DNA from: Haliotis cracherodii
Lineage: Eukaryota
Reading direction: 5' to 3'
Assembly (NCBI RefSeq): GCF_022045235.1
Contig: NW_027266268.1
Span: forward strand, 12,648,001-12,712,000
Length of the DNA: 64,000 nucleotides
Within the stretch, counting starts at the first letter, position 1; every line of letters begins with the position of its first letter. Of the stretch, positions 1 through 64,000 are shown piece by piece. Below the pieces are notes generated by a model, which saw only the letters and a list, made by a program, of their open reading frames with translations, did no database searches and had not been told where the DNA came from. The position numbers and the translations under genes were made by a program.

Positions 1-212
1 TCTGAGGCCTGATATGGTGAGGCTAGTGCATATGTTTGATTCACTATATCTCTATCATTATGCAAGAAATTGACTTGAAACTTGGCACATATATTCATAG
101 TAAGTGTTGAAATCTGTGTACATGTGTTTTCAGGTTGAAATATTTTTATATTTTTTTTAACGATTTTGTGTACTTTTTCGAACGTGCGATTTTATGCATG
201 TTGTTGAAATGA

Positions 213-710
213 GTGAATGCTAGCATCATAATAAGTCACATGAGTTCCAATATGGTAGAATCATGTATCACTACACCTGTCGTGCCTCGTTTGCACTTGG
301 ACAATATTAATATGGCCAACATCGAAGCCTTTTTTAAGAAATACAGAGAAATATTTGCTCGGCATTCAGCCAAAAGTGACCAACATGGCACGTGTCAAAA
401 CGGCCCATGTCACATCTGGTCAAGGGCATGTAAGCCCAGTGGATATGGGGTTTTGAGATACTATTGCCCCATATCCAACAAGTGGCGCACCGTAAATGCC
501 CATAGACTCAGCTACATCGTGCATAGGGAAGATTTCGACATAGGTGATTTGGACATCAGCCGTTTGTGCCATAATTCCAAATGCACCTATGTCGAACATC
601 TTTCTGCTGAGCCTCATAGCATTAATGCAGACAGAATAGCCTGTGTCAACAGGGATGCATGCAAAGGCCATGCGCCATATGCAGATTGCCTTTTGGCTTT
701 GAAGCTGTGA
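213..710 (+). CDS. His-Me finger / His-Cys box homing-endonuclease-like protein (first ATG at 240); predicted catalytic His replaced by Arg
   Basis: Motifs CHIW...GYG...AHRLSY. The segment SRLCHNSKCTYVEHLSAEPHSINADRIAC aligns without gaps to the I-PpoI core [29 protein letters not shown]. A C-terminal C..C.GH.P..C Zn site is present. Confidence 0.88.
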   Translation: MNASIIISHMSSNMVESCITTPVVPRLHLDNINMANIEAFFKKYREIFARHSAKSDQHGTCQNGPCHIWSRACKPSGYGVLRYYCPISNKWRTVNAHRLSYIVHREDFDIGDLDISRLCHNSKCTYVEHLSAEPHSINADRIACVNRDACKGHAPYADCLLALKL

Positions 711-903
711 AAAGAGACAACAACAAGCAAAGTAAATTATTAAGATTTTATTCATTAACTGATGTTCAGCACAGTGACAGCTGATTGTTAGCATTGCATA
801 TACAAAAAACATAGCTGTACAGCAACTGTTACCTATTTCAACTCAATTTTTTACACAAAGTCAGTCATAAGCTAGTCATTAGCTACAGTATTACTGCACA
901 TGT

Positions 904-2964
904 TCATTTCTTTGAATATGAATGGTCAGCTTGTTTGCTAAAACATGGCACAGGGTCAAGTTGACCCTTTTTGTAGTCCCCCCTCTGTTTGTCACTCAGT
1001 TTTGACTTTAAATGTTCACTAATTTTGCTCCCATGCTGTACAAGCTTTCTTTTCACAACACTGGGGCTTTTCTGGTATTCCTTGTGATAGGCAGCTTCCT
1101 TGTCCATTTGTTCAAGTGACCGCACTGCTCGACTTGATAGTTCAACACCAGAGTTTTGGCACTTGTCGATTGCTGATGTCCCGGGGCCATTGTTGAGCCT
1201 ATGAATAGTCGATGAAGCCCTCCCGATCATATTTCTTGAAAAGTTCACGTTCTTTGGCAAAGAAATACTCATTGATCGGTTCACGGCTTCACATTTCTGT
1301 GTGTCTGTGTACAGTTTCATTTGTTCGACAACTTCAACACTCAGCTTCATCTTGAGAATTTCATTCAGCAAGTGTTTATCATTGTCATCCATATTGAAAT
1401 GAGTGATTTTGTTGCAGCCGAGGAACATGGACCACTGCCACCAGCTGTTTGTTACACCGCCTCGACACACAACAGAGTACCGGGCACACCTGGAGCAGTC
1501 GCCGCTGTAGCACTTAAGGGTTGCTTCGAGCACTCTAGGTAAGATACTACGAAGTGCTTTCATGTCGCCTGCATGATCCTTCATGAGTTCTTTCAGTATC
1601 AGGCTGCACCGTGCCTTTACATCTTGACTTAGCACCTTCTTAGCCTCCAATTTCTGTGTTCGAGTAGTGCCGGGGAACATATCTGGGTTGAAATCAGCTC
1701 TGTAGCATTGCCGAAACTGTCCTTGAGCCAAGTGGGTGGGATCAGCTAGCCTCTGCACCTTCCACATAGGGTCTAACACTTTCAGAGCTTGGTCTATTCC
1801 TTCTGCAGACTTAGAATCCCCATCGGTAGTAGCATACTTAATGAGCACACCCTGTAGCGCAAGCTGATTTCCAATGTCCTCTCCCATATTGAACTCGGAG
1901 AACGGAGCGAAGGCCGACATGTTTGCTGTACAGTCTGGGTGCCCCCCTGGACACTTCACATCCATTCCTTTTCCTTTCAGCCAAGCACCAGTCCAGCACA
2001 GCTTATTCTGGAATGACGCGCCGATGATGAACTTCTTATCGGTAACAGTTTCGCAGGCTATGCCGATTGCTTGTGATGCATTCTGCCCTGGCTTCTTCCT
2101 GCTTGCTATTGTCGTTGAGTTGTATCGGCCATCCATGGCAATATTCATCTCGCATGGCTCAGTACCCCTCTTCCGATTAACTTCCTTTACCAATTCAACT
2201 TTTTCAGCCATATCCTGTGTATTCAGTTCAGTAACAGCAATAGCCACCTTGTTAGAGGTCCTCTGCATACTGCTCCTGCATGGGGGCGGAATGTCCATGT
2301 TTGCTATCAGTAACCTGGCTCTTGTGTTTCCAATAGGGGTGTCTTGAAGACCCAAGGCAAGTCCTACGTTAGGGGCTGCTGGGTTTGGTCCAGGTTTGCC
2401 TGTCTTGATTTCTTTATACAGCTTCATTTCAGGTGCTGTGAAGTCACATACAACACATTTCAGTGTCACTTTCCAGCATGCTCCCCATTTTCTCTCCTTG
2501 GCTATCTGCAGCTGAGGGTCGTCGCAGTCAGTGGATGTCGAACGATGCAGTCGCAGAGCTGTGTTCCATGCTTCGGCCACCTTTTCATTGTCAACTAGTC
2601 GCATACCCTCCAAGTCATCTTTGCTTGACTCTTGTTTCAGGTCTTGCATGCTGGCCGCAGTAGGCCGCAACAGCCTCACAGAGGTAGAGATGCCCTCACA
2701 GTCAGGTGTCGACAGCCCAGTGCCATCCAGCCTAGACTTGGTAACCAGTGAGAAGTCTTCAGCACTCATCCTAGTGACAGTCCTGGGTATCTGGGGTGGA
2801 GAGTCACTTTCTGTCTCTTCAGACTCAAGGGTGAGACCTTTGTTCCAGGGAGTGTGGCCCTTGCTGAACTGTGACTTGATTCTCTTGCGATCACCTTTCA
2901 TCGTGATTGTCTCGGACAGAACTAATGTGCTCTGAGCACAAGATGTACCTATATACCCCATCAC
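904..2964 (-). CDS. DDD/E transposase (Kolobok/Mutator-like); first ATGs at 2961 and 2901
   Basis: 686-aa uninterrupted ORF. Candidate catalytic residues lie in NIAMDGRY, YATTDGDS, RLADPTHL and TQKCEAVN. Cys clusters (CDDP..KCVVC, CSRC) are present, and a minus-strand AATAAA lies at 747-752 after the stop. Confidence 0.88.
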   Translation of the reverse strand: MMGYIGTSCAQSTLVLSETITMKGDRKRIKSQFSKGHTPWNKGLTLESEETESDSPPQIPRTVTRMSAEDFSLVTKSRLDGTGLSTPDCEGISTSVRLLRPTAASMQDLKQESSKDDLEGMRLVDNEKVAEAWNTALRLHRSTSTDCDDPQLQIAKERKWGACWKVTLKCVVCDFTAPEMKLYKEIKTGKPGPNPAAPNVGLALGLQDTPIGNTRARLLIANMDIPPPCRSSMQRTSNKVAIAVTELNTQDMAEKVELVKEVNRKRGTEPCEMNIAMDGRYNSTTIASRKKPGQNASQAIGIACETVTDKKFIIGASFQNKLCWTGAWLKGKGMDVKCPGGHPDCTANMSAFAPFSEFNMGEDIGNQLALQGVLIKYATTDGDSKSAEGIDQALKVLDPMWKVQRLADPTHLAQGQFRQCYRADFNPDMFPGTTRTQKLEAKKVLSQDVKARCSLILKELMKDHAGDMKALRSILPRVLEATLKCYSGDCSRCARYSVVCRGGVTNSWWQWSMFLGCNKITHFNMDDNDKHLLNEILKMKLSVEVVEQMKLYTDTQKCEAVNRSMSISLPKNVNFSRNMIGRASSTIHRLNNGPGTSAIDKCQNSGVELSSRAVRSLEQMDKEAAYHKEYQKSPSVVKRKLVQHGSKISEHLKSKLSDKQRGDYKKGQLDPVPCFSKQADHSYSKK

Positions 2965-3622
2965 TGTGTAATGTCAATGGCAATGACAAGCGTGTAAATG
3001 TATTAGAAACTCTCGAGACATACATATGTCTTGTGCCAGCAGTCCAAATTGCAGTTGAGCTGTACACGCAGTTTGACACCTTGTCGTGTATTGGCCTAGT
3101 GTCAGCTGAGAGTGGTCACACCTGGTGACTCGCTGCACTTGATTGGCTGTACACAGCTACCTGTCCCACCAATCATTTTAATGAGTAAAGACAGGGCTTT
3201 CATGTGAATAAAAATTTAACAGTTTCAATTTTCATTTTTGTTGAAAAATATGAACTTTAATTCAATTTTTTTGTTAAAAAATGCATGCATGTACCTTAAA
3301 ATAGGCCCCAAAAAAAGGAATTGATATACCGGACTGAAATTGATGTCTGTTGATAGTATATGTAATGACGAGACAGGAACACTTGCTTGTTTTGTCCATT
3401 TCCTTTTGGTTATGGAGTTATGGACAAATTAGAATTGCATTTGAAATGAATTCATGCCAAAAATGTACTCTCAAGTGCTATGGATGCAGCATGATTTCAA
3501 ATGACTATAAGTCAAGCTGTGTATGAGTTAGGGATTCCAAATTTTCTGTGAGCCTTCAACAGTGTATGGGCTTAGTATTGATGAAGTTTTATTTGAATTG
3601 CATACTTTTTCCTGTCCTGATA

Positions 3623-4072
3623 GGCCTCAGACCACAGTTATCCCCCCTAAGTTTTACCATGAACCGGAAGGAAAATAGGAGAATATAGTACCCTGTTTAA
3701 ATGGGCTGTTCAGCCTGTGGCAATTTTTTTGGAGTGACTTGTGATAGCTTAAATGAAAGATAAGACAATGTAGTTTGCTGTCAACTTTTTGTAAGCCCCA
3801 ATCTGTGAAGGTATTGATTCCAGCTTCCCATGATTTGACCCCAAGTTGAAGGCCGTTGTGTGTGTTTCGGCTCGAAACTTCCGGTGAGCATTGTTGACAG
3901 TGGTTACTGCGAAAGCGAGATGGTGAATGCTGGCCGAAACTTTGCATGTTAAGTGACAAGTGGCAGGTTGGTCAGCATGCAACAGGAGAACAGCCTACGA
4001 CTGATAATAATTATGGTGGGCTGTCATGTCACTGTAGATAGCAAAGAAGGAAATTAATTGTGGTCTGAGGCC
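3623..4072. repeat. Long terminal direct repeat (450 bp) of the transposon, itself bounded by inverted repeats
   Basis: GGCCTCAGACCACA(GTTA) at 3623-3640 and (TAAT)TGTGGTCTGAGGCC at 4055-4072 give a 14-bp perfect, 17/18 extended inverted repeat. The same right terminus appears at window positions 1-9. Confidence 0.85.
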
Positions 4073-4300
4073 AGATACACATGAACCCAAGTAAAGAAGG
4101 TTTTTTTTTAAGAAGTTCACTCTTCTTGTTTATTCACTTTAAAAGTTGACACAGCAACTTACAACAGGTAATTGATACAGTCTCACTTTTAAAAGTAATC
4201 AAAGTTTATTTAATTTCACTGAAGGCATGAACAATTGTGAAACTAAACTGAATTCATTCTGTTGGAGAACAGCCCCACTTCCTCTCTCATATCAATATGT

Positions 4301-4540
4301 TGGTTGGTTGGTTTGCTGTTTAATGCCGCACTCAGCAATATTCCAGCTATATGACGGCGGTCTGTAAATAATCGAGTCTGGACCAGACAATCCAGTGATT
4401 GATATCATGAACATCGATCCACGCAATTGGAATCGATGACATGCATCAACCAAGTCAGCGAGCTTGACCACCCGATCCCGACCTTTTACGGCAAGCATGG
4501 GTTGCTGAAGACCTATTCTAACCGGGAATCTTCACTGGTC
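4301..4540 (-). mobile_element. SINE-like repeat family 2 (GACCCGTGAAGAT... head, GCTGGAATATTGCTGAG..(AAAC)n tail); absent from the duplicated copy
   Basis: Homologous copies occur at ~5326-5470, 8908-9040, 19135-19381, 30818-31075, 35523-35885, 44401-44555, 48625-48760 and 59180-59426. The homologous site at ~43610 is empty. Confidence 0.75.
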
Positions 4541-4656
4541 TATTTGTATTTAAAATCCCATTCACGTCGTCTTGTGTATTGACTGAGTGAGTCGGCCAAC
4601 TTGACCAGCATTTTGTAATGTCACAGCGTGTCCTTAGTTTTGTATGGGGACATTAC

Positions 4657-4834
4657 CTTGTGTCACACCATGTTCCTCTGTTGGATGACACTGTTTGCAA
4701 TTGTTGGTGATGTAGTTGATGTTGGTGATGTTGGTGATGTGGCAGTTGCTATAATAGATGTTGTTGTTTTCGCCGACCTGCATTCCCCCCTGTTGTGTGT
4801 CCATCACTAACGTTGTCGACGGTCTGAGGGCCAT
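4657..4834 (-). CDS. First coding exon of RHIM-like-motif protein, copy A (downstream exons not in window)
   Basis: Translates MALRPSTTLVMDTQQGGMQVGENNNIYYSNCHITNITNINYITNN. AG acceptor at 4838-4837 and GTAATG donor at 4656. Paralogous to 43893-43725. Confidence 0.65.
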
Positions 4835-5015
4835 GACTCTGATAAGAAATATTCAAAAATAAGCCGAACATTCCTGCATAGTAACTGTAAACTATTTACA
4901 CATAAGTTCAGGCACCTGATGCATGCTCGTCGCCGATCTGTTCTATGACCCTAAACTATTTATACACAGTGGCGCCATCAACAAGTATACTCTTTTAGAG
5001 AAACATATTTGAAAA

Positions 5016-5175
5016 TGTTACAATCCAGGTTGTAATCGACAGTCAGGTGACCGCGAGCGGTTATATTTAGCAGTGATCTTGGTCAAAAGCGCTTAAAATA
5101 TTACATGTGCGTACTTTTCTTTCAATTCGTGTTGGGCACGCGCTGCTAAATATAGTCGCTTGCAATCACCTCAGT
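5016..5175. mobile_element. Small foldback/MITE-like element (more complete at 44076-44248)
   Basis: GGTGACCGCGAGCGGTTATATTTAGCAG is inverted relative to CTGCTAAATATAGTCGCTTGCAATCACC. Copy B also retains TGTTACAAT...ATTGTAACA ends. Confidence 0.5.
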
Positions 5176-5888
5176 GATCAAAACTCAGTTTATTATTTGG
5201 AAAATGGAGATTACTGTTAGTAATAATCATCATAGGCGAAATGTCTCGTTTTCACTTTATAAGTATAAGCACACAAGCAGCTGTCTTTGTTAATGAATCA
5301 TCGCGTTATATCGTGATTCTATTTCGACCCGTGAAGATCCGGGGTAGAATAGGTCTTCAGCAACCCATGCTTAAAAGGCGACGATGCTTGCGGTAAGAAT
5401 CGACTAACAGGATCGGGTTGTCAGGCTCGCTGACTTGGTTGATGCATGTCATGGTATCCCAATTGCGTGAAGTTTGCGCCTCTATGTTCATTACTATGGG
5501 TATCGAGGTTAAGCTTCACCCGAAGGCCATCCCAGTTCCCCTTTAATTAGTGAATGTAAGAGCTACATGACTGAGTTATCTCCCTTACACAATTCAATTT
5601 CTGTATGTAGACAGCTTGTATTAATTTCTAGGACAAAGACATTTTTCAATAGGATCAAATTCTCGTCTAAAATACAAATAAGGTAAACCAATAACGTCGG
5701 TCATGGAATATAAACAAGAAGAATATAGACGACTGGGCCACCCGCGCCCCCGAGTGTTCACGAGTTGGTGCTGCATTACCACACAAAGGGTATAACCTAC
5801 CGACATGCATTTCACATCGACAGTTTATCATTTACTCAGTGTTCCTGTTTTGTGAAATGTATGATAATGTTGGTGTTCTTTCAGAGTA

Positions 5889-6050
5889 GGGGCGGTCAGG
5901 TAGCCTAGTGCTTAAAGCATTCGCTCGCCACGCCGAAGACCCGGGTTCGATTCCCGACATGGGTACAATGTGTGAAGTCCATTTCTGGTGTCCCCCGCCA
6001 TGATATTGCTGGAATATTGCTAAAAGCGGCGTACAACCATACTCACTCAC
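5889..6050 (+). mobile_element. tRNA-derived SINE, family 1
   Basis: A box (TAGCCTAGTG) and B box (GGTTCGATTCC), a non-tRNA body and an (ACTC)n tail. Other copies lie at ~6980-7143(-), 7754-7908(-), 11854-11980(-), 39770-39938(-), 45615-45778(+), 46683-46850(-), 47453-47608(-) and 51688-51812(-). Confidence 0.85.
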
Positions 6051-8400
6051 GCACTCCTTCAGGGTAAGACTATTGACCTCCAGCTACCCGTGCCTGTGGT
6101 AAGAGGCGGCTAGGTTCATCTGGTGGTCAGGTTCGATGACTCTTATTTTCATCGAACTCCCATGTGCACCAACACTTGTATTTGATGGCGTTCCCATGAT
6201 AGATATTCATTATGAATTTGATGCTAGAACTCATGTTCGAATCTCAGATATTTCCATTCCTTATACATGTATGTGTTTTTATAAATAGACACGTTTAATC
6301 AGAATATTTCTTGCTTTCATTCTTTTCAACCTCGACCCCTCGCTCAATGATGGAGCCCGTTACTTCAAGGTCCTAACACAGTGCCTCCGTATAACATCAA
6401 AATAAAGGTCAGTGATATTGGGATGTTAAGCAGAATGCATGATAAACAATGTGTTACTTTTGTATCAATCAGTATTTAGAAAAATAAAAGTAGAAACAAT
6501 TAATTACTTTTGTGTCAATACTCATGTCAATACTCATGTCAATGCTGATCAGGAAGAACAGTTGTCCACAACACAGCAATTGGCAGTGTAGAGTTGCCTC
6601 CCTTATACTTGGAAGTAAACCTGTGATCGAGTCACTTCGGTCTTTCCTCACACATTGTAAGCTGATAGGCCGTGATATGACTGACTGTGGACAGCTGCGT
6701 TGAACCAAATTTCACTCACTCACTCACTTCTTTATACAATAGACTTTACATCATGAAATTTGGATTGGGTTTAATAAGTTTCATAGTTAGTCTTCGTTCT
6801 TATATGAACTATATAGTGGGAGTCTATCACATTATGTGTATTCAATAATGCCAGGGTATATCACAGAACGACTCGGCAGTGTCCGACAGGTAGGTACCGT
6901 TGTATACCTTCAAGGGAGATGAGAATGTCAGTTTAAAATTTCACTACTCCACTGAAGGGGTCATGATGTCATGCGCCTTGAGTAAGTGAGTGAGTATAGT
7001 TTTACGCTGCTTTTAACACTTTTCAGCAATATCACGGCGTGAGAAGCCAAAAAGGGGCTTCACTCATTGTACCTTGGTCGGGATTCGAACCTGTGCCTTC
7101 GTTGTGAGGAGTGAACGCTTTAACTACAAGGCTACCCCACCACCAACTTTCATACGCTTTAAACACGACCCCTCTATGCCTTGGAGTTTTTCGCCTTATA
7201 TCTTATATTCTATTCATCATTATATCCAGGGAGATAGGAATAGGTTTAACACAAGCATGAAGTCTCATGTCAAGAAAGTGTGAACAATACTTACACCGGT
7301 ACGTACCCCATGTATTTCTAAGACGACACTGAATGCAGATACTGGAATTATAAATGTCTCAGATTGATAAGGCGACATGTCAAATGTCTTTGTATGAACG
7401 GGTGTTGGGTCATATCCTACTGTCTGACTTCCTACTTAAAGCAATGTATTAAAGTGAATGGAACGGACAAACCAGTGACTGAAAGGACGTGCAAAGCTCC
7501 ACGTCATCGGGGCACAAAGACACTCAATGAATCAAGTCACAGAGCCTGACCACCCTATCCATGTAAGTGGACTCGTCCGACATGAATAGGATACGGGGAC
7601 AGTGTTTCTCAACATTCCAACAGGACGAAACTTTGAAGATTGTGTGGAAAATTAAAACTTATCTCAGATAAGAGTTTAGTAGCTGCTATCACTATTTAAA
7701 TAAACACAGACAGACAGACATACACATACACGCACGTGCCTCCAAACAAGATAGTGAGTGAGTGAGTATGGTTTTACGCCGATTTTAGCAATATTCCAGC
7801 AATATCACGGCGGGGGACACCAGAAATGGGCTTCACACAATGTACCTATGCCGGGAATCGAACACGGATGAGCGAACGCTTTAACCACTAGGCTACCTGA
7901 CCGCCCCGCATCCATACACATCCATACATACCGACATACATATAAATAATAATGTATGCCGAGGCGTGTAAATGTTCGGCAGTGTGTACCTGCCTTCGTA
8001 TGTTAGGACTCAATATTGACAACCCGCGAACCTAGAAGTGATATAAAGGTAAGTTATCTCCCTTTAGTTGAACAAACCATTATTTAGTCTATTTATAGAC
8101 ACAGCAAAGAACTATCTTTACAGCTTTCGTCATTTTAAGAAGGATCAAATACATGTTCGAAAAACACAGAAAACTAAAAAAACTGTACTTTTACACTGAG
8201 CACGGACATTTATATTATCATCGTCAAAGCATCAAACCACTGCGTCCATGTTATCGATGAAGACGAGGACAGACTCCCTACTCCCCTGTGGTTGACAACA
8301 TGTCGGCCTGGCGTTCCTGATATATGGTTACTTTTGCCGACCCTAGAAGACACAAGTTGCATACAGAGAGTACCATGACGCATAAGGATGATATTACTTA

Positions 8401-8534
8401 CTCGGTTGATGTAAATAAATGCAGACTCGTCACAGCAGCAACCCTATCTGTATTACCTGTATTTTTCACCTGGGAAATACGCAAGGGGGAATCCCCTACC
8501 TGATCACGTGATTCGTTTGCTGAGAAGCTATTGG
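8401..8534 (-). promoter_or_regulatory. Putative promoter/non-coding first-exon module: CCAAT, E-box, NF-kB site, splice donor
   Basis: ATTGG at 8530-8534, CACGTG at 8505-8510, GGGGAATCCCC at 8486-8496 and a minus-strand GA|GTAAGTA donor at 8401. The same motif order recurs at 10621-10752 and 12533-12659. Confidence 0.45.
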
Positions 8535-9085
8535 CACAAGTATCAGACAATGTATATTGCACACGACAAATGCATCCCAACAACAAGCAATGATGGTTAT
8601 TGATACAGAACGACGGCTGACTGTACAACTGATTTAGGGATATGATTTTGAATTGCCACCAGACGAGAATGTTACTAGCTCCAGTTATTTCCAATGCTTA
8701 CATATATTGCTCCATATTAGAGCCACCGAGCAGATTTGTTCGTATGATGCTCAAATTCTCAATTTCTTGAATATGAGCTGGGTAAGATTTTGATTGCTCT
8801 GCATCATGAAAGAAAATATTTTTAAAATCAGTTAATTGAAACACGGAACAGGCATGTTAAAAAAACATGTTATCTAAGAAAACGCTGGCCGTTAAGGCAC
8901 GCAAACACATGAAGATCAAGGCCTTCAGCAACCCATGCTTGTCGTAAGAGATAGCGAACGGGATTGATGCATGTCATCGTATCTGGTCTTGACTCGATTA
9001 TTTACAGACCGCCGTGCGGCATTAAACGACAACCAAACAGACATGTAAGCTCCTCACAGCGATAGTACGTTCCCAGTGCTCTCTT

Positions 9086-9520
9086 CACAGAGCTACAGAG
9101 TGTCCCATAGTGTTTTCCTAATAGATTCCTGATTCGGAGAATACTACACTAAGAACATTTACATAATGTACACGAATCGTTTTCAAAATGGTGTACTTAT
9201 ATTTATATAAAATGTAATTTATATAATCATTTAACAATTTTCTATGTACTTATCGGGTTGGAATCACCACGAGAGTACGGATTTTTGGCCGGGTAAAAAT
9301 TATCGGTCCAGTTTTCAGCTCGATAATTATTTTTTATTGTTCTGGCACGATCTAAAAAATATATATTCGTAGATGAATGCAGAGTGTCTTAGGAAGTGAA
9401 TCTTGCTGCATTTGTCGTTAGATCACGACGCATGCATTTTACTGAAGAATATTAAGTGCGATGCAGATTTGGGTCGGGGATCTATAAGGAAAACACTATG
9501 GGACAGCAAGTAGCTGTGTG
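9086..9520. mobile_element. MITE-like element, ~40-bp terminal inverted repeats (also ~48803-49238)
   Basis: TGTCCCATAGTGTTTTCCTAATAGAT is the reverse complement of ATCTATAAGGAAAACACTATGGGACA at 25/26 positions. Outer CACAGAGCTAC/GTAGCTGTGTG ends flank an AT-rich non-coding interior. Confidence 0.7.
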
Positions 9521-10126
9521 TGGCGAAAAGTCAATATCGTTTATAGGGAGCAGCACTGAGATGCGGTAACCACAGCTGTCTCGAACCCATCTGTTACACA
9601 AACAAACGTAAATTCATCTGGGAAATAGCAAGTCAAACGTAAAACTGTTTTCCGACTCTCTAGAATGGCATTCCCACACACATAAAAAATATCACTACAT
9701 AAGAGGTTAAAAGGAAAAGTTTCAAATGATTGTAATGGACAGTTGCACACTGGTGACATTGATGGTACCGGGAAGGTAACGAAGGTGTCACGAGCTGGGA
9801 AAGAGCTTGATACAAATTATTTTTATCTCACCTTACATTAAAATAATAGCTACTGATTGGTTGGGCTTATTATTTTGCATGTTGCCGGCTCGTGAAGCCC
9901 ACTGAGAAATCAATCGTAACGCATCTTAGGTAACTTGCTTATCTCGCATAAGTATCGTTGAGCTGAAATGAACCGATGTTTGTACGACTGCGTTGGGTAA
10001 AGGGAAGTAATTTGGTTCGTTTGTGTCGTTTGCAAGCTGTCAAAATGGCTGAATCAAAGCGTTTACTCAGTTAAACTTCGGACACATATTCCGGATCTGT
10101 ATGAATTAATATCGGTGAGATGAATT

Positions 10127-10300
10127 TGTTATCAAGCGATCCCTCGGGGCATATGGTGTGATGTACCTCGTGTGTGAGCCAATGTGTCTAGCGGCTTGGG
10201 TACATAAGCTCACACGCGGGGTACATCTTGGGGTACATAGTCTTACATATAATCACGCGCAGGTTAAATCACACCTATACCCCTCCAGATCGGTTGACAG
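10127..10300. mobile_element. Hairpin-rich foldback/MITE remnant (also ~49876-50050)
   Basis: GATGTACCTCGTGTGTGAGC is inverted relative to GCTCACACGCGGGGTACATC (18/20), with outer GGTGTGAT/ATCACACC arms. Confidence 0.5.
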
Positions 10301-12044
10301 CTTGTAATGTTATTGTCTATTTATAGACACAGCACATAACTACCGTGTGGACATCGTCATTGTTACGCAGGATCAAATACTTATCTTAAATACACAGTAA
10401 AAATATAACTGTGTACGTTTAACACTGAATACCATCTTTGGATTACGAGGATCATTCGTCCATCTGAACTATACAATATACATGAAAGTACCAGATGAGT
10501 ACAGCCACCATGTCTGCCCTGTTGTCGACAACAGACGCCTACTGTGATGACTGATGCCGACACAGGATGACTTATTATGGATACAGAGTGTATAATGATG
10601 TATTATGATGATGGTACTTACTCAGTTGATGTAATTAACTGCAGATTCTGCTAGAGTAACTCTACCTGTATTACCTGTGTTTTGTACCTGGGAATCACGT
10701 ACTGGGGAATACCCTTCCAGATCACGTGGTGCGTTTACTGTCCAAGTATTGGCTTAAATATCATACAATGCACGCAGCACCCTAACTCAGAATGTTATCC
10801 TCACGACAAGCCCTGCAAGTACGAGTGTTGTCTGCTGGTGGTACAACATATTTAGCCACATCATTTCAAGTTGTCACTGGCTTTACATATTCTTTTTAAA
10901 AATAATCGCCAACGTTTCATGTTTTTTTCATTACACGCAGCTATACATTGCTCTCCTATCATACCAACAGAGCAGAAGTTCTTTTGATTCTTTCGTATCG
11001 TATGCTCTTATGCTCACATACAGCAACAAGAGACACAACACGTCATACTCTCTTAGAGGTCGTCGAAAGCTCAGCTCTTTATTCATACTGTTAAAATTAC
11101 TACGATTATATATATATTTTTTTTTTGGTAGACTTGCCCGTTCTCTGGGTCTTCTTGCAAAATAAATACTGACATAAAGTTTCCATAACAATTGGCATTG
11201 TCAGATATGCAAGGATATCATAAACAGTCAGGGAGGCTGGACATGCGTTGAGGGAAGTGATCCCAATTAGTTTTTTTTTCTAAGGATTGTTGCCGAATGT
11301 TGGAACCCATCTTACTCGTCCTCTGAACTGAGCAATGGGGCAGCATCGTTCAATACATACATATAGGGCAGGGACATAGAAAAGCTTTCTTCAAATCACA
11401 CTATCACAGTATGAATGTAGGGATCCACTATGACGTGCACAAGACCTGAATATACAGGAAGATGGGGGAGCAATCCTCATTAATCAGGATTGGTCATGTA
11501 ATCATACGCACGCACTCACACACGCACACACACATTCGCGCATATATGCACACACACACACACTCACACTCACTTCTCTGTTAGAGTACTCGTACTCGTA
11601 TGTCACAGATTGACAAAACGAAATGTGTTTGAACCAACAGGTGTTTAGTTTATTCCTAGTGTCTGACTTCTTACCTGAGGCAAGCCTGGAACTACTGAAT
11701 CCCGATCAGACAAACCAGTGATTAAAAGCAGAGGTAACATCATCGGGTCACGATGACACGCAATGAATCAAGTCGCAGAGCCTGATCACACTGTAAGTGG
11801 ATTTATCGGCCGTGCATGGAGTACGGGGGCAATGTTGCTCAGTATCCCAACAAGAGTGAGTGAGTAAGTATGGTTTTGCACCTCTTTTAGCAATAGTTCA
11901 GCAATATCACGGAGGGGACAACGAAAATGGGCTTCACACGTACCAACGTGGTTTTTTAACCATAAGGCTACCCCACCGCTACGAATCCCACCAGGAATTT
12001 TTTTTGAAGATTGTGTGAAAAATTAAAAGCTCTCTGTAAGGAAT

Positions 12045-12205
12045 NNNNNNNNNNNNNNNNNNNNNNNNNNNNNNNNNNNNNNNNNNNNNNNNNNNNNNNN
12101 NNNNNNNNNNNNNNNNNNNNNNNNNNNNNNNNNNNNNNNNNNNNNNNNNNNNNNNNNNNNNNNNNNNNNNNNNNNNNNNNNNNNNNNNNNNNNNNNNNNN
12201 NNNNN
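12045..12205. other. Assembly gap (N run); the homologous position is also a gap in copy B (51878-52058)
   Basis: Run of N with identical flanks in both copies. Confidence 0.99.
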
Positions 12206-14249
12206 AGTAAGTTATCTCCCTTTAGTTGTACAAGCCATCATTTCATAGTCTATTTATAGATACAGCACATCACTGTCTTACGTAGGATCGAATACATGTC
12301 CGAAATACACAGAAAACCAACAATCTGTACACTGAACACGAACATTTACATTATCATCGTCAATTTATCGAATCACTGCGTCCATCTGATCTCAACAGAC
12401 GAGGAAAGATTCCATATCCCCCTGTGTTTGACAACAGACGTGCCTGGCGTTCCTGAAACCTCCATGCCGTTACTTATACTGACTCGAGACCACACAAAAT
12501 ACAAACAGAAGGTATTATTGTGTCATTACTTACTCGGTTGATGTAATTAACTGCAGGATCTTCTTCTGCCTGTATTACCTGTGTTTTGTGCCCGGACAAC
12601 ACGCAAGGGGGATCCCCTTTACGCCAGATCACGTGGTGCGTTTACTGATCAGCTATTGGCACAAATCTCAAACAATACATGCAGCACACATGTTCAGACG
12701 TTTAACCCAACGACAAGCCTTGCAGGGACGTTTATTTTTACTGATTTAGCGACATGATTCCAAATTGCCACTACCCCAGAATGTTACAAGCGTTGTGCTA
12801 TTGACAATACCCACCTATATTGCTTTCATATCAGAGTCATTGACTAGATGATTGCTTACCTGGTTGATTTACTGATATTTGCATAGTTTATTTAACACGC
12901 TGAATCCGGCTCAATATTGTCTCGTATATTTGTCAATACTCCGTTTTTCAATCTGTTGGATATGAGCTAGGTAGCTGACACTAATGCTACATTTATATTC
13001 AATTTGTTTTATTTCTGATTAAATGACATAATATACTGATACGTATGTCTCATTTCCCTAAATGCATACCTTCTGTAACGACTGATTGTTTCACAGTGTG
13101 AAACAAATATTTCAAAACATCAAAAGTTTAATATCTGTAAATATCCCGTAAATCTGACATATGGTGGTGGCCATAGTTCCACAAACAATTCCATCAGTAT
13201 AAATATCACAAGTTGTGTACAGGATATAGGAAAGTAGTAACTCAAACAAAGCATAGGTTCCAAGTACACAGCGAGGGTGACTTGTCTTCACACCCTGTCG
13301 CAATCTCAGCTCTCAATTCACACCGAGATTGTAGCTCGTTGTGCTCATGGGTACAAGACTACGTGACAGACACTATTTAAGTCATGGGATCCGCTCATGT
13401 CTTCATGGATTCGGAGTAGTAGAAAAACAAAACGTTTACTGACGAACACTTTCCCCAGACTTCGGTTCACCCCGTCCACCCAGACGGACGCAGCATCTGA
13501 TGAAGGCCACGTATCACTGAGCGACATATTACAGGTCCACCTTCTGTAATGCACCTTTAACTCCATTGAAGAGAGGATGGCAAAGATATAAAGTTCTCAT
13601 AACAATCGACATTTTATCACTCAGGCAGGGGGCCAGAGACAGATAATTTAGACACTTATTGAGGGAAATTAGTTAGTTTTTTTTCCTAAGGACAGTTGGC
13701 ATAACAACTAAAATATACTTTGGATAAATACGGAATAAATACCAAAGACACCACAGAACTCAAGGACCGCCCAGTTTCTTTAAAGGATTCTGAGAATAAG
13801 GATTTTCAGACTTACTTAACTTGTCTTGTTCTCCTGGATATACCAATTGATAGATCGAATGGCATCTTCATGATGGGATTTAATATTACAACACTATTTA
13901 CATAAACAAGCACAGTTTATAAAAAACATGGACATCTATGTACATTATATATACAAGATTGACATCCCGTCTTTTCTCGGTATTTTACATACACTATTTA
14001 ATAGGCCAAAGAACATGATATTATTGTTCAATGGGCCAGTGAACAGTTTAATGTATTGTTACAGCTTTGCATGTACAGAGTGTGTAAGGTTTTACACAAC
14101 TTCCTCAGTAGTCCAACAATATCACAGAAGAGACACGAAGAAGGGGTGTCCTACATTGTGCACATGTACCAGGACGTTATTTATTCAACCATAAATGCAC
14201 CCAGTTGTCTTCTATGTTGGATACTGGATATTAGATTCATTCTTGTATT

Positions 14250-14605
14250 CACCCATGTACAGTTCCAGCAAGTTCTACACTGTATGTCACCCATGTACAG
14301 TTCCAGCAAGTTCTATATTTTATGGCATCAATGTACAGTTCCAGCAAGTTCTACACTTTATGTCATCCATGTACAGTTGCAGCAAGGTCCATATTTTATG
14401 TCATCCATGTACAGTTCCAGAGTGTTCTATAGTTTATGTCATCCTTGTACAGTTCCAGCAAGTTCTACACTTTATGTCATCCATGTACAGTTCCAGCAAG
14501 TTCTACACTTTATGTCATCAATGTACAGTTCCAGCAAGTTCTATATTTTATGTCATCAATGTACAGTTCCAGAAAGTTCTACACTGTATGTCATCTATGT
14601 ACGCG
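14250..14605. repeat. 38-bp minisatellite (~9 units) just 3' of BiP-like copy A
   Basis: Unit CATGTACAGTTCCAGCAAGTTCTACACTTTATGTCATC; ~15 units in copy B (54105-54687). Confidence 0.92.
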
Positions 14606-14687
14606 TACACAAGCATACACACATACACATTCATGCAAGCACACACACTTCCAGTTTCCCCATCCCTCCATTCCCAGGACTTCTCTA

Positions 14688-17600
14688 TTAGAGCTCATCA
14701 TGTGAAACGTTCTCTGTGTTGTCTGGTAGGATATGTTTCCTTCTCACAGCCTTCGCGTTCGTCCATTTGTCCCCGGCTCTGAGCTCAGCTTCCGTCTTCT
14801 CAATCATCTCCTTGTCCTCTTCAGCAAAGTCTTCAGCATCTTGTATCATTTTCTCAATATATTCAAGAGAAAGTCTGTCTCCGTCACTGTACGTAATCAC
14901 CATGTTGTTCTTGTTTCCAGTTCCTAAGTCCTCAGCCGTTACGTGCACAATGCCATTCACGTCGATTTCAAAGGTTATATTAATCTGTGGAAGCCCACTT
15001 CTCGCAGGGCGGATTCCTGTTAAGTCAAATTGTCCCAGGAAATGGCTGTTCTTTGTCATCGTCCTCTCGCCTTCATAGACACGAATTGTCATCTCCTCTT
15101 GGTCGTGTTGTGTTGTTGTGAACTGCTGTGTCCTCCTGGTGGGGATCATTGTGTTGCGAGGGATGACCTTTGCCATGAAGCCTCCGATGGTCTCAATGCC
15201 GAGACTCAAGGGACTGTAGTCGCCACACAAAATGATCTCACTCCCGCCATTCCCAGCCAGCACTCCTCCCTGGACAGCTGCTCCGTACGCGACAACCTCT
15301 TCTGGGTTGATGCCCCTCATTGGTTCCTGGAATACAACAGTTACAAAGTAAAGGTCCCATTATAACGACAGATGACTTAGGTCACACTCTTAATCGACCT
15401 GCAGGTACATTCATGTAGGTCACACCAATAATCAAAGCGGGTGTGCATATAGGTTCCAACCAATGTAGCTCACATCTTCAGTCGACCTACAGGTGTATAT
15501 AGTTCCATATAAACCACACACTTAATCATCCCCGCAGGTACATATATGTAGGCCACCACCCGAAACCGTCTCGGGAACATGATGAATACTTCACGTCTTC
15601 AGATGATGTCTGTCGATAGGCCAAACATGTCTCCTATAAACAGTATTTCGACAATAGATGACTACGGCTACACCCTTAATCAAGCCCCAGGTAAACATAG
15701 GTTCTATGCAGACCCTGCAGTTACATATTTTCGGATATATCAACAGTACCTGTAATGGATATGTCAACAATGCCCATTACGGATAGGTCATCGGTACATA
15801 TAACGGATATGTCATCAGTACATATAACGGATATGTCATCAGTACATATAACGGATATGTCACCAGAACACATAATATATATGTCGACAGTGTATGTAAC
15901 GGATACTGGTATGCCATCAGTACACAACGGATACGCCAATAGTATGTGTAACAGACACACAGTAAACGTAACTGATTGGTCAACAGTGCATGTAACGGAT
16001 ACGTCACCAGTACACATAACGGATATGTCAAATGTATATGTAACGAATATGTTAACAGTTCATGATACGGTATGGTCAACAGTTCACATAACGGATATGT
16101 CAACAGTACACATAACGGATATATCAACAGTACACATAACGGATATATCAACAGTACACATAACGGATATGTCAACAGTACACATAACGGATATGTGTTA
16201 TAACCTTTAATCCTGTTGTACTATGTAATCCTTTTCAGATCAGAAAGATCATTCAGTGATCGAGTTGTTCTCGATCCTCTACCTTTCATGTTAGTGAATG
16301 GAATCCATGGTAGTCAGCCAGGGTACGGTCAGGTGAGACGTCTTTGAACTGACCATGAGCTTCAAGTATTCAAGTATCAACCCAACTCTGCTGTGCAGGC
16401 TCCACCTGAACACCAGATGCCCGTGTCTCATCACCTACCCAGTACCTGAACATCGGTAGTCAGTCAGGGTGTCTTAGTGTGAGACTTCTTGGAATTGACC
16501 ATGAGCTTCAAGTATTTACTCTATCAACTCCACTCTGCTGTGAAGGCCCCTACCTGAACACCAGATACCCGTGTCTCATCACCTACCCAGTACCCGAACC
16601 TGAGGAGCGTACAGCTAAAAAAGCCTGTTCTGGCAAAGTCAGTATATATGAATTTTACATTTCACAATACTGTATATTTTAGTTGATTGAATTTAATTGA
16701 CAATTAACAGGTTGTTATATTCCCGAGATCAAGTTGCACTTACCTTCCTGTCAAAGAACTCCTTTACAAGTTGCTGAATCTTGGGTATCTCAGTTGATTC
16801 TCCGACCATTATGATTTCATGGATGTCCGTCCTGTTCAAACTTGCCTCATTCAAAGCGAGCTGCATGTAACTTAAAGTTGATTCAAACAAGTCCTGACAA
16901 AAGAAAAAGGTTACAGTAATAGAACGCTTATGATATGACAATGCAGCATCATTTAAGACTTGGGTTAACATCTTAGTTCTTGGGAATTAACTTTGCCCTC
17001 AGTTATTGAAGGTTCATGATTTATATTTATAAAATGTGTATATGTACTGTGTTAAGTTCCTCCAGCTTGGCTCTCGTGAGGACTTCAGAGAAATCATGGC
17101 CGCCCATGAGAGACTCGATCTCCACCCTGGTCTGATGCTGGGAGGACAGGGCTCTCTTCGCCTTCTCCACCTCACGACGCAGTTTCTTGATGGCCCCACT
17201 GTCCCCCCGTAGGTCCTGACTCGTCCTCTTCTTGTATTGTTTGATAAAGAACTCTATTACTCTCTGGTCGATGTCTTGACCACCTACAAGAGAATGCATG
17301 GACTTTCAAAGAGATTAAATGATATAAATAAAAGACGACAATATAGTGGGTTTTTTCAAATGTTGTGTTATTAATTGATTGAATAATATGTGACTGTTGA
17401 TTCCGTTGAAGAATAAATTTACAGCTGTTTTCACTCACACAGAAATCGTATTAGTAATTAACTGGAGCTGAATGTTATGTCAAGTATGTTCAGTGTATTT
17501 GCAAACATTCCTCGGAAAAAAGAAAGAACAATATCTCCAGAAACAGCACATGGAGAACATTTGATCGATACAACAGCATGTATGAATGTAACGGGCACTC

Positions 17601-20600
17601 GTTATGTGGTAGGTATCTGGTAAATTCGATCTGACTTCAAGTGACTTCAGAAAAGTCGTAGTTTCTCAAAGTTTGTTTTTACAGAGAAATATACCTTGAT
17701 GTGTGTCTCCGTTCACTTTGTGTATACAAGGCATCACTAGACAAGTGGTGCAACAGTAGGATGAGATTTAGATATACAACTTACCTAGATGTGTGTCTCC
17801 GTTCACTTCATGAATACATGGTAAACCCGCAGTGAAAACAGTAGGATGAGGTCATAGGTGACCCACATGTCCACATCTACACTGTCAACATGCTTACCTA
17901 GATGTGTGTCTCCGTTAGTGGCCACAACTTCAAACACGCCGTAGTCGGTGTTGACGATTGATACGTCAAACGTCCCCACTCCCAAGTCAAACACAAGGAT
18001 ATTCTTTTCACCGTCTGACTTGTCAAGGCCGTACGCTACTGAGGCAGCAATTCTACAAAATACAGGTTATGTTACCACCACCATCATCAATCATCATCCA
18101 TCATCATCCATCCATCTAACCAACCATCCATCCATCCTAATTGTATCCTTGAACCAAATGTGTGACCTTGCGTTTTTTGGTCAAATATTGTATAAAGTGT
18201 GTTTTATTGTTGTGTTTATTGTTGTGACACTCGAGAGAAGACTTTGAGTGATTTGAGGATCAGCGATACTTTCACAAGTAACCGCAGCACCTCATAGTGG
18301 CCAATCTGCAGTCTTATAGAAGGAAGTAATTACGTCTAAACATGAGGGGGAATTAACTTTAGACGACGGTGCCTTGCATCTTTTAAAATTAATGACCTGG
18401 CAGGGTTCGCACAAAAGAGAGGTGGGTTTAAATGGGTGTACCGTCGCGTTCGAGATTATTGCACTTATATAGCGACGTGCATTCCCAGCCGACCATTCCC
18501 TTAATGCACCAAGCAAGGTCCACAGAAAGGGATCTACCAAGGGTCGAGTCAGTATATGATATGCAGTTAAATGTGTGCATTTCGATATAACAATACTTGC
18601 AAAACCAACAGTTGGTTGTAAAGAATAGGCGACATCAAGACACAAACGGTTCATTGATTAGACGTAGAATGTTCAGCCCAGCGATGGTGCCGGCATCTTT
18701 GGTTGCCATCCTCTGGGCGTCATTGAAGTAGGCGGGGACGGTGACAACAGCATTGGTGACGTTCTGGGTCAGGTACGTCTCTGCTATCTCCTTCATCTTC
18801 GACAACATCATCGCCGAGATCTCCTCCGGAGCGAACACCTTGTCCTCTGACCCAACTTTAACTTGGATGTGGGGTTTGTTGTCCTCGTTTATTACCTGAT
18901 TAATAAACATGTTGATAATTGTCTTTTAGCCAAACGTTAACCGGATTTCCTTCTTCTTTCCTGACAAATATACACTCTACAAAACGCCTTTTTAGTGCTT
19001 GTATTTGCTTGAAAAATCCCCCAACCGAATTAGTAACCATCTGTGAAGATTAAACTGGCTAATGTATGAGCGAATATGGGACACACGAAAATCTTTTGAT
19101 GCTTAAAGTAATATTGACACTGCCCTTTATAGAAGTTGTTGTTGTTGTTTGTTGTTTAATATTCCAGCAATATTCCAGCTAATTGACGGTGGTCTCTAAA
19201 TAATCGAGTCTGGACCAGACAATCCAGTGATTCACATCATGAGCATCGATCCACGCAATTGGGATACGAAGTCAGCGAGCCTGACCACCCGATCCCGTTA
19301 GTCACCTCTTACGACAAGCAAAGCCGCATTTTACGTCATGCATGGTTTGCTGAAGACCTATCCTACCCTGGATCTTCACGTTTCTTTTACAGATTAATAA
19401 ACAACTGAGAAGTGCCAGATTAATACACAAATGTTAGTGTAATTACCGCTCACCTTGAAAGGATATCGTTGTAGTTCCCGCTGCACGGAAGGGTCATCAC
19501 AGGTGCGGCCAATCAGACGCTTGACGTCAAAGACGGTGTTCTCTGGGTTGGTGGTCAGTTGGTTCCTGGCTGCGTGTCCGATCAGGGTCTCCCCATCCGG
19601 AGTGAATGCCACAAAGGAGGGGGTGATCCTGTTCCCTTGTTCATCGGGGATGATCTCAACATTGTCATTTCGGAACACGCCAACACTGAAACATTACACA
19701 ACGACAAATGCATATGTTTTTCATTTCCAGTTATAATGATTCCTCATAGATCCATGGCATACTGAGAGGGGGAACCAGCTGAACCGTGGAGACACGAAGG
19801 TGTGCCAGAACGCTTTATGGCCGAGGATTTAATTCCAAGTTTGACCCCGATCATAATTCTATGGTTTGTCTGCACTATATCCGTATGCTGTGTGTTTACT
19901 ACGGTTGGTATAGGTATTTTTTGTACTCACGAGGTGAAGGTCGTCCCAAGACATGGTGTTTACTAGAGTTAGTATAGGTTTTTGTATACTCACCAGGTGA
20001 AGATTTGTTCCAATACATGGTGTTTAATACAGTTGGTATTAGTATGTGTGTACTCACCAGGTGAAGATTGTTCGAAGACATGGTGTTTACTACAGTTGCT
20101 ATAGTTATTTGTGTACTCACCAGGGGAAGCTTGTTCCAAGACATGGTTTTTTATACAGTTGGTATTGGTATTTGTATATTCACCAGGAGAAGGTTGTTCC
20201 CAGACTTTGTGTATACTACAGTGGGTATTTGTATTTGTGTACTCACCAGGTGAAGGTTGTTCCAAGACATGGTGTGTACTACAGTTGATATATGTATATG
20301 TGTACTCACCAGGTGAAGGTTGTTCCAAGACATGGTGTGTACTACAGTTGATATATGTATATGTGTACTCACTAGGTGAAGGTTGTTCCAAGACATGGTG
20401 TGTACTACAGTTGATATATGTATATGTGTACTCACCAGGTGAAGGTTGTTCCAAGACATGGTGTGTACTACAGTTGATATATGTATCTGTATACTCATCA
20501 GGTGAAGGTTGTTCCAAGACATGGTGTGTACTACAGTTGATATATGTATATGTGTACTCACCAGCAGGTGAAGGTTGTTCCCAGACATGGTGTGTACTAC

Positions 20601-22027
20601 AGTTGATATATGTATCTGTATACTCATCAGGTGAAGGTTGTTCCAAGACATGGTGTGTACTACAGTTGATATATGTATATGTGTACTCACCAGGTGAAGG
20701 TTGTTCCAAGACATGGTGTGTACTACAGTTGATATATGTATATGTGTACTCACCAGGTGAAGGTTGTTCCAAGACATGGTGTGTACTACAGTTGATATAT
20801 GTATATGTGTACTCACCAGGTGAAGGTTGTTCCAAGACATGGTGTGTACTACAGTTGATATATGTATATGTGTACTCACCAGTTGAAGGTTGTTCCCAGA
20901 CATGGTGCGTACTACAGTTGGTATAGGTATCTGTGTACTCAACAAATGAAGATTGTTCTAAGACATGGTGTGTAATACAGTTGGTATAGGTATTTGTGTA
21001 CTCACCAGGTGAAGGTTGTTCCCAGACTTTGTGTGTACTACAGTTGGTATAGGTATTTGTATATTCACCAGGAGAAGGTTGTTCCCAGACTTTGTGTATA
21101 CTACAGTTGGTATAGGTATTTGTGTACTCACCAGGGGAAGATTTGTTCCAAGACATGGTGTGTACTACAGTTGGTATATGTATATGTGTACTCACCAGAT
21201 GAAGGTTGTTCCCAGACTTTGTGTATACTACAGTTGATATATGTATATGTGTACTCATCAGGTGAAGGTTGTTCCAAGACATGGTGTGTACTACAGTGGA
21301 TATATGTATCTGTATACTCATCAGGTGAAGGTTGTTCCAAGACATGGTGTGTACTACAGTTGATATATGTATATGTGTACTCACCAGCAGGTGAAGGTTG
21401 TTCCCAGACATGGTGCGTACTACAGTTGGTATAGGTATCTGTGTACTCACCAGTTGAAGGTTGTTCCAAGACATGGTGTGTACTACAGTTGATATATGTA
21501 TATGTGTACTCACCAGTTGAAGGTTGTTCCCAGACATGGTGCGTACTACAGTTGGTATAGGTATCTGTGTACTCAACATATGAAGATTGTTCTAAGACAT
21601 GGTGTGTACTACAGTTGGTATAGGTATTTGTGTACTCACCAGGTGAAGGTTGTTCCCAGACTTTGTGTGTACTACAATTGGTATAGGTATTTGTATACTC
21701 ACCAGGTGAAGGTTGTTCCCAGACATGGTGTGTACTACAGTTGGTATAGGTATTTGTATACTCACCAGTTGAAGGTTGTTCCCAGACATGGTGTGTACTT
21801 CAGTTGGTATAGGTATATTTGTATACTCACCAGGTGAAGGTTGTTCCCAGACATGGTGTGTACTACAGTTGGTATAGGTGTTTGTGTACTCACCAGGTGA
21901 AGGTTGTTCCCAGGTCTATTCCAATAACAGGTTCGAGATCTTCAACATCCGGGGGAGTCGTGCAGGCTTGCACGTGCCAACATGTTGTCAATAGCAACAG
22001 CCCTACACATGTGGGTATTGTACGCAT
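14688..22027 (-). CDS. Divergent ER HSP70 (BiP/GRP78/HSPA5-like), copy A, ~597 aa; coding exons 22027-21894, 19685-19454, 18895-18648, 18052-17898, 17283-17048, 16893-16744, 15326-14688
   Basis: All introns are GT-AG and phase-compatible. N-terminal signal-peptide-like [21 protein letters not shown]; HSP70 motifs [31 protein letters not shown] and PLSLGIET; C-terminal HDEL*. Confidence 0.92.
15735..16200. repeat. 24-bp intronic minisatellite (also 55805-56250)
   Basis: Unit ~CAGTACACATAACGGATATGTCAA, degenerate. Confidence 0.85.
19925..21912. repeat. 63-bp tandem array (~31 units) derived from the exon1/intron1 junction of BiP-like copy A
   Basis: The minus-strand unit contains GGAACAACCTTCACCTG|GTGAGTACAC, identical to the real junction at 21894/21893. 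Period is 63 (e.g. 20241 to 20304). Confidence 0.93.
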
Positions 22028-22209
22028 GTTGTTGTGTCTGTTTAGCTGTCGGAAATAATCGGACTGGGATAAAGAAACTCCGCCGTGTGACACCCGAGTG
22101 TAAACCAAACCAGTGGTCAGTACTTGTATTCTGTAAAAGACAACAAGTGACGATTGATACGAGAACAGGCTATATGCAAATCCGCTTGATATCTAAGCAT
22201 GACATTCCG

Positions 22210-23010
22210 CCACCACTGCTACTACCACCTTCATAACTACTACCACTACTACTACTACTCCTCCTCCTACTACTACCACTACTACTACCATCATCACAAC
22301 TACTACCACTACTACTACCGCTGCTGCTGCTCCGCCTCCCCTACTACTACTACCACTGCTACTACAACCACTACTACTACTACCGCTGATGCTACTATTC
22401 CTACTACCACTGCTACTCCGCCTCTTGTTACTACTACTACTTCCACTGCTACTAATGATACTACTACCTCTGCTGTTGCTGCTGCTGCTACTACTACCAG
22501 TACTACTATCACTGCTACTATTGTAACTGTTACTACTACTACTACTACTACTACTATTACTACTAATGCTCCTACTCCTTATAGGGGTACTACTACTGCG
22601 ACTACTTCTTCTTCTAGTTCTACTACTCCTACTCCGACCGCTACTACTACTACCGCTGCTGCTGCTGCTACTAGTAATACTCCTACTACTGCTACTACTG
22701 TTATAACTGCTGCTACTACTACTCCTACTACTACAACTCCTACTATTAGTGCTACTACTGTTATTACTGCTACTACTACTCATACTTCTGCTACTACTAC
22801 TAATACTGCTACGCATTCTACTTATACTACTACTATTACTAATATTGCTACTACTACTACTACAACTACTGCTGCTACTACTACTGCTACCTCTTGTCAC
22901 TAGCACCACTACCACAAATACTTACTCAACTATAACTACTACTAATATTACTACTTCTACTACTTCAAACTACTCCTGCCACTACTACTACTATTACTGT
23001 TCCCACTGAT
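22210..23010. repeat. Degenerate (CTA)n-type trinucleotide tract (also 61943-62730)
   Basis: CTA/CTG/CCA triplet runs over ~800 bp; these produce spurious poly-Ser/Thr/Leu ORFs. Confidence 0.9.
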
Positions 23011-23500
23011 GCTGATGCTATTACCAGTCATTACAAGTACGACTTATATTATTTCATTTCACTTATCTCTGCTGTTCTTGTTACTGTTGCTATAGTTACT
23101 ACACGTATTAAGACTTATGTAAGAGGCGGCAAAATGGATTAGGCAGCCAGTCTCGGTCACTTGGTATATTGCGACTCATCGTACCCGACGGCGTGGCACT
23201 TTGCTCAGAATATCAACCACTGGTATGTCTAGCTGATACACCTGAATTGGTGTAAGTGTGACTACTACCACTACTGCGACAACCGCTTCTATTGTTGCAA
23301 TACGACCAAAACTCAATAATAACTACGTTTTAATATTGTTTTTCTATCAAATTGTGTATTTTGATTAATCTATCAAACAATATTGTGACATTTGTTACTC
23401 TATAAAAAAACATTGTTTCGTTTCGGATACGATCCCTCTTTCGATCAACGCTCGGAAAACATTGACCAATCAAACATCAAGTTAAAATTAGCTCACGTAC

Positions 23501-23759
23501 CTGTGTTGTCAATGAAATACGTCTGAAGGCTGTTATCGTTCCTGGCTACGGATTGTGTCATTTTCCCAACATCTTTGTTGTCACATGGAGAGTACAGAGA
23601 GACCATTACAAACATGTTACCATGGTGTTTTATAGAGCTGTATTCGCGAGAGTAGAGACACAGAGAACCATCATATCAGCCAGCATAGATATATCCCGCC
23701 TCCATCGGCGTGGCCTATATCGACTGGGTAGCGATACCGGATTCATACTCACTGATTGG
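23501..23759 (-). promoter_or_regulatory. Putative promoter and 5' non-coding exon of BiP-like copy A (copy B ~63225-63483)
   Basis: Minus-strand CCAAT at 23759-23755, ERSE-like CCAGT-N9-CCACG at 23727-23709, TATAAAA at 23634-23628, donor CAG|GTACGT at 23500 and acceptor TTTTACAG at 22131. Confidence 0.5.
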
Positions 23760-25604
23760 CTGGCGACATCCTACTGTATAATGATGTATACGTAAGCGGT
23801 TGACTCTGTTTTGTCGTCGTAATCTGGTGAAATAACTTTACAAATGATGAAATGTACGAAGTCAGTGCGGGTTCGTAGCCTGTACCAGCTTCCACCAGGG
23901 CATGGTGTATGACTAGCGACACTCGTATACCTCATGTTGAAGCACGGTGGATATTGTGTTGTCTGCTACGTCCAATGAATGAATGCGTGAATGTATGAAA
24001 GAATGAATGAATGCGTGAATGTACAAAATAATGGATGAATGCGTGAATGAATAAATGAATGCGTGAGTGAATGAACGAACGAAGGAATATATAATTCACA
24101 AAGTTCAGATACTCCACATACCAGAGCCTATGCTGTCAAAGAGCGTCAAAAGAAATCAACTTCTTACAACCCGACATCTTTCTCTGATTGTAAACTCATA
24201 AACATTGTTTTCAGATACGCAGATTTCTTAAAAAATCGGTTCCCTGTGGGATGTTAGGTTTTTCCAAATTATCTGTGCGTCGTATATTGCGATTTTTCCA
24301 GGAGTGTGTGCGCCGTAATGATTTTATGAAAAAAGTCTTATGTATAATATCGCGAGGCCAAGTAGTATTTCGCGTGTATTTAATAATCTGTTCGTTATCC
24401 GGACTATATGCTTACCTTCAGTGACGAAGTGAAAACCATAACTTAGATATTGACGCAGTATTACATACTGAGGTATAAAACAGCATTCACTCACCCACTT
24501 AAATATTCTCAACTCCAAAAGAAACGCGAACCATAGAAACATATAGAGAAGTATGTACGTTAAGAAGAGATGTTTCCAATGTGTACCTCTTAATGGTAAA
24601 ACTAACAATCAGTCAAGTGTTACCACAAATGATGAAATGTACGCAGTCAGTGCGGGTTCGTAGCCTAAACCAGCTTCCACCACGGCATGGTGTATGACTA
24701 ACAATCAGTAAAGTGTTACCACGGGTGTCTTTATTTTTATCACGATACGCTGCACGTGATTTCCAAATTTTACAAACTAATATTGCACCAGGCAAATGGT
24801 GCATCTCGAGTCATGGATCCATGACGTCACATATGATGCTTTAATGAGCGTCGATTCACACAACATATCATGTTTGTTTGTGCGTCGAACCAATATGACT
24901 ATTCTTCATATATTAACCAACATGTATGGTATTCTCGTTTCTTATGTCGGTGGGTATATTAACATTCTTATTCCCTTATTCGATACCTTTTCAAAACTGA
25001 TCCATAATGGTTTCGAACGGAGATATTCCTTAAAATTTGATGCAATCGCAACTGAATACAGAATATATATTTAACTTACACACTACTTGGTAAGGGACAG
25101 TTGAAGAATCCCATGTCAGGTAGTCCCTTCCCCAGGTTTTGTGACCTATCCCATAAACGCAATTGTGAAATGTTGAACCCTTCAAACAGATTTTAATATA
25201 AAACAGGATTAGATCTGCTATTTCGTGAACTGTAAAAGTGTAAAACTTGCTGATATCTTCACAACAAACTTGAGGAATACATCTTTTTGAGAATTTTTAA
25301 TGGGTGGGCAGGCACAGCTTAGTTGAAATTCTTGATTGTTTATATTTTTGGAACAACACTGATATTTATATATTGACATGTAAACATTCATCTCATCCCC
25401 GAAAGTCATAATCAAATACATCATCGTCTCTGGCATCCGTGTATTCCCTACACATGTTCATTTATATAACTTTTATTCTCTTCATCACACACATGTTCAT
25501 GTACGTAACTTATGTTCATGTGCATAGCTTATATTTTCCACATCACACATATGTTCATGTACATAGCTTATATTTTCTACATCGCACACTTGTTCATATA
25601 CATA

Positions 25605-28600
25605 TTGTCTGCATCTTGCCTTCTGGGTATTGAATACTGTCTGTTGTCGTCTTGGTAGAATCTTGTCTTCTGGGTATTGAGAACTGTCTGTTGTCGTCTA
25701 TGTAGAATCTTGTCTTCTGGGCATTGAGTACTGTCTGTTGTCGTCTGTGTAGAATCTTGTCTTCTGGGTATTGCGTACTGTCTGTTGTGGTCTGTGTAGA
25801 ATCTTGTCTTCTGGGTATTGAGTACTGCCTGTTGTCGTCTGTGTAGAATCTTGTCTTCTGGGTATTGAGTACTGTCTGTTGACGTCTGTGTAGAATCTTG
25901 TCTTCTGGGTTTTGAGTACTGTCTGCTGTCGCCTGTGTAGAATCTTGTCTTCTGGGTATTGCAATTGAGTACTGTATGTTGTCGTCTTGGTAGAATCTTG
26001 TCTTCCTGGTATTGAGTACTGTCTGTTGACGTCTTGGTAGAATCGTGTCTTCTGGGTATTGAGTACTGTATGTTGTCGTCTGTGTAGAATCTTGTCTTCT
26101 GGGTATTGAGTACTGTCTGTTGTCGTCTTGGTAGAATATTGTCTTCCTGGTTTTGAGTACTGTATATTGTCGTCTGTGTAGAATCTTATCTTCTGGGTAT
26201 TGAATACTGTCTGTTGTCGTCTGTGTAGAATCTTGTTTTCTGGGTATTGCGTACTGTCTGTTGTCGTCTGTGTAGAATCTTGTCTTCTGGGTATTGAGTA
26301 CTGTCTGTTGTCGTCTTGGTAGAATCTTGTCTTCTGGGTATTGAGAACTGTCTGTTGTCGTCTATGTAGAATCTTGTCTTCTCGGCATTGAGTACTGTCT
26401 GTTGTCGTCTGTGTAGAATCTTGTCTTCTGGGTATTGCGTACTGTCTGTTGTGGTCTGTGTAGAATCTTGTCTTCTGGGTATTGAGTACTGTCTGTTGTC
26501 GTCTGTGTAGAATCTTGTCTTCTGGGTATTGAGAACTGTCTGTTGTCGTCTTGGTAGAATCTTGTCTTCTGGGTATTGAGAACTGTCTGTTGTCGTCTAT
26601 GTAGAATCTTGTCTTCTGGGCATTGAGTACTGTCTGTTGTGGTCTGTGTAGAATTTTGTCTTCTGGGTATTGAGTACTGTCTGTTGTGGTCTGTGTAGAA
26701 TCTTGTCTTCTGGGTATTGAGTACTGCCTGTTGTCGTCTGTGTAGAATCTTGTCTTCTGGGTATTGAGTACTGTCTGTTGACGTCTGTGTAGAATCTTGT
26801 CTTCTGGGTTTTGAGTACTGTCTGCTGTCGCCTGTGTAGAATCTTGTCTTCTAGGTATTGCAATTGAATACTGTCTGTTGTCGTCTGTGTAGAATCTTGT
26901 TTTCTGGGTATTGAGTACTGTCTGTTGTCGTCTGTGTAGAATCTTGTCTTCTGGGTATTGAGTACTGTCTGTTGTCGTCTTGGTAGAATCTTGTCTTCTG
27001 GGTATTGAGAACTGTCTGTTGTCGTCTATGTAGAATCTTGTCTTCTCGGCATTGAGTACTGTCTGTTGTCGTCTGTGTAGAATCTTGTCTTCTGGGTATT
27101 GCGTACTGTCTGTTGTGGTCTGTGTAGAATCTTGTCTTCTGGGTATTGAGTACTGTCTGTTGTCGTCTGTGTAGAATCTTGTCTTCTGGGTATTGAGAAC
27201 TGTCTGTTGTCGTCTTGGTAGAATCTTGTCTTCTGGGTATTGAGAACTGTCTGTTGTCGTCTATGTAGAATCTTGTCTTCTGGGCATTGAGTACTGTCTG
27301 TTGTCGTCTGTGTAGAATTTTGTCTTCTGGGTATTGAGTACTGTCTGTTGTGGTCTGTGTAGAATCTTGTCTTCTGGGTATTGAGTACTGCCTGTTGTCG
27401 TCTGTGTAGAATCTTGTCTTCTGGGTATTGAGTACTGTCTGTTGACGTCTGTGTAGAATCTTGTCCTCTGGGTTTTGAGTACTGTCTGCTGTCGCCTGTG
27501 TAGAATCTTGTCTTCTAGGTATTGCAATTGAATACTGTCTGTTGTCGTCTGTGTAGAATCTTGTTTTCTGGGTATTGCGTACTGTCTGTTGTCGTCTGTG
27601 TAGAATCTTGTCTTCTGGGTATTGAGTACTGTCTGTTGTCGTCTTGGTAGAATCTTGTCTTCTGGGTATTGAGAACTGTCTGTTGTCGTCTATGTAGAAT
27701 CTTGTCTTCTCGGCATTGAGTACTGTCTGTTGTCGTCTGTGTAGAATCTTGTCTTCTGGGTATTGCGTACTGTCTGTTGTGGTCTGTGTAGAATCTTGTC
27801 TTCTGGGTATTGAGTACTGTCTGTTGTCGTCTGTGTAGAATCTTGTCTTCTGGGTATTGAGAACTGTCTGTTGTCGTCTTGGTAGAATCTTGTCTTCTGG
27901 GTATTGAGAACTGTCTGTTGTCGTCTATGTAGAATCTTGTCTTCTGGGCATTGAGTACTGTCTGTTGTCGTCTGTGTAGAATTTTGTCTTCTGGGTATTG
28001 AGTACTGTCTGTTGTGGTCTGTGTAGAATCTTGTCTTCTGGGTATTGAGTACTGTCTGTTGTCGTCTGTGTAGAATCTTGTCTTCTGGGTTTTGAGTACT
28101 GTCTGCTGTCGCCTGTGTAGAATCTTGTCTTCTGGGTATTGCAATTGAGTACTGTATGTTGTCGTCTGTGTAGAATCTTGTCTTCCTGGTATTGAGTACT
28201 GTCTGTTGTGGTCTGTGTAGAATCTTGTCTTCTGGGTATTGAGTACTGCCTGTTGTCGTCTGTGTAGAATCTTGTCTTCTGGGTATTGAGTACTGTCTGT
28301 TGACGTCTGTGTAGAATCTTGTCTTCTGGGTTTTGAGTACTGTCTGCTGTCGCCTGTGTAGAATCTTGTCTTCTGGGTATTGCAATTGAGTACTGTATGT
28401 TGTCGTCTGTGTAGAATCTTGTCTTCCTGGTATTGAGTACTGTCTGTTGACGTCTTGGTAGAATCGTGTCTTCTGGGTATTGAGTACTGTATGTTGTCGT
28501 CTGTGTAGAATCTTGTCTTCTGGGTATTGAGTACTGTCTGTTGTCGTCTTGGTAGAATATTGTCTTCCTGGTTTTGAGTACTGTATATTGTCGTCTGTGT

Positions 28601-30385
28601 AGAATCTTATCTTCTGGGTATTGAATACTGTCTGTTGTCGTCTGTGTGGAATCTTGTTTTCTGGGTATTGCGTACTGTCTGTTGTCGTCTGTGTAGAATC
28701 TTGTCTTCTGGGTATTGAGTACTGTCTGTTGTCGTCTTGGTAGAATCTTGTCTTCTGGGTATTGAGAACTGTCTGTTGTCGTCTATGTAGAATCTTGTCT
28801 TCTCGGCATTGAGTACTGTCTGTTGTCGTCTGTGTAGAATCTTGTCTTCTGGGTATTGCGTACTGTCTGTTGTGGTCTGTGTAGAATCTTGTCTTCTGGG
28901 TATTGAGTACTGTATGTTGTCGTCTGTGTAGAATCTTGTCTTCTGGGTATTGAGAACTGTCTGTTGTCGTCTTGGTAGAATCTTGTCTTCTGGGTATTGA
29001 GAACTGTCTGTTGTCGTCTATGTAGAATCTTGTCTTCTGGGCATTGAGTACTGTCTGTTGTGGTCTGTGTAGAATTTTGTCTTCTGGGTATTGAGTACTG
29101 TCTGTTGTGGTCTGTGTAGAATCTTGTCTTCTGGGTATTGAGTACTGCCTGTTGTCGTCTGTGTAGAATCTTGTCTTCTGGGTATTGAGTACTGTCTGTT
29201 GACGTCTGTGTAGAATCTTGTCTTCTGGGTTTTGAGTACTGTCTGCTGTCGCCTGTGTAGAATCTTGTCTTCTAGGTATTGCAATTGAATACTGTCTGTT
29301 GTCGTCTGTGTAGAATCTTGTTTTCTGGGTATTGCGTACTGTCTGTTGTCGTCTGTGTAGAATCTTGTCTTCTGGGTATTGAGTACTGTCTGTTGTCGTC
29401 TTGGTAGAATCTTGTCTTCTGGGTATTGAGAACTGTCTGTTGTCGTCTATGTAGAATCTTGTCTTCTCGGCATTGAGTACTGTCTGTTGTCGTCTGTGTA
29501 GAATCTTGTCTTCTGGGTATTGCGTACTGTCTGTTGTGGTCTGTGTAGAATCTTGTCTTCTGGGTATTGAGTACTGTCTGTTGTCGTCTGTGTAGAATCT
29601 TGTCTTCTGGGTATTGAGAACTGTCTGTTGTCGTCTTGGTAGAATCTTGTCTTCTGGGTATTGAGAACTGTCTGTTGTCGTCTATGTAGAATCTTGTCTT
29701 CTGGGCATTGAGTACTGTCTGTTGTCGTCTGTGTAGAATTTTGTCTTCTGGGCATTGAGTACTGTCTGTTGTGGTCTGTGTAGAATCTTGTCTTCTGGGT
29801 ATTGAGTACTGCCTGTTGTCGTCTGTGTAGAATCTTGTCTTCTGGGTATTGAGTACTGTCTGTTGACGTCTGTGTAGAATCTTGTCTTCTGGGTTTTGAG
29901 TACTGTCTGCTGTCGCCTGTGTAGAATCTTGTCTTCTGGGTATTGCAATTGAGTACTGTATGTTGTCGTCTGTGTAGAATCTTGTCTTCTGGGTATTGAG
30001 TACTGTCTGTTGTCGTCTTGGTAGAATCTTGTCTTCCTGGTATTGAGTACTGTCTGTTGACGTCTTGGTAGAATCGTGTCTTCTGGGTATTGAGTACTGT
30101 ATGTTGTCGTCTGTGTAGAATCTTGTCTTCTGGGTATTGAGTACTGTCTGTTGTCGTCTTGGTAGAATATTGTCTTCCTGGTTTTGAGTACTGTATATTG
30201 TCGTCTGTGTAGAATCTTATCATCTGGGTATTGAATACTGTCTGTTGTCGTCTGTGTAGAATCTTATCTTCTGGGTATTGAATACTGTCTGTTGTCGTCT
30301 GTGTAGAATCTTGTCTTCTGGGTATTGAGTACTGTATGTTGTCGTCTGTGTAGAATCTTGTCTTCTGGGTATTGAGTACTCTCTG
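25605..30385. repeat. 47-bp satellite array (~100 units) with higher-order structure
   Basis: Unit GTAGAATCTTGTCTTCTGGGTATTGAGTACTGTCTGTTGTCGTCTGT. Variant units recur at a 2421-bp offset. Confidence 0.95.
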
Positions 30386-31074
30386 CTGTTTGCAGTGTAT
30401 TGTTTCATGTCTCATGTGACCTATGGAATATTGTTTGTGCACTCCTGTTGTTGCCTGAGTATTGAGTACTGTCTGTTGTTTTCTGCTGTGTATAGTCTAC
30501 CGGCTTTTGTGTATTCTCTGTTGTCTTCTGTCGTCTTTTACTAGGGTACTACCTGCTACCTTTCGTGTTCTCTCTGTTATTTTCCGTGTACTGTGCACTG
30601 TTTGTTATCTTCTGTTTACTGTATGTTGTCTTTGTTTCATGTGTTCTGCTCGCTTTCTTCTGGGTCGTGTATTTTGGCTGCTGTCTTACGTGTACTTTCT
30701 GTTGGTCTCTACTGGGGTTTCAGGTGTCTTCTGTGAACTGTCCAGTCCTTCCTTACTATGTGCCTATGTGCCTTGTTTTCTCACATTATGTTAAAAATAT
30801 TCAACATCCTTACTATGGACACGTGAAAATCGGGGTCTTCAGCAACCCATGCTTGCCGTAAAAGGCGACTCTGCTTGTCGTAAGAGGCGACTTACAGGAT
30901 CGGGTGGTCAGGCTCGCTGTCTTGGTTGATGCATGTCATTATATCCCAATGGCGGAGATCGATGCTCATGATGTGAATCACTGGATTGTCTGTTCCAGAC
31001 TCGATCATTTACAGATCGCCGTCATAATTTATTAGCTGGTAGTGCGGCGTTAAACACGACCTAACAAACAAAAC

Positions 31075-31370
31075 CTTACTATGTTCTGTGTTATATCACT
31101 TAATGTTGAATATATTCGGCAACCTTAGTGTGTGCTGTGTGGACATATTCAACATTTTTACCATGTGCTTTGTGAGATCACATTATGTTGAATAAATTCA
31201 ACAACTTGACTATGTGAGTGATATGACACTATGTTAATTATATTCAACAACCTTACTATGTGATGTGTGATATCACATTATGTTGCATATATTCAAACAC
31301 TTTACTATGTGATGTGTGATATCACATAATGTTGAACATATTCAACAACTTTACTATGTGATGTGCTCAT
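31075..31370. repeat. Degenerate ~40-bp AT-rich minisatellite
   Basis: Recurrent TTACTATGTG..GTGATATCACATTATGTTGAATATATTCAACAA. Confidence 0.6.
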
Positions 31371-31687
31371 AGGGGAATAAGGAATAAGTTCTCAACAACT
31401 TAACTGTGTTTCGAGACAACGCATGATCTTAAAATGTCGAAAGCATGTTGCAGAATATTATACGACTATTGTTTGATTCAGAGATGAGTCTCATCAGTTG
31501 GAGATCTCCACAGCCATGTGGCCAGCTAGTAGTCATCTTTCCAGCCTTGTAGATACCTTCATCAAAGGCTTCACGAAAAGGCAGCGTGCACCGCCTATCA
31601 ACAAGAATGCTTCTGCAGATGAAAAAGATAACTTTTTCAGGTGCGTTATATATGTTAAACCAAATCTCATTGTCAGGATTTAAATCA

Positions 31688-31757
31688 AGGTTAGCCAGGG
31701 TTAGGATCAGGGTTAGGGTTAGGGTCAGGGTTAGGGTTAAGAGTCAAGGGTCAGGTG
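31688..31757 (+). repeat. Short interstitial telomere-like (TTAGGG/TCAGGG) tract
   Basis: GGGTTAGGATCAGGGTTAGGGTTAGGGTCAGGGTTAGGGTT. Confidence 0.7.
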
Positions 31758-32001
31758 AGAGTTAAGTACAGGAATAGTGACGAAAAGCCAACATTTTTGT
31801 ATCATCTGCCATCCGTAAGAACAAAAGGTAGACGCAATAATTTCAGCATAGATAGAAATAAACAGTTGAAATATTTTGTTCGGAGTTTCCCAGCAGTTTA
31901 TATGAAATTTGTGCTTTATCTGTCCGCGGGGTGCGGGCCAAAACCATGGCCCATTCAGTAACAAATCAGAAACGAGTACCTTAATAAAAGGGAAAATAAT
32001 A

Positions 32002-33491
32002 TAGGCACACGCAAAAGAAACACAAGTCGAGTATGCTGTATACATGTTATTTATTTTCAACAGGAAAGACAAGAAATACTAGTAGGGGAAGATTGACAAA
32101 AATTTGACTGAAGACAGTTTTAATGGATTAAAAAGGCAGGTGACATAATTGTGTATTTTTTTTCAAATGTTAAGGGCTTACACTGTTTCGGGTCAATACC
32201 CAAAATGTCAGTCAATACCTGGTGTGACCACCATTAGCATTGGTCACTGCCATGCATCTCCTGTACATAGAGTGGATCAGACGATTTGTGAAGGCCCTAG
32301 GGATCCTCCTGCACACATCCAGAGCAGCTGTGCGTAGTTAATCGGCAGTTGTAGGGACTGGGCGCACATTGTGCAGACTTCTTTGAACCTCATCCCACAA
32401 GTGTTCGATGGGGTTCAGATCAGGGCTGAGGGCTGGCCACGGTAGAACACGGGTGTTGTGTTGTTGCAGAAAGGCCATGGTAGCTCTGGCAACATGGGGA
32501 CGAGCGTCGTCCTGCTAGAAAATGTGTTGTTGATGTTGTGCAAAAAATGGAACATCGTGGGGTCTGATCAATTGGTCGATATACCGCTGAACAATGACCC
32601 CGTGTCCCCGACCTTGACCAACATTCAGAAAGCACATTGGTCCAAGGCTCGCATTACGTCCAATCCCTGCCCATATCATGACGCTAGGTCCACCCCATGG
32701 ATCCCTTTCCACAACGTTTCTGTCAGCGAAACGATCTCCTCAACGCCGCCAAATTTGGACTCTTCCGTCTGCATGGCAGACACAAAAGCAACTTTCATCA
32801 GAGAAGATGACACGCTCCACTCACGATGACGCCAATTGTGATGACCCTGTGCCCACTGAAGTCGTGCATGTCGATGCCGTAGCTGGAGAACAGGACGACG
32901 TGCTGGTCGGCGACATTTGAGGTTGTTGGAACGGAGACGTCGGATCGCAGTGTCCCGGCTAATGTGTCGATTATGTTTTCCTATGGTCTGTCGTGCACTT
33001 TCACTTGCAGTTAGGAACGGATGTCGCTGGTGTTGACGGGTAATCTGCCGATCTTGTCGAGGTGTGGTGACCCTAGGACGACCGCTCCGATTAAGGTCAT
33101 CTGTGGTCTGTGTAGCATTGTATCGATGCAGGAGATGGTAAATTGTGGTTATGTTAACGTTGAAATGACGGCCAACATCTAGGACAGACTCTCCAGCCTA
33201 CAAACTTCCGATAGCCTGGTTTCTCTGAATTTGAGTTAGGCGTGGCATTGTTGACCAAGGAGTGGCAGCTCCAAGAATCGTCCAAGTTTTATACCCACAA
33301 CAGTTCGTGACAGTTCGTGCATTTTCGATTTCGCGAGAAATGGGTGCATGATACCCACATATTCATTGAAATGGTGCGTTTTGGGGATTCGTTTTTTATG
33401 TTGCGTTTTTACTCGGGGCTTCCAAAATTTATTGTCCCGTGTTTGTTACCTATTTGCTTAAAACCACTTGCGTTTCTTTTGCTTGTGAATA
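32002..33491 (-). mobile_element. Tc1/mariner DNA transposon, full length but decayed
   Basis: Imperfect ~26-bp TIRs (TAGGCACACGCAAAAGAAACACAAGT / ACTTGCGTTTCTTTTGCTTGTGAATA), each flanked by TA, enclose a transposase remnant. Confidence 0.88.
32212..33248 (-). pseudogene. Tc1-family DD34E transposase pseudogene
   Basis: Reads MPRLTQ...RSGRPRVTT...FSDESCF...GGPSVMIWAGI...QDDARPH...WPALSPDLNPIEHLWD...GGHTRY*, with several in-frame stops and a frameshift before FSDES. Confidence 0.9.
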
Positions 33492-34274
33492 TATATACGG
33501 TAAGGTTTTTGTAACACCCCAAGAGAATGACAATGGTAGGCTGGTAGGCAAGTGGCCAAAACTTTTGAATATTTATTGTTTGATTCTACACAGGCGTCAA
33601 CAGACAGTACTCAATACCCAAAAGACAAAATTCTACATAGACGACATTTTATATATTAAAATGTTTCAAAAATGTAAACAAGGAAAAGTAAGTTGAAGCA
33701 CGTGAAGCATCTGATTGGAAACAAATGAATACAGGAAAAGCAAATTGAGGCAGGGATGTAACAACACTCTAGATCTCTACGAGTCATTCAACTCTCGTAT
33801 GCTGTAAACAACAGAGACAAAAACCTTTCCCTATTCAATGGACATCAATGCCAAAAGCAGTGTCGATTGTAAGATTCTAATATATCATGAGCACGTGTTT
33901 ATGAATCATTTTCAAATAGTGAATATGTTATGTGTTTGCGACAAGGCGTACGTATCCCGCCCCATGCAAAGGCAAGTTGAGTTTTCATCTGAGTTATTTT
34001 TATTCATGACAAAAGTGAGTCACTCATTTCAGTGGACCGTAACGATAGTCATCGAGACTTAAATTATCGTTCTATTCTTAGCGTCACTGGCTCTTCTACA
34101 CGTATGTAACTGGTAGTTCTTACATTGTTGTCATGTGCTGAAATAGAACTTTATTGTGACGTATATAGGCCACGTGTTACTTTGGGTCTTCCAGCCTTTG
34201 CGCATCTCTCGATGGTCTCCTTTAAATAAATACATGTACATACTCACTATTATAACATGCGTCTGTTTATGTAG

Positions 34275-36310
34275 GAGAAACATGATGAGATTAAACGTGT
34301 TCTACAAGCAACTAAAAAACTATCAGAAGATACAGACAACGCCGGCATATGACGTGAGTAGAGTGAGTTAGTGAGTGAGTAAGTGAGTAAGAACATATGT
34401 TGATGTTGATGTATTTCTTTATTCATTTCGCACTGTAGGCCATCGGCCCATTGTAGATTTAGATAGTTAGGTCCACAATGGACATTAACAAGCTTCTAAT
34501 ATTTATGGCAAAAAAAAAATATAGTGAATGTATATGACATGATGACAACAATAGGTTAAATTTATGCTATGTAGGATGGACATGATATTTTCCTGGAATT
34601 TATCTGTTTCTAAGATTATTAAATGTTTTACAAATTAACAGAAAATGGTATTCGGTTTCGATAAGACCAATGTTACAGAGGTCTCTTGGGACATTATATA
34701 ATATCTACCCACTTCAATATGGAGTGTGTTCGAACTACAACGATAGCAGGAAAGCGCAGTACGACATTTACCAATATTGATATTTAGAAGATACGTTTAA
34801 ACAAAAAACTAATTTAAATAAAGAATAGGTGTACATTTTCGGACTACTAGCTATCTCTGAATGCCATTCTTGTTCATGTATATATGTTAATCGTGATACA
34901 AATTCAAATATAAATAGTTTTGGATAAGAAATTGATCAGTTTTCCCAAACATAGCCGAAACCAAATTATTTTTAACCTTGGATACCCAATTAATCTTGCC
35001 ATTTACAACTTCTTTAAGCAAGAGATTATAGCTCTTTCTTGAGTAAGGACTATATAATCTTACACCAGTAAGTAATACAACGCTTATATGCTGAAATGTA
35101 CAAAGGATATCGGCCGCACAGAACATGTCATATGATAGATTATGTAGATTTGGAGTAAGTAAAATTTTCAGCCTAATATGCAGGCTACATCACGACCACA
35201 AGTGTAAAAAATACATCTTGGACAGTCGGTGCAGGTGATAGTGTGATCAACGGTTCATGACCTCAGGATACGATGTCACACAATATACACCAGGTCCCAC
35301 ACTGCTACCACATAGTAACATACCAAATGTGTAGGTGAAAGTGTGATCAACGGTTCATGACCTCAGGATATGATGTCACACAATATGCACCAGGTCCCAC
35401 ACTGCTACCACATAGTAACATACCAAATGTGTAGGTGAAAGTGTGATCAACGGTTCATGACCTCAGGATACGATGTCACACAATATACACCAGGTCACAC
35501 ACTGCTACCACATAGTAACATACCCGTGATGATCTGAGTTAGAATTGATCCCTAGCAACCGATGCTTCATGTGAGAGGCGATTGTGCTTGTCCTAAAAGG
35601 CGACCAACGAGATCTTTTGGTCAGGCTCGTTGACTTGTCATCGTATCCCAGTTGCGTAGATTGATGCTCATGATGTCAAACACTGTTTGTTTGTCGTTTA
35701 AACGCCGCGCTCAGCAATATTCCATCCATATGACGGCGGTCTGTAAATAATCGAGTTTGGACCAAACAGTGACTGATATCATGAGCGTCAATCACTGGAT
35801 TGTCTGGTCCAGACACGATTATTTACAGACCGCCATCACGCATCTGGAATATTGCTGAGTGAGGCGTTAAACAACAAACAAACATTGTAACATTTTCCTC
35901 GGCTGTTTTGGCGAGAATGGAGTAGTGGGATATATTTTCTCTAGGAATACGCACATGTGTCTTTATGACTACTGAACATAAGAAATATGATACATGTTGC
36001 TTGTGTTAAACCATAAATTATGATTACGCGTATAGAAATCCTGAAACGTGCGAGACCAATGAGTGTCAAAAATTAATCCGAAATGTAATTTTCCAAACGT
36101 ATTTTGAAGAGATGCACCCATCTGACAAAGTGTGTCTGTGTTCTAGTGGAGGAGTGTCGGATATCGGCGGACAGGCTGGACTGTGGCTGGGCCTCTCCCT
36201 CCTCACCCTGGCCGAGATTTTCGAACTCATCGTGGACGTTGTCATCCATCTATGCACAAAACCTTTCCGATCAAACAAAGGACGGGTGAATCCAGGCGAG
36301 AAAAGGGGCG
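34275..36310 (+). pseudogene. Two 3' exons of a DEG/ENaC/ASIC-family channel gene (34275-34353; 36147-~36310), apparently frameshifted
   Basis: An AG/GT-bounded exon encodes RNMMRLNVFYKQLKNYQKIQTTPAYD. The second exon encodes the TM2 signature SDIGGQAGLWLGLSLLTLAEIFEL. The phases do not join, and no upstream exons were recognised. Confidence 0.72.
35240..35523. repeat. 100-bp tandem repeat, ~3 copies
   Basis: GTGTGATCAACGGTTCATGACCTCAGG starts at 35241, 35341 and 35441. Confidence 0.9.
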
Positions 36311-38462
36311 AGGTGCACTTTCAGAAGTCCATTTGTTGTTTTAGCCGTGATTTCGTCCTGATGTCAGTCAAACTATTTCTGTACTCAATTCCGTGACTTC
36401 TACACGAATATGTTAAGAGATAATTTCAATACGAATTCACCCTTAAAATCCACCATTTCAACACTAATAGTCTATTGCTAAATGCTATGATTTCAACACT
36501 AATACTCTTGCACAAAACGCTAATAATCTATTGCTGAGTGCTATTATTTCAACACTAATACTCTTGCACAAATACGATAAATGCGATGATTTCAACACTT
36601 ATAATCTCAACAAAAGTCATGATTTCAACAATAATACTTTGCAGTGAGCCATGAGTTCAACGCTAATGCAAGTACACAGAATGCAATGATTTCAAAACTA
36701 ATACTAACATTTTCTTTAGATAATGAGATTGCTTTAGCTTTGCTAGATATTGTCAGAGTGAAGACGGGGACTGAAGCTTCATGATGTTGTTCAAAAAGCA
36801 TTTGATAGTGCCATAAGTTTGACGTAATTCCAGCTTTGATCCAAGCCATATAAAACTAAATACTAGTAGTTACACATTTCTGTGTTAGTGTCCTTACTTT
36901 ACTGTGCAGCGGTTTGTGTCTGTTTCGTATGTGTGTATGTGTGTGAATTGAGGTTTATTGAATCCACATACGTGTTTTGGAATAAAGCACACCGATGCCC
37001 CCAAACCCGTACCCCCATCCGAACCCGCACACGCACGCACATGCACGCATGCACGCACGCACGCACACGCACACACACACACAGACACACATATCCTTTT
37101 GTTTGTAAAGAACGCAGATAGAACTTTCTTGACATTTATTAGATTGCTTATACATACTTTGGATCTATTTTTACAATGACATATTGGCATGTTAGTATTA
37201 AATCGCTGTGAACAAATGCTGCTCTACTTGTGATTGTAAGTGATTTCAAACTTTAGTCAAACAACATATTTGATTAGCTGGGATAGGTTACCTTCAAAAC
37301 AATAGACATTTTACGAAAATAAGTTTTGCTGTCAACATGTTGGCACATCTTGATAAAATCGTTTGAGAATAATAAGGGAACAAAATTTTCCTGTGACGAA
37401 CAGATGAATCACCCATGTTAAAAACATAAATCAAAGAAAAGATATAATGTTTATTTGTTTTCAAACTGAAATAATAATTACAACACAGCAGTCATGAAAA
37501 TCAGATGCGGCAAATTTTTGAATAAGCAGTCTACCTCATCACAGCAGATATCTTACATTAAAATACGAAACAAATACCTCAGAGGTCAGGATAAACAACA
37601 CAGTAACCATAGAAATATACTGGATCAAAAATTTAAAAAAATAATTTCATCAGAACCATTTCCGGAGCGACTTTATGCGCTGGGCGATATCTCATGATTT
37701 CATATCACTGTCAGCTACAGTTTTTGTGTTATTCTACGTGATTAAAATAGCTGTCTGAACAGTTATCTTACTTACTTACTTACTTTGGAGATTTAACGTG
37801 CGCTTTCCGACTGATGCGTATTTCGCACACGGACAGTTATCATTGTTGACTTATTTATAAGAATTGCCTTCAATATTGGTTTTGTTTGATGGATCTATAA
37901 ATGTAGGAGACCGGTGCGCCCGGATTTACAGTGTGGACGCAACGTTTATTGCTCTTTAAACAAACAAAATCCCATTGTCATTTCATAGAAATACTGTCCA
38001 CGTGTATTACAAAAAGAGAAAACATTAGCCGGACATAAATATGTTCTGTGTCCAACAAAAGACTCACGATTTCTCCTAAATTTCAAATGTTTCGTCCCCT
38101 ACTGCTGTACCAGTTGCGGATGCGCCACTCACATAATGTGCATTAAAAAAACAACAAATATGTGCTCCTGAGGACACACAGCAGTACTCCTGCCATGCGA
38201 CAGTGGTCTGTAAACAATGTGATCTATGGACAAGACAATCCAGTGACAGCTTTGTCGTAGAGTGTATGATACATCCTTTCCATGTTTTGCACAAAGATTT
38301 CTAAAATTTTGCACCAATTAATCACATTTCCTCATAAATATTTCGCTGCCGTCATGAAAAATGAAATAGTCATCCAGGATTCAGTTAAGGGATGCCACAG
38401 AGCATGTTTCTGCCTCTCAGTATAACAATAACGTTTGGTCTTGAGCACGAAACAAGAGTTTA

Positions 38463-38792
38463 GGTGAGGTGAAATTGGGCTAATCGTCGCCTTCAAGAGT
38501 ATTGCACCTATACAGCGACATGTCTAGTGTATGCTTGTACAAGTCAAGACTGATGCCGGTTTTATATATAGTGCTAGCCCACTGAGATACTGTGCCACCT
38601 AATTATGCCAATAAAACAGAGCATACTGACTGCGAGCTGACCAGTTCTTATCCCCTTATGCCTAGCACAAGGCAGGGTAATAACAAGTTTGATCTGTCAA
38701 CGTTTTTTTGGTATCACGCGACCTGGGATCGAACCACCGGCCTTCAACTCTCCAGGCAGACGCTCTCTTTCCACAAGACAACGGAAGCGATC
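38463..38792 (-). mobile_element. Old tRNA-derived SINE (third type); a possibly related decayed copy lies at ~42793-43110 (+)
   Basis: Minus-strand GGTTCGATCCC B box at ~38725-38735, an A-box-like start and a tail resembling the other SINE tails. Confidence 0.5.
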
Positions 38793-39255
38793 TGCATGAA
38801 GCAAGTTCGGACACAGATCTATGTACACGATAAAAAAACTGAAAATACATTGATATTGAATAATGGGACATAATGAATTGACAATGATGAATAGAAAAGT
38901 CATCAAACTTTATCTTTCTAAATTGATAGGTGTGCGGACTGACGGAGTCACAACGTCTACTCGACATGAATGACTTCTGTACAAGTTAAATACAATATAA
39001 TCATAGAATTCAGAAAACCCGGTTAGACTTGTTAATACACACAATTATCGTAGAACCTCCAGTATACATGTCCATTGTGTGTCAGATTAACTGCCTCATT
39101 ACTTATGAGCCATATCACTGGAGGTCGTCATCAGTAGGTCAAGTGTTGCCTGTCAGTGGTCAGCGTCAGAGTTGTTAAGTGATCAGATACGGAACTCATC
39201 TGTGGTCAGCATTCAGTGATCACCGTTTGGCGAAGCAACGCAGAAACTTGGCGCA

Positions 39256-42200
39256 TTAAAGTAAAGGACCTCTGCGTTGTAGTGTAGCTGTAGAATTCCT
39301 GAATCGGGCTTGGCGTAATCTAGCTTTTTTCATCCACTGAAACAGCAAACCCACGTAAATGTAATGCAGGTATTGACAGCATCGTAGCTAAAATATATAT
39401 CGAGAAGGTAGCAGAACAAAGAACGTATGCTGCCTCCACGATACACGAAGAATCATCATTCAAATATGATTACATTTTTCTTGAAACTGAACTGAAATGT
39501 AAACAGTCATTATATTCTACTACAAGGGAAATTAAGGGACACATTGCTCTTTTTGAGAGGCTGCATGTAAAGAAATGAACTCAATCTTTGAATCTATTTT
39601 TTCATCGGTGTCAGACAACAGAACTACAATATCAAAAATATCACGTTGTAAAGGTGTCCTTTGGATTTAAAAGGTAATAAAGCAATCATCATTTATGTCA
39701 TTGGGTTTTAACCCCCAAGAGTAGTGATTCAAGTGAACCCAAAAAAATATGCGTGTATAAACATAGGGTGTGAGTGAGTGAGAGAGTGGATTAACGCCGC
39801 TTTTAGCAATATTCCAACAATATCACGGCGGGGGACACCGGAAAATGGGCTTCAAACATTATACCCATATGGGGAATCGAACCTGGGTCTTCGACGTGAC
39901 GAGCCAACGCTTTAACCACTAGGCTACCCCACCGCCCCTTTAAACATAGGGACACAGGTACACATGTACAGGTTGAGGGGTGGTACAAATGAAACCAATA
40001 TAGATATGTGTATAAACAGAGGGACACGGATAGAGGGGTGGTACAAATGAAACCAATGTAGATATGTGTACAGAGGGACACAGGTAGAGAGGTGGTACAA
40101 ATGAAACCAATATAGATATGTGTATCAACAGAGGGACACAGATAGAGAGGTGGTACAAATGAAACCAATATGGATATGCGTATAAACATAGGGACACAGG
40201 TAGAATGGTTGTACAAATGAAACCAATATAGATATGTGTATAAACAGAGGGACACAGGTAGAGGGGTGGTACAAATGAAACCAATGTAGATATGTGAACA
40301 GAGGGACACAGATAGAGAGGTGGTACAAATGAAACCAATATAGATATGTGTATCAACAGATGGGACACAGATAGAGGGGTGGTACAAATGAAATCAATAT
40401 AGATATGTGTATAAACATAGGGACACAGGTAGAATGGTTGTGTAAACAGAGGGACACAGGTAGAAGGGTGGTACAAATGAAACCAATATAGATATGTGTA
40501 TAAACAGAGGGACACAGGTAGAGGTGTGGTACAAATGAAATCACTGACAATGTATGAGTATGAACATTGGGACACAGGTTGTGTAGTGATGGTATAGTTA
40601 CAACATATTTATCAACACCAACCACGTCTCCAACATAAGTCAGTATAAAGTCAGCCATGAGTGGGATCAGAGTGACTCCTGGCCCTCCTACCTCTGTAAA
40701 TGTCATGTCAAAGCAGCACCACCACATAAAGTCCACGTAATGACCATCATACACCTGGCCGACCTTCCCCTTGGCTCTCTGTGCCACCCGTCTCTCGCTG
40801 TACTTCAACGCCAATCTGAAATAAAGTATAGAGTGAGATCATGTACACACATGTTGCAAGGTTGTTTCCCCTCCCTGTCTTCTGCTCTCCATGTAAGAGT
40901 TGTTTCCATAACATAACCAAATCATGCCCATCTACTGATTATCTGTGAACATGTACTGCATAGATTACAGCTGTAGCTCAACATGTCACTAATTACATAC
41001 TGTCAGGGTATTTTTATATACATTCTACCTGTGAATTGAGACCAATATATACAACACTGAAAATGGAGTGCTTATGTGGGCAACAGTGCATGTACGACTT
41101 GTCTGACGTTCACTTAACATTTTACTGCCGCTTCAACCGATATTGTTCTTTAAACTCAAACGGACCACAGCCAGGAGAAAGATCGATTGTTATTATGATG
41201 CACTACCTCGGGAAAACGTGTGTATTCCTAAATTTGCTGAAACATATCTGTTTACAAAATATATACAATCTCCCGTTAGTTAATACATTACTCTGATATT
41301 ATGCATATGATAATAATATCTTTTAAAGATACTTGTTAGTAAATGTCTGGGGAAATAAATGAAACCGATACAGGCAGTAGACCTTTACAACTTGCAGTTA
41401 ACAAGGGCGGCCTGAAGTAAGAGGGTACAGGCGAAAGTATCATATAAAGACACTACCAGTAGACGTCTCCACACCTAGCGCTGGGACCCCTGGGTCTGTT
41501 ACTCGGCATTTCTCAGAATCACTGTTTGGAGACCTGACCATTGATTAACCTTTGCATGAATGTATATATGAAAGCCGTCATAGTACACAAAATGTTTATA
41601 TTGGGCCATGCGTTGATTATGTACAACGTTGTACGCAAACTGGTAAATTGTATTGCATTTTTTATTGTATTTTGTGATGGACAACATTCAACATCATGAC
41701 AAACTGATGTAATATCGAACATACAATCAGGTAGATTACACAACTGTAGTGACCAGCATACATCATGTGAACGTCACACTTACGTCGTACATGAAATGAA
41801 AGGCTCCTCCACATTTATTGGTTCTAGGACGATCTTCCGAGTCTCCTTATCCCGCATGATGATCATCCCGTCTCCTGCAATACACACCTAGAGGTAGGTC
41901 ACATGTCTACACACTGCATACAGTCATGGAGGGGTGACCAACTATTGTGAGAGTGAAATGTTAGGAACTAAATATCTCGTATACATTTAGACTGGCATAC
42001 TTGGTAATAGTAACATAGTCTCGTAGAATCAGGTAACTGAGAAAGGCAATCATCTAGTTTGATCTCGGAGAATCAAACAGGGTTATCTTAAAATTACTAC
42101 TATCACTGTATTCAAGCCTCTGACACTAAGAAGCCTGTATGATGATAGTGAGTGAGGTTTCACATCACTGTAGCAGTATTTAAGCAATAAAAGGACTTAA

Positions 42201-43893
42201 TGATCAGTCATTACGTTTGATCTTGAGAACACTGTACTTAAATGGGGAAACTAACATAAGACTTCAATATCTTTAATTACTTTAACAACCCCTATACCCA
42301 ACTTGTTCGTATGAGTTGTGGACATAGAGAAAAGGGTTTTCCCGTATTCCGAACGATTTGCAATTCAAAGTTTGTCCGTCTCAAGCTGTTGACAGTCTGA
42401 ACAATACACGCTCATTTAGTTCAGGACGAAGCAGTGAGATATCTCTGATATTTATATATATATATTTAGGTGATTATTAGTAGCAAGGTAGTACATACCG
42501 AATGTGGCAATTGTTGTCAAAAATACGTTTGTATCCGCATTATATTACCTCAACACCCCCACAGTATTACATACCACACCGACCACACTGGGGAAAAGAT
42601 ACTTCAACTATATCAGTTAACACTGGGCCATGTATCCAAACAGTAACAAAGTTCTACAAGCAGATGCTAGTGGGTCATATCACGCTATTTCACTAAAGAT
42701 CGATCACAGATTATTTGGGATTTTATAAAAAATCACAATTAAGGTAGGTAATACACAATATTCGGTAGCAAATTTGACATTTTCTATGAGTGGACCACCT
42801 CCATGGTTTAGTGGATAGATCATTTGCACCGAGAGCGGAAGTTCGGTGACTGTCCCGTGGCCTCGTCACATCAAAATAGTGTAACCTGCCTGGTGCCCGG
42901 CATTAAGGCGAAAAAACAAGAACTAGTCAGACTGGAGACATTATACATGTCAGTGACTAAGTGGAGTATACATGTTAGACTGCAGCATGATTTCTCAGTT
43001 GGCTGAATCTGTAAAACCGTCATTTCTTAGTCCGGACTAGTACACACAGCGTTCATGCATGTCTCAATAGATGTGAAATAATCTTGAATGCGACATTTAA
43101 ACTCAATTTCACTACACCTCATTTGTCACTAGTCTGTAGTGAGTCTTTACATGTATGTCAACAAAGCGCCACTAGAGATATAGAGGGAGTTTAAAAAAAT
43201 ATTCTATCTCACCTGCATAGATAGACACACGTTGTGTATTTTCAAAAAACACAAAATTCCCCAGCTTCAGTTTTCTCCCCTTCCTGTCTACAAGTCTCAC
43301 ACTGGTAGTCGTGTGCACAGTGGAAGTTGATCTCAGGTCACGTGATGCATCTGCAAAACCGATTCATGTACATATGATGCTACTTCTTTAAACCAACAAA
43401 CCCATCCTGCTAAACGATAGGCAATACGCTTGACTCAAGTAGAATACAAAATAAAAGGAAAGTGTGCAAATCTGTGTATGACAAGTAATTTATAGAGTCT
43501 CATTTTTAAAAGTAATCAAAGTTTATTTAATTTCACTGAAGACATGAGCAATTGTGGAACTAAACTGAATTCATTCTGTTGGAGAACAGCCCCACTTCCT
43601 CTCTGATATTAGTATGTAAAAACCCATTTACATCGTCATGTGTATTGACTGAGTGAGTTCGACCAACTTGACCAGCATTTTGTAATGTCACAGCGTATCC
43701 TTAGTTTTGTATGGGGAACATTACCTTGTGTCACATCACGTTCCTCTGTTGGATGACACTGTTTGCAATTGTAGGTGTTGTGGGTGATGTTGGTGATGTG
43801 GCAGTTGCTATAATAGATGTTGTTGTTGTCGCCGACCTGCATTCCCCCCTGCTGTGTGTCCATCACTAACGTTGTCGACGGTCTGACGGCCAT
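39256..43893 (-). CDS. Uncharacterised ~200-aa protein with N-terminal RHIM-like motif and possible PH-like C-terminal domain; exons 43893-43725, 43350-43213, 41874-41784, 40815-40692, 39336-39256
   Basis: Five exons with canonical CAG acceptors and GT donors join in phases 1,1,2,0 with no internal stop. The motif is GGMQVGDNNNIYY. The last exon is the least certain. Confidence 0.65.
39944..40560. repeat. ~55-bp intronic minisatellite (~11 units)
   Basis: Recurrent GGTACAAATGAAACCAATATAGATATGTGTATAAACAGAGGGACACAGGTAGAG. Confidence 0.88.
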
Positions 43894-45199
43894 GACTGTG
43901 ATAGGAAATATTCAAAAATAAGCCGAACATTCCTGCATAGTAACTGTAAACTATTTACTCACAAATTCAGGCACCTGATGCATGCTCGTCGCCGATCTGT
44001 TCTATGACCCTAAACTATTTATACACAGTGGCGCCATCAACAAGTATACTCTTCGAGAGAAACATATTTGAAAATGTTACAATTCGTGTTGTAATCGACA
44101 GTCAGGTGACCGCGAGCGGTTATATTTAGCAGTGATCTTGGTCAAAATCGCTTAAAATATTACATGTGCGTACTTTTCTTTCAATTCGTGTTGGGCACGC
44201 GCTGCTAAATATAGTCGCTTGCAGTCACCGCAGTCGGATTGTAACAGCGTGATCAAAACTCAGTTTATTATTTGGAAAATGGAGGTTACTGTTAGTAATA
44301 ATCCTCATAGGCGAAATGTCTTGTGTTCACTTTATAAGTAAAAGCATACAATCAGCTGTCTTTGTTAATGAATCATCGCGTTTTTTCGTGATTTTATTTC
44401 GACCCGTGAAGATCCGGGGTAGAATAGGTCTTCAGCAACCTTATATGCTTAAAAGGCGACGATGCTTGCCGTAACAATCGACTAGCTGGATCGGGTTGTC
44501 AGGGTCGGTGACTTTGTTGATGCATGTCATGATCTGATATCCCAACTGCGTGAAGTTTGCGCCTCTATGTTCATTACTATGGGTATCGGGGTTAAGCTTC
44601 ACCCGGAGGGCCATCCCAGTTCCCCTTTAAATAGTGCAGGTGGGAGCTACATGACTGAGTTATCTCCCTTACACAAGTCAATTTCTGTATGTAGACAGCA
44701 TGTATTAATTTCTAGGACAAAGACATTTTTCAATAGGATCAAATTCTCGTCTAAAACACAAATAAGGTAAACCAATAACGTCGGTCATGGAATAAAACAA
44801 TTACATTATGAAGACCACTGATCGAATCAATAGTCCATCAATATTGACTGACGTGAACAGCCTCCACACCTCTCCAGTGTTTGACAACAGACACACAAGT
44901 GGTTCCTCAAACATAATTTGTTAGCTCATAGGATGTACATGCATGTTTCACCTGGACAATTCATAAGGGGAATCACCTACACACGAACACGTGACACGCG
45001 ATTAGATTTGTGACAAGGACATGCGTCATACAATTACGGAGCTTGGCTCCAGCTTGACACACACAGAAGACACAGCAGGGAGTGTAGGGTAGGCCACTGG
45101 GGCGTGTTTTGGCTCGTCACGGTACTTGCTGCTTTAATCAAACAATGTCAAGGAGGCCGGACACACTGCAAGTGATCACCGTGACTGGTGTTCACGAGT

Positions 45200-45479
45200 G
45201 AGTGAGTGATTTGGGTTTAACGTCGTTTTTAACAGTATTCCAGTGATATCGTGGCGTGTCAGCTTAATGTGGGATGAAAGACCGAAGTGATGCAGGTCTC
45301 AGACGTTTGCCACATCGGTGAAACCCACGAGCACGGGTATGGTGCTGACAAACCTAGAAACATAATCGGGGCGAACCAGGATTCGAACCCAAAGTCATAG
45401 GTTTCTGGCGTGTCCAAGGGACGCAACTCTACGCAGCAAATCGCGGTGATTCAGACGACTGGATCACCCGTGCCCCCGA
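45200..45479 (-). mobile_element. SINE-like insertion with 12-bp target-site duplication
   Basis: GTGTTCACGAGT lies on both sides (45188-45199, 45480-45491). A B-box-like GGTTCGAATCC and an (ACTC)n tail are on the minus strand. Confidence 0.6.
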
Positions 45480-48400
45480 GTGTTCACGAGTTGGTCCTGC
45501 ATTACCACACAAAGGGTATAACCTACCGACATACATTTCACATCGACAGTTTATCATTTACTCAGTGTTCCTGTTTTGTGAAATATATGATAATGTTGGT
45601 GTTCTTTCAGTGTAGGGGCGGTCGGGTAGCCTAGTGGTTAAAGCATTCGCTCGCCACGCCGAAGACCCGGGTTCGATTCCCGACATGGGTACAATGTGTG
45701 AAGTCCATTTCTGGTGTCCCCCGCCATGATATTGCTGGAATATTGCTAAAAGCGGCGTACAACCATACTCACTCACGCACTCCTTCAGGGTAAGACTGTT
45801 GACCTCCAGCTGCCCGTGCTAGTGGTATGAGGCGGCTAGGTTCATCTGGTACTTTCATCGAATTCCCATGTGCACCAACACTTGCATTTGATGGCGTTCC
45901 CCTGATAGATATTCATTATGAATTTGATGCTAGAACTCATGTTCGAATCTCAGATATTTCCATTCCTAATACATGCATGTGTTTTAATAAATAGACACGT
46001 TTAATCAGAAGATTTCTTGTTTCATTCTTTTCAACCTCGATCCCTCTCTCAATGATGGAGCCCGTTACTTAAAGGTCCTAACACAGTGCCTCCATATAAC
46101 ATCAAAATAAAGGTCAGTGATATTGGGATGTTATGCAGAATGCATGATAAACAATGTGTTACGTTTGTATCATTCAGTATTTAGAAAAATAAAAGTAGAA
46201 ACAATTAATTACTTTTGTGTCAATACTGATGTCAATACTGATGTCAATGCTGATCAGGAACAACAGTTGTCCACAACACAGCAATTGGCAGTGTAGAGTT
46301 GCCTCCCTTACACTGGAAGTAAACCTGTGATCGAGTCACTTCGGGCTTTCCTCACACAGAGTAAGCTGATAGGCCGTGATATGACTGACTGTGGACAGCT
46401 GCGTTGAACCAAATTTCACTCACTCACTCACTTCTTTATACAATAGGCTTTACATCATGAAATTTGGATTGGGTTTAATAAGTTTCATAGTTAGTCTTCG
46501 TTCTTATATGAACTATATAGTGGGATTCTATCACATTATGTGTATTCAATAATGCCAGGGTATATCACAGAACGACTCGGCAGTATCCGACAGGTAGGTA
46601 TCGTTGTACACCTTCAAGGGAGATGAGAATGTCAGTTTAAAATTTCACTACTCCACTGAAGGGGTCATTATGTCATGCGCCTTGAGTAAGTGAGTGAGTA
46701 TAGTTTTACGCTGCTTTTAACACTTTTCCAGCAATATCACGGCGTGAGAAGCCAAAAAGGGGCTTCACTCATTGTACCTTGGTCGGGATTCGAACCTGTG
46801 CTTTCGTTGTGAGGAGTGAACGCTTTAACTACAAGGCTACCCCACCACCATTTTCATACGCTTTAAACACGACCCCTCTATGCCTTGGAGTTTTTCGCCT
46901 TATATCTTATATTCTATTCATCATTATATCCAGGGAGATAGGAATAGGTTTAACACAAGCATGAAGTCTCATGTCAAGAAAGTGTGAACAATACTTACAC
47001 CGGTACGTACCCCATGTATTTCTAAGACGACACTGAATGCAGATACTGGAATTATAAATGTCTCAGATTGATAAGGCGACATGTCAAATGTCTTTGTATG
47101 AACGGGTGTTGGGTCATATCCTACTGTCTGACTACTTAAAGCAATGTATTAAAGTGAATGGAACGGACAAACCAGTGACTGAAAGGACGTGCAAAGCTCC
47201 ACGTCATCGGGGCACGAAGACACTCAATGAATCAAGTCACAGAGCCTGACCACCCTATCCATGTAAGTGGACTCGTCCGACATGAATAGGATACGGGGAC
47301 AGTGTTTCTCAACATTCCAACAGGACGAAACTTTGAAGATTGTGTGGAAAATTAAAACTTATCTCAGATAAGAGTTTAGTAGCTGCTATCACTATTTAAA
47401 TAAACACAGACAGACAGACATACACATACACGCACGTGCCTCCAAACAAGATAGTGAGTGAGTGAGTATGGTTTTACGCCGATTTTAGCAATATTCCAGC
47501 AATATCACGGCGGGGGACACCAGAAATGGGCTTCACACAATGTACCTATGCCGGGAATCGAACACGGATGAGCGAACGCTTTAACCACTAGGCTACCTGA
47601 CCGCCCCGCATCCATACACATCCATACATACCGACATACATATAAATAATAATGTATGCCGAGGCGTGTAAATGTTCGGCAGTGTGTACCTGCCTTCGTA
47701 TGTTAGGACTCAATATTGACAACCCGCGAACCTAGAAGTGATATAAAGGTAAGTTATCTCCCTTTAGTTGAACAAACCATTATTTAGTCTATTTATAGAC
47801 ACAGCAAAGAACTATCTTTACAGCTTTCGTCATTTTAAGAAGGATCAAATACATGTTCGAAAAACACAGAAAACTAAAAAAACTGTACTTTTACACTGAG
47901 CACGGACATTTATATTATCATCGTCAAAGCATCAAACCACTGCGTCCATGTTATCGATGAAGACGAGGACAGACTCCCTACTCCCCTGTGGTTGACAACA
48001 TGTCGGCCTGGCGTTCCTGATATATGGTTACTTTTGCCGACCCTAGAAGACACAAGTTGCATACAGAGAGTACCATGACGCATAAGGATGATATTACTTA
48101 CTCGGTTGATGTAAATAAATGCAGACTCGTCACAGCAGCAACCCTATCTGTATTACCTGTATTTTTCACCTGGGAAATACGCAAGGGGGAATCCCCTACC
48201 TGATCACGTGATGCGTTTGCTGAGAAGCTATTGGCACAAGTATCAGACAATGTATATTGCACACGACAAATGCATGACAAATGCATCCCAACAACAAGCA
48301 ATGATGGTTATTGATACAGAACGACGGCTGACTGTACAACTGATTTAGGGATATGATTTTGAAATGCCACCAGACGAGAATGTTACTAGCTCCAGTTATT

Positions 48401-51277
48401 TCCAATGCTTACATATATTGCTCCATATTAGAGCCACAGAGCAGATTTGTTCGTATGATGCTCAAATTCTCAATTTCTTGAATATGAGCTGGGTAAGATT
48501 TTGATTGCTCTGCATTATGAAAGACAATTTTTTTAAAATCAGTTAATTGAAACACGGAACAGGCATGTTAAAAAAGCATGTTATCTAAGAAAACGCTGGC
48601 CGTTAAGACACGCGCACGCAAACACATGAAGATAAAGGCCTTCAGCGACCCATGCTTGTCGTGAGAGATAGCGATCGGGATTGATGCATGTCATCGTATC
48701 TGGTCTTGACTCGAATATTTACAGACCGCCGTGCAGCATTAAACGACAATCAAACAGACATATAAGCTCCTCACAGTGATAGTACGTTCCCAGTGCTCTC
48801 TTCACAGAGCTACAGAGTGTCCCATAGTGTTTTCCAAATAGATTCCTGATTCGGAGAATACTACACTAAGAACATTTACATAATGTACACGAATCGTTTT
48901 CAAAATGGTGTACTTATATTTATATAAAATGTAATTTATATAATCATTTAACAATTTTCTATGTACTTATCGGGTTGGAATCACCACGAGAGTACGGATT
49001 TTTGGCCGGGTAAAAATTATCGGTCCAGTTTTCAGCTCGATAATTATTTTTTATTGTTCTGGCACGATCTAATATACATATAGTCGTAGATGAATGCAGA
49101 GTGTCTTAGGAAGTGAATCTTGCTGCATTTGTCGTTAGATCACGACGCATGCATTTTACTGAAGAATATTAAGTGCGATGCAGATTTGGGTCGGGGATCT
49201 ATAAGGAAAACACTATGGGACAACAAGTAGCTGTGTGTAGCGAAAAGTCAATATCGTTTATAGGGAGCAGCACTGAGATACGGTTACCACAGCTGTCTCG
49301 AACCCATCTGTTACACAAACAAACGTAAATTCATCTGGGAAATAGCAAGTCAAAAGTAAAACTGTTTTCCGACTCTCTAGAATGGCATTCCCACACACAT
49401 AAAAAAAATGTCACTACATAAGAGGTTAAAAGGTAAAGTTTGTAAAAGTTTACAAATGATTGTAAGGGACAGTTGCACACTGGTGACATTGATGGTACCG
49501 GGAAGGTAACGAAGGTGTCACGAGCTGGGAAAGAGCTTGATACAAATTATTTTTATCTCACCTTACAGTAAAAAATTAGCTACTGATTAAAATACTAGCT
49601 ACTGATTGGTTGGGCTTATTATTTTGCATGTTGCCGGCTCGTGAAGCCCACTGAGAAATCAATGGTAACGTATCTTAGGAAACTTGCTTATCTCGCATAA
49701 GTATCGTTGAGCTGAAATGAACCGATGTTTGTACGACTGCGTTGGGTAAAGGGAAGTAATTTGGTTCGTTTGTGTCGTTTGCAAGCTGTCAAAATGGCTG
49801 AATCAAAGCGTTTACTCAGTTAAACTTCGGACACATATTCCGGATCTGTATGAATTAATATCGGTGAGATGAATTTGTTATCAAGCGATCCCTCGGGGCA
49901 TATGGTGTGATGTACCTCGTGTGTGAGCCAATGTGTCTAGCGGCTTGGGTACATAAGCTCACACGCGGGGTACATCTTGGGGTACATAGTCTTACATATA
50001 CTCACGCGCAGATTAAATCACACCTTTACCCCTCCAGATGGGTTGACAGCTTGTAATGTTATTGTCTATTTATAGACACAGCACATAACTACCGTGTGGA
50101 CATCGTCATTGTTACGCAGGATCAAAATACTTATCTTAAATACACAGTAAAAATATAACTGTGTACGTTTAACACTGAATACCATCTTTGGATTACGGGG
50201 ATCATTCGTCCATCTGAACTATACAATATACATGAAAGTACCAGCTGAGCACAGCCACCATATCTGCCCTGTTGTCGACAACGGACGCCTACTGTGATGA
50301 CAGATGCCAACACAGGATGACTTATTATGGATACAGAGTTATAATGATGTATTATGATGATGGTACTTACTCAGTTGATATAATTAACTGCAGATTCTGC
50401 CACAGTTCCTCTACTTGTATTACCTGTGTTTTGAACCTGGTATTCACATACTGGGGAATCCCCTACCACATCACGTGGCGCGTTTACTGACCAGGTATTG
50501 CCTTAAATCTCATACAATGTACGCATCACCCTAACTCAGACTGTTTTCATAACGACAAGCCAGGCAAGGACGAGTGTTGTCTGCTGGCGGCACAACATAT
50601 TTAGCCACATCATATCAAGTTGTCACTGGCTTTACATATTCTTTTTAAAAATAATCGCCAACGTTTCATGTGTTTTTTTCATTACATGCAACTATACATT
50701 GCTCTCCTATCATACCAACAGAGCAGAAGTTCTTTTGATTGTTTCGTATCGTATGCTCTTATGCTCACATACAGCAACAAGAGACACAACACGTCATACT
50801 CTCTTAGAGGTCGTCGAAAGCTCAGCTCTTTATTCATACTGTTAAAATTACTACGATTATATATTATTTTTTTTTTTGGTAGACTTGCCCGTTCTCTGGG
50901 TCTTCTTGCAAAATAAATACTGACATAAAGTTTCCATAACAATTGGCATTGTCAGATATGCAAGGATATCATAAACAGTCAGGGAGGTTGGACATGCATT
51001 GAGGGAAGTGATCCCAATTAGGTTTTTTTTCTAAGGATTGTTGCCGAATGTTGGAACCCATCTTACTCGTCCACTGAAACTGAGCAATGGGGCAGCATCG
51101 TTCAATACATACATATAGGGCAGGGACATAGAAAAGCTTTCTTCAAATCACACTATCACAGTATGAATGTAGGGATCCACTATGACGTCACAAGACCTGA
51201 ATATACAGGAAGATGGGGGAGCAATCCTCATTAATCAGGATTGGTCATGTAATCATACGCACGCACTCACACACGCA

Positions 51278-51418
51278 NNNNNNNNNNNNNNNNNNNNNNN
51301 NNNNNNNNNNNNNNNNNNNNNNNNNNNNNNNNNNNNNNNNNNNNNNNNNNNNNNNNNNNNNNNNNNNNNNNNNNNNNNNNNNNNNNNNNNNNNNNNNNNN
51401 NNNNNNNNNNNNNNNNNN
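51278..51418. other. Assembly gap (N run) over a CA-rich microsatellite resolved in copy A
   Basis: Flanks match ~11527 and ~11587. Confidence 0.97.
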
Positions 51419-54400
51419 GTACTCGTACTCGTATGTCACAGATTGACAAAACGAAATGTGTTTGAACCAACAGGTGTTTAGTTTATTCCTAGTGTCTGAC
51501 TTCTTACCTGAGGCAAGCCTGGAACTACTGAATCCCGATCAGACAAACCAGTGATTAAAAGCAGAGGTAACATCATCGGGTCACGATGACACGCAATGAA
51601 TCAAGTCGCAGAGCCTGATCACACTGTAAGTGGATTTATCGGCCGTGCATGGAGTACGGGGGCAATGTTGCTCAGTATCCCAACAAGAGTGAGTGAGTAA
51701 GTATGGTTTTGCACCTCTTTTAGCAATAGTTCAGCAATATCACGGAGGGGACAACGAAAATGGGCTTCACACGTACCAACGTGGTTTTTTAACCACAAGG
51801 CTACCCCACCGCTACGAATCCCACCAGGAAAAACTTTTGAAGATTGTGTGAAAAATTAAAAGCTCTCTGTAAGGAATNNNNNNNNNNNNNNNNNNNNNNN
51901 NNNNNNNNNNNNNNNNNNNNNNNNNNNNNNNNNNNNNNNNNNNNNNNNNNNNNNNNNNNNNNNNNNNNNNNNNNNNNNNNNNNNNNNNNNNNNNNNNNNN
52001 NNNNNNNNNNNNNNNNNNNNNNNNNNNNNNNNNNNNNNNNNNNNNNNNNNNNNNNNNNAGTAAGTTATCTCCCTTTAGTTGTACAAGCCATCATTTCATA
52101 GTCTATTTATAGATACAGCACATCACTGTCTTACGTAGGATCAAATACATGTCCGAAATACACAGAAAACCAACAATCTGTACACTGAACACGAACATTT
52201 ACATTATCATCGTCAATTTATCGAATCACTGCGTCCATCTGATCTCAACAGACGAGGAAAGATTCCATATCCCCCTGTGTTTGACAACAGACGTGCCTGG
52301 CGTTCCTGAAACCTCCATGCCGTTACTTATACTGACTCGAGACCACACAAAATACAAACAGAAGGTATTATTGTGTCATTACTTACTCGGTTGATGTAAT
52401 TAACTGCAGGATCTTCTTCTGCCTGTATTACCTGTGTTTTGTGCCCGGAAAACACGCAAGGGGGATCCCCTTTACGCCAGATCACGTGGTGCGTTTACTG
52501 ATCAGCTATTGGCACAAATCTCAAACAATACATGCAGCACACATGTTCAGACGTTTAACCCAACGACAAGCCTTGCAGGGACGTTTATTTTTACTGATTT
52601 AGCGACATGATTCCAAATTGCCACTACCCCAGAATGTTACAAGCGTTGTGCTATTGACAATACCCACCTATATTGCTTTCATATCAGAGTCATTGACTAG
52701 ATGATTGCTTACATGGTTGATTTACTGATATTTGCATAGTTTATTTAACACGCTGAATCCGGCTGAATATTGTCTCGTATATTTGTCAATACTCCGTTTT
52801 TCAATCTGTTGGATATGAGCTAGGTAGCTGACACTAATGCTACATTTATATTCAATTTGTTTTATTTCTGATTAAATGACATAATATACTGATACGTATG
52901 TCTCATTTCCCTAAATGCATACCTTCTGTAACGACTGATTGTTTCACAGTGTGAAACAAATATTTCAAAACATCAAAAGTTTAATATCTGTAAATATCCC
53001 GTAAATCTGACATATGGTGGTGGCCATAGTTCCACAAACAATTCCATCAGTATAAATATCACAAGTTGTGTACAGGATATAGGGAAGTAGTAGCTCAAAC
53101 AAAGCATAGGTTCCAAGTACACAGCGAGGGTGACTTGTCTTCACACCCTGTCGCAATCTCAGCTCTCAATTCACACCGAGATTGTAGCTCGTTGTGCTCA
53201 TGGGTACAAGACTACGTGACAGACACTATTTAAGTCATGGGATCCGCTCATGTCTTCATGGATTCGGAGCAGTAGAAAAACAAAACGTTTACTGACGAAC
53301 ACTTTCCCCAGACTTCAGTTCACCCCGTCCACCCAGACGGACGCAGTATCTGATGAAGGCCACGTATCACTGAGCGACATATTACAGGTCCACCTTCTGT
53401 AATGCACCTTTAACTCCATTGAAGAGAGTATGGCGAAGATATAAAGTTCTCATAACAATCGGCATTTTATCACTCAGGCAGGGGGCCAGAGACAGTTAAT
53501 TTAGACACTTATTGAGGGATATTAGTTAGGTTTTTTTTCCTAAGGACAGTTGGCATAACAACTAAAATATACTTTGGATAAATACGGAATAAATACCAAA
53601 GACACCACAGAACTCAAAGACCGCCCAGTTTCTTTAAAGGATTCTGAGAATAAGGATTTTCAGACTTACTTAACTTGTCTTGTTCTCCTGGATATACCAA
53701 TTGATAGATCGAATGGCATCTTCATGATGGGATTTAATATTACAACACTATTTACATAAACAAGCACAGTTTATAAAAAACATGGACATCTATGTACATT
53801 ATATATACAAGATTGACATCCCGTCTTTTCTCGGTATTTTACATACACTTTTTAATAGGCCAAAGAACATGATATTATTGTTCAATGGGCCAGTGAACAG
53901 TTTAATGTATTGTTACAGCTTTGCATGTACAGAGTGTGTAAGGTTTTACACAACTTCCTCAGTAGTCCAACAATATCACAGAAGAGACACCAAGAAGGGG
54001 TGTCCTACATTGTGCACATGTACCAGGACGTTATTTATTCAACCATAAATGCACCCAGTTGTCTTCTATGTTGGATACTGGATATTAGATTCATTCTTGT
54101 ATTCACCCATGTACAGCTCCAACAAGTTCTACACTGTATGTCACCCATGTACAGTTCCACCAAGTTCTATATTTTATGTCATCAATGTACAGTTCCAGCA
54201 AGTTCTACACTTTATGTCATCCATGTACAGTTGCAGCAAGGTCCATATTTTATGTCATCCATGTACAGTTCCAGAGTGTTCTATAGTTTATGTCATCCTT
54301 GTACAGTTCCAGCAAGTTCTACACTTTATGTCATCCATGTACAGTTCCAGCAAGTTCTACACTTTATGTCATCAATGTACAGTTCCAGCAAGTTCTATAT

Positions 54401-54769
54401 TTTATGTCATCAATGTACAGTTCCAGAAAGTTCTACACTTTATGTCATCCATGTACAGTTGCAGCAAGGTCCATATTTTATGTCATCCATGTACAGTTCC
54501 AGAGTGTTCTATAGTTTATGTCATCCTTGTACAGTTCCAGCAAGTTCTACACTTTATGTCATCCATGTACAGTTCCAGCAAGTTCTACACTTTATGTCAT
54601 CAATGTACAGTTCCAGCAAGTTCTATATTTTATGTCATCAATGTACAGTTCCAGAAAGTTCTACACTGTATGTCATCTATGTACGCGTACACAAGCATAC
54701 ACACATACACATTCATGCAAGCACACACACTACCAGTTTCCCCATCCCTCCAGTCCCAGGATTTCTCTA

Positions 54770-57700
54770 CTAGAGCTCATCATGTGAAACGTTCTCTGTG
54801 TTGTCTGGTATGATATGTTTTCTTCTCACAGCCTTCGCGTTCGTCCATTTGTCCTCGGCGCTGAGTTCAGCTTCCGTCTTCTCAATCATCTCCTTGTCCT
54901 CTTCAGCAAAGTCTTCAGCATCTTGTATCATTTTCTCAATATATTCAAGGGAAAGTCTGTCTCCGTCACTGTATGTAATCACCATGTTGTTCTTGTTTCC
55001 AGTTCCTAAGTCCTCAGCCGTTACGTACACAATGCCATTCACGTCGATTTCAAAGGTTATATTAATCTGTGGAAGCCCACTTCTCGCAGGGCGGATTCCT
55101 GTTAAGTCAAATTGTCCCAGGAAATGGCTGTTCTTTGTCATCGTCCTCTCGCCTTCATAGACACGAATTGTCACCTCCTCTTGGTCGTGTTGTGTTGTTG
55201 TGAACTGCTGTGTCCTCCTGGTGGGGATCATTGTGTTGCGAGGGATGACCTTTGCCATGACGCCTCCGATGGTCTCAATGCCGAGACTCAAGGGACTGAA
55301 GTCGCCGCACAAAATGATCTCACTCTCGCCATTCCCAGCCAGCACTCCTCCCTGAACAGCTGCTCCGTACGCGACAACCTCTTCTGGGTTGATGCCCCTC
55401 ATTGGTTCCTGGAATACAACAGTTACAAAGTAAAGGTCCCCATTATAACGACAGATGACTTAGGTCACACTCTTAATCGACCTGCAGGTACATTCATGTA
55501 GGTCACACCAATAATCAAAGCGGATGTGCATATAGGTTCCAATCAATGTAGCTCACATCTTCAGTCGACCTACAGGTGTATAAAGTTCCATATAAACCAC
55601 ACACTTAATCATTCCCGCAGGTACATATATGTAGGCCACCACCCGAAACCGTCTCGGGAACATGATGAATACTTCACGTCTTCAGATGATGTCTGTCGAT
55701 AGGCCAAACATGTCTCCTATAAACAGTATTTCGACAATAGATGACTACGGCTACACCCTTAATCAAGCCCCAGGTAAACATAGGTTCTATGCAGACCCTG
55801 CAGTTACATAATAACGGATATATCAATAGTACCTGTAATGGATATATCAACAATGCCCATTACGGATAGGTCATCAGTACATATAACGGATATGTCATCA
55901 GTACTTATAACGGATATGTCATCAGTACATATAACGGATATGTCACCAGAACAAATAATATATATGTCGACAGTGTATGTAACGGATACTGGTATGCCAT
56001 CAGTAAACAACGGAGTACACATAACTGATTGGTCAACAGTGCATGTAACGGATACGTCACCAGTACACATAACGGATATGTCAAATGTATATGTAACGAA
56101 TATGTAAACAGTACATGATACGGTATGGTCAACAGTTCACATAACGGTTATGTCAACAGTACACATAACGGATATATCAACAGTACACATAACGGATATA
56201 TCAACAGTACACATAACGGATATGTCAACAGTACACATAAGGGATATGTGTTATAACCTTTAATCCTGTTGTACTATGTAATCCTTTTCAGATCATAAAG
56301 ATCATTCAGTGATCGAGTTGTTCTCGATCCTCTACCTTTCATGTTAGTGATTGGAATCCATGGTAGTCAGCCAGGGTACGGTCAGGTGAGACGTCTTTGA
56401 ACTGACCATGAGCTTCAAGTATCAACCCCACACTGCTGTGCAGGCTCCACCTGAACACCAGATGCCCGTGTCTCATCACCTACCCAGTACCTGAATATCG
56501 GTAGTCAGTCAGGGTGTCATAGTGTGAGACTTCTTGGAATTGACCATGAGCTTCAAGTATTTACTCTATCAACTCCACTCTGCTGTGAAGGCCCCTACCT
56601 GAACACCAGATACCCGTGTCTCATCACCTACCCAGTACCCGAACCTGAGGAGCGTACAGCTAAAAAAGCCTGTTCTGGCAAAGTCAGTATATATGAATTT
56701 TACATTTAACAATACTGTATATTTTAGTTGATTGAATTTAATTGACAATTAACAGGTTGTTATATTTCCGAGATCAAGTTGCACTTACCTTCCTGTCAAA
56801 GAACTCCTTTACAAGTTGCTGAATCTTGGGTATCTCAGTTGATTCTCCGACCATTATGATTTCATGGATGTCCGTCCTGTTCAAACTTGCCTCATTCAAA
56901 GCGAGCTGCATGTAACTTAAAGTTGATTCAAACAAGTCCTGACAAAAGAAAAAGGTTACAGTAATAGAACGCTTATGATATGACAATGCAGCATCATTTA
57001 AGACTTGGGTTAACATCTTAGTTCTTGGGAATTAACTTTGCCCTCAGTTATTGAAGGTTCATGATTTATATTTATAAAATGTGTATATGTACTGTGTTAA
57101 GTTCCTCCAGCTTGGCTCTCGTGAGGACTTCAGAGAAATCATGGCCGCCCATGAGAGACTCGATCTCCACCCGGGTCTGATGCTGGGAGGACAGGGCTCT
57201 CTTCGCCTTCTCCACCTCACGACGCAGTTTCTTGATGGCCCCACTGTCCCCCCGTAGGTCCTGACTCGTCCTCTTCTTGTATTGTTTGATAAAGAACTCT
57301 ATTACTCTCTGGTCGATGTCTTGACCACCTACAAGAGAATGCATGGACTTTCAAAGAGATTAAATGATATAAATAAAATACGACAATATAGTGGGTTTTT
57401 TCAAATGTTGTGTTATTAATTGATTGAATAATATGTGACTGTTGATTCCGTTGAAGAATAAATTTACAGCTGTTTTCACTCACACAGAAATCGTATTAGT
57501 AATTAACTGGAGCTGAATGTTATGTCAAGTATGTTCAGTGTATTTGCAAACATTCCTCGGAAAAAAGAAAGAACAATATCTCCAGAACCAGCACATGAAG
57601 AACATTTGATCGATACAACAGCATGTATGAATGTAACGGGCACTCGTTATGTGGTAGGTATCTGGTAAATTCGATCTGACTTCAACTGACTTCAGAAAAG

Positions 57701-60700
57701 TCGTAGTTTCTCAAAGTTTGTTTTTACAGAGAAATATACCTTGATGTGTGTCTCCGTTCACTTTCTGTATACAAGGCATCACTAGACAAGTGGTGCAACA
57801 GTAGGATGAGATTTAGATATACAACTTACCTAGATGTGTGTCTCCGTTCACTTCATGAATACATGGTAAACCCGCAGTGAAAACAGTAGGATGAGGTCAT
57901 AGGTGACCCACATGTCCACATCTACACTGTCCACATGCTTACCTAGATGTGTGTCTCCGTTAGTGGCCACAACTTCAAACACGCCGTAGTCGGTGTTGAC
58001 GATTGATACGTCAAACGTCCCCACTCCCAAGTCAAACACAAGGATATTCTTTTCACCGTCTGACTTGTCAAGGCCGTACGCTACTGAGGCAGCAATTCTA
58101 CAAAATACAGGTTATGTTACCACCACCATCATCAATCATCATCCATCATCATCCATCCATCTAACCAACCATCCATCCATCCTAATTGTATCCTTGAACC
58201 AAATGTGTGACCTTGCGTTTTTTGGTCAAATATTGTATAAAGTGTGTTTTATTGTTGTGTTTATTGTTGTGACACTCGAGAGAAGACTTTGAGTGATTTG
58301 AGGATCAACGATACTTTCACAAGTAACCGCAGCACCTCATAGTGGCCAATCTGCAGTCTTATAGAAGGAAGTAATTACGTCTAAACATGAGGGGGAATTA
58401 ACTTTAGACGACGGTGCCTTGCATCTTTTAAAATTAATGACCTGGCAGGGTTCGCACAAAAGAGAGGTGGGTTTAAATGGGTGTACCGTCGCGTTCGAGA
58501 TTATTGCACTTATATAGCGACGTGCATTCCCAGCCGACCATTCCCTTAATGCACCAAGCAAGGTCCACAGAAAGGGATCTACCAAGGGTCGAGTCAGTAT
58601 ATGATATGCAGTTAAATGTGTGCATTTCGATATAACAATACTTGCAAAACCAACAGTTGGTTGTAAAGAATAGGCGACATCAAGACACAAACGGTTCATT
58701 GATTAGACGTAGAATGTTCAGCCCAGCGATGGTACCGGCATCTTTGGTTGCCATCCTCTGGGCGTCATTGAAGTAGGCGGGGACGGTGACAACAGCATTG
58801 GTGACGTTCTGGGTCAGGTACGTCTCTGCTATCTCCTTCATCTTCGACAACATCATCGCCGAGATCTCCTCCGGAGCGAACACCTTGTCCTCTGACCCAA
58901 CTTTAACTTGGATGTGGGGTTTGTTGTCCTCGTTTATTACCTGATTAATAAACATGTTGATAATTGTCTTTTAGCCAAACGTTAACCGGATTTCCTTCTT
59001 CTTTCCTGACAAATATACACTCTACAAAACGCCTTTTTAGTGCTTGTATTTGCTTGAAAAATCCCCCAACCGAATTAGTAACCATCTGTGAAGATTAAAC
59101 TGGCTAATGTATGAGCGAATATGGGACACCCGAAAATCTTTTGATGCTTAAAGTAATATTGACACTGCCCTTTATAGAAGTTGTTGTTGTTGTTTGTTGT
59201 TTAATATTCTAGCAATATTCCAGCTAATTGACGGTGGTCTCTAAATAATCGAGTCTGGACCAGACAATCCAGTGATTCACATCATGAGCATCGATCCACG
59301 CAATTGGGATACGAAGTCAGCGAGCCTGACCACCCGATCCCGTTAGTCACCTCTTACGACAAGCAAAGCCGCATTTTACGTCATGCATGGTTTGCTGAAG
59401 ACCTATCCTACCCTGGATCTTCACGTTTCTTTTACAGATTAATAAACAACTGAGAAGTGCCAGATTAATACACAAATGTTAGTGTAAATACCGCTCACCT
59501 TGAAAGGATATCGTTGTAGTTCCCGCTGCACGGAAGGGTCATCCCAGGTGCGGCCAATCAGACGCTTGACGTCAAAGACGGTGTTCTCTGGGTTGGTGGT
59601 CAGTTGGTTCCTGGCTGCGTGTCCGATCAGGGTCTCCCCATCCGGAGTGAATGCCACAAAGGAGGGGGTGATCCTGTTCCCTTGTTCATCGGGGATGATC
59701 TCAACATTGTCATTTCGGAACACGCCAACACTGAAACATTACACAACGACAAATGCATATGTTTTTCATTTCCAGTTATAATGATTCCTCATAGATCCAT
59801 GGCATACTGAGAGGGGGAACCAGCTGAACCGTGGAGACACGAAGGTGTGCCAGAACGCTTTATGGCCGAGGATTTAATTCCAAGTTTGACCCCGATCATA
59901 ATTCTATGGTTTGTCTGCACTATATCGGTATGCTGTGTGTTTACTACGGTTGGTATAGGTATTTTTTGTACTCACGAGGTGAAGGTCGTCCCAAGACATG
60001 GTGTTTACTAGAGTTAGTATAGGTTTTTGTATACTCACCAGGTGAAGATTTGTTCCAATACATGGTGTTTAATACAGTTGGTATTAGTATGTGTGTACTC
60101 ACCAGGTGAAGATTGTTCGAAGACATGGTGTTTACTACAGTTGCTATAGTTATTTGTGTACTCACCAGGGGAAGCTTGTTCCAAGACATGGTTTTTTATA
60201 CAGTTGGTATTGGTATTTGTATATTCACCAGGAGAAGGTTGTTCCCAGACTTTGTGTATACTACAGTTGGTATTTGTATTTGTGTACTCACCAGGTGAAG
60301 GTTGTTCCAAGACATGGTGTGTACTGCAGTTGATATATGTATATGTGTACTCACCAGGTGAAGGTTGTTCTAAGACATGGTGTGTACTACAGTTGATATA
60401 TGTATATGTGTACTCACCAGCAGGTGAAGGTTGTTCCCAGACATGGTGTGTACTACAGTTGATATATGTATATGTGTACTCACCAGGTGAAGGTTGTTCC
60501 AAGACATGGTGTGTACTACAGTTGATATATGTATATGTGTACTCACCAGGTGAAGGTTGTTCCAAGACATGGTGTGTACTACAGTTGATATATGTATATG
60601 TGTACTCACCAGCAGGTGAAGGTTGTTCCCAGACATGGTGTGTACTACAGTTGATATAGGTATCTGTGTACTCAACAAATGAAGATTGTTCTAAGACATG

Positions 60701-61760
60701 GTGTGTAATACAGTTGGTATAGGTATTTGTGTACTCACCAGGTGAAGGTTGTTCCCAGACTTTGTGTGTACTACAGTTGGTATAGGTATTTGTATATTCA
60801 CCAGGAGAAGGTTGTTCCCAGACTTTGTGTATACTACAGTTGGTATAGGTATTTGTGTACTCACCAGGGGAAGATTTGTTCCAAGACATGGTGTATACTA
60901 CAGTTGGTATATGTATATGTGTACTCACCAGATGAAGGTTGTTCCCAGACTTTGTGTATACTACAGTTGATATATGTATATGTGTACTCACCAGGTGAAG
61001 GTTGTTCTAAGACATGGTGTGTACTACAGTTGATATATGTATATGTGTACTCACCAGGTGAAGGTTGTTCCAAGACATGGTGTGTACTACAGTTGATATA
61101 TGTATCTGTATACTCATCAGGTGAAGGTTGTTCCAAGACATGGTGTGTACTACAGTTGATATATGTATCTGTATACTCATCAGGTGAAGGTTGTTCCAAG
61201 ACATGGTGTGTACTACAGTTGATATATGTATATGTGTACTCACCAGCAGGTGAAGGTTGTTCCCAGACATGGTGCGTACTACAGTTGGTATAGGTATCTG
61301 TGTACTCACCAGTTGAAGGTTGTTCCAAGACATGGTGTGTACTACAGTTGATATATGTATATGTGTACTCACCAGTTGAAGGTTGTTCCCAGACATGGTG
61401 CGTACTACAGTTGGTATAGGTATCTGTGTACTCACCAGGTGAAGGTTGTTCCCAGACTTTGTGTGTACTACAGTTGGTATAGGTATTTGTATACTCACCA
61501 GGTGAAGGTTGTTCCCAGACATGGTGTGTACTTCAGTTGGTATAGGTATATTTGTATACTCACCAGGTGAAGGTTGTTCCCAGACATGGTGTGTACTACA
61601 GTTGGTATAGGTGTTTGTGTACTCACCAGGTGAAGGTTGTTCCCAGGTCTATTCCAATAACAGGTTCGAGATCTTCAACATCCGGGGGAGTCGTGCAGGC
61701 TTGCACGTGCCAACATGTTGTCAATAGCAACAGCCCTACACATGTGGGTATTGTACGCAT
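54770..61760 (-). CDS. Divergent ER HSP70 (BiP/GRP78/HSPA5-like), copy B; coding exons 61760-61627, 59730-59499, 58940-58693, 58097-57943, 57328-57093, 56938-56789, 55408-54770
   Basis: Same exon structure and motifs as copy A, with an open frame ending in HDEL*. Confidence 0.92.
59970..61645. repeat. 63-bp splice-junction tandem array (~26 units), copy B
   Basis: Same unit as 19925-21912 but ~310 bp shorter. Confidence 0.93.
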
Positions 61761-64000
61761 GTTGTTGTGTCTGTTTAGCTGTCGGAAATAATCGGACTGG
61801 GATAAAGAAACTCCGCCGTGTGACACCCGAGTGTAAACCAAACCAGTGGTCAGTACTTGTATTCTGTAAAAGACAACAAGTGACGATTGATACGAGAGCA
61901 GGCTATATGCAAATCCGCTTGATATCTAAGCATGACATTCCGGCACCACTGCTACTACCACCTCCATAACTACTACCACTACTACTACTACTCCTCCTCC
62001 TACTACTACCACTTCTACTACCATCATCACAACTACTACCACTACTACTACCGCTGCTGCTGCTCCGCCTCCCCTACTACCACTACCACTGCTACTACAA
62101 CCACTACTACTACTACCGCTGCTGCTACTATTCCTACTACCACTGCTACTCCGCCTCTTGATACTACTACTACTTCCACTGCTACTAATGATACTACTAC
62201 CTCTGCTGTTGCTGCTGCTGTTACTACTACCAGTACTACTACCACTGCTACTATTGTAACTGTTACTACTACTACTACTATTACTACTAATGCTCCTACT
62301 CCTTATAGGGGTACTACTACTGTGACTACTTCTTCTTCTAGTTCTACTACTCCTACTCCGACCGCTACTACTACTACCGCTGCTGCTGCTGCTACTGGTA
62401 CTACTCCTACTACTGCTACTACTGTTATAACTGCTGCTACTACTACTCCTACTACTACAACTCCTACTACTAGTGCTACTACTGTTATCACTGCTACTAC
62501 TACTCATACTTCTGCTACTACTACTAATACTGCTACGCATTCTACTTATACTACTACTATTACTAATATTGCTACTACTACTACTACAACTACTGCTACT
62601 ACTACTGCTACCTCTTGTCACTAGCACCACTACCACAAATACTTACTCAACTATAACTACTACTAATATTACTACTTCTACTACTTCAAACTACTCCTGC
62701 CACTACTACTACTATTACTGTTCCCACTGATGCTGATGCTATTACCAGTCATTACAAGTACGACTTATATTATTATTACATTTCACTTATCTCTGCTGTT
62801 CTTGTTACTGTTGCTATAGTTACTACACGTATTAAGACTTATGTAAGAGGCGGCAAAATGGATTAGGCAGCCAGTCTCGGTCACTTGGTATATTGCGACT
62901 CATCGTACCCGACGGCGTGGCACTTTGCTCAGAATATCAACCACTGGTACGTCTAGCTGATACACCTGAATTGGTGTACGTGTGACTACTATCACTACTG
63001 CTACAACCGCTTCTATTGTTGCAATACGACCAAAACTCAATAATAACTACGTTTCAATATTGTTTTTCTATCAAATTGTGTATTTTGATTAATCTATCAA
63101 ACAATATTGTGACATTTGTTACTCTATACAAAAACATTGTTTCGTTTCGGATACGATCCCTCTTTCGATCAAGGCTCGGAAAACATTGACCAATCAAACA
63201 TCAAGTTAAAATTAGCTCACGTACCTGTGTTGTCAATGAAATACGTCTGAAGGCTGTTATCGTTCCTGGCTACGGATTGTGTCATTTTCCCAACATCTTT
63301 GTTGTCACATGGAGAGTACAGAGAGACCATTACAAACATGTTACCATGGTGTTTTATAGAGCTGTATTCGCGAGAGTAGAGAGACAGGGAACCATCATAT
63401 CAGCCAGCATAGATATAACCCGCCGCCATCGGCGTGGCCTATATCGACTGGGTAGCGATACCGGATTCATACTCTCTGATTGGCTGGCGATATCCTACTG
63501 TATAATGATGAAACGTAAGCGGTTGACGGTGTTTTGTCGTCGTAATCTGGTGAAATAACTTTACAAATGATGAAATGTACGAAGTCAGTGTGGGTTCGTA
63601 GCCTGTACCAGCTTCCGCCACGGCATGGTGTACGACAAGCGACAATCGTACACCTCATGTTGAAGCACGGTGGATATTGTGTTGTCTGCTACGTCCAATG
63701 AATGAATGCGTGAATGTATGAAAGAATGAATGAATGCGTGAATGTACAAAATAATGGATGAATGCGTGAATGAATAAATGAATGCGTGAGTGAATGAACG
63801 AACGAAGGAATATATAATTCACAAAGTTCAGATACTCCACATACCAGAGCCTATGCTGTCAAAGAGCGTCAAAAGAAAGCAATTTCTTACAACCCGACAT
63901 CTTTCACTGATTGTAAACTCACAAACATTGTTTTGAGATACGCAGATTTCTTAAAAAATCGGTTCCCTGTGGGATGTTAGGTTTTTCCAAATTATCTGTG

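What the first reader, a model, noticed from the sequence alone, without database searches (positions are those of the whole stretch)
1..4072. Composite-like DNA transposon: DDD/E transposase plus homing-endonuclease-like gene inside long direct repeats that are themselves TIR-bounded
Seen: 3623-4072 is a 450-bp unit starting GGCCTCAGACCACA and ending TGTGGTCTGAGGCC. The window starts with the same right terminus (TCTGAGGCC), so a second direct copy should end at position 9. Between them sit an intact 686-aa DDD/E transposase (-) and a His-Cys-box nuclease (+), tail to tail. Established: this layout resembles a bacterial composite transposon (two mini-elements flanking cargo) and matches the KolobokP group (Kojima & Bao), so the class is described although this family may not be. 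Inference: four TIR ends allow whole-element, solo-repeat, circular or tandem transposition products.
Basis: partly seen in the sequence, partly recalled or inferred. Interest (0 to 1): 0.85.

Follow-up and report, generated by a model that had tools for sequence, protein, structure and literature searches.

The report
Known KolobokP transposon in black abalone
This is a real, young copy of a DNA transposon type already published in 2022 (KolobokP: a transposase gene and a homing-endonuclease-like gene between two 450-bp direct repeats that each have inverted ends), so it is a correct rediscovery and not something new.

Summary
A second 450-bp repeat (448/450 identical) ends exactly at window position 9, so the element is repeat (LTDR)-internal region (INT, 3613 bp)-repeat, 4513 bp, flanked by a 4-bp target duplication, AGAT. 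INT holds an intact 685-aa DDD/E transposase (Pfam PF20700) and, tail to tail, a His-Cys-box His-Me nuclease (PF05551; I-PpoI is the only significant PDB match).

The same genome, Haliotis cracherodii by an NCBI protein name and matching contig length, also holds:
- solo LTDRs with 4-bp duplications;
- other monomers;
- arrays (LTDR-INT)n-LTDR with n=2 and n=4;
- one LTDR-INT-INT-LTDR whose INT-INT joint keeps a single TGATA.

Every one of these features is described for KolobokP by Kojima and Bao (Mob DNA 2022, PMC9587614). Their supplement lists KolobokP-1_HaRuf from red abalone (4539 bp, LTDR 452, TIR 18). Its transposase reads nearly the same as this one. So the class, and effectively the family, are already known.

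Details specific to this genome:
- This copy alone has Arg at the nuclease's catalytic His (I-PpoI His98 position).
- Units inside arrays are 100% identical.
- Both arrays lack a target duplication.
- Four LTDR ends outside full elements carry the INT-end pentamer TGATA.

The parts
1..9 (+). Last 9 bases of the left LTDR. The whole copy is G000:C5:12647560-12648009, upstream of the window.
   Evidence: full 450-bp copy, 99.6% identical to 3623-4072, preceded by AGAT.
10..3622 (.). Internal region (INT), 3613 bp. It begins and ends with TGATA (10-14 and 3618-3622).
   Evidence: Ten full-length copies at 99% or more elsewhere. The INT-INT joint at C67:50532465-69 keeps one TGATA.
312..710 (+). 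His-Cys-box His-Me finger nuclease gene, 132 aa from the ATG at 312. The open frame runs from 213.
   Evidence: PF05551, 29.3 bits against a cut-off of 27; a profile hits only I-PpoI (E 4e-5, gap-free over 65 residues); homologues start at this Met.
561..563 (+). Codon CGT (Arg) at the position of the I-PpoI general base His98. This substitution is private to this copy.
   Evidence: All other copies, two other families in the genome and three database homologues have His (SHLCHN).
904..2961 (-). Kolobok-type DDD/E transposase gene, 685 aa, intact.
   Evidence: PF20700, E 1.9e-75; motifs D277, CCHC 322-344, TTDGD 378-382, DPTH 407-410, Cys cluster 484-499, E558; reads almost identically to KolobokP-1_HaRuf_1p.
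3623..4072 (+). Right LTDR, 450 bp, non-coding, with TIRs at 3623-3640 and 4055-4072.
   Evidence: (I15).
4073..4076 (.). Right copy of the 4-bp target-site duplication AGAT. The left copy is at C5:12647556-12647559.

Best explanation
The region is one monomer (LTDR-INT-LTDR, 4513 bp) of a young KolobokP DNA transposon. It is the Haliotis cracherodii counterpart of the published family KolobokP-1_HaRuf.

How it most likely works:
- The transposase encoded in INT recognises the 18-nt inverted ends of the 450-bp repeats.
- Pairing the outermost two ends moves the whole element, making a 4-5-bp target duplication.
- Pairing the two ends of one repeat moves or excises a 450-bp solo repeat.
- Recombination or unequal crossover between the direct repeats makes solo repeats and tandem arrays.
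- The His-Cys-box nuclease is proposed, but not shown, to cut inside the repeat or at abutted ends and so stimulate these events.

In this copy the transposase frame is intact. The nuclease carries Arg in place of the catalytic general-base His and is probably inactive.

Shown here: the anatomy, the copies, the target duplications, the arrays, the INT-INT joint and the protein family assignments. Inferred: every enzymatic step.
For: - Direct repeat pair and TIRs.
- Target duplications: C5 AGAT, C4 AGCCT, C6 ATGT, C67b ACGT. At least 8 of 11 solo repeats have a perfect 4-bp duplication. Twelve solo loci have no INT within 1.5 kb.
- Arrays at C67:13219207-13235904 (5 LTDR, 4 INT) and C34:9489564-9498137 (3 LTDR, 2 INT), and LTDR-INT-INT-LTDR at C67:50528566-50536518 with one TGATA at the joint.
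- Transposase: PF20700 and Kolobok motifs.
- Nuclease: PF05551 and I-PpoI.
- The paper describes each of these features, and lists KolobokP-1_HaRuf as 4539 bp, LTDR 452, TIR 18, TSD 3-6.
- The KolobokP-1_HaRuf_1p protein in the supplement reads nearly identically to the window ORF, and the HaRuf LTDR is alignable end to end.
- Host species: P0004 is 99% identical, named Haliotis cracherodii by NCBI, and sits on a contig of 73386740 bases, the length of C34.
Against: - Pfam labels the transposase 'Mutator-like', not Kolobok.
- Identity to the published consensus was judged by eye from an OCR'd PDF and not computed (roughly 97% for the protein, about 90% for the LTDR).
- Both tandem arrays lack the target duplication that the published models predict.
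- No evidence here for current activity, expression or circular forms.
Confidence: 0.95

Rival explanations
1. A Mutator-like (MULE) element that happens to be flanked by two insertions of an unrelated 450-bp MITE.
For: Pfam's only hit for the transposase is PF20700 'Mutator-like transposase'. Database homologues carry the same automatic name.
Against: - Target duplications are 4-5 bp, not the 8-11 bp of MULEs.
- At four independent loci the repeats and INT sit together with the duplication at the outer ends.
- The protein matches the published KolobokP-1_HaRuf transposase and has the Kolobok CCHC and second Cys cluster.
- The paper states that Kolobok is close to MuDR, P and hAT, which explains the Pfam label.
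Confidence: 0.02
2. A locally duplicated, satellite-like 4-kb tandem repeat that is not mobile as a unit. Only the 450-bp piece transposes.
For: - Arrays with a 4062-bp period and 100% identical units.
- INT ends look like a TGATA duplication around each internal repeat.
- The two arrays lack target duplications.
Against: - LTDR-INT-LTDR monomers sit at unrelated loci on C5, C4, C6 and C17, and the three with two complete outer ends (C5, C4, C6) have their own 4-5-bp duplications at those ends.
- INT encodes the transposase that fits the ends.
Confidence: 0.02
3. The direct repeats or arrays are an assembly artefact.
For: Perfect identity of units inside the arrays is also what a collapsed or over-polished assembly would give.
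Against: - The two repeats of the window copy differ at 2 positions.
- Copies at different loci differ by 9-30 substitutions in a consistent pattern.
- The same architecture is published for 228 families in many assemblies.
Confidence: 0.01

Closest known systems
KolobokP-1_HaRuf and KolobokP-1_HaRub (Kojima and Bao 2022, Mob DNA 13:24; red and blacklip abalone)
   Same: - Architecture, repeat length (452 against 450) and 18-nt TIR with the same first 14 bases.
- INT ending in TATCA/TGATA, and TSD of 4-5 bp.
- Two genes tail to tail.
- The transposase reads almost the same, and the LTDR aligns end to end.
   Different: - Different host species (H. cracherodii, not in the paper's table).
- Total length 4513 against 4539 bp.
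- LTDR about 90% alike by eye, with a variable middle part.
- This copy has Arg at the nuclease's catalytic His.
I-PpoI, a His-Cys-box homing endonuclease of a group I intron (PDB 1A73)
   Same: Gap-free match over 65 residues. It includes S97, C100, H101, N102, C105, H110, E114 and N119.
   Different: - About 25-30% identity only.
- Not inside an intron.
- Target unknown.
- His98 is Arg in this copy (His in all others).
Bacterial composite transposons (Tn5 or Tn10 type)
   Same: Two terminal modules, each bounded by inverted ends, so four ends can be used in different pairs. Solo modules also move.
   Different: - The terminal modules are non-coding.
- The transposase sits in the middle.
- The modules are always direct repeats.
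- The host is a eukaryote.
LTR retrotransposons
   Same: Long terminal direct repeats, solo repeats and occasional tandem arrays that share a repeat.
   Different: - No reverse transcriptase or integrase, and no TG..CA ends.
- The repeats are not regenerated at each insertion, so their divergence does not date the insertion.

Membership tests
KolobokP | Long terminal direct repeats of about 450 or about 660 bp at both ends | tested here: met
   450 bp at both ends, 448/450 identical.
KolobokP | Each repeat has its own short TIRs (11-18 bp), with termini 5'-RR..YY-3' | tested here: met
   18 nt, 17/18 complementary, GG..CC.
KolobokP | INT encodes a Kolobok DDD/E transposase with a CCHC finger after the first D, a C/DxxH motif, and a Cys cluster before the E | tested here: met
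   Motifs located. Near-identity to KolobokP-1_HaRuf_1p in the paper's alignment. No phylogeny was computed here.
KolobokP | A His-Me finger nuclease of the His-Cys-box group lies downstream on the opposite strand | tested here: met
   PF05551 above its cut-off. I-PpoI is the only significant PDB hit. The genes converge.
KolobokP | Target-site duplication of 3-5 bp without strong target specificity | tested here: met
   AGAT, AGCCT, ATGT and ACGT for full elements. At least 8 of 11 solo repeats have a perfect 4-bp duplication.
KolobokP | Solo LTDRs, (LTDR-INT)n-LTDR multimers, and INT-INT joints that lack one copy of the terminal 3-5-mer | tested here: met
   However, both multimers lack a TSD.
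Kolobok superfamily (classical) | TTAA target duplication and an N-terminal THAP domain | tested here: not met
   TSDs vary and no THAP hit was found. The paper reports no strong target-sequence preference for the KolobokP lineage; the N-terminal THAP domain was not checked against it.
Mutator / MULE | 8-11-bp target duplication and usually long TIRs | tested here: not met
   4-5-bp TSD and 18-nt TIR.
His-Cys-box homing endonuclease (active enzyme) | General-base His98 and metal-binding Asn119 (I-PpoI numbering) | tested here: not met
   Asn is present. His is replaced by Arg in this copy only, and the other intact copies keep His.
Bacterial composite transposon | Terminal modules are autonomous IS elements that encode the transposase | tested here: not met
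   The LTDR has no credible gene. The transposase is in INT.

The most novel reading that the evidence does not exclude
Repeats, or multi-unit segments, that leave a full element take 4-5 bp of donor flank with them and deposit it at the new site.

Evidence:
- Four LTDR ends with non-INT flanks carry the INT-terminal pentamer TGATA next to the TIR, all in the INT-consistent orientation. The six control pentamers of the same pattern gave one hit in total.
- One of the four is the outer end of the C34 array. That array shows only a 2-bp duplication.
- The other array (C67) has an 8-bp filler in place of 12 bp of target.

This would be the reciprocal product of the 1-5-bp donor footprints in the paper. 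It would support a circular or spacer-bearing intermediate, and it would show that multimers can arise or move by a route that leaves no standard target duplication.
Probability: 0.2. Interest if true: 0.4.

Novelty: already known. Interest (0 to 1): 0.15.

Why it matters
It adds little as a discovery, because the class was published in 2022 and the family is in that paper's data for two sister abalone species.

It still has modest value:
- Black abalone holds a very young set of copies: eight intact transposase frames and arrays with identical units.
- It also holds a natural nuclease variant, Arg at the catalytic His, next to His-bearing copies.
- A 2026 review still says the nuclease-driven multimer model awaits experimental confirmation, so this material could be used to test it.

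Tried and rejected
- Single-sequence search of the nuclease against PDB found nothing. The profile search worked.
- The AlphaFold model of the nuclease had mean pLDDT 48, so no fold search was run on it.
- A sensitive BLAST of INT against the array flanks found no hidden INT remnants.
- L030, first taken as a spacer-bearing solo repeat, is ambiguous. It is an old copy, and one point change in a TTAT duplication would explain it equally well.
- Diverged families at 75-86% gave no alignable LTDR in the loci held, so no conservation profile of the repeat could be made.
Paralogous empty sites for C34, the flanks of C80:6405121 and C5:35170239, and the C16 array could not be read.
Identities to it are by eye.
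Full report
**Observation**

The 450-bp unit at 3623-4072 begins with GGCCTCAGACCACAGTTA and ends with its near-perfect complement: 18-nt arms, 17/18 paired. The 14-mer terminus occurs only at these two places in the window, against 0.24 expected by chance.

A search of the window's own genome found a second direct copy at C5:12647560-12648009. The element is therefore LTDR (450) - INT (3613, window 10-3622) - LTDR (450), 4513 bp in all. AGAT lies immediately outside both ends.

**Genes**

- ORF 904-2964 (-) is intact. Its real ATG is the second codon, giving 685 aa, the same start as the published protein.
- It matches Pfam PF20700 at E 1.9e-75.
- It has the Kolobok signature string: D277 in AMDGRYN, a CCHC finger at 322-344, TTDGD at 378-382, DPTH at 407-410, a Cys cluster at 484-499 and E558 in KCEAVN.
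- ORF 213-710 (+) converges on it tail to tail. Homologues begin at the Met encoded at 312, so the nuclease is probably 132 aa.
- The nuclease passes the Pfam cut-off for PF05551.
- A profile of nine homologues hits only I-PpoI in the PDB (E 4e-5), gap-free over 65 residues. S97, C100, H101, N102, C105, H110, E114 and N119 all align.

**Other copies in the genome**

- Monomers lie on C4 (TSD AGCCT), C6 (ATGT) and C17 (right repeat truncated).
- C67:50528566-50536518 is an LTDR(deleted)-INT-INT-LTDR with TSD ACGT. Its two INTs share a single TGATA at the joint.
- Two tandem arrays exist: C67:13219207-13235904 (5 LTDR, 4 INT) and C34:9489564-9498137 (3 LTDR, 2 INT), both with a 4062-bp period.
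- At least 12 loci are solo repeats with no INT within 1.5 kb, and at least 8 of 11 with complete ends have a perfect 4-bp duplication.
- About 200 TIR matches and 271 LTDR candidates exist genome-wide.
- The transposase frame is intact in eight INT copies (C5, C4, two on C34, four on C67). It is broken in the two INT-INT units and on C17.
- Units within an array are 100% identical. The two arrays differ from each other by 9 substitutions. The window copy differs from the others by about 25 of 3613.

**Comparison with the literature**

Kojima and Bao (Mob DNA 2022, PMC9587614) describe KolobokP with exactly this anatomy:
- LTDRs of about 450 or 660 bp, with TIRs up to 18 bp and RR..YY termini;
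- TSDs of 3-5 bp;
- solo LTDRs and (LTDR-INT)n-LTDR multimers;
- INT-INT joints that hold one copy of the terminal tetramer.

Their Table S1 lists KolobokP-1_HaRuf (red abalone; 4539 bp, LTDR 452, TIR 18, TSD 3-6) and KolobokP-1_HaRub. The HaRuf LTDR starts with the same 14-mer and aligns with ours end to end, about 90% by eye. KolobokP-1_HaRuf_1p in their alignment reads almost identically to the window's transposase, with a handful of differences in an OCR'd text.

The best database homologue (P0004, 99% identical) is named Haliotis cracherodii by NCBI. It lies on a contig of 73386740 bases, the exact length of contig C34. The genome is therefore black abalone, a species not in the paper's table. 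The Pfam label 'Mutator-like' is only a label: the paper places Kolobok next to MuDR, P and hAT, and the 4-5-bp TSDs are not MULE-like.

**Mechanism**

What is shown is structural. The four ends have been used in at least three combinations (whole element, solo repeat, multi-unit arrays), and a repeat has been lost from between two INTs.

What is inferred follows the paper:
- The transposase acts on the 18-nt ends.
- Unequal crossover or recombination between the repeats makes arrays and solo repeats.
- The nuclease may stimulate this by cutting in the repeat or at abutted ends.

A 2026 review still calls this model unconfirmed. Unlike LTRs, the two repeats are copied from the donor as they are, so their 2 differences do not date the insertion.

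**Details specific to this genome**

1. I confirm this. Codon 561-563 is CGT and aligns with I-PpoI His98. It is private to this copy: all other copies, two other families in the genome and three database homologues have His. The copy also has a private Arg-to-Trp change in the transposase. This looks like ordinary decay of one copy, not a family trait.

2. Both arrays lack a standard TSD.
   - For the C67 array, a paralogous empty site held in L061 shows 12 bp of target replaced by the 8 bases AGATATTA on the right side.
   - For the C34 array, paralogue coordinates indicate only a 2-bp duplication. The leftmost repeat is preceded by GATA, the last four bases of INT.

3. A pattern search of all LTDR ends found 28 that are flanked by one of eight TRWYA pentamers.
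   - 23 are true INT joints.
   - 4 have non-INT flanks yet carry TGATA in the INT-consistent orientation: the C34 array end, C80:6405121, C5:35170239 and C6:30124916.
   - The six control pentamers gave one hit in total.

   This suggests that segments leaving a full element can carry donor-flank bases with them, which fits the donor footprints in the paper. The numbers are small, one case is ambiguous, and I could not read the other flanks.

**Limits**

- The AlphaFold model of the nuclease was too poor to use.
- Identities to the published consensus are by eye.

**Verdict**

This is a correct observation and a correct interpretation of a class that is already published. The family itself is already deposited for sister species. 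Interest is low.

Noticed in passing
G000:C16:4973493-5020106 (outside the window): At least 16 exact left-TIR 18-mers lie on one strand, spaced about 3.06-3.37 kb apart or at double that distance. This looks like a roughly 47-kb multimer of a shorter, probably non-autonomous KolobokP relative.
   Followed up: no
G000:C34:9489564-9498137 and C67:13219207-13235904: Both (LTDR-INT)n-LTDR arrays lack a target-site duplication, while the four elements with intact outer ends (three monomers and the INT-INT element) have one. One array has an INT-like GATA and the other an 8-bp filler at one end.
   Followed up: partly
G000:C80:6405121, C5:35170239, C6:30124916: LTDR ends with non-INT flanks still carry the INT-terminal pentamer TGATA directly next to the TIR.
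   Followed up: partly
window 2836-2859 (-), transposase residues 35-42: The N-terminal motif GHTPWNKG, outside the Pfam domain, recalls the short DNA-binding modules found in homing endonucleases (from memory). It was not tested.
   Followed up: no
window 4290-8000: Dense, partly inverted copies of a SINE-like repeat (GTGAGTGAGTGAGT...TTCCAGCAATAT...) lie just downstream of the element (pairs I1-I8). The same repeat flanks L030.
   Followed up: no
proteins P0079 and P0084: KolobokP-like transposases (about 41% identity) are deposited under the bacterial names Candidatus Thiodiazotropha, from symbiont MAGs. This is most likely host DNA contaminating the bins.
   Followed up: no
L058:729-1526: A long tandem array encoding (EDHVTL)n lies next to a distant nuclease homologue on C12.
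   Followed up: no
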